In this document: positions 1 to 64,000 of the stretch, piece after piece | Layout of the letters: every line of letters starts with the position of its first letter | How positions within the stretch are numbered: the first letter of the stretch is position 1 | Program-made: the position numbers and the translations under genes | Source: Nitrosopumilus sp. | GTDB taxonomy: Archaea; Thermoproteota; Nitrososphaeria; Nitrososphaerales; Nitrosopumilaceae | NCBI GenBank assembly: GCA_965205215.1 | Contig: OZ242041.1 | Span: 1,952,001 to 2,016,000, forward strand | DNA length: 64,000 nt | Direction of reading: 5' to 3' | Notes under the pieces: generated by a model | What the model saw: only the letters and a program-made list of their open reading frames with translations | What the model was told of the DNA's origin: nothing | Databases searched by the model: none

Positions 1-3000
1 TGACGCGGTGCTGGCGCCCCGGAGGGTGATGCCCTCAGGTGCCGTCCAGCCGTACGTCAGCGCATCGCCGTCCGGATCCGAGGACGCGGAGCCGTTGAGC
101 GTGACGGTCGTCCGCTCGTCCACGGTTTGGTCGGGGCCGGCGTCCGCTGCAGGGGCGCGGTTGACGTGCCGGACGGTTATGGTGACGGTGTCCGTGTCAT
201 GCAGGGTACCGTCCGTGACGTTGAGCGTAATGGTGTAGTCGGTGTCAGATGCGACCTCGGGGGCCGTAAAGGTGGGTGACGCGGCGCTGGCGTTGCTGAG
301 GGTTATGTCCGAGGGTGCGGTCCAGCTGTACGATATCTGATCGCCTTCGGGATCCGAGGACGCGGAGCCGTCGAGCGTGACGGTCGTCCGCTCGTCCACG
401 GCTTGGTCGGGGCCAGCGTCCGCTGCGGGGGCGCGGTTGACGTGCCGCACCGTTATGGTGACGGTGTCCGTGTCGGACAGGGTGCCGTCCGTGACGTTGA
501 GCGTAATGGTGTAGTCGGTGTCAAATGCGACCTCGGGGGCCGTGAAGGTGGGTGACGCGGCGCTGGCGTTGCTGAGGGCTATGCCGGAGGGTGCGGTCCA
601 GCTGTACGTCAGCGTGTCGCCGTCCAGATCAGAGGACGCGGAGCCGTCGAGCGTCACGACCGTGCGCTCGTCCACGGCTTGGTCGGGGCCAGCGTCCGCT
701 GCGGGGGCGCGGTTGACGTGGCGGACAGTTATGGTGACGGTGTCGGTTGCAGAAACAATGTTGTCAGAGACACCAAGCGTGATGGTGTAGTTTGTATCGG
801 ACGTGACCTCGGGTGCCGTGAAGGTGGGGGACGCGGTGACGGCGCCCCGGAGGGTGATGCCCTCAGGTGCCGTCCAGCTGTACGTTATAAAATTGCCGTC
901 CGGGTCCGAGGAGCCGGAGCCGTCGAGCGTGACGGTCGTCCGCTCGTCCACGGCTTGGTCGGGGCCGGCGTCGGCGACGGGGGCGCGGTTGACGTGGCGG
1001 ACGGTTATGGTGACGGTGTCCGTGTCGGACAGGGTGCCGTCCGTGACGTTGAGCGTAATGGTGTAGTCGGTGTCAGATGCGACCTCGGGGGCCGTAAAGG
1101 TGGGTGACGCGGCGCTGGCGTTGCTGAGGGTTATGTCCGAGGGTGCGGTCCAGCTGTACGATATCTGATCGCCTTCGGGATCCGAGGACGCGGAGCCGTC
1201 GAGCGTCACGACCGTGCGCTCGTCCACGGCTTGGTCGGGGCCGGCGTCGGCGACGGGGGCGCGGTTGGCATGCAGGACGACGGTGACCGGATTGTCCGGC
1301 GATGCCGCGATTGCGTTTCCCGACCTGTCGCTGATGGCGCCGGCGGCAATATCGAGCTGCGGCATGGCAAGGGGTATGGCCTCTGCAAGCTGAGTGGCGT
1401 TGAGCGTGACGTATATGATAACGCCGTCAGAGGCGGTGTTGAGCGTGGCTCCGTCTAGAGGTATCTGATCCACATAGCCGGCCTCGCTTAGGAAGAGTCT
1501 GTCAAGATTCACGTTACTGGGTGGGGTCACATCGATCATATCGTTGAATACCAGGGTCAGAATACCGGTCACCTCGTTCAGGGAGGCGGCCGTCAGGGAG
1601 GGCGGCGTAACATCAGCAAATGTCGAGCCCAAGAAAACGACGTGGACGGCGCCCCTGTCGCTGCCGTCTGCGTCGTCCCTATCGGCGCCGATCGCCAGGT
1701 CCAACACAACATCGCCGTCCAGGTCGCCGAGAGGCGCGACGGACGTCCCAAAGCGGTCGCCGTCGTCCAGTACAGGGCCGTCTGCGGTGTTGCCGTTGAT
1801 CTCCGCGGTGCGCTTTACAGTGCCGTCGGAGTTCATGAACATGACGTGGACGGCGCCCCTGCTGTTGCCACCTGCATCATCCTGATTGGCGCCGGCCGCC
1901 AGGTCCGGCACGCCGTCGCCGTCCAGGTCGCCGGGGGACGCGACAGACGTCCCAAAGCGGTCGCCGTCGTCCAGTACAGGGCCGTCTGCGGTGTTGCCGT
2001 TGATCTCCGCGGTGCTCTTTACAGTGCCGTCGGAGTTCATGAACATGACATGGACGGCGCCCCTGTCGCTGCCGTCTGCGTCGTCGGCGCCGGCGCCGAC
2101 CGCCAGGTCCGGCACGCCGTCGCCGTCCAGGTCGCCGAGGGGCGCGACGGACGTCCCAAATTGGTCGTCGTCGTCCAGTACAGGGCCGTCTGCGGTGTTG
2201 TCGTTGATCTCCGCGGTGCGCTTTACAGTGCCGTCGGAGTTCATGAACATGACGTGGACGGCGCCTCTGCGGAAGCCGTCTCCATTGTCCAGAATGGCGC
2301 CGGCCGCCAGGTCCGGCACGCCGTCGCCGTCCAAGTCGCCGGGGGACGCGACGGACGTCCCAAAGCGGTCGCCATCTGACAGGGACGGGCCGTTTGCGGT
2401 GTTGGCGTTGATCTCCGCGGTGCTCTTTACAGTGCCGTCGGAGTTCATGAACATGACATGGACGGCGCCCCTGTTGGTGCCGCCCGCGCCGTCGCCGACG
2501 GCGCCGGCCGCCAGGTCCGGCACGCCGTCGCCGTCCAGGTCGCCGGGGGACGCGACGGATCTTCCAAAGAAGTCGTCGTCGTCCAGTACAGGGCCGTCTG
2601 CGGTGTTGTCGTTGATCTCCGCGGTGCGCTTTACAGTGCCGTCGGAGTTCATGAACACGACGTGGACGGCGCCCCTGTTGGTGCCGCCCGCGCCGTCGCC
2701 GACGGCGCCGGCCGCCAGGTCCGGCACGCCGTCGCCGTCCAGGTCGCCGGGGGACGCGACGGATCTTCCAAAGCGGTCGTCGTCGTCCAGTACAGGGCCG
2801 TCTGCGGTGTTGTCGTTGATCTCCGCGGTGCGCTTTACAGTGCCGTCGGAGTTCATGAACACGACGTGGACGGCGCCCCTGTTGGTGCCATCCGTGTCGT
2901 CCAGAAAGGCGCCGGCCGCCAGGTCCGGCACGCCGTCGCCGTCCAGGTCGCCGGGGGACGCGACGGATCTTCCAAAGCGGTCGGCGCTGGACAGGGACGG

Positions 3001-4491
3001 GCCGTCTGCGGTGTTGGCGTTGATCTCCGCGGTGCGCTTTACAGTGCCGTCGGAGTTCATGAACATGACGTGGACGGCGCCCTCGTCCATTCCATCCGTG
3101 TCGTCCAGAATGGCACCGGCCGCGAGATCCGGCACGCCGTCGCCGTCCAGGTCGCCGAGGGGCGCGACGGACGCCCCAAAGCGGTCGTCGTCGTCCAGTA
3201 CAGGGCCGTCTGCGGTGTTGTCGTTGATCTCCGCGGTGCTCTTTACAGTGCCGTCGGAGTTCATGAACATGACGTGGACGGCGCCCCTGTTGGTGCCGCC
3301 TGCGTCGTCCCAAAGAGCGCCGGCCGCCAGGTCCGGCACGCCGTCGCCGTCCAGGTCGCCGGGGGACGCGACGGATATCCCAAATCTGTCGTTGTCGGAC
3401 AGGGACGGGCCGTTTGCGGTGTTGTCGTTGATCTCCGCGGTGCGCTTTACAGTGCCGTCGGAGTTCATGAACATGACGTGGACGGTGCCCCTGTTGGTGC
3501 CGCCTTCGTCATCGGCGTGGGCGCCGGCCGCCAGGTCCGGCACGCCGTCGCCGTCCAGGTCGCCGGGGGACGCGACGGATATCCCAAATCTGTCGTTGTC
3601 GGACAGGGACGGGCCGTTTGCGGTGTTGTCGTTGATCTCCGCGGTGCGCTTTACAGTGCCGTCGGAGTTCATGAACATGACGTGGACGGTGCCGTTGCCG
3701 ACGGCGCCGGCCGCCAGGTCCGGCACGCCGTCGCCGTCCAGGTCGCCGAGGGGCGCGACGGATATCCCAAAGTTGGCTCCGTCGTCCAGTACCGGCCCGT
3801 TTGCGGTGTTGTCGTTGATCTCCGCGGTGCGCTTTACAGTGCCGTCGGAGTTCATGAACATGACGTGGACGGTGCCCCTGCTGGTGCCGCCTGCGTCGTC
3901 ACTGCCGGCGCCGGCTATTATCTCTGGGACGCCGTCGCCGTCCAAGTCTGCGGTCGCGACGGACTCCCCAAAGGCATCATTGTCGGCCAGTACCGGCCCG
4001 TTTGCAATGGTACCGTTGATCTCGGCAACGGAGGCGACCAAGACGCCGTTAGCGGCGCTCTCGGCGCGCGGGTTGGAATTCGTTGATACGTAGTGAATCT
4101 CGGGCGTGCCCATCCCGAGTCTGAGGGGATACGGGCTGCCGTCATAGTCCCAAGGCGCCGCCCGGCCGACGCTGCCAAACGATAAAGTCGAACCCAGCTG
4201 CACGGCGCCGTCGGCGGGTGGGACGGCCAGATCGTGTGTTTCGTTTGTGTCGAACTGCATGGTCCAGTATACACCGGCCGAGGGATGCGACGGGGGGATT
4301 TGGACGCGAACATTACCGCCGTATGCACCCTCATCCACACCCCCTCCTCCTGCGAGGATCTCATGTGCGGAGACATCTCGCGCCAGCGCGGGTTCTAGAC
4401 GTAGATCCCTAGCATGGGAAACCTCGACACTTCCTTCCCTTCCCCATCCCGTCTCCCCTGATGCTTCAACGAAGAACAAAGACAACGCCAT
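1..4491 (-). CDS. Giant surface protein with FG-GAP (integrin-alpha-like beta-propeller) repeats and PKD-like Ig repeats; 3' end runs off the window
   Basis: Absent from the ORF track because it has no stop in the window. Manual translation from ATG 4491 gives MALSLFFVEASG...EINGT, then about 12 repeats of 204 bp (68 aa; FGTSVASPGDLDGDGVPDLAAGA...GAVHVMFMNSDGTVK) at about 1620-4020, then at least 5 repeats of 276 bp (NRAPxADAGPDQAVDERTTVTLDGS) at 1-1270. The true start may be TTG 4597 (see findings). Confidence 0.9.
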   Translation of the reverse strand, partial: MALSLFFVEASGETGWGREGSVEVSHARDLRLEPALARDVSAHEILAGGGGVDEGAYGGNVRVQIPPSHPSAGVYWTMQFDTNETHDLAVPPADGAVQLGSTLSFGSVGRAAPWDYDGSPYPLRLGMGTPEIHYVSTNSNPRAESAANGVLVASVAEINGTIANGPVLADNDAFGESVATADLDGDGVPEIIAGAGSDDAGGTSRGTVHVMFMNSDGTVKRTAEINDNTANGPVLDDGANFGISVAPLGDLDGDGVPDLAAGAVGNGTVHVMFMNSDGTVKRTAEINDNTANGPSLSDNDRFGISVASPGDLDGDGVPDLAAGAHADDEGGTNRGTVHVMFMNSDGTVKRTAEINDNTANGPSLSDNDRFGISVASPGDLDGDGVPDLAAGALWDDAGGTNRGAVHVMFMNSDGTVKSTAEINDNTADGPVLDDDDRFGASVAPLGDLDGDGVPDLAAGAILDDTDGMDEGAVHVMFMNSDGTVKRTAEINANTADGPSLSSADRFGRSVASPGDLDGDGVPDLAAGAFLDDTDGTNRGAVHVVFMNSDGTVKRTAEINDNTADGPVLDDDDRFGRSVASPGDLDGDGVPDLAAGAVGDGAGGTNRGAVHVVFMNSDGTVKRTAEINDNTADGPVLDDDDFFGRSVASPGDLDGDGVPDLAAGAVGDGAGGTNRGAVHVMFMNSDGTVKSTAEINANTANGPSLSDGDRFGTSVASPGDLDGDGVPDLAAGAILDNGDGFRRGAVHVMFMNSDGTVKRTAEINDNTADGPVLDDDDQFGTSVAPLGDLDGDGVPDLAVGAGADDADGSDRGAVHVMFMNSDGTVKSTAEINGNTADGPVLDDGDRFGTSVASPGDLDGDGVPDLAAGANQDDAGGNSRGAVHVMFMNSDGTVKRTAEINGNTADGPVLDDGDRFGTSVAPLGDLDGDVVLDLAIGADRDDADGSDRGAVHVVFLGSTFADVTPPSLTAASLNEVTGILTLVFNDMIDVTPPSNVNLDRLFLSEAGYVDQIPLDGATLNTASDGVIIYVTLNATQLAEAIPLAMPQLDIAAGAISDRSGNAIAASPDNPVTVVLHANRAPVADAGPDQAVDERTVVTLDGSASSDPEGDQISYSWTAPSDITLSNASAASPTFTAPEVASDTDYTITLNVTDGTLSDTDTVTITVRHVNRAPVADAGPDQAVDERTTVTLDGSGSSDPDGNFITYSWTAPEGITLRGAVTASPTFTAPEVTSDTNYTITLGVSDNIVSATDTVTITVRHVNRAPAADAGPDQAVDERTVVTLDGSASSDLDGDTLTYSWTAPSGIALSNASAASPTFTAPEVAFDTDYTITLNVTDGTLSDTDTVTITVRHVNRAPAADAGPDQAVDERTTVTLDGSASSDPEGDQISYSWTAPSDITLSNASAASPTFTAPEVASDTDYTITLNVTDGTLHDTDTVTITVRHVNRAPAADAGPDQTVDERTTVTLNGSASSDPDGDALTYGWTAPEGITLRGASTAS
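1620..4020. repeat. Coding tandem repeat, about 12 x 204 bp (FG-GAP units)
   Basis: The motif ttcatgaac recurs at 1832, 2036, 2240, 2444, 2648, 2852, 3056, 3260, about 3464, about 3668 and about 3851, plus a degenerate copy near 1630. Confidence 0.9.
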
Positions 4492-4569
4492 GACGCATAC
4501 GACACACAGACAGAGGAGTGGGGGTCTTGTAACTAGATGTGGCTTGCTGTAGATTACGGAAGATATTGA

Positions 4570-4581
4570 CCCCCCCCCCCC
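4570..4581. repeat. C12 homopolymer (G12 on the coding strand) between giant genes 2 and 3
   Basis: Counted directly: 4570-4581 are all C. Confidence 0.95.
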
Positions 4582-4593
4582 TCCCGCCGCCGA

Positions 4594-7500
4594 TCAACGA
4601 CTGTCAGACGGTGTGGTTATATTGACAAAGTAGGAGGGCTTGGACTCGCCGTGGTCGTTGAGCGCTATGACTCGGAACGCGTAGTTGGTGCCGGGCTCGA
4701 GGCCGGTTACGATGTACGAGCTGTCCGGGCTGCCCGTGTCGGCGACCTGCACGCTGAGGGTGGTCTCGGAGGAGGTCATCCTGGACAGTATCTTGTATCC
4801 GGTTATGGCGTCGTCGCCGGGGTCGTCCCAGGTCAGCGTCACCGAGTCCGCGGTGACTGCAGCGGCCGTGAGGTTTGTGGGGACTGCAGGCGGCGGAACC
4901 CTCTCGGTGCGGATGCTGGCAAAGTAGGAAATCTTGGACTCGCCGTGGTCGCTGAGGGCAATTATGCGGAACGCGTACTTGGTGTTCGGCTCAAGCCCGC
5001 TTACTGTGTACGTATTCTTGGCGCTGCCAGTGTCGGCGACCAGCACGCTGAGGTCGGTCTCGGGGGAGGGTATCCTGGACAGTATCTTGTATCCGGTTAT
5101 GGCGTCGTCGCCGGGGTCGTCCCAGGTCAGCGTCACCGAGTCCGCGGTGACTGCAGCGGCCGTGAGGTTTGTGGGGACTGCAGGCGGCGGAACCCTCTCG
5201 GTGCGGATGCTGGCAAAGTAGGAAATCTTGGACTCGCCGTGGTCGCTGAGGGCAATTATGCGGAACGCGTACTTGGTGTTCGGCTCAAGCCCGCTTACTG
5301 TGTACGTATTCTTGGCGCTGCCAGTGTCGGCGACCAGCACGCTGAGGTCGGTCTCGGGGGAGGGTATCCTGGACAGTATCTTGTACCCGGTTATGGCGTC
5401 GTCGCCGGGGTCGTCCCAGGCCAGAGTCACCGAGTCCGCGGTGACCGCCGTGGCCGTGAGGTTTGTGGGGGCGGCGGGCGGCGGAACCCTCTCGGTGCGG
5501 GCATTGACAAAGTATGACGTATCTGACTCCCCGCGGTCGCTGAGGGCGATTATGCGGAACGCGTAGGCGGTGTTCGGCTCAAGCCCGCTTACTGTGTGCG
5601 TGTTCTCGGCGCTGCCGGTGTCGGCGACCAGCACGCCGAGGGTGGTCTCGGGGGAGAGTATCCGGGACAGTATCTTGTATCCGGTTATGGCGTCGTCGCC
5701 GGGGTCGTCCCAGGTCAGCGTCACCGAGTCCGTGGTGACTGCAGCGGCCGTGAGGTTTGCGGGGACGGCGGGAGGCGGGGTCGGCAGCGGTGTCACGTTG
5801 CGGACGGTTATGACCACCGTGTCGGTGCCGGAGGCGCTGCCGTCTGACACCGTAAGCGTCAGGGTGTAGTCCGTGTCCGACGAGACTTCGGGGGCGGTGA
5901 ACGACGGGGCTGCGGTACCGGCGTTCTGGAGCGCTGCGTCAGGCGAGATCGTCCAGCTGTACGTCAGCGTATCGTCGTCAGGGTCCGAGGAGCCGGAGCC
6001 GTCCAGCGTGACAGTCGCCCTCTCGTCGACCGACTGGTCGGAGCCGGCGTCCGCGGTGGGGGCGCGGTTGGCCTCCCGCACCGTTATGGTGACGGTGTCC
6101 GTGTGAGACAGGGAGCCGTCAGAGACTGTGAGCGTAATTACATAGTCGGTGTCCGACGAGACGTCTGGGGCCGTAAAGGTGGGGGACGCGGTGGCGGCGT
6201 CGCTGAACGCCAGGCTTGGCACCGATGTCCAGCTGTACGTCAGCGCGTCGTCGTCAGGGTCCGAGGAGTCGGAGCCGTCGAGCGTGACGAGGTCGCGCTC
6301 GGACGCGGCCCTGTCCGCGCCGGCGTCCGCCACGGGGGCGCGGTTGGCCTCCCGCACCGTTATGGTGACGGTGTCCGTGTGAGACAGGGAGCCGTCGGAG
6401 ACTGTGAGCGTGATTACATAGTCGGTGTCCGACGAGACGTCTGGGGCCGTAAAGGTGGGGGACGCGGTGGCGGCGTCGCTGAACGCCAGGCTTGGCACGG
6501 ACGACCAGCTGTACGTCAGCGTATCGCTGTCGGGATCCGCCGAGCCGGAGCCGTCGAGCGTGACGAGGTCGCGCTCGGACGCGGCCCTGTCCGCGCCGGC
6601 GTCCGCTACGGGGGCGCGGTTGACCTCGCGTACGGTTATGGTAACGGTGTCGGTGTGAGACAGGGAGCCGTCAGAGACGTTGAGCGTAATGGTGTAGTCG
6701 GCGTCAGACGAGACGTCGGGGGCCGTAAAGGTGGGGGACTGGACGGTGGCGTCGCTCAGGGTGATGCCCGCGGGCGCGGTCCAGTAGTACGTCAGCGCGT
6801 CGTCGTCAGGATCCGAGGAGCCGGAGCCGTCGAGCGTGACAGTCGCCCGCTCGTCGACCGACTGGTCGGCGCCGGCGTCCGCCACGGGGGCGCGGTTGAC
6901 CTCCCGTACCGTTATGGTGACGGTGTCCGTGTGAGACAGGGAGCCGTCAGAGACTGTGAGCGTGATTACATAGTCGGTGTCCGACGAGACGTCGGGGGCC
7001 GTGAACGTGGGGGACGCGGTGGCGGCGTCGCTGAACGCCAGGCTTGGCACGGACGACCAGCTGTACGTCAGCGTATCGCTGTCGGGATCCGCCGAGCCGG
7101 AGCCGTCGAGCGTGACTAGGTCGCGCTCGGACGCGGCCCTGTCCGCGCCGGCGTCCGCTACGGGGGCGCGGTTGACCTCCCGTACCGTTATGGTGACGGT
7201 GTCCGTGTGAGACAGGGAGCCGTCAGAGACGTTGAGCGTGATTACATAGTCGGTGTCAGACGAGACGTCGGGGGCCGTGAACGACGGGGCGGCGGTGTCG
7301 GCGCCCTGCAGGGTGATGCCCGCAGGCGCGGTCCAGATGTACGAGAGCGGGGTGCCGTCCGGATCTGACGACGAGGAGCCGTCAAGCGTTACGGCGGCGC
7401 CCTCCGAGACGGTCTGGTCGCTGCCGGCGTCGGCCGTCGGCTGCTGGTTGACGTTGCGGACGGTTACGACCACCGTGTCGGTGCCGGAGGCGTCGCCGTC

Positions 7501-10500
7501 TGACACCGTAAGCGTCAGGGTGTAGTCAGTGTCCGACGAGACCTCGGGGGCGGTGAACGACGGGGCTGCGGTACCGGCGTTCTGGAGCGCTGCGTCAGGC
7601 GAGATCGTCCAGTTGTACGAAATGATATCACCGTCGGGGTCGGAGGACGCCGAGGCGTTGAGGCTCACCACGGATCCCTCGGGCACGCTCTGGTCCGGCC
7701 CCGCCGCGGCTACGGGCGGCCGATTTTCACCCAGGGCAGCCGCACTCAGGGTTAGCTGCCGCGCGTTGTCGGTGCCGAACAGGCCGTTGCCGGACGCCCC
7801 GATGCATATGTGGTACGTGTCCTGCGCGGGGGCGGATTTTATGGTCAGGACGCCGCTGCCGCTTATGGAAAACCTGTCGTTGTCGGCGCACCCGTCCCCG
7901 CCTGCAAGCGAGTAGGACGGGGCGTGGCCGTCAAGGAAGGAGTTCTGTGCGGCGATGCTCGCCGAGTAGGAGGCACCGCGGACGCTCGTGTCGTTGAGCG
8001 TCACATACCAGGGCCCCAGGTTCTGGCTGAAGGAGGAGGCGCCCGTGAACATGCTTCTCATGCTGGTGGCGCCGGAGACGTTCCAGCCGGAGATGTCGCC
8101 GTTGAAGGCACGGGCGCCGAAGAACATGCCCGACATGTCGGTGACGCTTGAGACGTTCCACGAGGAGAGGTCGGCGTCAAAGGCGCTTGCACCGTAGAAC
8201 ATGTTGCTCATGTCGGTTACGCCCGACACGTCCCACGAGGAGAGGTCGGAGTTGAAGGGGAACGCGGCTGCGAACATGCCTTTCATGCTGGTTACGCTTG
8301 ACGTGTCCCAGCCGGAGACGTCGCCGCCAAAGACGAATGCGCCCTCGAACATGCGCGACATGTCCGTCACGCTCGAGGTGTCCCACGTGGAGACGTCGCC
8401 GTTGAAGGCGGCCGCGTTGTTGAACATCCGCGACATGTCCGTCACGCTCGAGGTGTCCCACGAGGAGATGTCGCCGTTGAAGGCGGCCGCGTCATAGAAC
8501 ATGCGCGACATGTCGGTTACGCTTGACGTGTCCCAGCCGGAGATGTCGCCGTTGAAGGAGTCTGCGTCTTCGAACATGTAGCTCATGTCGGTGACGCCCG
8601 AGGTGTCCCACGAGGAGAGGTTGGCGCCGGTGATGTCTGCAGAGTTGAACATGCGCGACATGTCGGAGACGCCGGACAGGTCCGGGGAGTCGGCCGCGTT
8701 GTGCGCCACGTTTCCTGCGTGCTCGAACGCGGACACCATGGACGTCCACCGCGCGTCGCCCCACTGCTCGATGCTCAGCATCTGCTTGGCGTTTGCGCGG
8801 TCGCCACCCAGGCGGATCTCCGTGATGTTGCCGGATATCCGGACAGTATACTCGCCTGCCGACTCGTACGTGTGGGACCGGTGGCCAGGCCCGTCGTAGG
8901 CGTCCGTGTTGCTGTCGCCCCAGCTTATGGTGTACGTGCCGGCGGCGGCGCTCACGGGTATCGTTATTGTCGGGTCGCCCGCGGTGGCTCTCCATTTGGT
9001 GACAAAGTCGCCGGGATCATACGTCTGCGGCAGCGAGGGCCCCCAGTGCAGCGTGACCTGCTGCACGTTGCCGGTGCCGAACAGGCTGCCGCCGGACGCT
9101 GCTATGCATATGCGGTACGCGTCCTGCTCGGCGGGGGCGGATTTTATGGTCAGGACGCCGCCGCTGCTTATGTCAAACTTGCCGTTGTCGGCGCAGCCGT
9201 CGCCGTCTGCAAGCGAGTAGGTCGGGCCGTGGCCCCGCAGTACGGGGTTCTGCGCCCCGGCTTTCGCCGCGAACGACGCGTTGTAGATCACCGTGTCGTT
9301 GAGCGCTATATACCAGGGCCCCAGGTTCTGGCCAAAGGAGGAGGCGCCGAGGAACATGGAATCCATGGATCTTACGTTTGATACGTCCCAGCCGGAGATG
9401 TCGCCGTTGAAGTCGCGGGAGCCCGCGAACATGTAGCCCATGTCCGTCACGCTTGACACGTCCCACGAGGAGATGTCGCCGTTGAAGGCGGCCGCGCTGG
9501 AGAACATGTCGGCCATGGTGGTCACGCCCGACACGTCCCACGAGGAGAGGTTGGCGTCAAATGAGGATGCCCCGGTGAACATGTGGTTCATCTCGGTTAC
9601 GCTTGATACGTCCCAGCCGGAGAGGTCCGCGTCGAACGCGGCGGTTCTGGCAAACATGTTGCCCATGCTAACCACGCTTGATACGTCCCAGCCGGAGAGG
9701 TCGGCGTCGAAGTCGTGGGCGTCGGAGAACATGTAGCTCATGTCCGTCACGCTTGAGACGTTCCAGCCGGAGAGGTCGGCGTCGAAGGCGGAGGCGTGGA
9801 AGAACATGTGGTTCGTGCCCGTCACGCTCGACACGTCCCACGAGGAGAGCCCCGCGCCTGTAAAGGCGGCGGCCCTTGAGAACATAAAGCCCATGTCCGT
9901 CACATTTGAGACGTCCCAGCCGGAGAGGTCGGCGTCGAACGCGGCGGCGCCGTGGAACATGCCGTCCATGTCCGTCACGCTCGAGGTGTCCCACGAGGAG
10001 AGCCCCGCGCCTGTAAAGGCGGCGGCCCCGTTGAACGCGTTGCTCATGTCCGTTACGCTTGATACGTCCCAGCCGGAGAGGTCGGCGTTGAAGGCGCCCG
10101 CGCCGCGGAACATGCCCGACATGCTGGAGACGCCGGACAGGTCCGGGGAGTCTACTGCGCGGTATGCCATGCTGCTTGCTCCCGCGAACGCCGACTCCAT
10201 GGACGTCCACCGCGCGTCGCCCCACTGCTCGATGCTCAGCAGCTGCTTGGCGTTTGCGCGGTCGTCGCCCAGGCGGACTCCCGTAACGTTGCCAGAGACT
10301 AGTACCGTATACTCGCCTGCCGACTCGTACGTGTGGGACCGGTCGCCCGGCCCGCTGTATGTCGTGGTATTGCCGTCGCCCCAGTCTATGGAGTATGGGC
10401 CGGCGGCGCTGATTACGGGCATCGTTATGGCCGGGTCGCCCGCGGTGGCCTGCCACACGGTGGCAAAGTCGCCGGGACCGCCGGCCTGCGGCAGGGAGGA

Positions 10501-13500
10501 TTCCCAGTTCAGCGTGACCTGCCTCGCGTTGCCGGTGCCGAACAGCCCGCCGGACGCGGCCCCGATGTTTATGACATACGCCGCCTTTGCGGGGGTGCCG
10601 GGGTTCATGGTAATGACGTTGCCGTCGGATATGGCAAAGTTTGCGTTGTCCGGGTACGCGTCGGAGTCTGCAAGCGAGTAGGACGGGGCGTGGCCGTCAA
10701 GGAAGGAGTTCTGGGCTTTGATGCCCGCCGAGTAGGAGCCGTCGCGGACGCTCGTGTCGTTGAGCGTCACATACCAGGGCCCCAGGTTCTGCGAAAAGGC
10801 GGCGGCCCCGCTGAACATCCTGGCCATTGCAGTTACGCCCGACACGTCCCATCCCGACACGTCGCCGTCAAAGGAGGTGGCGCCCTGGAACATGTTCTCC
10901 ATGTTGGTTACGCTTGATGCGTCCCACCCGGATATGTCGCCGTTGAAGGCATTATTGCCGTAGAACATGCTGGTCATGACGGTTACGCCGGACGTGTCCC
11001 AGTCCGAGAGGTCCTGGTTGAAGGAGTCGGCCTCGTTGAACATAGCCTTCATGTTTCGCACGTTGGAGACGTCCCAGCCGGAGAGGTCGCCGTCAAAGGA
11101 GGTGGCGCCCTGGAACATGCGCTCCATGTTGGTGACGCCCGACACGTCCCACGAGGAGAGGTTGGCGTTGAAGGAGGTGGCGGCAAAGAACATGCGGCTC
11201 ATGTCGGCGACGCCCGACACGTCCCACGAGGAGAGGTCGCCGTTGAAGGCGTACGCGTTGTCGAACATGCTCGACATGGCGGTTACGCTCGAGGTGTTCC
11301 AGCCGGAGACGTCGCCGTCAAAGGAGGTGGCGACAGCGAACATGCGCCCCATGTTGGTGACGCTTGACGTGTCCCAGCCGGAGACGTCGCCGTTGAAGGC
11401 GAACGCGTTATGGAACATGCGCCCCATGTTGGTGACGCTCGAGGTGTCCCAGCCGGAGAGGTCGCCGTTGAAGGCGTATGCGCCGGAGAACATGCGGCTC
11501 ATGTCGGTTACGCTCGACACGTTCCACGGGGAGAGGTTGGCGTTGAAGGAGGTGGCGGCGGCTAACGCGCCCTCCATGTTGGTGACGCTCGACACGTCCC
11601 ACCCGGAGATGTCGCCGTCAAAGGAGGTGGCGCCCTGGAACATGTTCAGCATGTTGGTGACGCTCGACACGTCCCACCCGGAGATGTCGCCGTCAAAGGA
11701 GGTGGCGCCGTAAAACATGTACGACATGTCGGCGACGCTCGAGGTGTCCCAGCCGGAGATGTCGCCGCTGAAGGAGCGGGTGTCCGCGAACATGCCCTTC
11801 ATGTCGGTTACGCTTGACGTGTCCCAGCCGGAGATGTCGCCGCTGAAGGAGGTGGCGCTCTGGAACATGTCTGTCATGTCAGTTGCGCTCGAGGTGTCCC
11901 ACGAGGAGAGGTTGGCGCCGGAGATGCCCGCATGGAGGAACATGCTCGACATGTCGGTTACGCCGGACAGGTCCGGGGAGTCGGCCGCGTTGTGCGCCAC
12001 GTCGCCCGTATGCGCGAACGCAGACTTCATGGACGACCACCGCGCGTCGCCCCACTGCTCGATGCTCAGCAGCTGCTTGGCGTTTGCGGGGTCGCCGCCC
12101 AGGCGGATCCCCGTGATGTTGCTAGAGGCCAGTACTACGTACCTGCCTGCCGACTCGTACGTGTGGGACCGGTCGCCCGGCCCGTCGTATGTGTCGGTGC
12201 TGCCGTCGCCCCAGTTTATGGTGTACGTGCCGGCGGCGCCGATTACCGGCATCGTTATGGTGCGGTCGCCTGCGGTGGCCTGCCACACGGTGACAAAGTC
12301 GCCGGGATCGGCAGTCTGCGGCAGCGAGGGCTCCCAGTGCAGCGTGACCTGCTGCACGTTGCCGGTGCCGAACAGGCTGCCGCCGGACGCTGCTATGCAT
12401 ATGCGGTACGTGTCCTGCGTGGGGGCGGAGTTTATGGTCAGGATGCCGCCGCCGCTCATGGAAAACTTGCCGTTGTCGGCGCAGCCGTCGCCGTCCGCAA
12501 GCGAGTAGGTCGGGCCGTGGCCCCGCAGTACGGGGTTCTGCGCCCCGGCTTTCGCCGCGAATGACGCGTTGTGGATCACCGTGTCGTTGAGCGCTATATA
12601 CCAGGGCCCCAGGTTCTGGCCGAAGGAGGAGGCGCCGAGGAACATGGAATCCATGGATCCTACGTTTGATACGTCCCAGCCGGAGATGTCGCCGTTGAAG
12701 TCGCGGGAGCCCGCGAACATATAGTCCATGTCCGTCACGCTTGATACGTTCCACGAGGAGAGCCCCGCGCCTGTAAAGGCGGCCGCGCTGGAGAACATGT
12801 CGGCCATGGTGGTCACGCCCGACACGTCCCAGCCGGAGAGGTCGGCGTCAAATGAGGATGCGCCGGCGAACATGTGGTTCATCTCGGTTACGCTTGAGAC
12901 GTCCCAGCCGGAGAGGTCGGCGTCGAAGGCGGCGGCTCTGGCAAACATGTTGCCCATGTGGGCCACGCCTGACACGTCCCAGCCGGAGAGGTCGGCGTCG
13001 AAGGCGGGGGCGTCGGAGAACATGTAGCTCATGTCCGTCACGCCTGACACGTCCCAGCCGGAGAGGTCCGCGTCGAATGCGGTGGCGTGGAAGAACATGT
13101 GGTTCGTGCCCGTCACACTCGACACGTCCCACGAGGAGAGTCCGTTGCCTGCAAAGGCGGCGGCCCTTGAGAACATAAAGCCCGTGTCCGTCACATTTGA
13201 GACGTCCCAGCCGGAGAGGTCGGCGTCGAACGCGGCGGCGCCGTGGAACATGCCGTCCATGTCCGTCACGCTTGAGACGTCCCACGAGGAGAGCCCCGCG
13301 CCGGCAAAGGCGGCGGCCCCGTTGAACGCGTTGCTCATGTCCGTCACGCCTGACACGTCCCAGTCCGAGAGGTCGGCGTTGAAGGCGCCCGCGCCGCGGA
13401 ACATGCCCGACATGTTGGAGACGCCGGACAGGTCCGGGGAGTCTACCGCGTGGTGAGCCATGCTGCCGGCCCCCGCAAACGCCGACTCCATGGACGTCCA

Positions 13501-15345
13501 CCGCGCGTCGCCCCACTGCGTGATGCTCAGCAGCCGCCCGGCGTTTGCAGGGTCGCCGCCCAGGCGGATCCCCGTAATGTCGCCTGATATCAGGACGTCG
13601 TACAGGCCTGCCGACGCGTACGTGTGGGACCGGTCGCCCGGCCCGCTGTATGTCGTGGTGTTGCCGTCGCCCCAGTCTATGGTGTACGTGCCGGCGGCGG
13701 CGGCGCTCACGGGTATCGTTATGGCCGGGTCGCCCGCGGTGGCTTGCCACACGGTGGCAAAGTCGCCGGGACCGGCTGTGGACGGCAGCGATGGCTCCCA
13801 GTTCAGCGTGACCTGCCTCGCGTTGTCGGTGCCGAACAGCCCGCCGGACGCGGCCCCGATGTTTATGGTATACGCCGCCTTTGCGGGGGTGCCCGGATTC
13901 ATGGTAATGACGTTGCCGTCGGATATGGCAAAGTTTGCGTTGTCCGGGTACGCGTCGGAGTCTGCAAGCGAGTACGAGGGGGCGTGGCCGTCAAGGAAGG
14001 AGTTCTGTGCGGCGATGCCCGCCGAGTAGGAGCCGTCGCGGACGAGCGTGTCGTTGAGCGTCACATACCATGGCCCCAGGTTCTGGCTGAAGGAGGAGGC
14101 GCCCGAGAACATCCCGCCCATGGACCGTACGCTTGAGACGTCCCAGCCGGAGACATCGCCGTTGAAGGCTGTGGCGCCCTCGAACATGTTGCGCGTGTCC
14201 GTCACGCTCGAGGTGTCCCACGTGGAGAGGTCGGCGTTGAAGGCGCGCGCGTTTTTGAACATGCCGCTCGTGTCCGTCACGCTTGAGACGTCCCACGGGG
14301 AGAGGTCGGCGTTGAAGGCGCGCGCGCTGTAGAACATGTAGCTCGTGTCCGTCACGCTGGAGGTGTCCCACGTGGAGACGTCGCCGTTGAAGACTGTGGC
14401 GCTGTAGAACATGTTGCTCGTGTCCGTCACGCTGGAGGTATTCCACGAGGAGAGGTCGGCGTTGAAGGCGAACGCGGCCGTGAACATGCCGTGCATGCTG
14501 GTTACGCTTGAGGTGTCCCACGTGGAGACGTCGCCGTTGAATCGAAATGCGCCCTCGAACATGCGCGACATGTCCGTCACGCTCGAGGTGTCCCACGTGG
14601 AGACGTCGCCGTTGAAGACGAACGCGTTGTTGAACATCCGCGACATGTCCGTCACGCTCGAGGTGTCCCACGGGGAGAGGTCGCCGTTGAAGGCGCTTGC
14701 GCCGTAGAACATGCTGCTCATGTCCGTCACGCTTGACGTGTCCCAGCCGGAGATGTCGCCGTTGAAGGAGTCTGCGCTGTAGAACATGCTGCTCATGTCC
14801 GTCACGCTGGAGGTATTCCACGAGGAGAGGTCGGAGTCGAGGGCGCCTGCGCCGGAGAACATGCTCGACATGTTGGAGACGCCGGACAGGTCCGGGGAGT
14901 CGGCCGCGTTGTGCTCCATGTGGTACGCGTCCTCGAACGCCGACACCATGGACGACCACCGCGCGTCGCCCCACTGCTCGATGCTCAGCAGCTGCCTGGC
15001 GTTTGCAAAGTCGCCGCCCAGGCGGATCTCCGTGATGTTGCCGGATATCCGGACAGTATACTCGCCTGCCGACTCGTACGTGTGGGACCGGTGGCCCGGC
15101 CCGTCGTAGGCGTCCGTGTGGTTGTCGCCCCAGCTTATGGTGTACGTGCCGGCGGCGGCGCTCACCGGCATCGTTATGGTGCGGTCGCTTGCGGTGGCTC
15201 TCCATATGGTGACAAAGTCGCCATCGTCGGCCGCCTCCGCGGGAACGGCCGCCAGCGGTGATGCGAGTAGGCTGCACCCGGCCCCTACGGCAAGGAGCAG
15301 GAGCAGTGCAGGCCCACGGTTTGAGAAGAGAGGGGAAAGCGCCAT
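4594..15345 (-). CDS. 3583-aa surface protein: signal peptide, 5 DUF285/BspA-like LRR modules, 7 PKD-like repeats, 4 FN3 domains
   Basis: Hydrophobic N-terminus. Five modules begin GDF(V/A)TxW and contain about 25-aa repeats FNGDISGWDVSSVTDMSxMF. Seven NRAPxADAG repeats follow, then four PxNLTAxAVTADSVTLTWDDPGD...YAFRIIAL FN3 units at a 294-bp period. Confidence 0.95.
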   Translation of the reverse strand: MALSPLFSNRGPALLLLLAVGAGCSLLASPLAAVPAEAADDGDFVTIWRATASDRTITMPVSAAAGTYTISWGDNHTDAYDGPGHRSHTYESAGEYTVRISGNITEIRLGGDFANARQLLSIEQWGDARWSSMVSAFEDAYHMEHNAADSPDLSGVSNMSSMFSGAGALDSDLSSWNTSSVTDMSSMFYSADSFNGDISGWDTSSVTDMSSMFYGASAFNGDLSPWDTSSVTDMSRMFNNAFVFNGDVSTWDTSSVTDMSRMFEGAFRFNGDVSTWDTSSVTSMHGMFTAAFAFNADLSSWNTSSVTDTSNMFYSATVFNGDVSTWDTSSVTDTSYMFYSARAFNADLSPWDVSSVTDTSGMFKNARAFNADLSTWDTSSVTDTRNMFEGATAFNGDVSGWDVSSVRSMGGMFSGASSFSQNLGPWYVTLNDTLVRDGSYSAGIAAQNSFLDGHAPSYSLADSDAYPDNANFAISDGNVITMNPGTPAKAAYTINIGAASGGLFGTDNARQVTLNWEPSLPSTAGPGDFATVWQATAGDPAITIPVSAAAAGTYTIDWGDGNTTTYSGPGDRSHTYASAGLYDVLISGDITGIRLGGDPANAGRLLSITQWGDARWTSMESAFAGAGSMAHHAVDSPDLSGVSNMSGMFRGAGAFNADLSDWDVSGVTDMSNAFNGAAAFAGAGLSSWDVSSVTDMDGMFHGAAAFDADLSGWDVSNVTDTGFMFSRAAAFAGNGLSSWDVSSVTGTNHMFFHATAFDADLSGWDVSGVTDMSYMFSDAPAFDADLSGWDVSGVAHMGNMFARAAAFDADLSGWDVSSVTEMNHMFAGASSFDADLSGWDVSGVTTMADMFSSAAAFTGAGLSSWNVSSVTDMDYMFAGSRDFNGDISGWDVSNVGSMDSMFLGASSFGQNLGPWYIALNDTVIHNASFAAKAGAQNPVLRGHGPTYSLADGDGCADNGKFSMSGGGILTINSAPTQDTYRICIAASGGSLFGTGNVQQVTLHWEPSLPQTADPGDFVTVWQATAGDRTITMPVIGAAGTYTINWGDGSTDTYDGPGDRSHTYESAGRYVVLASSNITGIRLGGDPANAKQLLSIEQWGDARWSSMKSAFAHTGDVAHNAADSPDLSGVTDMSSMFLHAGISGANLSSWDTSSATDMTDMFQSATSFSGDISGWDTSSVTDMKGMFADTRSFSGDISGWDTSSVADMSYMFYGATSFDGDISGWDVSSVTNMLNMFQGATSFDGDISGWDVSSVTNMEGALAAATSFNANLSPWNVSSVTDMSRMFSGAYAFNGDLSGWDTSSVTNMGRMFHNAFAFNGDVSGWDTSSVTNMGRMFAVATSFDGDVSGWNTSSVTAMSSMFDNAYAFNGDLSSWDVSGVADMSRMFFAATSFNANLSSWDVSGVTNMERMFQGATSFDGDLSGWDVSNVRNMKAMFNEADSFNQDLSDWDTSGVTVMTSMFYGNNAFNGDISGWDASSVTNMENMFQGATSFDGDVSGWDVSGVTAMARMFSGAAAFSQNLGPWYVTLNDTSVRDGSYSAGIKAQNSFLDGHAPSYSLADSDAYPDNANFAISDGNVITMNPGTPAKAAYVINIGAASGGLFGTGNARQVTLNWESSLPQAGGPGDFATVWQATAGDPAITMPVISAAGPYSIDWGDGNTTTYSGPGDRSHTYESAGEYTVLVSGNVTGVRLGDDRANAKQLLSIEQWGDARWTSMESAFAGASSMAYRAVDSPDLSGVSSMSGMFRGAGAFNADLSGWDVSSVTDMSNAFNGAAAFTGAGLSSWDTSSVTDMDGMFHGAAAFDADLSGWDVSNVTDMGFMFSRAAAFTGAGLSSWDVSSVTGTNHMFFHASAFDADLSGWNVSSVTDMSYMFSDAHDFDADLSGWDVSSVVSMGNMFARTAAFDADLSGWDVSSVTEMNHMFTGASSFDANLSSWDVSGVTTMADMFSSAAAFNGDISSWDVSSVTDMGYMFAGSRDFNGDISGWDVSNVRSMDSMFLGASSFGQNLGPWYIALNDTVIYNASFAAKAGAQNPVLRGHGPTYSLADGDGCADNGKFDISSGGVLTIKSAPAEQDAYRICIAASGGSLFGTGNVQQVTLHWGPSLPQTYDPGDFVTKWRATAGDPTITIPVSAAAGTYTISWGDSNTDAYDGPGHRSHTYESAGEYTVRISGNITEIRLGGDRANAKQMLSIEQWGDARWTSMVSAFEHAGNVAHNAADSPDLSGVSDMSRMFNSADITGANLSSWDTSGVTDMSYMFEDADSFNGDISGWDTSSVTDMSRMFYDAAAFNGDISSWDTSSVTDMSRMFNNAAAFNGDVSTWDTSSVTDMSRMFEGAFVFGGDVSGWDTSSVTSMKGMFAAAFPFNSDLSSWDVSGVTDMSNMFYGASAFDADLSSWNVSSVTDMSGMFFGARAFNGDISGWNVSGATSMRSMFTGASSFSQNLGPWYVTLNDTSVRGASYSASIAAQNSFLDGHAPSYSLAGGDGCADNDRFSISGSGVLTIKSAPAQDTYHICIGASGNGLFGTDNARQLTLSAAALGENRPPVAAAGPDQSVPEGSVVSLNASASSDPDGDIISYNWTISPDAALQNAGTAAPSFTAPEVSSDTDYTLTLTVSDGDASGTDTVVVTVRNVNQQPTADAGSDQTVSEGAAVTLDGSSSSDPDGTPLSYIWTAPAGITLQGADTAAPSFTAPDVSSDTDYVITLNVSDGSLSHTDTVTITVREVNRAPVADAGADRAASERDLVTLDGSGSADPDSDTLTYSWSSVPSLAFSDAATASPTFTAPDVSSDTDYVITLTVSDGSLSHTDTVTITVREVNRAPVADAGADQSVDERATVTLDGSGSSDPDDDALTYYWTAPAGITLSDATVQSPTFTAPDVSSDADYTITLNVSDGSLSHTDTVTITVREVNRAPVADAGADRAASERDLVTLDGSGSADPDSDTLTYSWSSVPSLAFSDAATASPTFTAPDVSSDTDYVITLTVSDGSLSHTDTVTITVREANRAPVADAGADRAASERDLVTLDGSDSSDPDDDALTYSWTSVPSLAFSDAATASPTFTAPDVSSDTDYVITLTVSDGSLSHTDTVTITVREANRAPTADAGSDQSVDERATVTLDGSGSSDPDDDTLTYSWTISPDAALQNAGTAAPSFTAPEVSSDTDYTLTLTVSDGSASGTDTVVITVRNVTPLPTPPPAVPANLTAAAVTTDSVTLTWDDPGDDAITGYKILSRILSPETTLGVLVADTGSAENTHTVSGLEPNTAYAFRIIALSDRGESDTSYFVNARTERVPPPAAPTNLTATAVTADSVTLAWDDPGDDAITGYKILSRIPSPETDLSVLVADTGSAKNTYTVSGLEPNTKYAFRIIALSDHGESKISYFASIRTERVPPPAVPTNLTAAAVTADSVTLTWDDPGDDAITGYKILSRIPSPETDLSVLVADTGSAKNTYTVSGLEPNTKYAFRIIALSDHGESKISYFASIRTERVPPPAVPTNLTAAAVTADSVTLTWDDPGDDAITGYKILSRMTSSETTLSVQVADTGSPDSSYIVTGLEPGTNYAFRVIALNDHGESKPSYFVNITTPSDSR

Positions 15346-15351
15346 TGTGGA

Positions 15352-18300
15352 TCACCTGCAGATTCTCGGGGCGCCCGGCGCGGGTGCGGGGGTGGGCGCG
15401 GGCCCGGCGGGCGGCGGGGATGGCGGCGGTGGCGGCGGCTGCATCACGGCGGGCATGGGCGGCGGCAGGGACACCACGGGGGGCGTGTTGCCGGGCGGCG
15501 GGGTGGAAGCGGCGGCGGCGCCCGACGTTACGAGCGCCGCGTTGCCGCCGGCCCCGACGAACGAGGCCCCCACGGGGGCGCCGGGCGCGGTCTGGACTGG
15601 TATTGAGGAGGACGGGGCTCTGGGCGCCGAGAAGAGGTCGAATGGGGAGGGGAGGGCGTACGAGAGTATGGCGCCGTCGGTAACGGACGCGGCGGTTACG
15701 AGCAGGGTGGCGCCGTCGCCGGATATGGCCACGTCGGATATGACCCCCCAGGGCTTGTCGACGTGGAGGGCGGCCGCGGAGTTGCGGGAGGAGGGGGACG
15801 GGTCAAACGGGGTCGAGAGCACATACGAGAGTATGAACCCGCCGCCTGCCGGGTCGGAGAGGGCGACGTACATTATGGTGCCGTTTGCGGAGAACGCCGC
15901 GCCCGCCGGGGTGGAGAACGCGGACGAGGGGAGCCGGACGGGGGTGGAGGAGGGGAGCATGGAGGCCGTGGAGAGGTCGAAGGGGGTGGAGAGCGCGTAC
16001 TCCAGGATGTAGGCGGTGGTGGTATGGGATGAGGCGGGGACGGGCGGGGGGATGGCGGCGGCGCCTGACGCGAACGCGGGGGCGGCGGGCCGGGAGCCGG
16101 GGGACTGGAGGAGGACCGGGACGGGCGGGGGCGCGGCGGACGCGGACGCGGTGGCGCCGGACACGGTCGTTACGAGCAGTTTCGTGCCGTCCGGCGACAC
16201 CGTGACGCTGGTGGGTACGCCGTACGCGGGGGGGATCCCGACCGTGTCGTTGCGCGGCACGGCCGAGGATGGGTCGTGCGGTATGGGCAGGTCGTAGGCC
16301 AGTATGGTGCCGTTTGATGCCGATGCGACGAACATGACGGAGCCGTGGGCCGACACCGCGATATCCGCGATGGAGGCGCCCGGAAGGGTCACTATGGTGA
16401 CGTTTTCCGGGGACAGGCCGGCGGCGGATGTAGCCGACGCGTTGAGGGGGGCGCCGTTTCTTATCTCTATGGAGAACGCGGCCGACGCCGCGGTCGGGTT
16501 GCCTGCCGCGTCAAGGGCGGCGCCCGCCGGTATCGTTATGGACAGGGTGCCGTCGGCGGGCCTTAGGATGTCAAACGTAAAGACCGTATGGGCGGGCCCC
16601 GCCGCCAGGTTCGCGAGCGTGCCGCTTGATACGTAGACGTCCGACGCGTCAAAGGTTCCGGGCTGGAGGGGCTCGCCGAAGAACGCCATGAACTGGACGG
16701 CGGCCGTGTAGTTGCCCGCGTACGATATGGACGGCACGGGGGCGGTGCGGTCCACTATTATGGTGAGGCTGGCCGGCTGCGTGCTTGCCGTGCCGCCAGA
16801 ACCGGACACGGCGCCCGCCGGTATGGTTACGGTCAGGGCGCCCTCGGCCGGGCTTATGACGTCAAACGTGAACGTGGTGAGGTTGGCCGACGCGGCAAGG
16901 TTTGAGACCGTGCCGCTTGAGGATATGATGTCTGATGTGGTGAGCGAGCCGGGCTGCAGGGGGGCGCCAAACGTGGCCGTCAGGGATATGGTCTGGAGGT
17001 TGGTGCGCGGGGTGGCTCCGGGCGCGGCGGTGGCGCCGCCCGCAAGCGAGATGCCGACGGGCTCGGGCGCGGCCGCCGGCAGGACGGTTACGAGCACGGT
17101 GTCCGTATCCGACGCGCCGCGGTTGTCCCGCACGGTGAGCGTGGCCGTGTAGCCGGTGGAGGACGTGACGTTGGGGGCCGCAAAGGTGGGGGTGGCGGTG
17201 TTCGCGTTGTCAAGCGCCACGAACGGCGAGATCGTCCACGAGTGCGACGCGATGCGGCCGCCCGGGTCGCGGGACGCGGAGCCGTCAAGTGTCACGGTGT
17301 CGCCCCCATATACGGTCTGGTCAGACCCGGCGTCTGCCACGGGCGGCGTGTTCGGCGGCGGGGGCGGGGGCCGGTTCCTGACCGTTACCACGACCTCGTC
17401 GGTGACGGAGCCTTCGCTGTCCGATACCGCAAGGGTGAACGTGTACGCGGTGTTGGAGGACACCCGGGGCGCGGTAAAGGAGGGGGAAACAGTATTCGGG
17501 TTCTGGAGGGTTATGCCCGAGGGGGCAGTCCAGCTGTACGTTATGGCCTCGCCGGTCGGGTCGGAGGACGCCGAGCCGTCCAGCGTGACCGTGGAACCCT
17601 CGGTTACGGTCCGGTCTGCCCCGGCGTCGGCCACGGGGGGCCAGCTGGCAGTCAGGGTGAACGACCGCTCGTTGTTCGTGCCATAGATGCCGGAGCCGCT
17701 CGCCCGGATCGTAATGTCGTACCGGTCCTTTGCCGTGGCGCCGTCTGTGAGTACAATGGACGAGCCTGACCACGTAAAGTGCTGGCCGTCGGGGCCCGCG
17801 ATCGCGTGGGACGTGGCCTGGTTTGACAGGAACGTGTTTTGCGCCCCGACCTGTCCCCCGTACGCGGTGGGGTCCCTGCCCATGTCCGTGCTGCTGAGTG
17901 TGACATACCAGGGCCCCAGGTTCTGGCTGAAGGCGGTGGCAAACGAGAACATGTTGGCCATGCCGGTTGCCGAAGAGACGTCCCACCCGGATATGTCCTG
18001 GTTGAAGACTATGGCGCCCCGGAACATGTTGTCCATGCTCCTCGCGCTTGAGACGTCCCAGTTGGATATGTCGCCGTTGAAGGCGCGGGCGTCCCGGAAC
18101 ATGCCGGCCATGTCGGTTACGCCTGAGACGTCCCATCTTGATATGTCGCCGCTGAAGGCGCTGGTGTCAGCGAACATGCGGTTCATGCTGGTTGCCGAAG
18201 AGGTGACCCACCCGGATATGTCGGAGTTGAAGGCGCGGGCGGCATGGAACATGCTGCGCATGTCGGTTACGCCCGAGACGTCCCAGCTTGATATGTCGCC

Positions 18301-21300
18301 GTTGAAGGCGCGGGCGTCCCGGAACATGCCGGCCATGTTGGTTACGCTCGACGTGGTCCAGCCCGATATGTCGCCGTTGAAGGCGCGGGCGTCCCGGAAC
18401 ATCTCCCCCATGTTGTTCACGCGCGAGAGGTCCGGGGTGTCCGTCGCGTTGTATACCATGTTGCGCGCGCCCTTGAACGCGGCATTCATGGTGGTCCACG
18501 ACATGTTGCCCCACTGGTCGATGCTGAGCAGCTGGTCCGCGTGCGGGCTGGCAAAGGTGTTGCCCAGATGGAACCTCTCAAGGTTGCCCGCAATCCGGAT
18601 GGTATAGTTGCCCGCATTATCGTACGTGTGCCGTATTGCGCCCGCCGCGCCGCCGCTGACGGTGCTGTTGGTGGTGCCGTCGCCCCATGATATGTGCACG
18701 TTGGTGCCGGTTTCTATGGGGATCCGCAGGTCCTTGTCGCTTGCGGGGATGCTCCACGTGGTGACAAAGTTGTCGTCAGAGACCGGAAAGGCGTCCGAAT
18801 TGAATATGGTGAACTGCCGCTCGTGGGTGCCGGTGCCGATCGTGGCGCCGTCCGCCCTGATGGTTACGGAGTACGCGGGCTTGACGGGGGCGCTCCCCTT
18901 TATGGTCAGCGTGTCGTTCGTTACGGTAAAGTGGGCGTTGTCCCCCACGCCTGTCGGAAGCGAGTATTTGGGGTTCCCCGTGAGGTGGCCCTGCATGATA
19001 GAGTTCTGGGCCTCCACGGAGGCAGAGTACGAGCCGCCCGATTTGGTCGTACTGTCGAGTGTGACATACCAGGGCCCCAGGTTCCGGTTGAAGGCGGTGG
19101 CGCCCGCGAATATGCCGCCCATGTCGGTCACGCCCGAGATGTCCCACTCGGATATGTCCTGGTTGAAGGCGGTGGCGCCCCGGAACATGTTCCCCATGTT
19201 GGTCACGTTTGACACGTCCCACCCGGATATGTCCCGGTTGAAGGCGGTGGCGCCCTGGAACATGTTTACCATTAGCTCTACGCCGGAGGTGTCCCATGTG
19301 GATATGTCGCCGTTGAAGGCGCCGGTGCCAAGGAACATGGAGCTCATGAGGTCTACGCTCGAGGTGTCCCAGTCCGAGAGATCCTGGTTGAAGGAGTCGG
19401 CCTCGTTGAACATGCCGACCATGTTGGTCACGCTGGAGGTGTTCCAGCCGGATATGTCCTGGTTGAAGGAGGAGGCGTTCTGGAACATGCGCTTCATGTC
19501 GGTCACGCCCGACACGTCCCAGTTTGATATGTCGCCGTTGAAGGAGATGGCGTCCCGGAACATGTGGCCCATATTGGTCACGCCCGAGAGGTCGGGGGCG
19601 TCCGCCGCGTTGTATACCATGTTGCTTGCTCCACGGAACATGTTCGTCATCTCCGTCCACCGCGTGTCGCCCCACTGGTCCAGGCTGACCACATGGCGGG
19701 CGTTTGAGGGGTCGGAGGCCAAGTGCACCGACAGCCGGAGGACGTCGCCGGAGATCATCACCCGGTAGTCGCCCGCGCTCGCGTACGTGTTGAATGCCCG
19801 GCCCACAGTACCAGAAGATATATTGTCGGAGTTGCCGTCGCCCCAGTCTATGGTGAGCGTGCCGGTTCCTTTTTCATAGTTGAGATCTACCCGCTTGTCG
19901 CCGTCGGTGGCGCGCCACGTGGTGACAAAGGCGTCGGCGGGGAGCCCCCCGAGGTTGTGCGGGTTGGCTATGGTGAACTGCCGCTCGTGCACGCCCGAGC
20001 CGATCGTGCTGCCGTTGGCCCTGACGGTTATGTCGTACGAGGGCTTTGGGATGGCGTGCTCCCTCAGGGACAGCGTGGTGCCGGATATGACAAAGTTGGA
20101 GTTGTCCCCCGCGCCTGCTGGAAGCAGGTATTTTGATCCCATAAGGTGGGGGTCCAAAAGCGAGTTCTGGGTGGACAGGGTGCCCACGACGCGGTCTGCG
20201 CCGACCTCCGTGCCGTTGAGTGTGACATACCAGGGCCCCAGGTTCTGGGAGAAGGAGGTGGCGCCCGCAAATATCTTGTTCATCGAGGTTACGCCGGAGA
20301 TGTCCCACTCCGACACGTCCTGGTCAAAGGAGGTGGCGCCCTCGAACATGGAGTCCATCTTGGTTACGCTTGAGACGTCCCACCCGGACACGTCCCGGTT
20401 GAAGGAGGTGGCGTTGTAGAACATGTTCCTCATGTCGGTTACGCTTGAGACGTCCCACGTGGACACGTCGCCGTTGAAGGAGTCGGCGTCGTAGAACATG
20501 CTGAGCATGGTGGTCACGCGCGCCACGTTCCAGCTTGAGAGGTCCCGGTTGAAGGCGTTGGCCTCGTTGAACATGCCGGCCATCTTGGTTACGCTGCCGA
20601 CGTTCCACCCCGATACGTTGCCGTTGAAGACGTGGGCGTCCTGGAACATGCGCGTCATGGTGGTCACCCTTGAGACGTCCCATGAGGAGAGGTCGCAGTT
20701 GAAGGAGCGGGCGTCGCGGAACATGTGGCTCATGTCGCGCACGTTCTGGAGGCGGGGGGTGTCGTTCGCGTTGCATACCATGTTGTGCGTGTTGCGGAAC
20801 ATGCCGCTCATGTCGCTGAGCCACTGCGAGGTGCCCCACTGCTGCAGGCTGGATACCTGCCGGGCGTTCCCGGCATCGGTGCCCAGGTTTAGGCGCGGAA
20901 GGTTGGTGAGTCGGACGTCGTACGTCTGCGGCGGAAGGTTGTACGTCTTGGACTGGTCGCCGCTAGTTGTGGTTAATCCCGTGCCGTCGCCCCACTGTAA
21001 GGCGTACGAGCCCGTATAGCCGCCCACCGTGATCTTTATCGTGCGGTCGCCGTTGGTGGGGGCGCTCCACCTGAGGATGAGGTCGTTTGCCCCGGCCGCC
21101 TCGGCGGTCTCGGCCGCCGGCACCAAAAGTACGGCGCCTGCCGCCCCCACCCCGATGATCAGGACGGCGGCGAGCACGGACATCATGCGCGCCGCACCGG
21201 GGGCGCGACCGGAGGATGGGGAGGGGGCCGCGGGCCTACCTGGCGCATCATGCCCGCCTACCCTGCCGCTGCCGCGCGCGATCAGGCGCGCGCATAGGCA

Positions 21301-28939: not shown

Positions 28940-29587
28940 ATGCCGCGGGCCGGCGACGGCTGCGATGCCGCAGCCGCCATACGCATGCTCTCAAGGTACT
29001 CGCGCTCCACCAAGGCCACCAAACTGGGGCTCATACAGGGGGGTGGGGCGGGGCCGGGGAAAGACGGGCGCACCGTGCACGCGCACGCGGGCCAGCGGCG
29101 GCGGCGCCGCACGCGGGTCGGCAGGGTGGGGCCGGACGACATGAGGCGCATGGCAAGATCCGGGCTGATATCGCGTCCGGAAGGCGGCCGGCCCACAGTC
29201 ACGCCGGTGGGCCGCTGGTCGGTCACGACGTCCGGGCTGGGCATATCGTTCTTTGAGATGTGCGTCCTGGCAAAGGTGTACGGGGTTGCGCGCAGCATGG
29301 CGAATGCGGGGAACCGGGGGGCGGCAGACGACGGCCCCACGCACACCGCGACAATCCCGCTCAGGACGGTCCAGTACTTTTTTGAGGACTGGCCCGTATA
29401 CCCGGGGCGCGTCCACCACGCGCTGTCCCGCCTGCGCAGCCGCGGGCTGATCCCGAGGTCGCGCCCCAAGAGGGTTACGTGCGATATCGCGCGGCTCGAC
29501 GCCATGCGCAAGGAGCTCTTGGAAATAGGCAGGTGGGTCGACGACACGGGGGAGGAGATACGCCGCGTACTCTTACATGGATACTGA
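28940..29587 (+). CDS. Hypothetical basic protein, probably winged-helix DNA-binding
   Basis: Directly abuts the previous stop. Two wHTH-like endings: MRRMARSGLISR..TVTPVGR and VHHALSRLRSRGLI. Confidence 0.55.
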   Translation: MPRAGDGCDAAAAIRMLSRYSRSTKATKLGLIQGGGAGPGKDGRTVHAHAGQRRRRRTRVGRVGPDDMRRMARSGLISRPEGGRPTVTPVGRWSVTTSGLGISFFEMCVLAKVYGVARSMANAGNRGAADDGPTHTATIPLRTVQYFFEDWPVYPGRVHHALSRLRSRGLIPRSRPKRVTCDIARLDAMRKELLEIGRWVDDTGEEIRRVLLHGY

Positions 29588-30269
29588 GCTGGTCCGGCTG
29601 CTCATGGTGCTGGGCGTGCTGGCGGCAAACTCGTATACCGACATCAGATATAGGACCATACTCGGGAGCGACCGGCATTATGCGTGTATGGGTGGCGTCG
29701 GACTTGCTCTGTTCCTGCTGGACGGCGGATGGGCGGACGCGGGCGCCCTGTTCGGGACGGCGGCGGGAGTCACGCTCGCCCTGGTGTTGTACAGGTGCAG
29801 GGCGGTGGCCTCCGGCGACTGCATAATCCTGCTGATAGTCTCGGTCACGCTGCCCACGGCGTTTGGCGTACCGTTTCTGCCCGTTCTGGCAGGTTTGTTT
29901 GGCATCACCATACTGGCGTTTGCGGTGGTGGGATACAACGTGGCGCTGAACGTGTCGCATGCGGCGGGGCTGTACCGGCACCCGGCGGCGGGACGCCGGC
30001 CCTTCTCCTCGTGCGGGGCCGCAGGCATCCCCAAAAAGGCGGCCGCGTTCTTTGCGGCGCACCACAAAAGGAGGTGGGAGAGGCACGTGGTCCGCATCGA
30101 CGACGGACGGGGCAGCCTCTCGCTGCGCGCAACATCCGTGGGCACAAGGAGGTGGGAAACGGGGGAGGGGGAGGGGCGGCCGGTGATGGTGGCGGCCCCC
30201 GTAGTGCCGTTTCTGCTGGTGTCGACGATTCTGCTGCTACTGACACTGCACCCGGTGCTTGCGGCCTAG
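29577..30269 (+). CDS. A24-family prepilin peptidase-like membrane protein (PibD/FlaK-like)
   Basis: Multi-TM protein with SYTDIRYRTI (first Asp), ASGD (GxGD-like second Asp) and C-terminal APVVPFL. Confidence 0.8.
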   Translation: MDTELVRLLMVLGVLAANSYTDIRYRTILGSDRHYACMGGVGLALFLLDGGWADAGALFGTAAGVTLALVLYRCRAVASGDCIILLIVSVTLPTAFGVPFLPVLAGLFGITILAFAVVGYNVALNVSHAAGLYRHPAAGRRPFSSCGAAGIPKKAAAFFAAHHKRRWERHVVRIDDGRGSLSLRATSVGTRRWETGEGEGRPVMVAAPVVPFLLVSTILLLLTLHPVLAA

Positions 30270-30537
30270 CCTCCCACCGCCTTCAGAAGCCAGTGGATCA
30301 GAAAAAATGTGCAAGCTGCACTTTTTTCAACAACTGTTGTTCCAGGAACATCGTCTTCCCGGAAAAAAGTGAGGTGTGGTTTTTGCAGCTTGTGAAGCCC
30401 TGTATGCGATACTGATGCGAATTCGTGATATAGGTATAAGAAACCGGGGCCCCCTCGATTGGGTGGCCATGTCACGAATTCACATCAGTACCCCGTATGC
30501 ATAATATTATTAGACTCGAGACTTACAACCATCCACA

Positions 30538-31800
30538 GTGGCTTCAAGCGCGGTTGGCGAGAGAGAAATCGATGAGCTGATCTGGGGGGATCTAGAGTCT
30601 GAAATCATGGAAGCAAAGTTCTCACTCTATGCCGCGTCTGATGCAATCAAGAGCGCAAAGGTTTACCCGGTGCAGCTGTTGGTCGGATTCCTAGACTTCA
30701 TACACTACAGATGCAAGGGATGGAAGCCAGCACTCAGCGGTAATGAAAAGGCGGAGTTTGACGCAATAGGTGGCGATTTTGATGACCGTTCATCATGGGT
30801 AAAATTTCTGGATTTTGTTGTAGGTATGGCTCTTGATGACCCATATTTTGTCAGAGAGTTTGTAGATCAAAACGGTGACAAACATGAAGTCTTCATTCTC
30901 ATGGACACTTTCTCGCTGTTTGAATGTGGCATGATTCTGAACAAGACAAGGTTGGAGGGCGAGTCAAGGTTTTCTTCTGACTACATATCAAAGGAATTCC
31001 ACGTGGATGAAAAGAAATTGCCTAACATGCTCTCGTATTTCGAATACCTCAATGATCCAGAGCGGACGCGTGCACATCCCCTCGTGTTGAGGCCGACCAA
31101 GCTGGCAAACATGCTCTACTGGCTTTGTGACGAACTGTGGGCGTTGGCAAAGTGTCCCAAGCAAGTCCTAAGGACAGAAGAATGGGAAGAAGAAACGAGC
31201 ACGTCGAGGGGGAAATTTCTGACGCTCAACGAGTTACAAAACGGAACTGACTGCAACGAAGAAAACTTCTTGGAATTGTTAAAAACGCGCTTGATAAAAA
31301 TCCCCAACGCACAACCCCTGACTTTTTACGAGTATGTTCAGAGCATACTTTGCCCCGAGGCAGCGAAAGAGTGGGAAGGCATACGGGACAGATACATTGC
31401 CGAGAGTAAAAAAGTGCTCAAATGGGCGACTCCTGGCTTGGCCGAGGAGGATCTAGACCGTGCAAAGGCTTCGCTTGGCAAGGCACGCAAGGCATTTGAA
31501 GATGAGAGGTATGTCGAATCCGTTATATTGTCACACAAAGCTATGGAAGAAGCCCTGAGTGAAATGATAAAGCAGGACATGCGGCTTGCTGAAAAGATAG
31601 ACGTTGCCACAAGAGCCCATCCAGATCTGCACAGGCACAGAGAAGGATTGCATTTCATCAAGAAAGCTAGAAACGCGTTAGTACGCGCAGGCGGGGTGGA
31701 CGAATGCGACGCGGTCGACGCAAAATTTGCACTGGATAAGATGGATCAGTTTTTGATCAGTGTTGCGGATTCACTACGCAGTCAACGACTTGATGAATAA
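30538..31800 (+). CDS. Hypothetical protein with a C-terminal HEPN-like domain
   Basis: AT-richer than flanks. LGKARKAFEDERYVESVILSHKAMEEALS...KKARNALVR...DAKFAL follows the HEPN helical pattern; RxxxxH is altered to RNALVR. Confidence 0.65.
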   Translation: MASSAVGEREIDELIWGDLESEIMEAKFSLYAASDAIKSAKVYPVQLLVGFLDFIHYRCKGWKPALSGNEKAEFDAIGGDFDDRSSWVKFLDFVVGMALDDPYFVREFVDQNGDKHEVFILMDTFSLFECGMILNKTRLEGESRFSSDYISKEFHVDEKKLPNMLSYFEYLNDPERTRAHPLVLRPTKLANMLYWLCDELWALAKCPKQVLRTEEWEEETSTSRGKFLTLNELQNGTDCNEENFLELLKTRLIKIPNAQPLTFYEYVQSILCPEAAKEWEGIRDRYIAESKKVLKWATPGLAEEDLDRAKASLGKARKAFEDERYVESVILSHKAMEEALSEMIKQDMRLAEKIDVATRAHPDLHRHREGLHFIKKARNALVRAGGVDECDAVDAKFALDKMDQFLISVADSLRSQRLDE

Positions 31801-31960
31801 ACGATGACAATCGTCCAAGGGGTTTCCACCCCTAGACCGGATGCTCAAGCATCACCGCGATAACCCCGACGGCTTTGACAAGGCATACTACCGGCGCAGT
31901 CTAGCGGAGACTATGCTCTCCATCATCAAGGAAGGGTTCAACACGGTTTTGCGAAGAGAC
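31801..31960 (+). pseudogene. Transposase C-terminal remnant (IS5/IS4-like DDE)
   Basis: FDKAYYRRSLAETMLSIIK matches the YxxRxxxE(6)K signature; no upstream catalytic domain is present. Confidence 0.6.
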
Positions 31961-32010
31961 GCTTGCCACGCGCAGGATGTGCGGCACTGGCGCGAATTCG
32001 CGATACGGAC

Positions 32011-32118
32011 ACGGCTGGCAAAGAGGCATGAAGGCGTCTATTTTGGAGATAATGAGGGCATGAGGAACCGCGTGCAAAACGACCATCTTGTGATGATCGA
32101 AACTACCTCTGTGCCCTC
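32011..32118 (-). ncRNA. Candidate structured small RNA, copy 1
   Basis: TTTATAA box (32141-32147) lies about 23 nt upstream. Outer stem GAGGGCA/UGCCCUC, inner hairpin CGAUCAUC-ACAA-GAUGGUCG, and tail GCCCUCAUUAUCUCCA shared with copy 2. 3' end uncertain. Confidence 0.55.
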
Positions 32119-32174
32119 GCACTTTTACCGATACGCCTGATTATAAACGTGCCACGACGGTTCGGTTGCTAGGT

Positions 32175-32261
32175 ACGGCTGGTGGGGGCGCCTCATGGAG
32201 ATAATGAGGGCCCGTAAGCCGTGACAGTGACCGTCTTGGTAAGCTCAAGACGATCGGGCCC
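32175..32261 (-). ncRNA. Candidate structured small RNA, copy 2
   Basis: TTTATA box (32284-32289) lies about 23 nt upstream. Outer stem GGGCCC/GGGCCC, inner hairpin GAUCGUCUUG-(7 nt)-CAAGACGGUC, and the same 16-nt tail. 3' end uncertain. Confidence 0.55.
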
Positions 32262-32439
32262 GTATGTTTTACCGGCGTCCGACTATAAATGTGTCAAGGC
32301 GAGTCAGACGCTGCACTCAAGCGTATTTACCACAGCCTCATCACCCAGAATCTCCTCTCCTTTTCCACAAGATGAACCTGCTTGACGGGCATCATTTCCT
32401 CCGCACATCCGCTTAAAAGCCGCACGCCGCATCGTACGC

Positions 32440-34287
32440 GTGGAGATCATACGCGAGCGCCTATTCGGCGAGCCACCCAGACGCGCGTACGGGCACGCGT
32501 ACTCGATAACCCCGACCAACTTCCGCATACTGCCGGAGGAGAAGCGGCGGCGCAGACTGGCAGAGTTCTTCGAGGTGCTCAGGATGCTGGAGCGCGCGGC
32601 TACCATCACCCTTGAGCGCGTGCCCATAGCCGTCGGGAAGGGAGGCCGGGCGAACGGCGCCAAGATGGACGTGCTGCGGGTCATGCTTGACGCGGCAGAG
32701 CCGCTTGACGATATACTGGAGAGGCTTGGATTCTCATACACCATCGACGAGCCCCGCGACGCGCCGTCGGTCACGGCGCAGGGGGTCCGGGACTTTGCGT
32801 GTACCATAAACGGCTCGCCCCTGTACGGGAGGGCGTACACAGTATACGGCGCCCCCGCGGTCCTGCCGCCCGCGTGGGTCCACGACGTGTTTGGCACGTT
32901 CCACAGGCTCCAGATACACGTGACGCCGATCCGCCCCGACGACGCCCTCCGCAAGATGGAGAACCGCGAGCTGCTCCACAGCGGGGTGCGCACGAACAGG
33001 GCCGACATCCAGAAAAAGCTCCGGGACATACGCGCCCTCAAGCGGGAGCTTGAGCTCGGCAACACGTCGGCGTTTGCGTTTACGGTCAACGGATTCGTGT
33101 TCGCCACATCAAGGCAAAAGCTCCGCGAGCTGCACCGCACAGTCAAGCGCAACACGTCCGCGATGAACGTCCGCGTCACGACATCGCTTGGCAGGCAGAG
33201 GCATATCGTCCTCGGCGGCGGGGCCTCGTGGCTGGGCGCCATTCACAGCATGCACGTGCTCTACCCGTTCGTGTCGTCGGACATGCTTGAGGTTCCAAAC
33301 GGGGTCACGCTCGGCAGAAATTTGGACACACAGGGACCCGTCATATACGACGTCAACCAGCGCAAGAACCACAACGTGTTCACAGCCGGGACTACAGGCT
33401 CGGGCAAGTCGTTCACAAACAAGATACTATTGAAGCGGTTTCTGGAAAAGCGCCCGGACACCATGTGCATAGTGATAGACCCGCAGGGAGAGTACGCGGA
33501 GCACGCCGAATACTTTGGGCTTGACAGGGTGGAGATAGCGCCCGGTCAGGAGTACGGACTGGACCCGTTTGCCATGCTCGGCTCCGCGGTGGAGGCGGCC
33601 GACTTGCTGGGGGCCGCCACCAACGCGCCCAACCAGACAAGAAGGGAGTGGAGGAGCGTCTGCGATACCGTGCGCTCGATAGACGGGCTGTACGAGGCAA
33701 GCTCCGAGGCCTCAAGGGGGTACCTAGCGGACCTGGTACGCGGCGGTGTCTCCCGGGTCTTCCGAGGCAGCCCCAGGTTTTCAGACAGGATGGTCGTATC
33801 ACTGAGGAGGACGGACGGACAGGAGTACGAGGGGCTACTGATCCTGCTTGTTTTGGCGTACGCGTGGAGGCGCGTAAACGAGCTGCCGGCAAGGCAGTGG
33901 AAGTTCGTCCTGCTCGACGAGGCGTGGCGCATGACCAAGATCAACCACAGCATCAGGAAGATAGGCGAGATGGCGCGGCAGGGCCGCAAGAAGTCCCTGA
34001 TATTTGCCGTATCCACGCAGCAGTTCTCCGACATGGACCGCGCGCTAGACGACGAGTCCAGGCTCACCGAGCTGTTCGACACCAAGATAATAATGCAGAT
34101 GTCGCAGTCGGCCGCGCGCGTCATGGGCGCGGCCCTGGGGCTGACCGAGTCTGAAATAGAGCGCGTCACGAACTTCCGGGCCGGGATGGGACTGCTCCAG
34201 ACAAGCGACAACGCGGTATACCTCAGGTTCGAGGCCACCGGCGACGAGGCAAAGCGGTACTTTAACACAAAGGCGGTGCAGGGGTGA
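32440..34287 (+). CDS. VirB4-like (FtsK/HerA superfamily) ATPase, 615 aa
   Basis: Walker A GTTGSGKS, VIDPQGEY, Walker B FVLLDEAW, Arg-finger region ARQGRK, STQ motif, and a VirB4-type N-terminal domain. Confidence 0.88.
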   Translation: MEIIRERLFGEPPRRAYGHAYSITPTNFRILPEEKRRRRLAEFFEVLRMLERAATITLERVPIAVGKGGRANGAKMDVLRVMLDAAEPLDDILERLGFSYTIDEPRDAPSVTAQGVRDFACTINGSPLYGRAYTVYGAPAVLPPAWVHDVFGTFHRLQIHVTPIRPDDALRKMENRELLHSGVRTNRADIQKKLRDIRALKRELELGNTSAFAFTVNGFVFATSRQKLRELHRTVKRNTSAMNVRVTTSLGRQRHIVLGGGASWLGAIHSMHVLYPFVSSDMLEVPNGVTLGRNLDTQGPVIYDVNQRKNHNVFTAGTTGSGKSFTNKILLKRFLEKRPDTMCIVIDPQGEYAEHAEYFGLDRVEIAPGQEYGLDPFAMLGSAVEAADLLGAATNAPNQTRREWRSVCDTVRSIDGLYEASSEASRGYLADLVRGGVSRVFRGSPRFSDRMVVSLRRTDGQEYEGLLILLVLAYAWRRVNELPARQWKFVLLDEAWRMTKINHSIRKIGEMARQGRKKSLIFAVSTQQFSDMDRALDDESRLTELFDTKIIMQMSQSAARVMGAALGLTESEIERVTNFRAGMGLLQTSDNAVYLRFEATGDEAKRYFNTKAVQG

Positions 34288-34706
34288 CGCAGAGGCGACA
34301 GCGACAGAGGCGGCATGCAGCATCCGGAATGATCGAGGTCCTGATCCTGATTTCGGTGGCAGTCGTGGGCGCCGGCGCCCTTGCCGCGTGGTTCTCCGGT
34401 TCGCACGACGCGATGCAGGAGACGGGATGCACCGCGTGGATGGAGGCGCACGAGATATCCGACGGCACGTACTGGGTACAGTCGACGATACGGAACACGG
34501 GCGACCACCCTATACGCGAGTACCGCGTCATGACAGGCGCCAACAGCACGCCGGCCGCGTCGTCCCATGTGGTCTGGGAGCCTGGCCAGACTGTAGTGCT
34601 GGAGTTCGTGGTGACGGACGTGGACGACGAATCCCACCTGCGGCCTGCAAGGGTGGTAGGCCTGGGGGGAGGGGGCAGCGCGCTCTGCGAGGTGGTCACG
34701 CCGTGA
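34284..34706 (+). CDS. Archaeal type IV pilin-like protein
   Basis: Basic leader RRQRQRRHA followed by hydrophobic ASGMIEVLILISVAVVGAG (class III signal peptide-like), then a beta domain with IRNTG. GTGA overlap with the ATPase. Confidence 0.7.
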   Translation: MTQRRQRQRRHAASGMIEVLILISVAVVGAGALAAWFSGSHDAMQETGCTAWMEAHEISDGTYWVQSTIRNTGDHPIREYRVMTGANSTPAASSHVVWEPGQTVVLEFVVTDVDDESHLRPARVVGLGGGGSALCEVVTP

Positions 34707-35101
34707 ACCAGATCATACAGTATGTCCTGATATTCGGCGTGGTCGGCGTCTTTTTTGCGGCGCTGTACCAGGGCGCAACGGATGACGTGGGAGGCAGGAT
34801 CGCGTCGTACGACGACAGGCTCGACCTGTACAAGGCGCAGGCCGCAGAGCACCTCAGGCTGGTGGAGATAACGGATACCGAGCCGGCCACGGCAGACCTG
34901 ATAAACACCGGCGCAAAGGACATCAGGATAAGGCACCTGTACGTGGACGGCGTCAGGGACGACTCGTATACGGCCAGGGACAGGGACGGGCCGGTCGGCG
35001 AGCTGCGCGTGGGCAGCCTAGTTCGCATCGTCTCGGCCCTTGACGGAGGCACGGTCTCAATCGTCACCGACAGCGGCAGGGTCTTTAGGTTCGGCCAGTG
35101 A
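34703..35101 (+). CDS. Pilin-like membrane-anchored protein, 132 aa
   Basis: GTG 34703 overlaps the previous stop. MNQIIQYVLIFG TM helix, then EHLRLV...LINTGAKDIRIRHLYVDG...IVTDSGRVF. Confidence 0.75.
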   Translation: MNQIIQYVLIFGVVGVFFAALYQGATDDVGGRIASYDDRLDLYKAQAAEHLRLVEITDTEPATADLINTGAKDIRIRHLYVDGVRDDSYTARDRDGPVGELRVGSLVRIVSALDGGTVSIVTDSGRVFRFGQ

Positions 35102-35371
35102 TAACGACACGGCAGACATGATCTCGCCGAACATGGAGGCGCAGTTCTTGGAGGTCACGGAAACCTGCACCAGCGAGTCCGCGTCGCCGCCGTGAAAAAA
35201 ATTGAGCAGAATGGTGTCGTGCGACACATGCTCTGCAAATACCAGATCGCGGAGAGGCACCGCAAAGTGGCTTGTCGAGCCTCCGTCGCCGGTGCAGAGT
35301 ATGGTTCCGTCCGCGGCGATCTCCAGCTCGGCTTTTGTCTTTCCGTATATCCTGACGCGGTAGATACCCAT
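35057..35371 (-). CDS. Small hypothetical protein, 104 aa, possibly PH-like fold
   Basis: ATG 35371 lies 5 bp after the upstream stop. Beta-rich with a C-terminal helix; overlaps the convergent gene by 45 bp. Confidence 0.55.
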   Translation of the reverse strand: MGIYRVRIYGKTKAELEIAADGTILCTGDGGSTSHFAVPLRDLVFAEHVSHDTILLNFFHGGDADSLVQVSVTSKNCASMFGEIMSAVSLSLAEPKDPAAVGDD

Positions 35372-35376
35372 GCCGA

Positions 35377-36114
35377 TTATCCCCTGTTGCCGGCCCCGCC
35401 GCTGGCGCCGACACGGCTCACAAACTGCAGCGTCCTGCGCAACAGGACCGCGCCGCCCGCATGCTCCCGTATGGTAAGAACCCGGGGGCCCTCGCGTTCG
35501 GGCCTGACGTGCATCACCAGCGCGCCCTCCGCGGACGTCCGCAGCGCGTCGATCAGCTCGTCGTCCAGGTAGCACCGGACGAGCCTGTTGCCCAGCATGG
35601 CGCCGTCTCCGCCGTGTATGGTGACGCGTACGGACTTTAGCTCGTCCAGATCGGCGCACGTAATCTCCCGGACGCGCTCAACCTTTTTCGCAGTGTCAAC
35701 GTCAAGCCGGCGCGGGAACCCGAGCACCTTGGACTTCCCGCCTGCCCCTGCTCTGCGCCGCTTTTTGCGCATATCCTGCATCCAGCCGCCGCTGCCCACC
35801 CTTGCCCGGAGACGGGCCGCGAGCAGCGACAGCACGGCGAGCAGCACGACGTCTGCCGTCCCGTACGGCGTCTTTATGATTCCCAGCGCCGCGCCCACGC
35901 CCAGCGGCAGGAGAGCCGTACAGACCGACGCCCAGTCCCGCGTTATTTCCACGTTGTCAGGCACCACCGCCCAGTAGAGCGCGGCGGACACCAGTCCAAA
36001 GATGCCCAGCACCGTCAGATTGCGCAGCGACATGAACCCGAACGGGGTGGTCAGCGCGGGCTCCTCCCAGCCCGAATAGTCTCGGAAAATCAGCACTTCG
36101 GAAGGCTCTGCCAA
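35377..36114 (-). CDS. PrgI/VirB3-like membrane protein
   Basis: DYSGWEEPALTTPFGFMSLRNLTVLG followed by 2-3 TM helices resembles the PrgI pattern (E..i..GlTlRql). TTG start at 36114 assumed. Confidence 0.6.
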   Translation of the reverse strand: MAEPSEVLIFRDYSGWEEPALTTPFGFMSLRNLTVLGIFGLVSAALYWAVVPDNVEITRDWASVCTALLPLGVGAALGIIKTPYGTADVVLLAVLSLLAARLRARVGSGGWMQDMRKKRRRAGAGGKSKVLGFPRRLDVDTAKKVERVREITCADLDELKSVRVTIHGGDGAMLGNRLVRCYLDDELIDALRTSAEGALVMHVRPEREGPRVLTIREHAGGAVLLRRTLQFVSRVGASGGAGNRG

Positions 36115-36424
36115 CTTATGCACCCCACGCTTCCTTGCGGCACGCGGTCCCGAACAGATACTCCGCACGATGACACCTAGGAGAACTTACCGCCCCCGCC
36201 TCAAGACACATACAAGTCACCACATACAATCGTGCATTTTGTTTTAAGCCAGTTTTTCTTGGCGTCCACCCTTGCATACTGCACGAAAGTATCAGCCGGC
36301 CCAACAGCGTCGCCAAACGATCCAGTAGCGGCTTCGGCCCGGATCAGACGTCATTTATCTCTACGCGAGCAGGATCCGATACGACGTAATGACGTGACCG
36401 TCAGGAAATTCGCGTAAAAGACGT

Positions 36425-37549
36425 TCATGTGTCAATATAACTTCCATCCTCATCAAATAATGGGCATGCGACTCCGCCATAGTGGTTGAACATCTCGTTC
36501 ATAATGGAGGATGCAACTTGTTCGTACTTTGTTTCAAGAAAACGCACCGGATGTTCCCTCTCAATCATTATATTGTCCAAACGTTCTACTTCATATTGTA
36601 TGCTCCTCCCATCTGTAGTAGGAATTGCGCTTTTAGATGAAGATGTCAATACTGCAATTATTTTCACATCTCCAAAATAATTATAATGTGACAGTATTTT
36701 ATTGGCAAACTGTAGCATCTGCATTGTTTTTTGTGCTAGAGCCACGTACGGAAGAAGAATTATATCATTACTTTGAGAACTATAGTGACATATGTATTGA
36801 ACACATCCGTTTCTATGAATTTGTAATTTGTCAGCCTCATGATATGCGGAGATTAATCCGTGAGAAAACGGTTTCAATGCACTGTTTGGTAGACTACGAC
36901 TTCTAAAATCCTTGTCAATCCTGATGGATTCCAACATTTTAATTTGGTCATAGTCTGACGCATCAACAAGTCGATGTCTTATATTTAACGGAATGACTAT
37001 GATGCTTGCAGTTACCTCACCCTTTTTAGAACCCGGTAATATGTCCTGAATGTAATTGCCGAGTTGGTCGTAATGAGAAAAGCGGCTTCTGTAACAATCC
37101 GCGACATCCATTTCGCTCATTTCCACAGATCCGTACTGGGACCGTCTGTAGAATTTTTTGGTCATATTACTCTGATGAGGCTTTAGGTGACTGTCTGGAA
37201 CACGTACGAGCAGGACGCCTTTCTTACTGTCTGGAATTGGTATGAGTTTTGTCTTTACGTCCAGTCTGGGGACGACGTTGGATAAGACAATCTGCTCAAG
37301 CCGTTCTTTGTTCAATTCTTCCATGTCCAGTCCAGGTATATCTGTTGGGTGTCCACCCTTTCCGGACTCCTTGACGCCGAAAACGATATGCCCGCCGCGC
37401 ACGTTGGCGAATGCGCACACGTGTTTGACCAGATCCACATCGCGTATCATCATCTCCTTATAGTCCAAAATTTCGCTTTCGTCAATCTGATCTGTTAAAA
37501 GAGCATGAATGTCTGCATATGTGATTTCGGACATATCCTTCCATATCAT
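36425..37549 (-). CDS. AlbA_2 (Schlafen-like) domain protein
   Basis: ESEILDYKE, KHVCAFANVRGGHIVFGVKE, PDSHLKPH and FYRR motifs; markedly AT-rich. Confidence 0.88.
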   Translation of the reverse strand: MIWKDMSEITYADIHALLTDQIDESEILDYKEMMIRDVDLVKHVCAFANVRGGHIVFGVKESGKGGHPTDIPGLDMEELNKERLEQIVLSNVVPRLDVKTKLIPIPDSKKGVLLVRVPDSHLKPHQSNMTKKFYRRSQYGSVEMSEMDVADCYRSRFSHYDQLGNYIQDILPGSKKGEVTASIIVIPLNIRHRLVDASDYDQIKMLESIRIDKDFRSRSLPNSALKPFSHGLISAYHEADKLQIHRNGCVQYICHYSSQSNDIILLPYVALAQKTMQMLQFANKILSHYNYFGDVKIIAVLTSSSKSAIPTTDGRSIQYEVERLDNIMIEREHPVRFLETKYEQVASSIMNEMFNHYGGVACPLFDEDGSYIDT

Positions 37550-37700
37550 GTAACAAGACTTGCGATTGTGGTATTTTAATGCCCTTTTCGCGCTTCGGAT
37601 AACTTCCCAAGCCCTTCAACTCTGGCCATGCTAAATTCACTCCTAAAGATAGACACGGCCTGATGATTTTGCGCCTAACGTAGCATGACCCTCACTAATG

Positions 37701-39434
37701 TCATGACCTTGGAATCTTGCGCCTGATCAGGAATCTTTCGCCCGGTAGATCCTTTATCAGTTCCCATCCTTCCGCTGTGCCCGCCAGCAGCTCGGCCTCG
37801 CCATCTGCGATCCTGCTCTCAAAGGGAGACTTTCTGGGGGGCCTGTCATTGGCGGCGGTAACCGAGGCTGCATCTGCCACCCGTATCGCCGTCGTCGTCG
37901 TTTCCCCCGCGCCGGAGGCATCCTTGTCCTCCTCCAAGGCAGTCGCGGATGCCGTCGAGCTATCATTGGGTCCCGCGCTATCGTCCTGCGCGGATGCCGC
38001 TGCGGCCTGTCGTGGCGACGGTGGTGACACATCCCTTGCCCCGTACAGAACCCCGCCTGCAAGCATGTCGTCGGGGTCCAGCCCGTACATCTTGGCCTGC
38101 TGCCTCCACATCCCGATCAGCATCTTGCGCCTGTCCTTTTCCGAGTCATATGTGGCGTCGGTGGACAGGAACGCCTGGCTTTGCTCAAACGCGCGCCTCA
38201 TGTCTTCCGTCATCTGCTCCGTCAGCCTGCCCTTGTTGGTGGTATACCTGGCTTCCATGTCCCCCTTGTGCCCCATGAAGAACTGCCGGTACGCGTGCGT
38301 CATGCACCCGTGGCTTTCTGCAATCAGGAGCTGGCTGTCAAAGTACGCCCTCAGCGCATAGGGGCGCGCCCTGAGCACGCTCCAGATTGCGGGGCGGGCG
38401 ATGGCGCCCAAGGCGGTGGTGGCCACGAACCCGTTTCCCCTATCGTCAAGCTTGCGCCACCCCTTGAGGCGGTATCCAAAGGCCACCGTCACGAGGGGCG
38501 AGCCGGGCCTCAGGACCTCGCCCCGGGCCATCCTCTCCCGGAGGTACCCGAGCACGTACTTGCAGCCCTCCTCGGCCAGAAATGTAAAGTACTTTTTCCG
38601 GATCTTGCTCAGCTGCGGCCTCACTATAACCATAGCGGGGATCCTGGAAAAGCGGGTGTGGCCGCCGTCGAGCACCAGGTCGGGCAGGTCCGATAGCACC
38701 AACCCGTCACTGCGGTCTGCAAGCCCCATGACCTGCGGCCTCACCCCGGCAAAGGCCATCATGCTTATGATTGCCCTGCTGCGCGGGTCTGCCGCGTCCA
38801 GTATCTTTTTGAGCTGTTCCTTGTCCGGCACCTTTTCGTCCTGGATGCTCACCGGCACGTCGGAGTTTGCGATCTTGATCTTGCGCTTGATCTCTATGTG
38901 GTTGTATTCCAGCCAGGACTTTACGGCGGCCAGCATCCCCTTGGTGTACCCGGGGGCGTACCTTTTCTCCTCCATCCACGACACGTGGTCAAGCAGCGTG
39001 TTTTCGGCCCTCATCGGGTCTCTCCTCCCCATCTTTGCCAGCTCGTGCGGCGTCATCCCCACCCTGTCGCAGAACAGGTTCAGCCGCCTGAGCCTGACGG
39101 TGCACGTGAGCATGCTGGACCTACGCAGGTTGTCGTGCCACCGCCTCACGTCCGGATCACTCAGCAGTAGGGTCGGGGGATCTTTTGCCATTCTGTTCCA
39201 GCTGTTAAAATTCGAATCTGATTCAAGAGGAGGCTTGCGTTTCGCGCCTACTCCTGCTGCCGACGAGGTTCTTTTGGATTTAAGCATTGGAGAGCCGGGT
39301 TTGCCTGCCTGAGCTCCCACGAATCCGGTGCCTTGCGCGGGGCCCAGCTTGTTATCACGCGCGTTACGCCCGGACATAGTGCTGTTGCGTTTGCCAGAAT
39401 TCTTGGCACGTGCACTAAGCATCATCGGGCCCAC
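37701..39434 (-). CDS. Archaeal tyrosine integrase, paralog A
   Basis: AGVRP (R), LSK (K), PYALR (YxxR), MGH and RY motifs; C-terminal EGWELIKDLPGERFLI motif. Confidence 0.9.
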   Translation of the reverse strand: MGPMMLSARAKNSGKRNSTMSGRNARDNKLGPAQGTGFVGAQAGKPGSPMLKSKRTSSAAGVGAKRKPPLESDSNFNSWNRMAKDPPTLLLSDPDVRRWHDNLRRSSMLTCTVRLRRLNLFCDRVGMTPHELAKMGRRDPMRAENTLLDHVSWMEEKRYAPGYTKGMLAAVKSWLEYNHIEIKRKIKIANSDVPVSIQDEKVPDKEQLKKILDAADPRSRAIISMMAFAGVRPQVMGLADRSDGLVLSDLPDLVLDGGHTRFSRIPAMVIVRPQLSKIRKKYFTFLAEEGCKYVLGYLRERMARGEVLRPGSPLVTVAFGYRLKGWRKLDDRGNGFVATTALGAIARPAIWSVLRARPYALRAYFDSQLLIAESHGCMTHAYRQFFMGHKGDMEARYTTNKGRLTEQMTEDMRRAFEQSQAFLSTDATYDSEKDRRKMLIGMWRQQAKMYGLDPDDMLAGGVLYGARDVSPPSPRQAAAASAQDDSAGPNDSSTASATALEEDKDASGAGETTTTAIRVADAASVTAANDRPPRKSPFESRIADGEAELLAGTAEGWELIKDLPGERFLIRRKIPRS

Positions 39435-39686
39435 TGTATATAATCACTTAATCAGCACAGTAACGACGAGAAGTCAGATCACAAGCCATCCGACGGGAAG
39501 CAGGGCCGCGCACTGGGCTCAACCCGCAGCGGCCTGTCCTGCCGCCGTGCTATCGCTTCCACCGCAGAATACTCCCGGGCATCCCAGGACGCCTGAGAAA
39601 CAGGCGCGATGGGACGATAATTCGGGCACGAGGACGGGAGGCAAAGTGGGAGATCGGGATTACGCGCCGCTGGTATCCAACTGTCA

Positions 39687-41306
39687 CTAACCTCCGGCTG
39701 CAATTCGGGGGGCACAGTCGGGCACGCGCGGAAAGAACTGATCCCACGGCGAGAACGGCGGCGACGCCACGACCAGGCATACAAAGTCATCTGCCGAGGT
39801 TACGAAGACCTTGTGGGCCGTGCCGCCGGGAATCATCAGATAGTCGCCTTCCCCTACTGCAAAGCCAGACGCGGAGGACGGATCGTTCGGATCCCATGTC
39901 ACTATCACGGCCGTCCCGCCCAGCACCACATACGCCTCATCGGACGTCAGATGGTAGTGGCCGTCCGTGGCCGTGCCGGGATTGAACGTCGCCTTTGCGA
40001 CCGAAAACGACCCCAGGTAATCCGGGCCGAACCGCCGTAACCCGCCCCACGGCCTGGGCGCGTCCGTCATGTCCCCGGATTTGTGCAGGCGGGGCGGGCT
40101 TGCGGGTGCTGCTGTTGCGGCCGTCCCGGCGGCTGCAGTCCTCTCGGACAGTCGTGAGACATGCCTCTCAATGTCCGCGTCCATCCTGTTGATGCCCTCG
40201 GAAAGCTCCTCCGGCTTGGTTTTGATCACAGTCAGAACTATCAACGAGAATACGAGATCGATTGCGTCGGCGGGCGTTCCGTTTGACAGCCTCAGGTTGA
40301 TCGGGTGCGCGGAGCACAGTATCGTGACCGTCTTGCGCGCCCCCGTCTTGGCCATCCTGCACACCAAGTCGTCACCGGCCTTGGTTATGTCGATCCTGGC
40401 CCTGTTTAGCGTGAGGGACGCAGGCCTGCACATAACCTCGGATATCTCACCGTGCCCGCTGCCGGCGTTGAGCACCATGGCGCCGTCCTTCATTATGAGG
40501 AACTGCTCCACGCCAAGGCACGAACCGTCGCCGTCGGGCGTGCATGATATTATGATATCCTGCTCCGGCAGAACCTTGTTCATCTCCGACACGCCCAGGG
40601 AGCGAAACCCGTGGGCCGACGCGAGCGCCCTTTTCGTGGGATCGGTGTCTGCCACCGAGACCGCGCCTCCGTGTGACCTGCAGGCCGCGGACATGCCGCT
40701 GCCCACGCTCCCGTACCCCAGAACCAGGACGTTCTTGCGCGCCAGCGAGACGGACCTTCGATTGACCAGTGCCGAGAGCGCTGCCTCCGGAGTGGCCATC
40801 GAGTTTTCTATCCCCAGCTTCAGCGCGGATCCGGCCGCGCTGACCACGGGCCAGGGAGGCGCAACGCCGCCCGGGCCGTCGCCGCCAAGCCGGAATATCC
40901 CGTTCGTGGTCTGCTCTATGCTGAATATCCCGGGCTTGACGCCCCACTTTCCATCGTACAGCGCGCTTATTCTCATGCCGTCCTCTATGATTACGTCTAT
41001 TTTCGGCGCGACCCCCGGAACGTCCCCGTAGGAGATCACCTCGCACCCCTCTAGGCTGCGGGCGCCCTCCACGCATGCCACGTCTGCGCTGTACCCTATC
41101 GGGACGTAAAAGACCGACGCGCCCAGGTGTAGCAGTGTCCGAACCAGCTCAACCGTTGCCTCCGTGGCATGCGTGCACAGCAGGATGTTCCTGCCCGCAA
41201 GGCAGCCTGCCCCGGACTTCCCTCGGATCCCCTCCAGGATGCGCATTCGGGGGCGTGCGGGGATCACCGCGCCCGCCTCACTGCTGTCAGTTCCCACTGC
41301 CTCCAC
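39687..41306 (-). CDS. Divergent S-adenosylhomocysteine hydrolase-like protein fused to a C-terminal cupin
   Basis: CTHATEAT, EDG, EQTTNG, KLGIEN, GYGSVG, NAG and INL..GTP follow AHCY motif order. Cupin motifs HYHLTSDEAY and IPGGTAH. Start may be ATG 41246. Confidence 0.8.
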   Translation of the reverse strand: MEAVGTDSSEAGAVIPARPRMRILEGIRGKSGAGCLAGRNILLCTHATEATVELVRTLLHLGASVFYVPIGYSADVACVEGARSLEGCEVISYGDVPGVAPKIDVIIEDGMRISALYDGKWGVKPGIFSIEQTTNGIFRLGGDGPGGVAPPWPVVSAAGSALKLGIENSMATPEAALSALVNRRSVSLARKNVLVLGYGSVGSGMSAACRSHGGAVSVADTDPTKRALASAHGFRSLGVSEMNKVLPEQDIIISCTPDGDGSCLGVEQFLIMKDGAMVLNAGSGHGEISEVMCRPASLTLNRARIDITKAGDDLVCRMAKTGARKTVTILCSAHPINLRLSNGTPADAIDLVFSLIVLTVIKTKPEELSEGINRMDADIERHVSRLSERTAAAGTAATAAPASPPRLHKSGDMTDAPRPWGGLRRFGPDYLGSFSVAKATFNPGTATDGHYHLTSDEAYVVLGGTAVIVTWDPNDPSSASGFAVGEGDYLMIPGGTAHKVFVTSADDFVCLVVASPPFSPWDQFFPRVPDCAPRIAAGG

Positions 41307-42025
41307 TCCCCGGTTTTCGGGGGCAGCCGCCTCTCCGTCCTTTCAACCGGCGTACCCAGAGGATCGAATCCCGCCCGGCGGAGCCCCGACTCGAGCTCGC
41401 GCCTTGCAAAGAAATGTATGCGGAGCCCTTTCTTGGGGCCCGCTGAATAGACGACGGTGAACCCGCCATAGTCGTTTCTCTCCACAACCTCGTGCGGGTG
41501 GTAGACGTCCGTGCCGGCCGAATTTACGCGCAAAAACAGCAGCCCGCCGGGCCGCAGTACGGCCGCGGCCCGCTCAAGGTACCTCTGGGCCGTTCGCCCG
41601 TCGCCGTGCTGGAACGTCTGTATGGACACGAGATAGTCCACCGCCCCCGGCATGTCACAACTGCCGTCAAGAAAGTTCCCGCGGGACACGCGCCCCGTAT
41701 GCTCCGGGTGCTTCTGCAGCAGGCTGCGTATGCCGGACTCTGACACGTCGATACCGTGGAGGCCGCCGCATGCAGCGGCCAGCGGCGCGTAGTTGCGCCC
41801 GCTCCCGCACCCGACGTAGACGCCGCGCCCGCCCGTTTGGCCGCGCTTGCGCAGCTCGCCTATGATCACGCGGACGAACGGCACCGGGGGCTCGGCCTCG
41901 TACCTGCCGGACTCGTACTCGCGGTCCCAGCACTGCGCGATGTCTTCACTGCCGTCGCCCTCTCCGCGTCCCATTCCACAGCTCTGGCCGCACGTTGCAT
42001 AAAACCCCTCCTTCTCACCCATCAA
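41264..42025 (-). CDS. Class I SAM-dependent methyltransferase
   Basis: VGCGSGRN motif I, GIDVS, and LRPGGLLFL. Confidence 0.88.
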   Translation of the reverse strand: MMGEKEGFYATCGQSCGMGRGEGDGSEDIAQCWDREYESGRYEAEPPVPFVRVIIGELRKRGQTGGRGVYVGCGSGRNYAPLAAACGGLHGIDVSESGIRSLLQKHPEHTGRVSRGNFLDGSCDMPGAVDYLVSIQTFQHGDGRTAQRYLERAAAVLRPGGLLFLRVNSAGTDVYHPHEVVERNDYGGFTVVYSAGPKKGLRIHFFARRELESGLRRAGFDPLGTPVERTERRLPPKTGEWRQWELTAVRRAR

Positions 42026-42400
42026 TGGCCTGGGCTATCATCCTCCGTCGCCGTCGTCACAATGCTCAACTGCATTATTCCTAGGTGGTGGCGAACCGCA
42101 TCGTTGGCATCTTGCTGCCGTCTACCCCTCGCCGCCACTCCCCAGCCTCTGGGGCCCGCCAGCCCTCCGATCCTTCTACGATGACGGCCGTCATCAGGCC
42201 GAACTCCGCCCAGCGTAGTCTTGACTCGAGCTCACGTTTTGCAGACCCCAAACTGATCGAGTTCAGACGGCAGGAAGAAAGCGGGCTGAGGAAAATATTG
42301 TTCATGCGTTAATATTCACGGTCCTATTGCCAATTCGTGACCTTCTCTCAAACGCACCGCCGCAAGCGCCGTTTTTATGCCTGTGTGCAGCCCACAAAAC

Positions 42401-42841
42401 ATGTCAACAACGCCCGACGACATCACCGTACTGGCCAGCACCATAAAAAAGCTGAATAGCATTACAGACGAGCTGGTACAGAAAGTAGCCACGCTGGAGA
42501 CTGAAGTCGAGGGGCTGAAAGACCTCCTGAAGGACGGCACCATTACGGCTACTAGAGACGGAGGGACTGCACAGCCCGAACCCAATATCGAGGTAAACGT
42601 CATATCGTGCCAAAAATCCTCTGGGGATGTCGAAGTCAAGGGAAGCATAACCAACACCGGAGACACGACCCATACAATCAGGTACATCGCTTTTCTGACG
42701 GACTCCAACGGGAACATGATAACGTTTGAGGACGGCACCGTATACGATCTCGATCCGGGGCAGACAGAGTATGTCACTGAATGGATCGAGCACAGTGGCA
42801 AGTGGCACGAATGCGGCCTGAAAGTCACGGGCATCGAGTAG
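42401..42841 (+). CDS. Coiled-coil plus FxLYD-like Ig domain protein
   Basis: VKGSITNTG...AFLTDSNGNMI...LDPGQT pattern. Confidence 0.65.
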   Translation: MSTTPDDITVLASTIKKLNSITDELVQKVATLETEVEGLKDLLKDGTITATRDGGTAQPEPNIEVNVISCQKSSGDVEVKGSITNTGDTTHTIRYIAFLTDSNGNMITFEDGTVYDLDPGQTEYVTEWIEHSGKWHECGLKVTGIE

Positions 42842-42943
42842 AAGCGACATATTCCTCATCACCCTCCAACTTTCCAATCCCCGTGGCTTGAGGGTCTGAG
42901 TGTGTAAAAATTATAACGACAGTTCTGATTGTCGGCAATCCTA

Positions 42944-43189
42944 CTACTTCTTTTTTAGGTCTCTCATCTTTATAGTGAGAGATTTGAAGTATTCATACGG
43001 CAACTGAATCCGATTCATTCTTTCTTTCACATACGTCTCAGTCATCTCATCAAACCCAATGATGACGGACGCCCCCTGCTTGTTATGCGTGAACCAAACG
43101 ATCTCATTGGATTCGTCTGAGACCTGCATTTCAAACCCCAAGTTTTCAAGGGCAATTCGGACAGTAGAAAAAGAAAAAATTGCCATCAA
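42944..43189 (-). CDS. HicA-like small protein
   Basis: VRIALENLGFE...WFTH..SVII alpha-beta-beta-beta-alpha pattern; coupled to the upstream HicB-like gene; lacks the GSH motif. Confidence 0.5.
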   Translation of the reverse strand: MMAIFSFSTVRIALENLGFEMQVSDESNEIVWFTHNKQGASVIIGFDEMTETYVKERMNRIQLPYEYFKSLTIKMRDLKKK

Positions 43190-43398
43190 TTCCGCCTCTG
43201 TAGTCGTGCCTTACCCTTGATCAGGATGGCGTGCGGGTCTTTGGGGTATTTCTGAGCATACAACTTGGCCGCTGCATGTATCGCATCGTCCAACTTGGAT
43301 TCGTCCTTAGAAGAGACGGAGATCATGGCATTCGAGTCACATGTGGCTATAAAGCCGTCAGGATCTCGGATTACAGTATATGTCAGATCATTCTTCAT
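43186..43398 (-). CDS. HicB-like small protein
   Basis: YTVIRDPDGFIATC...ISVSSKDESKLDDAIHAAAKLY matches the HicB N-domain pattern. Confidence 0.6.
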   Translation of the reverse strand: MKNDLTYTVIRDPDGFIATCDSNAMISVSSKDESKLDDAIHAAAKLYAQKYPKDPHAILIKGKARLQRRN

Positions 43399-43509
43399 GG
43401 CACAATGTTGGAATATGCCAATTTAAGCTTTTCAAAGAACAATTTGTCAGATTTCGTGCCTACTAATCAACATTCATGCCCAAGATGTTGATTATACTCA
43501 TACACCCGT

Positions 43510-43830
43510 ATGTGGTATGTGGTAAGGTGCCTGCTTCTGGTCGGCGCCGGATACCAGTCAACATTTAAGGCTCCCAGCCGCAACACCCCCGTGAACACGC
43601 GCAAATATGCCGTCTATTTCGACAAGCGGAACACACACATCAGCATCCACGGCCCGGGCTACATCCAGAGACGAAAACGCGGGGGAATACACGCGTACTA
43701 GAAGAGCGGAGAATGGAGGTTCTTTGCGGAGGAAGGTGAGGCGCGGGAGTACGCAAGTGTGGTGTCCGAGAAAGAGCATATCGGCCATGTGGAGGACTGC
43801 CAGCTCTGCAAAAACCGGGGCCGGTTATAA
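43510..43830 (+). pseudogene. Small putative metal-binding protein interrupted by an in-frame TAG
   Basis: After TAG (43699-43701) the frame continues KSGEWRFFAEEGEAREYASVVSEKEHIGHVEDCQLCKNRGRL to TAA 43830. Confidence 0.5.
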
Positions 43831-43938
43831 GAACGCGGGCACCGCATCTCAGAAGGTCAAGCGGGCAACTGCTGTGTCCATATCACGAATTGTGACATAC
43901 CCGATCATTAAATTGTTAAATATCCCCCACCGATCATC

Positions 43939-44193
43939 GTGACAATGAGTTCAGGTATATCATCAGACATGATGGAAATACTCATGAAGAAGCTCTTGGG
44001 TTGTAAGCAACTCAGTGACTCGGTAAAGACAGAAGACAAACAGCGCGTACTGGATGCGTTGATAGAATGCGCCATGACAGATATTCAGTTGATGCGCCGC
44101 GCGCCTGGCATGGACCGAGTGGGCCTGGTACCCGTCATGAGTGACGAAGAAGAGGCAGAATTTAGGAAAAATCTGCAAAGGATCTGTACTTAA
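43939..44193 (+). CDS. Small hypothetical protein
   Basis: 84-aa ORF with helical composition; no family recognised. Confidence 0.5.
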   Translation: MTMSSGISSDMMEILMKKLLGCKQLSDSVKTEDKQRVLDALIECAMTDIQLMRRAPGMDRVGLVPVMSDEEEAEFRKNLQRICT

Positions 44194-44361
44194 GATCTGC
44201 CTTAATTTTTCACAAAACTCTTTAAGGATTTTTTTAACCTTCGGTGAAATCTCTTCCATGGCCTGTGTAGGCACTATTCGTATTTAGTAATATACACGGC
44301 TGGATAGTTCCATTATAATACGATAGCCAACACAGATCGCAAGTGCCGGGGTGTAGTTAAT

Positions 44362-44736
44362 ATGGCGTTGGACAGGAGGAGTGGTAAGATGGTGGGGGAT
44401 AACAGGGCGCCAGCTGACGAGTATGCGACGGTATTTAGCGAACTCAACAAGATTATCGAGGCAAGCATGAAGACGACGGAGGAGCTCAATGCAGCGGTTA
44501 AACCATATGTAGAGATGATGGAGAAGATCGAGGCGTCGACTAAGCCATATGTAGAGATGATGGAGAAGGCCGAGGCGTCGACTAAGCCATATGTAGAGAT
44601 GATGGAGGAGCTCAATGCAGCGGTTAAACCATATGTAGAAATGATGAAGAAGGCCGAGGCGTCGGTTAGCGAATTCAAGAAGCGTATGATGGAGCATATG
44701 GAGAGGATGGATCGGCTCGCGACATCGTTTGACTAA
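44362..44736 (+). CDS. Small helical protein with four 14-aa repeats (KPYVEMMEK/E)
   Basis: ccatatgtaga occurs at 44503, 44545, 44587 and 44629 (42-bp period). Confidence 0.7.
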   Translation: MALDRRSGKMVGDNRAPADEYATVFSELNKIIEASMKTTEELNAAVKPYVEMMEKIEASTKPYVEMMEKAEASTKPYVEMMEELNAAVKPYVEMMKKAEASVSEFKKRMMEHMERMDRLATSFD

Positions 44737-44931
44737 TCCAGTGGCGCTTGTAGAACGGTCAAATGACTAGGGTACGACACTTTTAGTAGCCTCTCGGTCG
44801 GTCAGCCCACCGCCGCGTTATGCAGGATGTTTCGTTGCTCTCTCCCCATGCCTAGCAACCGAATTGTAAGCAGAACCAAAATGAGTAATGCTTAATTTAC
44901 GTTATGCCATAGAGTATGGTAGAATGGGAAC

Positions 44932-45174
44932 GTGGAACCACACATGGATCTCACCAGCATCCTAAGGTCCCTGTGCCTGACAAGGGACGACTTTACGGTC
45001 TCCACCCGTTGCAGGCTTAAGGGGCACGTAGTAAACGGGAAGATACTGGACGGCCTTGAGCCGGGCAACGACTGGGAAGCCGCGGAGTGCGAAAAGTGCC
45101 ACTTTCCAGTCTACGTGCGTAGAGATCCAGAAAACAAGGAATATTACATCATAGTAGAGGAACTATATGAATGA
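44932..45174 (+). CDS. Small putative Zn-binding protein
   Basis: CRLKGH...CEKC; ATGA overlap with the next gene. Confidence 0.6.
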   Translation: MEPHMDLTSILRSLCLTRDDFTVSTRCRLKGHVVNGKILDGLEPGNDWEAAECEKCHFPVYVRRDPENKEYYIIVEELYE

Positions 45175-45800
45175 GCACGCCCCGAACGGGTGCAGTCAAG
45201 CGCAGGGAGTTCTACGTACAGGCCGTCCACATCCTGTTTGCCATAATACTGGCACAGAGCTTTATACTGGCCTCACAGGTCATGATACCGATCCACGCCA
45301 TACTTGAGCTGGACAACCGCGAGACAGTCTCCACGCTTATGTTCTCATATCTGCTGATCGTCTTGGGGTGGATAGGGTACGCTAGGACCACATCCATCAG
45401 CCCGTACAGGGACACGGCTTGGAGCGTAGCGCGGTTCGTCCTAGACCTTGTAATACTCTTCGGGTACTTCTACCTTCTCCAGATCTCCCAGACGAAGAAC
45501 GTGGGGGACTTTCCATTGGTTGTAATGGCAATATCCCTCATGTACATGCTGTCCGACAACGTAAAGCAACGGGAACGTCCATTGCAGGATGAGCGGTGGG
45601 TCATACGCAGGAGGGGTACCACCAAGCTGCTGTTCATAGGAGTCGCTCTGGTCGCGGTGATGCATGACGACGGTATGTTTGATGACGTGTCGGCATGGAT
45701 TTGCGTTGACCCGCATATCCTAGTCATCGGTATCCTTACCCTCCTAATAGTACTGCATGGGATCGGCAGGTGGCAGGTGGCAGAGAAGCACCATCTTTAA
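45171..45800 (+). CDS. Hypothetical integral membrane protein (about 6 TM)
   Basis: Alternating hydrophobic segments, including WIGY and RFVLDL. Confidence 0.7.
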   Translation: MSTPRTGAVKRREFYVQAVHILFAIILAQSFILASQVMIPIHAILELDNRETVSTLMFSYLLIVLGWIGYARTTSISPYRDTAWSVARFVLDLVILFGYFYLLQISQTKNVGDFPLVVMAISLMYMLSDNVKQRERPLQDERWVIRRRGTTKLLFIGVALVAVMHDDGMFDDVSAWICVDPHILVIGILTLLIVLHGIGRWQVAEKHHL

Positions 45801-46159
45801 TTCTTACCTTGACGTGTCCTTACATAACAAGCCAAATGCTACAAGAGTAGTTATGGCAAAGAACATGACTGGTCGATCAGACATAAGGCAGCCTATTATG
45901 GTTTTATCGGAAGTGCAAAATAACAAGGTTATGGTCAAACAAATCATGAATATTATGAAAAATGCCCCCCAAATTTTTCTCCGTGTCACTGTGCCTGTTT
46001 GCCTAGGAGAGATTATTTATAGATTTTAAGTACTGGTTCCGTTTCCAATTAGTGACCTAATGCCAATTTGGACTAGATTAGGCACGGCATAGATGCAGGT
46101 TGGGCGCAGGTCACGAATCGGAGGCAGAACCCGGTTTAGCTGCCCTGCTACCAATGTCA

Positions 46160-47911
46160 CTACCTTGGAATCTTGCGCCTGATCAGGAACCTCTCGCCGG
46201 GCAGATCCTTTACTAGGTCCCATCCTTCCGCGGTGTCCGCCAACAGATCGGCCTCACCGTCTGCAATCCTGCTCTCAAAGAGAGACGGTCTGGGGGCCTT
46301 GTTATCGGCGGTGACTGCAACCGAGGCTGCGTCTGACGCCTGTATCGATGTCGCCTGTATCGCCGGCACCGCCGTTTCCCCCGCGCTGGGGACACCTCTG
46401 TCCGCCTCCAAGGCAGTCGCGGGTGCCACCACGTCATCATTGATCCCCGCACTACCGTCCTGCGCGGACGCGGCTGCGGCCTGCCGCGGCGGCAGCGACG
46501 ACGGTACACCCCGCGCCCCGTCCAGAGTCCCGCCCACAAGCATGTCGTCGGGGTCCAGCCCGTACATCTTGGCCTGCTGCCTCCACATCCCGATCAGCAT
46601 CTTGCGCCTGTCCTTTTCCGAGTCATATGTGGCGTCGGTGGACAGAAATGGCTGGCTCTGCTCAAACGCGCGCCTCATGTCCTCTGTCATCTGATCCGTA
46701 AGCCTGCCCTTGTTTGTCGTATACCTGGCCTCCATGTCCCCCTTGTGTCCCATGAAGAACTGCCGGTACGCGTGCGTCATGCACCCGTGGCTCTCAGCGA
46801 TCAGGAGCTGGCTGTCAAAGTACGCCCTCAGCGCGTAGGGGCGCGCCCTGAGCACGCTCCAGATTATGGGACGGGCGATGGCGCCCAGGGCGGTGGTGGC
46901 CACGAACCCGTTTCCCCTCTCGTCAAGCTTGCGCCACCCCTTGAGATGGTATCCAAAGGCCACCGTCACGAGGGGCGAGCCGGGCCTCAGAACCTCGCCC
47001 CGGGCCATCCTCTCCTGGATGTACCCGAGCACGTACTTGCAGCCCTCCTCGGCCAGAAATGTAAAGTATTTTTTCCGGATCTTGCTCAGCTGCGGCCTCA
47101 CCACCACCATCGCGGGGGTCCGGGAAAAGCGGGTGTGGCTGCCGTCAAGCACCAGGTCCGGCAGGTCCGAGAGCACCAGTCCGTCACTGCGGTCTGCAAG
47201 CCCCAGTACCTGCGGCCTCACCCCGGCAAAGGCCATCATGCTTATGATTACCCGGCTCCTCGGATCCGCTGCATCCAGTATCTTTTTGAGCTGTTCCTTG
47301 TCCGGCACCTTTTCGTCCTGTATGCTCACCGGCACGTCCGAGTTTGCGATCTTGATCTTGCGCTTGATCTCTATGTGGTTGTATTCCATCCAAGACTTTA
47401 CGGCGGCCAGCATCCCCTTGGTGTACCCGGGGGCGTACCCTTTCTCCTCCATCCACGACACGTGGTCAAGCAGCGTGTTTTCGGCCCTCATCGGGTTCTT
47501 TCTTCCCATTTTCGCCAGCTCGCGCGGCGTCATTCCCACCCTGTCGCAGAACAGGTTCAGCCGCCTGAGCCTGACGGTGCACGTGAGCATGCTGGATCTG
47601 CGCAGGTTGTCGTGCCACCGCCTCACGTCAGGATCTCTCAGCAGTACGGCCGGGGGATCTCTTGCCATTCTGTTCCAGCTGCGCAGATTCAAAGTAGGTT
47701 TAAGACGCAGCCTTCGTTTCGTGCCTCCTCCTGTTGCCGGCCGGGTTCTCCGGGATTTAGTCGCTGGAGAGCCGGGTTTGCCTGCCTGAGCTCCCACGAA
47801 TCTGGTGCCTTGCGCGGGGCCCAGCTCGCCGTCACGCGCGTTACGCCCGGACATAGTGCTGTTGCGTTTGCCAGAATTCTTGGCACGTGCACTAAGCATC
47901 ATCGGGCCCAT
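46160..47911 (-). CDS. Archaeal tyrosine integrase, paralog B
   Basis: Near-identical core to paralog A with the same catalytic motifs. Homology begins at ATG GGC CCG (47911); the ORF track extends the frame to 47971. Confidence 0.9.
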   Translation of the reverse strand: MGPMMLSARAKNSGKRNSTMSGRNARDGELGPAQGTRFVGAQAGKPGSPATKSRRTRPATGGGTKRRLRLKPTLNLRSWNRMARDPPAVLLRDPDVRRWHDNLRRSSMLTCTVRLRRLNLFCDRVGMTPRELAKMGRKNPMRAENTLLDHVSWMEEKGYAPGYTKGMLAAVKSWMEYNHIEIKRKIKIANSDVPVSIQDEKVPDKEQLKKILDAADPRSRVIISMMAFAGVRPQVLGLADRSDGLVLSDLPDLVLDGSHTRFSRTPAMVVVRPQLSKIRKKYFTFLAEEGCKYVLGYIQERMARGEVLRPGSPLVTVAFGYHLKGWRKLDERGNGFVATTALGAIARPIIWSVLRARPYALRAYFDSQLLIAESHGCMTHAYRQFFMGHKGDMEARYTTNKGRLTDQMTEDMRRAFEQSQPFLSTDATYDSEKDRRKMLIGMWRQQAKMYGLDPDDMLVGGTLDGARGVPSSLPPRQAAAASAQDGSAGINDDVVAPATALEADRGVPSAGETAVPAIQATSIQASDAASVAVTADNKAPRPSLFESRIADGEADLLADTAEGWDLVKDLPGERFLIRRKIPR

Positions 47912-48256
47912 TCTCGTCTTTTCTAGGTCGTTTTTAGTTCGAATTTCGACGTCCGGATTCATACCTGCCAACGTACAGATTCAACTGGAGTGGATTTAAC
48001 ATGATGTTGATGCCTGCAGGCCCAAACGTCCCGTATGCCGCATTCCACATGTTGGCAATGCCCGCACGCTACACGTCACAATGAATTTTTTGGAGTATCT
48101 GCCTGTCACCCCTGCGGGTCAGAAGCTTGAGGTGTGGCAGTTTGGATCACCCACTCAGACACTACGGCGCGAAGCCCACGCGTTATCAGAAGTCACTCCA
48201 TCGCCGCAACGCGACAAGAAGATACACGTGTTCAGACCATGATGCACGCCTGTAAA

Positions 48257-49186
48257 CTATGGTATGGATGCTCGGAATACTTCAATGACGGGATCGGGGC
48301 GTGTAAAATTGAATTGTAGCAGATAGTTGTTCTCGTCTTGCAGGCTCGTAAAGGCCACCTCATCGTCATTCTCCAGGACCATGAAAAAATCCCCCTCCCA
48401 CTCAAAGAATTGCTTTGGTACTGACAGTTCCACCCCGCCGCTCCCTTGGGAGTGAATCTCGAGCCGCAGGGTGTTCCAGTCAGGGTGGTACCGCATGTCA
48501 CTCAGGAGGCCTTTAATCACCGTATAGGAGATGCGGTGATCCTTTTCGCGCGTCCTGACGTTGACCGAATCGCTTACTGTCGCGTTGCCGTTGTCGTCAA
48601 ACACCACCGGATACCACGACTTTTTGACGGCGGTCTCCGGATACACGCAGGCAAATTTCAGACCGGGTCGCAGAACCAGCAGGTGGTCAGGGTTGTTGCA
48701 GTAGAGTATCTGGCCTGCGGTTCGGTCCTGGATCTGCTTGTAAAGCGACTTTTCTAGGCAGCTGCTGTCGACTGATCTACTTACAATGTGAGGCTCACCC
48801 GTGGGCGGATACGTGTAAAGCAGATCAACAGAAGTAGAACCTTGCACGGAGATCACATAATTGAAGAAACAGTCATCCTCCACCAGCTCACTTTGCAACT
48901 CTAAACCTTCTCCCACCGCCACCATCGGGTCATAAACCGCCGCATCGTCATGCGTTGTAAATATTGGGAAATTCTTTGGAATTTTTATCAAGAGTGGTTC
49001 TTCCCCAGTGTTCGGAATTAACGTAAAGAACAACCCTTCGTCGGGCACAAAGTCAACATTTTCCACAACGTTTGGTTCTATCAAAATCCGGAATGTCTCA
49101 TCTTCCGTGCTCGGAATGGATTCTTCGATACCTGCAACCAAGATGATCGCATAAAAAAGAAAGTTCAACGTAAATCCAATTCCCAA
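48257..49186 (-). CDS. Secreted protein with a CNNPDHLLVLRP...ACVYPET motif
   Basis: Signal-like N-terminus; Cys-pair motif of a type seen in thaumarchaeal exported proteins; AT-rich. Confidence 0.7.
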   Translation of the reverse strand: MGIGFTLNFLFYAIILVAGIEESIPSTEDETFRILIEPNVVENVDFVPDEGLFFTLIPNTGEEPLLIKIPKNFPIFTTHDDAAVYDPMVAVGEGLELQSELVEDDCFFNYVISVQGSTSVDLLYTYPPTGEPHIVSRSVDSSCLEKSLYKQIQDRTAGQILYCNNPDHLLVLRPGLKFACVYPETAVKKSWYPVVFDDNGNATVSDSVNVRTREKDHRISYTVIKGLLSDMRYHPDWNTLRLEIHSQGSGGVELSVPKQFFEWEGDFFMVLENDDEVAFTSLQDENNYLLQFNFTRPDPVIEVFRASIP

Positions 49187-49485
49187 ACGGGCAGTAGTCG
49201 TATATATCGTGATCGATTAATTTGTTCTTGAGAACCGAGTTGAACTGTAGTTCTGGCAATACTGCAGCCGGTGTACCGAACCGTTGTCCACTCGCAGCGT
49301 CATGCCACCAACAAAAGACCGTTGCATGCAACTGCCTTCCCCCCCCCCCTCCCTCTTCCCCCCAACCGCACTTGCGCCCAAAACGCGGACGGAAAAGGCA
49401 GACACAATCACACAATGTGCGGGCATCCGATAACGCACGGCAATCAGCTGTCGAAGTTTTAATACATCATACGCCCCAGAGGGGC

Positions 49486-50157
49486 ATGCGCACGGTTACA
49501 ATCGAAGACTTGGTCGGGAGGCCGCTCAGCGGTATAGAAGAGAAGAACTCCCCCGGCACGGTCTACGTGCAGGGGCCCATGGACATCCCGATCCCGCCGC
49601 CGAGGATCTCCGTGGTGGGTACAAGGCGCCCCACCACCGAGGGCGTCAGAGAGGCCCAAGCCCTGGCCGGGATGCTCGCGGACAACGACGCCACTGTGGT
49701 AAGCGGCCTTGCCTCCGGAATAGACACCGTATCGCACAAGAGCGCCATCGAGCAGGGGGGCCGGACCGTGGCAGTACTTGGTACCCCGCTGAACGTCGCA
49801 TACCCGGCGTCAAACCGTGATCTACAGAAGCTCATTGCAGACTGCCACCTGGTCGTATCCCAGTTTCCTGCCGGGCGCCCCGTCACCAGGAAAAACTTTG
49901 TCATGAGGAACCGCACCGTGGCGCTGATATCGGACGCCAGCGTGATAGTCGAGGCGGGAGAGGGCAGCGGCACCAGGCACCTGGGATGGGAGGCCATCAG
50001 GATTAAGAGGCCCCTGTTTGTGTGCGGGCCCGCAGCAAGGCGGCGGCCGAGATGGCTGGAGGAGATGGAGGGTTACGGCGCGATCACACTTGAGAATTAC
50101 GAGGAGATACTAGACGCGGTGTCACGTAACACCAAGTCAATAGACGTGTTTGAATGA
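49486..50157 (+). CDS. dprA: DprA/SMF-family protein (Rossmann core only), 223 aa
   Basis: VVGTR, VVSGLASGIDT, AVLGTPL, FVMRNR and VEAGEGSGT motifs. TTTTAATA box at about 49457 supports ATG 49486. Confidence 0.9.
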   Translation: MRTVTIEDLVGRPLSGIEEKNSPGTVYVQGPMDIPIPPPRISVVGTRRPTTEGVREAQALAGMLADNDATVVSGLASGIDTVSHKSAIEQGGRTVAVLGTPLNVAYPASNRDLQKLIADCHLVVSQFPAGRPVTRKNFVMRNRTVALISDASVIVEAGEGSGTRHLGWEAIRIKRPLFVCGPAARRRPRWLEEMEGYGAITLENYEEILDAVSRNTKSIDVFE

Positions 50158-50279
50158 TCCCCCCCATTCCGTATGCCGGCAGGCGCGCCAGACAACTCCC
50201 ATGCATACCGAGCAGGCAAAAGAAGACGTCGTGACTTTCCGTGGATTCGACTACGGCCCGCCAGCTTTTCGACGCACAG

Positions 50280-51194
50280 TCACCTTGCCGATACGGTGTC
50301 AGATACCTGGATCACCTTGGACACGTCACCGTCTATGTAATAGTCGCACGACTTCATGCCGGGCACGGGCTCGGCCAACCCGCGGCCGCACAGCAGCAGG
50401 TGCATGCGCTTTAATCGTCTGGACACCGGGTATATGCTGTCTGCAAAAAAGTTCAGCCCCTCTGCAGTGCTGGAGAACACGACCGTTATGAGCGGCCCGT
50501 CCTTGGGGCTCCACACCTTGTCTGCCAGCCTCTCAAAGTCAAGGTCAAACAGCACGCCGGCGGCCTCTGACATGTCCCCGAGCTCAAAGACGGCCCACCC
50601 GCCTGAGCGGTATATCGAGCAAGCCGCGCGCGACACGGGCTCGCTGCGAGAGTCGGCCGCGATCACAAGCGCGCTCCTTCCCTTCCCCTGGCCTGCGCGC
50701 ACGCCCGTATCGCGGCCCTCTATCTCATGCAGGGAGCGCGAGATTACCCCTCCCAAGTAGTTCTGCTCGGCCGCCCCGATCTTGCCTGTCTCGTACATGT
50801 CTAGTATGGCGTCTGACGCGGGCAACACCACGTCCAGCACCAAGCTGGCAGGGGCGGCCCCTGATCTGACGCAGTTGCGGACCAGCTGCACGGCTCTCGA
50901 CTCTGACGCGTCCCTGACGCACTCCATGTATGCGGACGCGGCCCTAAAGTAGTCGTCCGGAAACGCAAAGGACTCCTGCCCGGGGCGTAGCGACCACAGC
51001 GTGACGTTGCCCATCTCCCTCCGATCCAAGGTGCCGTCTGCTGCAAGCATCCTGAGGTACTTGGATACGGTGGTGCGGCTCATCCCGAGCGCCCGGGCCA
51101 GATCCACGCCGGACATGCCCCCCCTGGCGTCCGCATCCCCCAGCGCCTTTATGAGCCGCCTCCGCACGTCGTGTAGGGGGTAGCCGCGCGCCAT
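50280..51194 (-). CDS. HTH transcriptional regulator with a B12-binding-like domain
   Basis: SGVDLARALGMSRTTVSKYL HTH, followed by a cap-domain motif LDMYETGKIGAAEQ. Confidence 0.8.
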   Translation of the reverse strand: MARGYPLHDVRRRLIKALGDADARGGMSGVDLARALGMSRTTVSKYLRMLAADGTLDRREMGNVTLWSLRPGQESFAFPDDYFRAASAYMECVRDASESRAVQLVRNCVRSGAAPASLVLDVVLPASDAILDMYETGKIGAAEQNYLGGVISRSLHEIEGRDTGVRAGQGKGRSALVIAADSRSEPVSRAACSIYRSGGWAVFELGDMSEAAGVLFDLDFERLADKVWSPKDGPLITVVFSSTAEGLNFFADSIYPVSRRLKRMHLLLCGRGLAEPVPGMKSCDYYIDGDVSKVIQVSDTVSAR

Positions 51195-51290
51195 ATACGG
51201 TGTTGCGCATACATCGTATAAAGTGGTACCATGCTACGCTGCCCGCGCATATAACAAAAGTAATATTCGCACCAATAAGCGTGTCAGTCG

Positions 51291-53762
51291 TTGAGCGGCA
51301 ACACAGTACTGGCATCCGTGGGAGGCCACACGTTCCGATACAGGCACCTGATGGTCATAGCCATACTTGCCGCGGCAGTCGCCGTCGCGTTCCTGATAAG
51401 GGCCCAGCCGGCCCAGTACGGGTTCGAGCTCAACGAGTTCGACCCGTTCTTCAACTACAGGGCCACGCTCTACATGGTGGAGAACGGCATACCCGCCTAC
51501 TACGAGTGGCACGACACCATGGGCTGGTACCCGGAGGGCAGGGACGTGTCGGCCACGTCGCAGGTGGCCCTGCACATGGCGGCCGCGGTCACGTACCAGG
51601 TGTTCGGCGGCGGCATGTCCGTATACGACTACACCATACTGTTCCCGGCCGTATTCGGGGCGCTGACCGCGGTGTCCATATTTGCGCTGGTGCGCGTCAT
51701 GGGCGGCACCTCGGCGGGACTGCTCGCCGCCATGCTGTATTCCGTGTCGCTGCCCATACTGGTGAGGTCCCCGATCGGGTGGTTCAAGTCCGAGCCGTTC
51801 GGGCTGTTTTTGAGCATAACGGCCGCGTACCTGCTCGTAAGCGGGCTTTACTCTTCTGCAAACAATAGGTGGGAGGCGGCCACGAGGCTGGCGGCGGCGG
51901 GCCTGTTCATGTCGGCATCGGTGTCGGCATGGGGCGGAAACCAGTTCTTTGTCATACCAATCGGCATACTGTTCCTGGCGCTGCCGTTTCTGCGAAAGGA
52001 CCACAGCTTTCTGGTGTGGGCGGCCCCGCTGTTTGCAGTGTCGACGCTGGCGACGTCGTACCTGTTTGAGAGGGGGATTGCGTCCACCCCCGTGGCCGGG
52101 CTGGCGCTCATCGCCGCGGCGGGATTCCTGGTCGCGTGCATATTCATACAGAAAAAGAGCGCGCGCCACAAGACAAGAAACGGGCTGGCGTTCCTGGCAG
52201 CGGTGCTAATCATACTGCCGGCGGGCGCGGTCGCGGGGATAGAGGGCGGCGTCGTGCCGAACCCAGAGTACAGGTACCTCAACGCGCTCAACCCGTTCCT
52301 GACCACCGAGATACCGCTCGTGGAGTCGGTGGCAGAGCACGCCACCACCACGCTCCAGCAGTCGTTCCTGTTCCATACCGTACTCATGATATTTGCGGGG
52401 TTCGGCGCATGGCTCATCATAAGGGCGCTTGCACGATACAGGGAGGACAGGGTCTACGTCAGGCCCGACATGCTCGCGTTTGCCCTGATGATCGGCATGA
52501 CGGGCGTGTACATCAGCTCGTCGTACGTCCGGCTCGAGGTGTTTGCCGCCGTATCCGTCATTGTCATGGCGTCGCTCGGGCTCGGCATGCTCTCAAGGGA
52601 GTTCCTTGGAAGGGGCGGCACCGGGATGCACGGCGACGACTATGACGCGGCGGAATCGCATGCGGCCCGGAATGACGGCGTGCGGGCAGACGACGACCCC
52701 GGGCCGCCCGACGGCGCGCCGGATCCGCAGGACGATGCCGCGGCCCAGACCAGGACCTCGGGCCCGAGGCATCTGTCTGCGCGCGCGCAGCGGCGCGCCG
52801 CGCGCATACCTGCGCCGCCGAGGCGCGGCGGCAACAGCGGCCGCCATACCGGCAGGCGGCGCGTCCCCGGCATACTGGGCGCGCCGTACGTGGCGGGGAT
52901 AACCGCGCTGCTGCTCCTGCCTTTGGTGTTCCCTGGAAGCGGCGCGTCAGACGTCTTTACAATCACAGACACGCCGCCGACCATACTGACGGGCGGAGCG
53001 TCGTTCGGGACGCCCTCCGGCGACTGGCCCGACGCGCTGTCGTGGATAAGGAACAGCACGCCCCCAGACGCGATAGTGGCAGCCTGGTGGGACTACGGAT
53101 ACTGGATAAGCACGGTCGGCGAGAGGGCGTCGCTTGCTGACAACGCGACCCTGGACAGCGATCGTATAGAGAGGCTGGCCGACATGTTCATGAGCTCCCC
53201 CGACGACGCGTGGCGCGAACTGCGCGACCTGGACGCCGACTACGTGCTGGTCTTCGTGGCGGGCCAGCTGCTGGAGAGCGAGTCCCCCGTGCCGCTGTAC
53301 TCGCTGCAGCACGGGGGCGACGAGTCCAAAAAGCAGTGGTTCATGAGGATAGGCGGCCACGACCCCAACCTGTACCTGCACATGGACGGGATGAGCGGCA
53401 CCGAATACTTTTGGGAGAATGCCGCGGTTGCGCACTTCTTCCCGTTCAGCCTGGCCACGTACGTGAACCCGAACAACCCCGCGCAGCAGTTCCCGACATA
53501 CGTGCCGGGGGCAGTGGCCATATACGCAAAGGATATCAAATACCCGGCAGACGGGGACGGGCCGTTCAGGCTCGCGTACTCGTCGCCGTCGTTCAACGCG
53601 GAATCGGTGGGCCCGATGATCGGGATATTCATATACGAGGTCAACGCCGACTACGATCCCGAGGTGGGGAGCGCGCCGGACGTCGCGCCGGACAGCACAA
53701 TACAGGTTCCAATGCCAGAGGCCGACGACGGCGACATGCGGCCCGAAAACGACACGTCATAG
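51291..53762 (+). CDS. aglB: Oligosaccharyltransferase AglB/STT3
   Basis: EFDPFF, SVAEH, WWDYG and DNAT motifs; multi-TM. Confidence 0.95.
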   Translation: MSGNTVLASVGGHTFRYRHLMVIAILAAAVAVAFLIRAQPAQYGFELNEFDPFFNYRATLYMVENGIPAYYEWHDTMGWYPEGRDVSATSQVALHMAAAVTYQVFGGGMSVYDYTILFPAVFGALTAVSIFALVRVMGGTSAGLLAAMLYSVSLPILVRSPIGWFKSEPFGLFLSITAAYLLVSGLYSSANNRWEAATRLAAAGLFMSASVSAWGGNQFFVIPIGILFLALPFLRKDHSFLVWAAPLFAVSTLATSYLFERGIASTPVAGLALIAAAGFLVACIFIQKKSARHKTRNGLAFLAAVLIILPAGAVAGIEGGVVPNPEYRYLNALNPFLTTEIPLVESVAEHATTTLQQSFLFHTVLMIFAGFGAWLIIRALARYREDRVYVRPDMLAFALMIGMTGVYISSSYVRLEVFAAVSVIVMASLGLGMLSREFLGRGGTGMHGDDYDAAESHAARNDGVRADDDPGPPDGAPDPQDDAAAQTRTSGPRHLSARAQRRAARIPAPPRRGGNSGRHTGRRRVPGILGAPYVAGITALLLLPLVFPGSGASDVFTITDTPPTILTGGASFGTPSGDWPDALSWIRNSTPPDAIVAAWWDYGYWISTVGERASLADNATLDSDRIERLADMFMSSPDDAWRELRDLDADYVLVFVAGQLLESESPVPLYSLQHGGDESKKQWFMRIGGHDPNLYLHMDGMSGTEYFWENAAVAHFFPFSLATYVNPNNPAQQFPTYVPGAVAIYAKDIKYPADGDGPFRLAYSSPSFNAESVGPMIGIFIYEVNADYDPEVGSAPDVAPDSTIQVPMPEADDGDMRPENDTS

Positions 53763-53946
53763 ACATGGCGCGCACGACAGGTTTGCCGTACGGCAGGCCG
53801 CCAAGTCCAGCAAAAAGAAGAGGCCGTGCGCGCATACATAATACGAGGCTCACAGGTTTGAGCGGGCAGACGGAGATTGCAGGCCCGCACGATCCGCGCG
53901 CGCCCAGCACGATCCGCGCAGGCAGATCACGCATTAGGGGTACGTT

Positions 53947-53982
53947 GCACAGGCAACCGCACAGGCAACCGCACAGGCAACC
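53947..53982. repeat. 3 x 12-bp tandem repeat GCACAGGCAACC
   Basis: Exact copies at 53947, 53959 and 53971, ending 21 bp before the epimerase ATG. Confidence 0.95.
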
Positions 53983-54003
53983 GGCGCGGGGGTGGTACCG
54001 CAC

Positions 54004-54927
54004 ATGAAATTCCTGGTGACCGGCGGCGCGGGCTTCATAGGCAGCCACGTAGCCGAGGCCCTGCTTGCGGGCGGGCACTCGGTGCGGATAATCGACAACC
54101 TGCACGCGGGATCCCTGGAGCGCATATCGCACATCATGGACCGCGTCGAGTTCGTCAAGTCCGACATAAGGGACAAGGAAGATCTACGCCAGGCCATGCG
54201 CGAATGCGACGGGGTGTTCCACCAGGCGGCTCTCGTCTCGGTGCAAGAGTCGTACGCCATGAAGCAAGAGTACCGCGACGTGAATGTGACGGGCACGAAG
54301 AACGTCCTAGAGCAGGCCGCGGAGCTCGGCATAAGGGCGGTCTACGCGAGCAGCTCCAGCGTGTACGGCAACCCCCGGTCCACGCCCATAAGGGAGGACG
54401 CCCCGCTCAGCCCCGAAAACCCGTACGGCACCACCAAGGCGGACGCGGAAGCCGTGGCCCAAGAGTACATCAGAAAAGGGGCCAGCGTCATAGGGCTGCG
54501 CTACTTTAACGTGTACGGGAACGGCCAGACCGGGACGTACGCGGGGGTGATAACGCAGTTCATGAGGAGGCTGGAAAAAGTCAAGCCCCCCGTCATCAAC
54601 GGGGACGGGGCCCAGTCGCGGGACTTTGTGTACGTAAGGGACGTGGCGGCCGCAAACGTGGCGGCCATGTCAGGCCGGACGGAAAGCGGCTTTTTCAACA
54701 TCGGGACGGGCAAAGAGACCACCATAAGCCAGCTGGCGCGCACCATGATACGGGCGTATTCCCTGGATGTGGAGCCCGAGTATGCAGACGCGCTGCCAGG
54801 CGACGTCATGGCAAGCAGGGCCGACACGTCGTTGGCGTCACGGGCCATACAGTGGACATACGAAACGGAGCTGGACGACGGACTGTCCGGTATGATTCGG
54901 AGATCGCCGCCGCCATCGCCGCCATGA
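54004..54927 (+). CDS. NAD-dependent sugar epimerase/dehydratase (GalE-like SDR)
   Basis: [27 protein letters not shown] and RDFVYV motifs. Confidence 0.95.
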
Positions 54928-55000
54928 ATTACGTGACGGCCGCGCACCCCAGACATTTCCAACCGCAGGGGTAATATTACGACGTGCGTCCGCAGCAGGC

Positions 55001-55792
55001 ATGGCAGGTCCAAGGTTTGGCAGGGACGTCACCGTAAGCGGCAATGCCGCCATAGGCGACAACGTCACCATAGGCGACAACGTCACCATAGGCGACAACG
55101 CCGTCCTAGAGGGCGACATTACCGTAGGCGACGGCACAAGAATAGACCGAGGAGCAGTCATACGCGGCAACGTCACCATGGGCAGAAACAACTGGATACA
55201 CACCTACAGCGTGATTGGAGCCGTGCCCCAGCATCTTGAGTATGCAGGAGTCGACGTGCAGGACTCGTCGGACAGGCTAGGCGGCATACGGATAGGCGAC
55301 GCCAACACCATACGCGAATTCGCCAGCGTGCACCTGTCCACCCACAAAAGCGGAACGGTCATAGGTTCGGGCTGCTACATAATGACATACACCCACATAG
55401 CGCACGACTGCCACCTACACGACCGAGTCACCATGACAAACAAGGCCACCCTGGGGGGACACGTCGAGATATTCGACGACACAACCCTAGGGTTTGGCAA
55501 CAACATACACCAGTTCTGCAAGATAGGCTCCCACGTAATGCTCGGCATGGGCAACAACATAACCAAGGACGTGCTCCCGTTCGCGCTCATCAACCGTAAC
55601 GCGTTCACGAGGATCAACCGGATCGGAATGGAGCGCTCTGGAATCAAGAAAGACGACATAGACTGCATAGAGTCGATGTATGCCACCGGGGCGTGGAAGG
55701 ACCTCCCGCCATCGTCTGCGAGCAGGTACGCCGAAGAGATAAGGGGGTTTGTAAAGGCGTCCGAACGCGGCCTGTACGAACCAGCATTCTAG
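55001..55792 (+). CDS. LpxA-like hexapeptide acyltransferase
   Basis: IGDNVT hexapeptide repeats; PQH, IREF, HIAHDC, LGGHV, HQF, KDV and INRIGMERSG motifs in LpxA order. Confidence 0.88.
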   Translation: MAGPRFGRDVTVSGNAAIGDNVTIGDNVTIGDNAVLEGDITVGDGTRIDRGAVIRGNVTMGRNNWIHTYSVIGAVPQHLEYAGVDVQDSSDRLGGIRIGDANTIREFASVHLSTHKSGTVIGSGCYIMTYTHIAHDCHLHDRVTMTNKATLGGHVEIFDDTTLGFGNNIHQFCKIGSHVMLGMGNNITKDVLPFALINRNAFTRINRIGMERSGIKKDDIDCIESMYATGAWKDLPPSSASRYAEEIRGFVKASERGLYEPAF

Positions 55793-56289
55793 CATTGCAA
55801 CGCGCGCCGGCGACATGCTGCGCAGGGAGCAGCAGGCAGAGCGAGCGGAATGTCCGTTCTGTACGGCTTTTGCGCACAGGAGCGTATCTTTTAGGCAATA
55901 TGCGGTAAGATTGATTTTCTCCTGCGGTGGCTCCGGTGGGCGCATACCTCATCTTTCTCGTATCTGTATTCGGCTCCACTGAAATTAGGCGCCATCTTTG
56001 CATCTTGGCCAAGTCATAAAGCATCGCCCCAAAACAAATGCCCGGCAGAGTCTCGGGCCAAACTCACGTCGGGATCATGCGGTTCGGCCTGCTTGCGCAC
56101 GTGACAGGCCACATGAGCGCACCGCCGCGTTGTCGCGGGTCAGATCCGCGTCACGGATGCATCCGGTGCAGTCCACCAGTGTCAGTCCGCAGGCGCGTCT
56201 GCAAGTGCCACACAGGCCGGATCTCCGCCCCTCCGCAATCTGCGCGCCCCGCAAGGATGGTTTTTTAACTCAGTCCCGAGATCAATCTC

Positions 56290-57267
56290 ATGCGCCTGCT
56301 CCTCATATCGTCCAGGTATGACGACGGCATAGGCGGACACGCGGCCATGCTGGCCGCCCAGCTTCAAAAGCGCGGCCACAGCGTCGACCTGCTGCGCGTC
56401 CCGCACGTGCCGATCAAGAACCTCAAAAACCCGAGCTTTGCGGTACTGGCGGCCCTCCGCACCCTCGCGACCAGGCGGCAGCGGTACGACATAGTCCATG
56501 CGTTCAACGTGCCGTCGGCGCTCCCTATGAGGTGCGTCAGGGCCACTAGGAGAGTACTCTCGGCGCACGGCGTTTATGGGGAGCAGGTCGGCATGATTCA
56601 CTCACGGGCCGCCGCGCGACTCGCCACCGTCGCCGAGTCCACGGCCTTTGGATGGTCAGACGCCCTGACCACAGACTCCAAGAAAACGGCGGCAGCATAC
56701 AGAGAGCTCGGGTACGACTTTGTATACCTGCCGTCTGCCATCGACCCGTCCATGTTCGAGGGGATCGCGCGCGCCGGGGAGCGGACAGGCAAGACGGTGG
56801 CGTACGTGGGGCGCGACAGCTACGAGAAGGGGATAGACATACTGCGCGGAATCGAGCCGGACATACGCGGCCCCGTGCGGTACTGCACCAGCATGAAGTG
56901 GCGCGACGCGATGTCCGTTCTGGCGGGGTCGTCCGTAATGGTGCTGCCCTCAAGAGCGGAGAGCCTCCCCACGGCCGTAAAGGAGGCGTTCTACCTGAGG
57001 GTCCCGGTAGTCGCCACGTCAGTCGGCGGCGTCCCGGAGCTCGTAGAGGACGGCAAGACGGGATTCCTGATAGAGCCGGGCGATGCTCGGCGCATGGCAG
57101 AGGTCGTAAACGGCATACTAGACGGCTCCATACCCACGCAGGAGGTGGTGGATGCCGCGCACAGCTACGTGATGCGGCACATGACGTGGGACGCGGTCAT
57201 GCCCCGGTACGAGGAGGTATACGAGGGGCTTCTCTCAGGGGAGGGCGGGGCCGGCCAGCACAGCTAG
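56290..57267 (+). CDS. GT4-family glycosyltransferase
   Basis: VGRDSYEKG, PSRAESLPTAVKEA and VGGVPELV motifs. Confidence 0.92.
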   Translation: MRLLLISSRYDDGIGGHAAMLAAQLQKRGHSVDLLRVPHVPIKNLKNPSFAVLAALRTLATRRQRYDIVHAFNVPSALPMRCVRATRRVLSAHGVYGEQVGMIHSRAAARLATVAESTAFGWSDALTTDSKKTAAAYRELGYDFVYLPSAIDPSMFEGIARAGERTGKTVAYVGRDSYEKGIDILRGIEPDIRGPVRYCTSMKWRDAMSVLAGSSVMVLPSRAESLPTAVKEAFYLRVPVVATSVGGVPELVEDGKTGFLIEPGDARRMAEVVNGILDGSIPTQEVVDAAHSYVMRHMTWDAVMPRYEEVYEGLLSGEGGAGQHS

Positions 57268-57381
57268 CCCGTCCCCGGCGCACCGGAGTGCGCGTACGGC
57301 GCAGGCATGACGGCTAGCGGGACGTCGGCTGATCGCAGCCGCGACGCTTGCAGCGGCGGGCGGCGCAGGACGGGCGGAGCC

Positions 57382-58479
57382 TCACGCGATCTTGGCCACG
57401 ATCTCGCTCATCCTCTTCAGGTGGCTTGGCCTCACGCCCGGATGGACGGGCAGCGACAGTACGCGTCCTGCAGCCCGCTCCGTGACCGGAAGCTTCCCAC
57501 GGCGGCCCTTCATGGCCGTCGCATAGAACGGTATTTGGTGCACAGGTATCGGATAGTACACGCTTGCCCCAAACCCCGCCGCGTTTAGCGCCTTTTTGAG
57601 CTCGCCCTGCGCCCCGGTCGATATGGTGTACAGGTACCAGTTGACCTCCTCGTGCGGCCGCTGCTCCGGAAGGGCGACGTCCGCGCCCTCAAGCAGCCTC
57701 GACAGCGCCCTTGCGTTTGCCCTCCTCTTTTCAAGAAACGACGGAAGCCTGCACATCTGCACCTTTGCTATCGCCGCGCTGATCTCCGGCATCCTCAGGT
57801 TCAGGCCGAAGGCCTCAGAGTCATATCCGCGCATCATGCCGTGGTTGCGCGCCATCCGCAGCGCGTCGTACAGCTCCTTGCTGTCAGTCACTACCAGTCC
57901 CCCCTCCCCCGCGGTAACCACCTTTGCCGGATACAGGCTAAAGCACCCCATGTCCCCGAACGTGCCCGACTGCCTCTTCCTGTACGTGGAGCCCATGGAC
58001 TGCGCCGCGTCCTCGACCACCCTCAGTCCGCGTTCGTCTGCGATCCTGCAGATCTCCTCCACCCTTGCCACGTTCCCGTAAAGGTGCACCGGAACCACCG
58101 CCTTTGAGCGCCGGCTTACCTTCCTCTCCAGATCCTCAGGATCCATGGTATAGTGCGTCTTGTCAATGTCAACAAACACGGGCTTTGCGCCCGCGGCCAC
58201 CACCGCGTTTGCGGTGGCCACAAACGTAAACGACGGGACCAGAACCTCGTCCCCCCTCCCTATGCCAAGCGCGTGCAGGGCGGCCTGGATGGCCGCCGTC
58301 CCGGAGTTTACCGCCACCGCGTAAGACGATCCCAGAAACCGCCTTGCGGCGTCCTCAAACTCGCGCACGTTGGGGCCGCCCTCCATGGAGGCGTCCGTCA
58401 GCGCCCCCCCTCTCAGTACCCGGCCCACCTCGCGCACCTCCTCCCTGCCCAGAACGGGCATGTTAATCGGGACGTTCAT
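57382..58479 (-). CDS. DegT/DnrJ/EryC1/StrS aminotransferase
   Basis: NSGTAA, FTFVATA, VHLYG, EDAAQ and SLYPAK..GEGG motifs. Confidence 0.95.
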   Translation of the reverse strand: MNVPINMPVLGREEVREVGRVLRGGALTDASMEGGPNVREFEDAARRFLGSSYAVAVNSGTAAIQAALHALGIGRGDEVLVPSFTFVATANAVVAAGAKPVFVDIDKTHYTMDPEDLERKVSRRSKAVVPVHLYGNVARVEEICRIADERGLRVVEDAAQSMGSTYRKRQSGTFGDMGCFSLYPAKVVTAGEGGLVVTDSKELYDALRMARNHGMMRGYDSEAFGLNLRMPEISAAIAKVQMCRLPSFLEKRRANARALSRLLEGADVALPEQRPHEEVNWYLYTISTGAQGELKKALNAAGFGASVYYPIPVHQIPFYATAMKGRRGKLPVTERAAGRVLSLPVHPGVRPSHLKRMSEIVAKIA

Positions 58480-58566
58480 GCCAGTTGCGGGGCACGCAGA
58501 TCTTAAAAGGCGAGCGGTCGGAGTGCGGCAGAAGCATCAGGCGAGGGGGCGGCGGGAGGACCCGGC

Positions 58567-59685
58567 TCACCCCAGGGATGCAATGGACTTTTCCAGCACG
58601 GGGTATGGATCCTCCATCGACCGTACAAGTTCCGCGGCCCTTTTGGCGTACACGCTCCGGGGGGTACCAAGCATCCTCTTTGCGAGTTTGACGGCCATGC
58701 CGGGATCCGATGTACGGTGCAGCGCCCCCTTGCGCGCCAAGAACCGCTCGCCCCAGTTGGGCACGGCGCCAGTCGATATCGTGGGCACCCCCAGCAGTGC
58801 GGACTCGGACGTCATGGTGCCGCCCGAGCCCACGAACAGATCGGTGTTCTCCAGCAGGGAACGGCCGTCATACGACTTGGTCAGGACTGTCACCCTGTCT
58901 CCAAACTCCTTTTGCAGTCCTCTTATCTGATCCGCATACCTTGCAAGCACCACGATTCTGGCGCCCCCCAGCCGATCCGCAAAGGCCCCGAGCATCTGCC
59001 GCATGTTGTCGTCGCCCTTCCTTATGTACGCGGACTGCTCCTCGGCCATCCTAAACAGGATTATCTTGCCCGGGCTTGCCCCCTTGCCGCCGTCCCTGCT
59101 GTAACGGGAGAACGGCGCCGCGCCGCGCGAAGCGGCGGGCGCATGCTGCGATATGATGTAGGCCGCATCAAAGGCCCTGTACGTCATTATCTGGCCTGCC
59201 CCAATCCCGTACCTGACAAATGCGGACTTTGGTATGTACGAGGGTATGAGCAGCCGCTGCACGAGCGGAACGACAAGCCTCATCTGTGGTATGATGTGCG
59301 GCGAGTCAAAGAAGGCCACGTGGTTTATTCCAAGGCCGTACGAGACACGCGCGGCCTCGGGCGAGCAGAAGCTTATTGCAAGGTCCACGCCTCCCGTACG
59401 CCCCTCAACAAAGCGCTGCAGGCGCGCCACGCGCGAGGTACTGGCCCGCAGCTTTTCGGCCCTGTCGCCCCCACCGTGCCGCCCGACAATCGCGAGGTCG
59501 ACGTCGTGTATCCTGGCAAGGTTTTCCAGCTCCCTGTATTTGCGGCCGGTACAGACCACCTCGTGCTTCCGGGCCAATCTCCTTGCCATGGGCGTAAAGA
59601 ACAGTATCTCCTTCGGGGTCAGTATGTCAAACCAGATCTTCAACGGGCTTGGTTCGGAGCACCTACTAATAATGCAATGCAACAC
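58567..59685 (-). CDS. DUF354-family GT-B fold protein
   Basis: KIWFDILTPK, SPEAARVSYGLG, DSPH and GGTMTSESALLGVP motifs. Start uncertain. Confidence 0.85.
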   Translation of the reverse strand: MLHCIISRCSEPSPLKIWFDILTPKEILFFTPMARRLARKHEVVCTGRKYRELENLARIHDVDLAIVGRHGGGDRAEKLRASTSRVARLQRFVEGRTGGVDLAISFCSPEAARVSYGLGINHVAFFDSPHIIPQMRLVVPLVQRLLIPSYIPKSAFVRYGIGAGQIMTYRAFDAAYIISQHAPAASRGAAPFSRYSRDGGKGASPGKIILFRMAEEQSAYIRKGDDNMRQMLGAFADRLGGARIVVLARYADQIRGLQKEFGDRVTVLTKSYDGRSLLENTDLFVGSGGTMTSESALLGVPTISTGAVPNWGERFLARKGALHRTSDPGMAVKLAKRMLGTPRSVYAKRAAELVRSMEDPYPVLEKSIASLG

Positions 59686-59978
59686 GGCCGGAAGATCCTC
59701 CGGCCCTCATCGCCACTGCCGCAGTCATCACCATCATCACCGGCAACAGCAATAGCGACTATGTCGGCAGCATGCCACCAGACAGGCGCGTACAAGCAAG
59801 GCCGGGTACCGGTGGAACAAAACAGTATTTTGCGGCAACTTCTGCTTATCCGAAGATTTCACGGGTTGCGCCACCGATCCTTTACCAGGACAAGCAAGGT
59901 GCAAGCTACGATGCCTGCAAGTCCCGTACAATGGAGTCATTCCGCGGCCATACGCGCGATGCGGTAGCAGTCCCCCCG

Positions 59979-60917
59979 TTATTTCAGGTCCAGATAGACC
60001 GGGACGCCCCTCCTGGCCGACAGGAGTGCGGATTCGGCTATCTTTGTCACGTTGATTGCGTGCTGTGGCTTTACCCGAAGCTCTGCCTCCCCCCTGACCG
60101 CGTCAATAAAGTTCCGCATCTCCAGCAGCAGTGGTTCCTGCGCCTCTCTTTCCACGACCGACACGCCGTCGTTCTTCTCCACCTTGATCTCCTGCGTGAT
60201 AAAGTCAGAGGAGATTACCGCCTCGGTGCAGACGGCGCCAAACCTCCGCACCTTTACCGGCGTCAGCCAGTTGGAGAGTATCATTGCGACCCTGTTGTCG
60301 TCGAACCCCAGCATGATGGAGGAAAAGTCCTCATGCTCGTGCTTTATGCGCCCCGCGCTCGCAAACACCACGTTGGGCGTACTGTCAAACAGCCACAGGG
60401 CCGTGTCGATGTCGTGCACCGCGGTATCATAAATGATTCCCACGTCCTTTATGTGGAGGGGCATGCGGTTCTCCCTGTGGAACTCCAGCATCACGAGATC
60501 CCCGTACTTTTTTGAGCTGACAAAGTCCTTGACCACATCCACGGCGGGATTGAACCGCTCTATGTATCCGCATGTCAGCAGGACGCCGTTTCTGTCGGCC
60601 AGCTCGCGCAAGTTCTCCCCGTCCCTAGAGTCATACGTCAGCGGCTTTTCGACAAACACGTGCTTTTTGCGGTTCAGCAGCTTCGTGGCGATGTCCGCAT
60701 GGGTATTCGTGGGCGTGCAGACGAGCGCCGCATCAAACTCCTCACCGTCCAGCAGTCCGTCTACCGAGTCATAGCCGCGTACCGAGTACTGCTGCGAGAA
60801 CTTTCTGCAGCGCTCGGCATCGGTGTCGCATACGGCGCAGAGGGCCCCTAGACGCGAGAGGACGCGCGCGTGGTTCCTGCCCCAACCTCCCGTGCCTATC
60901 TGTGCGACGCGTACCAT
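59979..60917 (-). CDS. Gfo/Idh/MocA oxidoreductase (WbpB-like)
   Basis: IGTGGWG, VEKP, ERFNP and DTAVHDID motifs; ATG 60917 assumed. Confidence 0.92.
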   Translation of the reverse strand: MVRVAQIGTGGWGRNHARVLSRLGALCAVCDTDAERCRKFSQQYSVRGYDSVDGLLDGEEFDAALVCTPTNTHADIATKLLNRKKHVFVEKPLTYDSRDGENLRELADRNGVLLTCGYIERFNPAVDVVKDFVSSKKYGDLVMLEFHRENRMPLHIKDVGIIYDTAVHDIDTALWLFDSTPNVVFASAGRIKHEHEDFSSIMLGFDDNRVAMILSNWLTPVKVRRFGAVCTEAVISSDFITQEIKVEKNDGVSVVEREAQEPLLLEMRNFIDAVRGEAELRVKPQHAINVTKIAESALLSARRGVPVYLDLK

Positions 60918-61218
60918 CTGCGAATACACCTCCGCATCCCACTTAAAACTTGACCTCGCCCAGCAAATGTGGAATTCAAAAACAAGTTCCCCACACCCCC
61001 CCCCCCCTCCCAGCTTGCATCGCATTGCCCTCCACAACGGCATTGTATGAACATTAAAGTACTTCAGAAGCTCGATCTGGTACAATTCAAGAACATCCGC
61101 TCGTCCAGACGCACTCAGGCACGCGCCAAATCCGCATCAACCGCGTTTTCTAGAGTCCCAGAAGGTCGGCATGTTAGTACACCACTTTATTATTTCCCTT
61201 GTCAGCAAAACGGCCTAG

Positions 61219-62223
61219 ATGAAAACAGCAGCAGTTCGCGTGGAACAGAATCCGGCACCAAAGTCCGTACTGCACGTAGGCGAAGCGGCGGCAGTTGCCA
61301 GTGTCCTGGCAAAGTTTCAGCGCAAGCTGGGCATGAAAGCAGACGTAATGTCGCTGCAAGAAGAAGATCCGTATGGGTATGTGAGGTTTTACGGTTGCGG
61401 CATAGAAGTCAGACAACCAAAGCTACACCGCATGCTTTCTGCTGCCATCCACAAATGGCGGTACCGCGCTGCGAGAGAGAGGAAAATGAAAGCAAATGTT
61501 GAGCCCCGGAAGGATCTAACGCCGTACGAGGTAACCGAAAACAGATTATTGTTCAGGATGGGATTGCAGCGCCGCTGGTACTTGCAACAAATAATAGATA
61601 GTGCCGAACCATACGATATAATCCACCTGCATTTTTACCCGCAGTTTGCGCCACACATAAGATCAAGGTTTCCAAGAAAAAACATAGTAATACACCACCA
61701 TGGCACGGCGCTCAGAAATGCCACCCCCACCTATCGCAGAATCCAGAAAGAATATGAAAAGTCAGCAGACTTGGTACTTGTGTCGACTGAGGACCTATTA
61801 CATTATCTAGATGGCGCCGACGGAACTCACCTGCCAAATCCGTGCGATACAGACGTGTTTTATCCGTCAGAGACACCTCTAAAACATGAAAAAATGCTAC
61901 GTATCAAAAACCCGCACGTCTCAGACGTATGGGCCGATTCAGCGTACAAAAAACTGAATCTAGGCTTGCCGTATACCGTACTAGATCGGAACATACAGTA
62001 TGGCAATATGCGCAACACACTATGTAACTATACGCACTATATCGACTGGACGCCGGCATACATTGAACGGCATAATCATTCCACACTCGGATTGCAGGCA
62101 CTGGCATGCGGGCTCACGGTTTTAGGGATAGATTTTAAAATGCATTCGGGAGGATTGCCACCCGAGCACCAGCCTCATAATGTGGTAACACAATTAAACA
62201 AATTATATGAATTCCCTAATTAG
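61219..62223 (+). CDS. Glycosyltransferase-like protein (GT-B)
   Basis: YDIIHLH, HHHGT, VSTEDL, LPNPCDT and LQALACG motifs; AT-rich. Confidence 0.75.
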   Translation: MKTAAVRVEQNPAPKSVLHVGEAAAVASVLAKFQRKLGMKADVMSLQEEDPYGYVRFYGCGIEVRQPKLHRMLSAAIHKWRYRAARERKMKANVEPRKDLTPYEVTENRLLFRMGLQRRWYLQQIIDSAEPYDIIHLHFYPQFAPHIRSRFPRKNIVIHHHGTALRNATPTYRRIQKEYEKSADLVLVSTEDLLHYLDGADGTHLPNPCDTDVFYPSETPLKHEKMLRIKNPHVSDVWADSAYKKLNLGLPYTVLDRNIQYGNMRNTLCNYTHYIDWTPAYIERHNHSTLGLQALACGLTVLGIDFKMHSGGLPPEHQPHNVVTQLNKLYEFPN

Positions 62224-63255
62224 AGAGACAAGGCGGTCAGCCGCCACGTCATTGCTGAAATTCTCCAGGGCGTACTTACGCCCCATGTCGGCTATGCCGG
62301 CATACGAGTCTGGATTGTCAAGGAACTTTTCGAACTTTTCGCGACAGTTGTGCTCGTCTATTGCGACGCAGTTGATACCATCGCGAAATCCCAGATAATC
62401 GCCGTAATTACGATCGGTGATCTCCATAAAGGCAAGACAGCCGGCGGCCGCGATCTCCCAGTATTTGATGGTAGGGTAAAACGTGGTAGCCGCAATCGCT
62501 CCGCAGTAATTGGACAACAATTGCTCATACGGTAGGTCGCGTGCGAAGTTTGTTTGATCGGTGACATACGGCAGTAACTTGCAGTCCGTCCTTAACTTGT
62601 AGAAATGATACTGTGTGTGATGCGGGTATCTCAACTTCCTATACATGGAAATATTTGGCTCTGTTAATCGGAGAGCCCATATCAGCTGGCGCTTTATCGA
62701 ATATCTCATGCTGCGTGACAGCCACTTCAAGTATGGCATTCTGTCTGCGAGCGGGTCAACGTCGTCTGCGGCGCCGCTGACCAGTATCTGCTCCTTGATA
62801 CGCTGATCATACGGCTTTGGTGCTTTGTACAGAGACGGTTCAACACCGAAGAATATAGTCTTGTAATTCATATGAGTAGGATACCAGTCGTAAAAATACT
62901 TCGCGGATATAAAGCTGAATAAACAGTCGACCCCCCACTCATCATAATTTTTGGCGCCCGTGCCATATCTCTTTGAATCATGAGGATCTCCAATCCTTGC
63001 CAGCACAGGCACACCCAGTGATTTTAGGCCGGTGATTTTCGGTATGTTGTAGTTGCGTATGGCAGCTAGAACTATTGCATCCGTCTTCCCCCTCAGACTA
63101 GTGGCATCAAACTCCTCGGATATTGGAAGCCGGGTGTATTCTACATCTGGATGTTCTGATAGGGCCCGTACCAAAAAGTTGTAGTTAGTAGTGTCAAAGT
63201 GTTTTCCACTATAAAACACATCGTTGCCGTGATGTATGAATGTGATTCTCATCAC
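62203..63255 (-). CDS. Glycosyltransferase-like protein (CgeB/Glyco_trans_1_2-like)
   Basis: KYWEIAAAGC, GFRDGINCV and IADMGRKY motifs; AT-rich. Confidence 0.78.
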   Translation of the reverse strand: MMRITFIHHGNDVFYSGKHFDTTNYNFLVRALSEHPDVEYTRLPISEEFDATSLRGKTDAIVLAAIRNYNIPKITGLKSLGVPVLARIGDPHDSKRYGTGAKNYDEWGVDCLFSFISAKYFYDWYPTHMNYKTIFFGVEPSLYKAPKPYDQRIKEQILVSGAADDVDPLADRMPYLKWLSRSMRYSIKRQLIWALRLTEPNISMYRKLRYPHHTQYHFYKLRTDCKLLPYVTDQTNFARDLPYEQLLSNYCGAIAATTFYPTIKYWEIAAAGCLAFMEITDRNYGDYLGFRDGINCVAIDEHNCREKFEKFLDNPDSYAGIADMGRKYALENFSNDVAADRLVSLIREFI

Positions 63256-63379
63256 GTCTGATTCGTTTTATGGCATATATCAATTAAATCAAAAGAGGAG
63301 TCAACGCAAATGTAGCACGAGTGGGGCCCCCAACAGACTTGGAGAGAATTTCAGCTCAAAGGTGGGATCCGTGACAATA

Positions 63380-64000
63380 GTGCCGATCATTGAAAATTTC
63401 GCCTCACATGCAGCGGTACAAGAATTTGTAGATGCTGAGTCTGATCGGGCATGTCCTGAAGTATTCTGACACCGCATGAGCCAACTCTTCCAGCGTCTCA
63501 TAGTGTTCGGAAGTGACGAGCCTGTACTTTGCGTCCTTCCATATGGCCTCTATCATGCTCAGCTCCGGCGTCGCGGTAGGCAGGTACAGAACCTCTATGC
63601 CGTCGTGTTCTTCCAGGTACTCCCTGACCGCCCGGGTCTTGTGCTGGCTTGCGTTATCCATTATCAGGAGGGCCTTACCCCATTTGCGGCGCACTTTCTC
63701 GAGGTATTTTACGAACGTCAGGCCGTCGAATTTTTCGTACTGCCGCATGAGCCTGGTCCCGTCTTCGGCCAGGGCGCCGTACACGACGGTTCTGTCCCTC
63801 CTGCCATACCTGGTGACGGCCACCGGATCTCCGACACGCGACCACAGCTTCCTCCCGTTCGTCCCACGTCCTGAGAAATATCGACTCGTCCTGCACCACG
63901 ATGATAAATCCGCGCCTTTTTGTTCCCGATATCATATCTGCGGCGTCGGTCTGCCATCTTTTTATCGCGTCGGCGTCGGCCGCCGAGGCGTACCTGGTGG
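63380..64000 (-). mobile_element. IS630-family element with a frameshifted transposase, running off the window
   Basis: QDES lies in one frame, MDNASQHK and PELSMIEAIW in another. Removing one base near 63866 restores LRTGTNGRKLWSRVG. TA at 63378-63379 next to the putative end fits the IS630 TA target. Confidence 0.88.

Follow-up and report, generated by a model that had tools for sequence, protein, structure and literature searches.

The window analyzed here, by which we mean the whole 64,000-nt stretch of DNA, belongs to a genome that forms a single contig of 2,098,239 bp and matches the archaeal 16S rRNA model at 1459.5 bits. GC content is 60 to 70% over most of the window's length. The element under study includes a tyrosine integrase (21859 to 23469) and a VirB4-like gene, a 615-aa ORF on the plus strand (32440 to 34287) for a VirB4/HerA-type ATPase, with a multi-pass membrane protein gene upstream of it. 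The VirB4-like ORF carries the Pfam domains DUF87 (E 2.9e-11) and AAA_10 (E 3e-09) and matches the NCBIfam VirB4-like CD1110 family at E 8.5e-24, a match that stays under the family cut-off. Its closest counterparts in public genomes, at 88 to 93% protein identity, are VirB4 loci of Nitrosopumilaceae/Thaumarchaeota MAGs, so that the organism is most likely a Nitrosopumilaceae member of high GC content. With its tyrosine integrase, VirB4/TrbE-like ATPase, and multi-pass membrane protein, the element agrees in gene content with the thaumarchaeal integrative-conjugative elements of Krupovic et al. (2019, PMC6563490); in the accessible part of that article, by contrast, protein genes only are described and the term "non-coding" has 0 occurrences. 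A sister element—a second, diverged conjugation module at genome positions 672391 to 678109—shows 83 to 86% identity to window positions 29000 to 30278 and 32404 to 36295.

A low-GC stretch just past the conjugation module encodes a 374-aa protein on the minus strand (36425 to 37549) with a Schlafen AlbA_2 domain (E 1.4e-18). The region of a 577-aa minus-strand ORF (37694 to 39433), in which no Pfam domain was found, has an 89% identical copy at ~46150 to 47910, about 8.5 kb away in the window, and weaker copies at at least four other genome positions. A direct repeat at 44471 to 44664 (~68 nt, 91% identity, spacing 126 nt) also lies in a low-GC stretch.

Between the membrane-protein gene and the VirB4-like gene, the element carries an insert of 2.1 kb (Table 1), flanked by blocks that the sister copy shares, one reaching up to 30278 and the other beginning at 32404. 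The sister element has ~570 different bases at this site in place of the window's 2.1 kb. Among 14 related loci anchored on VirB4, similarity to the window restarts only at 32381 to 32409, in 9 of the 14, and the segment 31974 to 32400 has no match in any of them. Because the sister copy differs here and none of the related loci matches that segment, we regard the site as a variable cargo site; on these comparisons it is a cargo hot spot, with different cargo in each copy and in the 14 related loci. Two public DNA runs contain both the window form and the sister-element form of the locus by contig comparison, and a third study contributes a 1442-nt DNA contig identical to window positions 30866 to 32307; the search for sequencing runs with this sequence returned these three and no RNA run.

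The insert holds, in order, a MITE-like 84-mer, ORF420, an IS5-type transposase relic, ~70 nt of further sequence, and the two units that concern us here. A ~1-kb element at genome positions 948160 to 949186 has inverted ends to which the two halves of the 84-mer correspond (98% and 93%), and assembly contigs break at both edges of the 84-mer, leaving loose ends at 30410 and 30493. ORF420 has 15 homologs in the protein collection at 42 to 80% identity, mostly from metagenome assemblies (14 from ENA). Its C terminus weakly resembles HEPN (E 0.02) and AbiV (E 0.013), and its profile finds a match in 4 of 400 other family genomes, with a stop interrupting two of those copies; judged from these resemblances, it is possibly a defense-type cargo gene. 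The transposase relic matches NCBIfam IS5 at E 0.057 and shows in translation a Y-R-E-K spacing that we take to be the motif of IS5-type transposases; its DNA alignment with the intact copy contains a 2-nt gap, so that it is both truncated and frameshifted. It makes up the N-terminal third of a 99-aa plus-strand ORF (31841 to 32140) that we rejected as a gene, as the ORF has no homolog but itself and only its first 38 residues resemble a transposase. Within the relic, positions 31858 to 31909 also resemble 32504 to 32565, near the 5′ end of the VirB4-like coding sequence, in three short collinear stretches: one of 13 nt that is exact, one of 17 nt at 82%, and one of 18 nt at 83%. The reading frames differ between the two sides, and the similarities may be chance or microhomology.

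The units, A and B, are two neighboring diverged copies of ~100 bases each, built from a TATA box, a stem-enclosed hairpin, and an identical 16-base tail (Table 1). The motifs that the initial annotation had listed—TTTATA, CGGTAAAA, the stems, the hairpins, the 16-mer, CCAGCCGT, and TGGAGATCAT—are all present where it had placed them in its reading of the minus strand. Its distance of about 23 nt from TATA box to outer stem likewise holds, the stems starting at 32261 and 32118, 23 to 24 nt past the last base of the TATA hexamer. In longer folds, the outer stem of unit A competes with a hairpin that places UAUCUCC in a loop. A covariance model built from both copies recovers A at 32168 to 32292 (131.6 bits) and B at 32009 to 32150 (162.3 bits).

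Table 1. Features of the cargo insert, the two units, and the adjoining VirB4-like gene start (window positions)
Feature	Position	Strand	Basis or remark
Low-GC cargo insert, ~50% GC	30279..32403	.	GC profile; comparison with sister element and 14 related loci
MITE-like element, 84 bp	30410-30493		Made of both ends of a ~1-kb IS elsewhere in the genome
ORF420, 420-aa low-GC protein	30538-31800	+	Open reading frame
Relic, 3′ part of IS5-type transposase gene	31840..31973	+	tblastn to three genome IS copies; DNA alignment with intact copy
Unit B, conserved block ACGTTTATA through 16-mer, 107 nt	32044..32150	-	MAFFT and Smith-Waterman alignments
Unit B TTTATA, candidate TATA box	32142..32147	-	Sequence; BRE/TATA PWM 3.1
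Unit B conserved CGGTAAAA	32123..32130	-	About -12 to -5 if start = 32118
Unit B outer stem, 32118-32112 with 32060-32054, around hairpin	32054..32118	-	Folds
Unit B inner hairpin, 7-bp stem, one G-U pair, 4-nt loop	32081..32098	-	Folds
Identical 16-mer, copy B	32044..32059	-	Sequence, alignments
Unit A, conserved block ACATTTATA through 16-mer, 97 nt	32196..32292	-	MAFFT and Smith-Waterman alignments
Unit A TTTATA, candidate TATA box	32284..32289	-	Sequence; BRE/TATA PWM 5.3
Unit A conserved CGGTAAAA	32267..32274	-	About -13 to -6 if start = 32261
Unit A outer stem, GGGCCC 32261-32256 with 32213-32208, around hairpin	32208..32261	-	76-nt fold
Unit A inner hairpin, 10-bp stem, one G-U pair, 7-nt loop	32229..32255	-	Inverted repeat and folds
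Identical 16-mer, copy A; 3′ edge of homology	32196..32211	-	Sequence, alignments
Shared CCAGCCGT downstream of 16-mers	32182-32175 (A), 32018-32011 (B)	-	Sequence
VirB4-like gene TTAAAA box (32413-32418) and GTG start (32440), including proposed target	32413..32450	+	Conservation, spacing calibration

On alignment evidence, A and B are true diverged duplicates. With the 16-mer removed, the ~90 nt upstream of it align with a local score of 35 (dinucleotide shuffles: 15.8 ± 2.9), a score reached by 1 of 1,000 shuffles. The homology block starts 3 nt before TTTATA and stops exactly at the end of the 16-mer. Downstream, alignment against shuffles detected no homology beyond CCAGCCGT; this motif, earlier described as shared, does occur in both units but at chance level, since 97 of 1,000 shuffles score as well in that region.

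Conservation within the block is uneven. The MAFFT alignment has 62 identities in 107 columns (58% identical), a figure that falls to 51% when the 16-mer is set aside. For such an alignment, 16 consecutive identities have a permutation p of 0.00275 (20,000 permutations), so that 16 identical bases against 51% elsewhere indicate constraint on a nucleotide motif. Identity at 16 of 16 tail positions is what a conserved seed would show, in a comparison that comprises two paralogs only. A second conserved block, A/T-rich, lies inside the homology block, as expected for a promoter plus an RNA. Across the 2.1-Mb genome, the exact 16-mer occurs at two sites, both of them in the units, and the composite TTTATA..GGTAAAA is likewise confined to them. 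With one or two mismatches, the 16-mer finds seven genome sites in unrelated contexts, where twenty shuffled 16-mers find 0 to 4 sites each. A coding role for the 16-mer was rejected, as the two minus-strand ORFs read it in different frames (ALIIS in B and GPHYL in A). The 73-aa minus-strand ORF was set aside as well: It starts 25 nt after TATA, outside the 27 to 31 nt at which start codons peak in this genome (see below), has no counterpart in A, and gave no Pfam match. By all these sequence measures, the unit is real, duplicated, non-coding-looking, and heterogeneously conserved.

Both units fold more stably than their dinucleotide shuffles. On the minus and plus strands, respectively, z was −2.66 and −1.29 for 76 nt of A, −3.40 and −2.75 for 83 nt of B, and −4.20 and −3.37 for 106 nt of A. 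The predicted minus-strand folds are thus the better ones in both units, a modest, consistent preference. Each hairpin includes one U-G pair where the plus strand would have an A-C mismatch. This wobble, which the initial annotation had used to assign the strand, fits the minus strand in each hairpin, but the shared position it was said to occupy appears only in a structure-fitted alignment. The covariation claimed for the inner hairpins depends on the same choice: It arises only when GATCATC in B is set against GATCGTC in A, and both MAFFT and Smith-Waterman pair the 5′ arm of A with a different segment of B. RNAalifold on the MAFFT alignment found no common structure (SCI 0.07 on the minus strand, 0.06 on the plus). 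A hand-made, structure-fitted alignment gives an SCI of 0.42 (z −4.7) with one G-C/A-U exchange, a value that is circular because the alignment was fitted to the structure, and because no homolog was found there is no independent covariation. Of the earlier description as paralogous structured small RNAs, then, duplication, non-coding appearance, and uneven conservation hold, whereas a common structure is not recovered in sequence-based alignment.

We calibrated promoter geometry on the genome itself, using 42 tRNA upstream regions and the start codons of ORFs of at least 150 aa. The promoters of the 42 tRNA genes have an A-rich BRE followed by a TTTAAAT-like box, with TATA ~30 nt before the mature 5′ end. 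ORF start codons peak 27 to 31 nt after the first T of TATA-like hexamers (20, 26, 49, 41, and 16 counts at the five distances, against a background of ~8; 1258 sites). Leaderless mRNAs are therefore common, with a TATA-to-start distance of ~28 to 30 nt. The unit stems start 28 nt (A) and 29 nt (B) after the first TATA T, within the peak, and with this spacing each RNA should start on the first base of its stem. BRE/TATA matrix scores on the minus strand are 5.3 bits for A and 3.1 for B, where the tRNA median is 12 and the conserved VirB4 promoter scores 6.9. Plus-strand readings, at 5.3 and 5.6, are the same as the minus and low on both strands. The A-rich BRE of tRNA promoters is absent from both unit TATA boxes, and reading of the sequence found no T-rich terminator after the tail in either unit. 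The proposal that each unit has its own TATA box thus keeps the hexamer and its genome-conforming spacing, set against low, strand-symmetric scores and a missing A-rich BRE.

Searches for relatives returned the two units themselves. Rfam 15, run on both strands of 30000 to 35000 at E up to 10, gave 0 matches in the units and three weak ones outside them, far below gathering; the description as "unrecognised" RNA agrees with this search. The accompanying word "family" does not survive, as there are two copies only and no homolog elsewhere in any collection searched. The covariance model, applied to 150 relatives (90 of the same genus), gave no credible match: The best scores were 15.9 to 18.7 bits, and three weak matches proved unrelated on inspection. 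In the window, the 14 VirB4-anchored loci, and three other loci, the same model found units A and B alone. BLAST against the own genome (E up to 10) returned only the query; in 201 family genomes, a 661-nt query found nothing beyond the IS relic and the start of VirB4; and plasmid and phage collections yielded no blastn match. A contig search by way of ORF420 yielded 0 relatives, and the loci of ORF420 homologs in four family genomes have no units within 1.5 kb, from which we take the units to be unlinked to ORF420.

Pattern searches with the 16-mer gave the same picture. Across 400 family genomes, the 16-mer with at most one mismatch has 17 matches (8 for the reversed control), none with unit context. 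Viral contigs contain 31 exact 16-mer matches, none with the second motif in context and most of them in one phage coding sequence. In metagenomes, a pattern of CGGTAAAA followed by the 16-mer gave 0 hits, and one of GGTC followed by the 16-mer gave 14 loci, none with unit context; the best scored 17.6 bits, a value accounted for by the 16-mer that the pattern itself selects.

The initial annotation had also proposed the start of the divergent VirB4-like gene as a target of the conserved tail. A TTAAAA box lies 27 nt before the GTG of this gene. The sister copy and 9 of the 14 related loci keep both the box and the first codons, while the sequence between them varies. Given the conserved box at this distance, the VirB4 mRNA is probably leaderless, which would place the proposed site at its very 5′ end. 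The site itself, TGGAGATCAT at 32441 to 32450, is complementary to the tail at 9 of 10 bases, as claimed, and is identical in the sister element and nine related elements. The predicted duplex of the 16-mer with the first 30 nt reaches −12.3 kcal/mol at best; among 20,000 random 30-nt windows drawn from the genome, 8.98% do at least as well. As ~9% of random windows do as well, the complementarity is at chance level and the match is not evidence for VirB4 as a target. One version of the idea goes further: The sRNA pair, with an anti-Shine-Dalgarno-like tail, would silence a leaderless VirB4 mRNA by pairing with its outermost 5′ bases, the start codon among them. This would be a trans-acting equivalent, in archaea, of plasmid fertility inhibition, and it would block transfer of the carrier element and of its rivals alike. 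We give this proposal very little credence. The tail's last 10 bases agree with the last 10 of 16S rRNA at 7 positions, both internal differences being C to U, and by this resemblance GGAG-type sites in general could pair with it.

Our preferred, tentative reading is that the units are two paralogous orphan sRNA genes on the minus strand, carried as cargo on the integrated conjugative element of a high-GC, Nitrosopumilaceae-type archaeon. A separate TATA box would drive each unit, with transcription starting near 32260 in A and 32118 in B. The RNA would begin directly with the stem around the stable hairpin and would end in, or read through, a single-stranded tail that includes AUUAUCUCCA within the identical 16-mer. 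The tail would be the constrained part and act as a base-pairing seed; given its likeness to the 16S 3′ end, its partners could be purine-rich sites of the GGAG type located at translation starts or close to them.

Decay is the strongest competitor of this reading, and we consider it possible though rather unlikely: The units would be non-functional debris of an old tandem duplication of ~100 to 150 bp in decaying cargo, with motifs that have not yet drifted or that were homogenized by a short gene-conversion tract. Their setting suits such an origin, a strain-specific, low-GC insert where they lie beside a truncated, frameshifted IS5-type relic and a MITE-like 84-mer. So do the lack of a homolog in any collection searched, the sequence-based SCI, the weak, strand-symmetric promoter scores, and the chance-level VirB4 match. 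A 16-base identical run against 51% identity elsewhere is nonetheless unlikely under uniform drift, by the permutation test given above, and a stable hairpin, with a stem around it that starts at the calibrated distance from TATA, has been kept in each copy independently. That two copies should still be recognizable after such divergence would also be unexpected in a compact 2.1-Mb genome.

The neighboring relic suggests a second origin, which we regard as improbable: The units may be the 3′ tail of a truncated IS, either as sub-terminal repeats (for example, transposase-binding sites) or as a passenger segment of an IS5-type element. As the relic reads in the plus direction, the 3′ non-coding end that it lacks should fall where unit B starts, and the intact copy has ~190 nt of non-coding DNA between the transposase gene and the right inverted repeat. 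The 3′ end of that intact copy and two other partial copies, however, are without similarity to the units (BLAST, E up to 10), and a related IS in another genome also lacks them; inspection by eye found no match to the IS terminal repeat between 32040 and 32404. MITEs and IS ends share with the units their nature as short non-coding repeats beside transposase debris, and a match to such ends had been named beforehand as an outcome that would tell against small RNAs. By sequence there is none, yet unit B does start ~70 nt beyond the relic. Speaking against this class are the presence of two adjacent copies only, the lack of terminal or flanking inverted repeats, and the absence of resemblance to the genome's IS copies. 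Nor do the units resemble any multi-copy element in the genome.

Alternatively, the 16-mer and an imperfect palindrome, in two copies, could act at the DNA level as binding sites for a regulator, a partition protein, or a replication/transfer protein; this, too, has only a small chance of being right. Such a pairing of an exactly conserved 16-mer with a neighboring inverted repeat is typical of operator-like or origin-like sequences, and the fold signal is present on both strands. Neither the sister element nor any of 14 related elements with shared conjugation genes contains these sites, however, which makes a core element function unlikely. The element contains no further copy, even at two mismatches over 13 bases; the one additional match in the window, at 19338, does not stand out from chance (3 found against 0.63 expected, with 2 of 100 shuffles reaching 3). 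No candidate binding protein is linked to the sites, the homologs of ORF420 occurring without units.

Least credible of all is a set of plus-strand features: ORF420 read-through, a hairpin plus TTTT acting as a terminator-like signal, TATAAA promoters, and tiny ORFs that the 16-mer would open with GGAG plus ATG. In its favor, the near-palindromic TATA hexamers score equally on both strands, the 16-mer reads GGAG..ATG and opens ORFs of 3 to 9 codons, and TTTT follows each hairpin. Against it, the T runs are just 4 long and lie 14 to 23 nt after the hairpins, a promoter would sit at the 3′ end of its unit with the last one serving nothing homologous, the mini-ORFs diverge in length and sequence after three codons, and the plus-strand fold z-scores are weaker.

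Known RNA classes were compared with the units and rejected, those of the C/D box, H/ACA, and tRNA-like kinds on inspection by eye. C/D box sRNAs have a C box (RUGAUGA) and a D box (CUGA) near their ends; on the plus strand of unit B, GTGATGA and CTGA occur at a distance of 50 nt, with no matching internal boxes, and A is without a C box. H/ACA sRNAs carry an ACA/ANA box directly 3′ of the lower stem, where the outer stems here are followed by UCA UUA (A) and AUU AUC (B). A tRNA-like structure was dismissed by eye, and ARAGORN finds no tRNA in the window. Type III toxin-antitoxin systems of the ToxI kind have near-identical tandem RNA repeats immediately 5′ of the toxin gene and in its orientation. 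The two units, in contrast, share 58% identity, converge with ORF420, and diverge from the VirB4-like gene, and ORF420 homologs are found without them.

FinP, a small structured antisense RNA beside the transfer genes of bacterial plasmids, is encoded opposite its target and fully complementary to it. The likeness lies in a candidate small structured RNA beside transfer genes of a conjugative element, proposed as a repressor. The differences are that the units match the VirB4 start at 9 of 10 bases, at chance level, and that they are absent from related elements. A cis-antisense arrangement of the FinP type was rejected, since nothing of the units extends past 32292, short of the VirB4-like gene start at 32440, and the two do not overlap.

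As candidate archaeal intergenic sRNAs, the units find a closer parallel in trans-encoded archaeal sRNAs. According to a review (PMC4152357), Methanosarcina mazei sRNA162 uses an unstructured region to cover both the ribosome-binding site and the start codon of its target. Like it, the units are small and intergenic, with a candidate promoter of their own, a predicted structured body, and a single-stranded stretch that would pair with mRNA; unlike it, they are known here from sequence alone, and no sequence or Rfam relationship to sRNAs of that type was found. In a host with mostly leaderless mRNAs, moreover, a 5′-end target would have to include the start codon itself, which sets the present case apart from sRNA162.

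The candidate sRNA pair is thus a well-formed orphan prediction in one strain, within a patch of decaying mobile DNA, and as it stands would support no family, target, or mechanism. Literature search listings for ammonia-oxidizing archaea returned no sRNA study. If transcribed, the two units would be among the first candidate regulatory RNAs on a mobile element of ammonia-oxidizing archaea.
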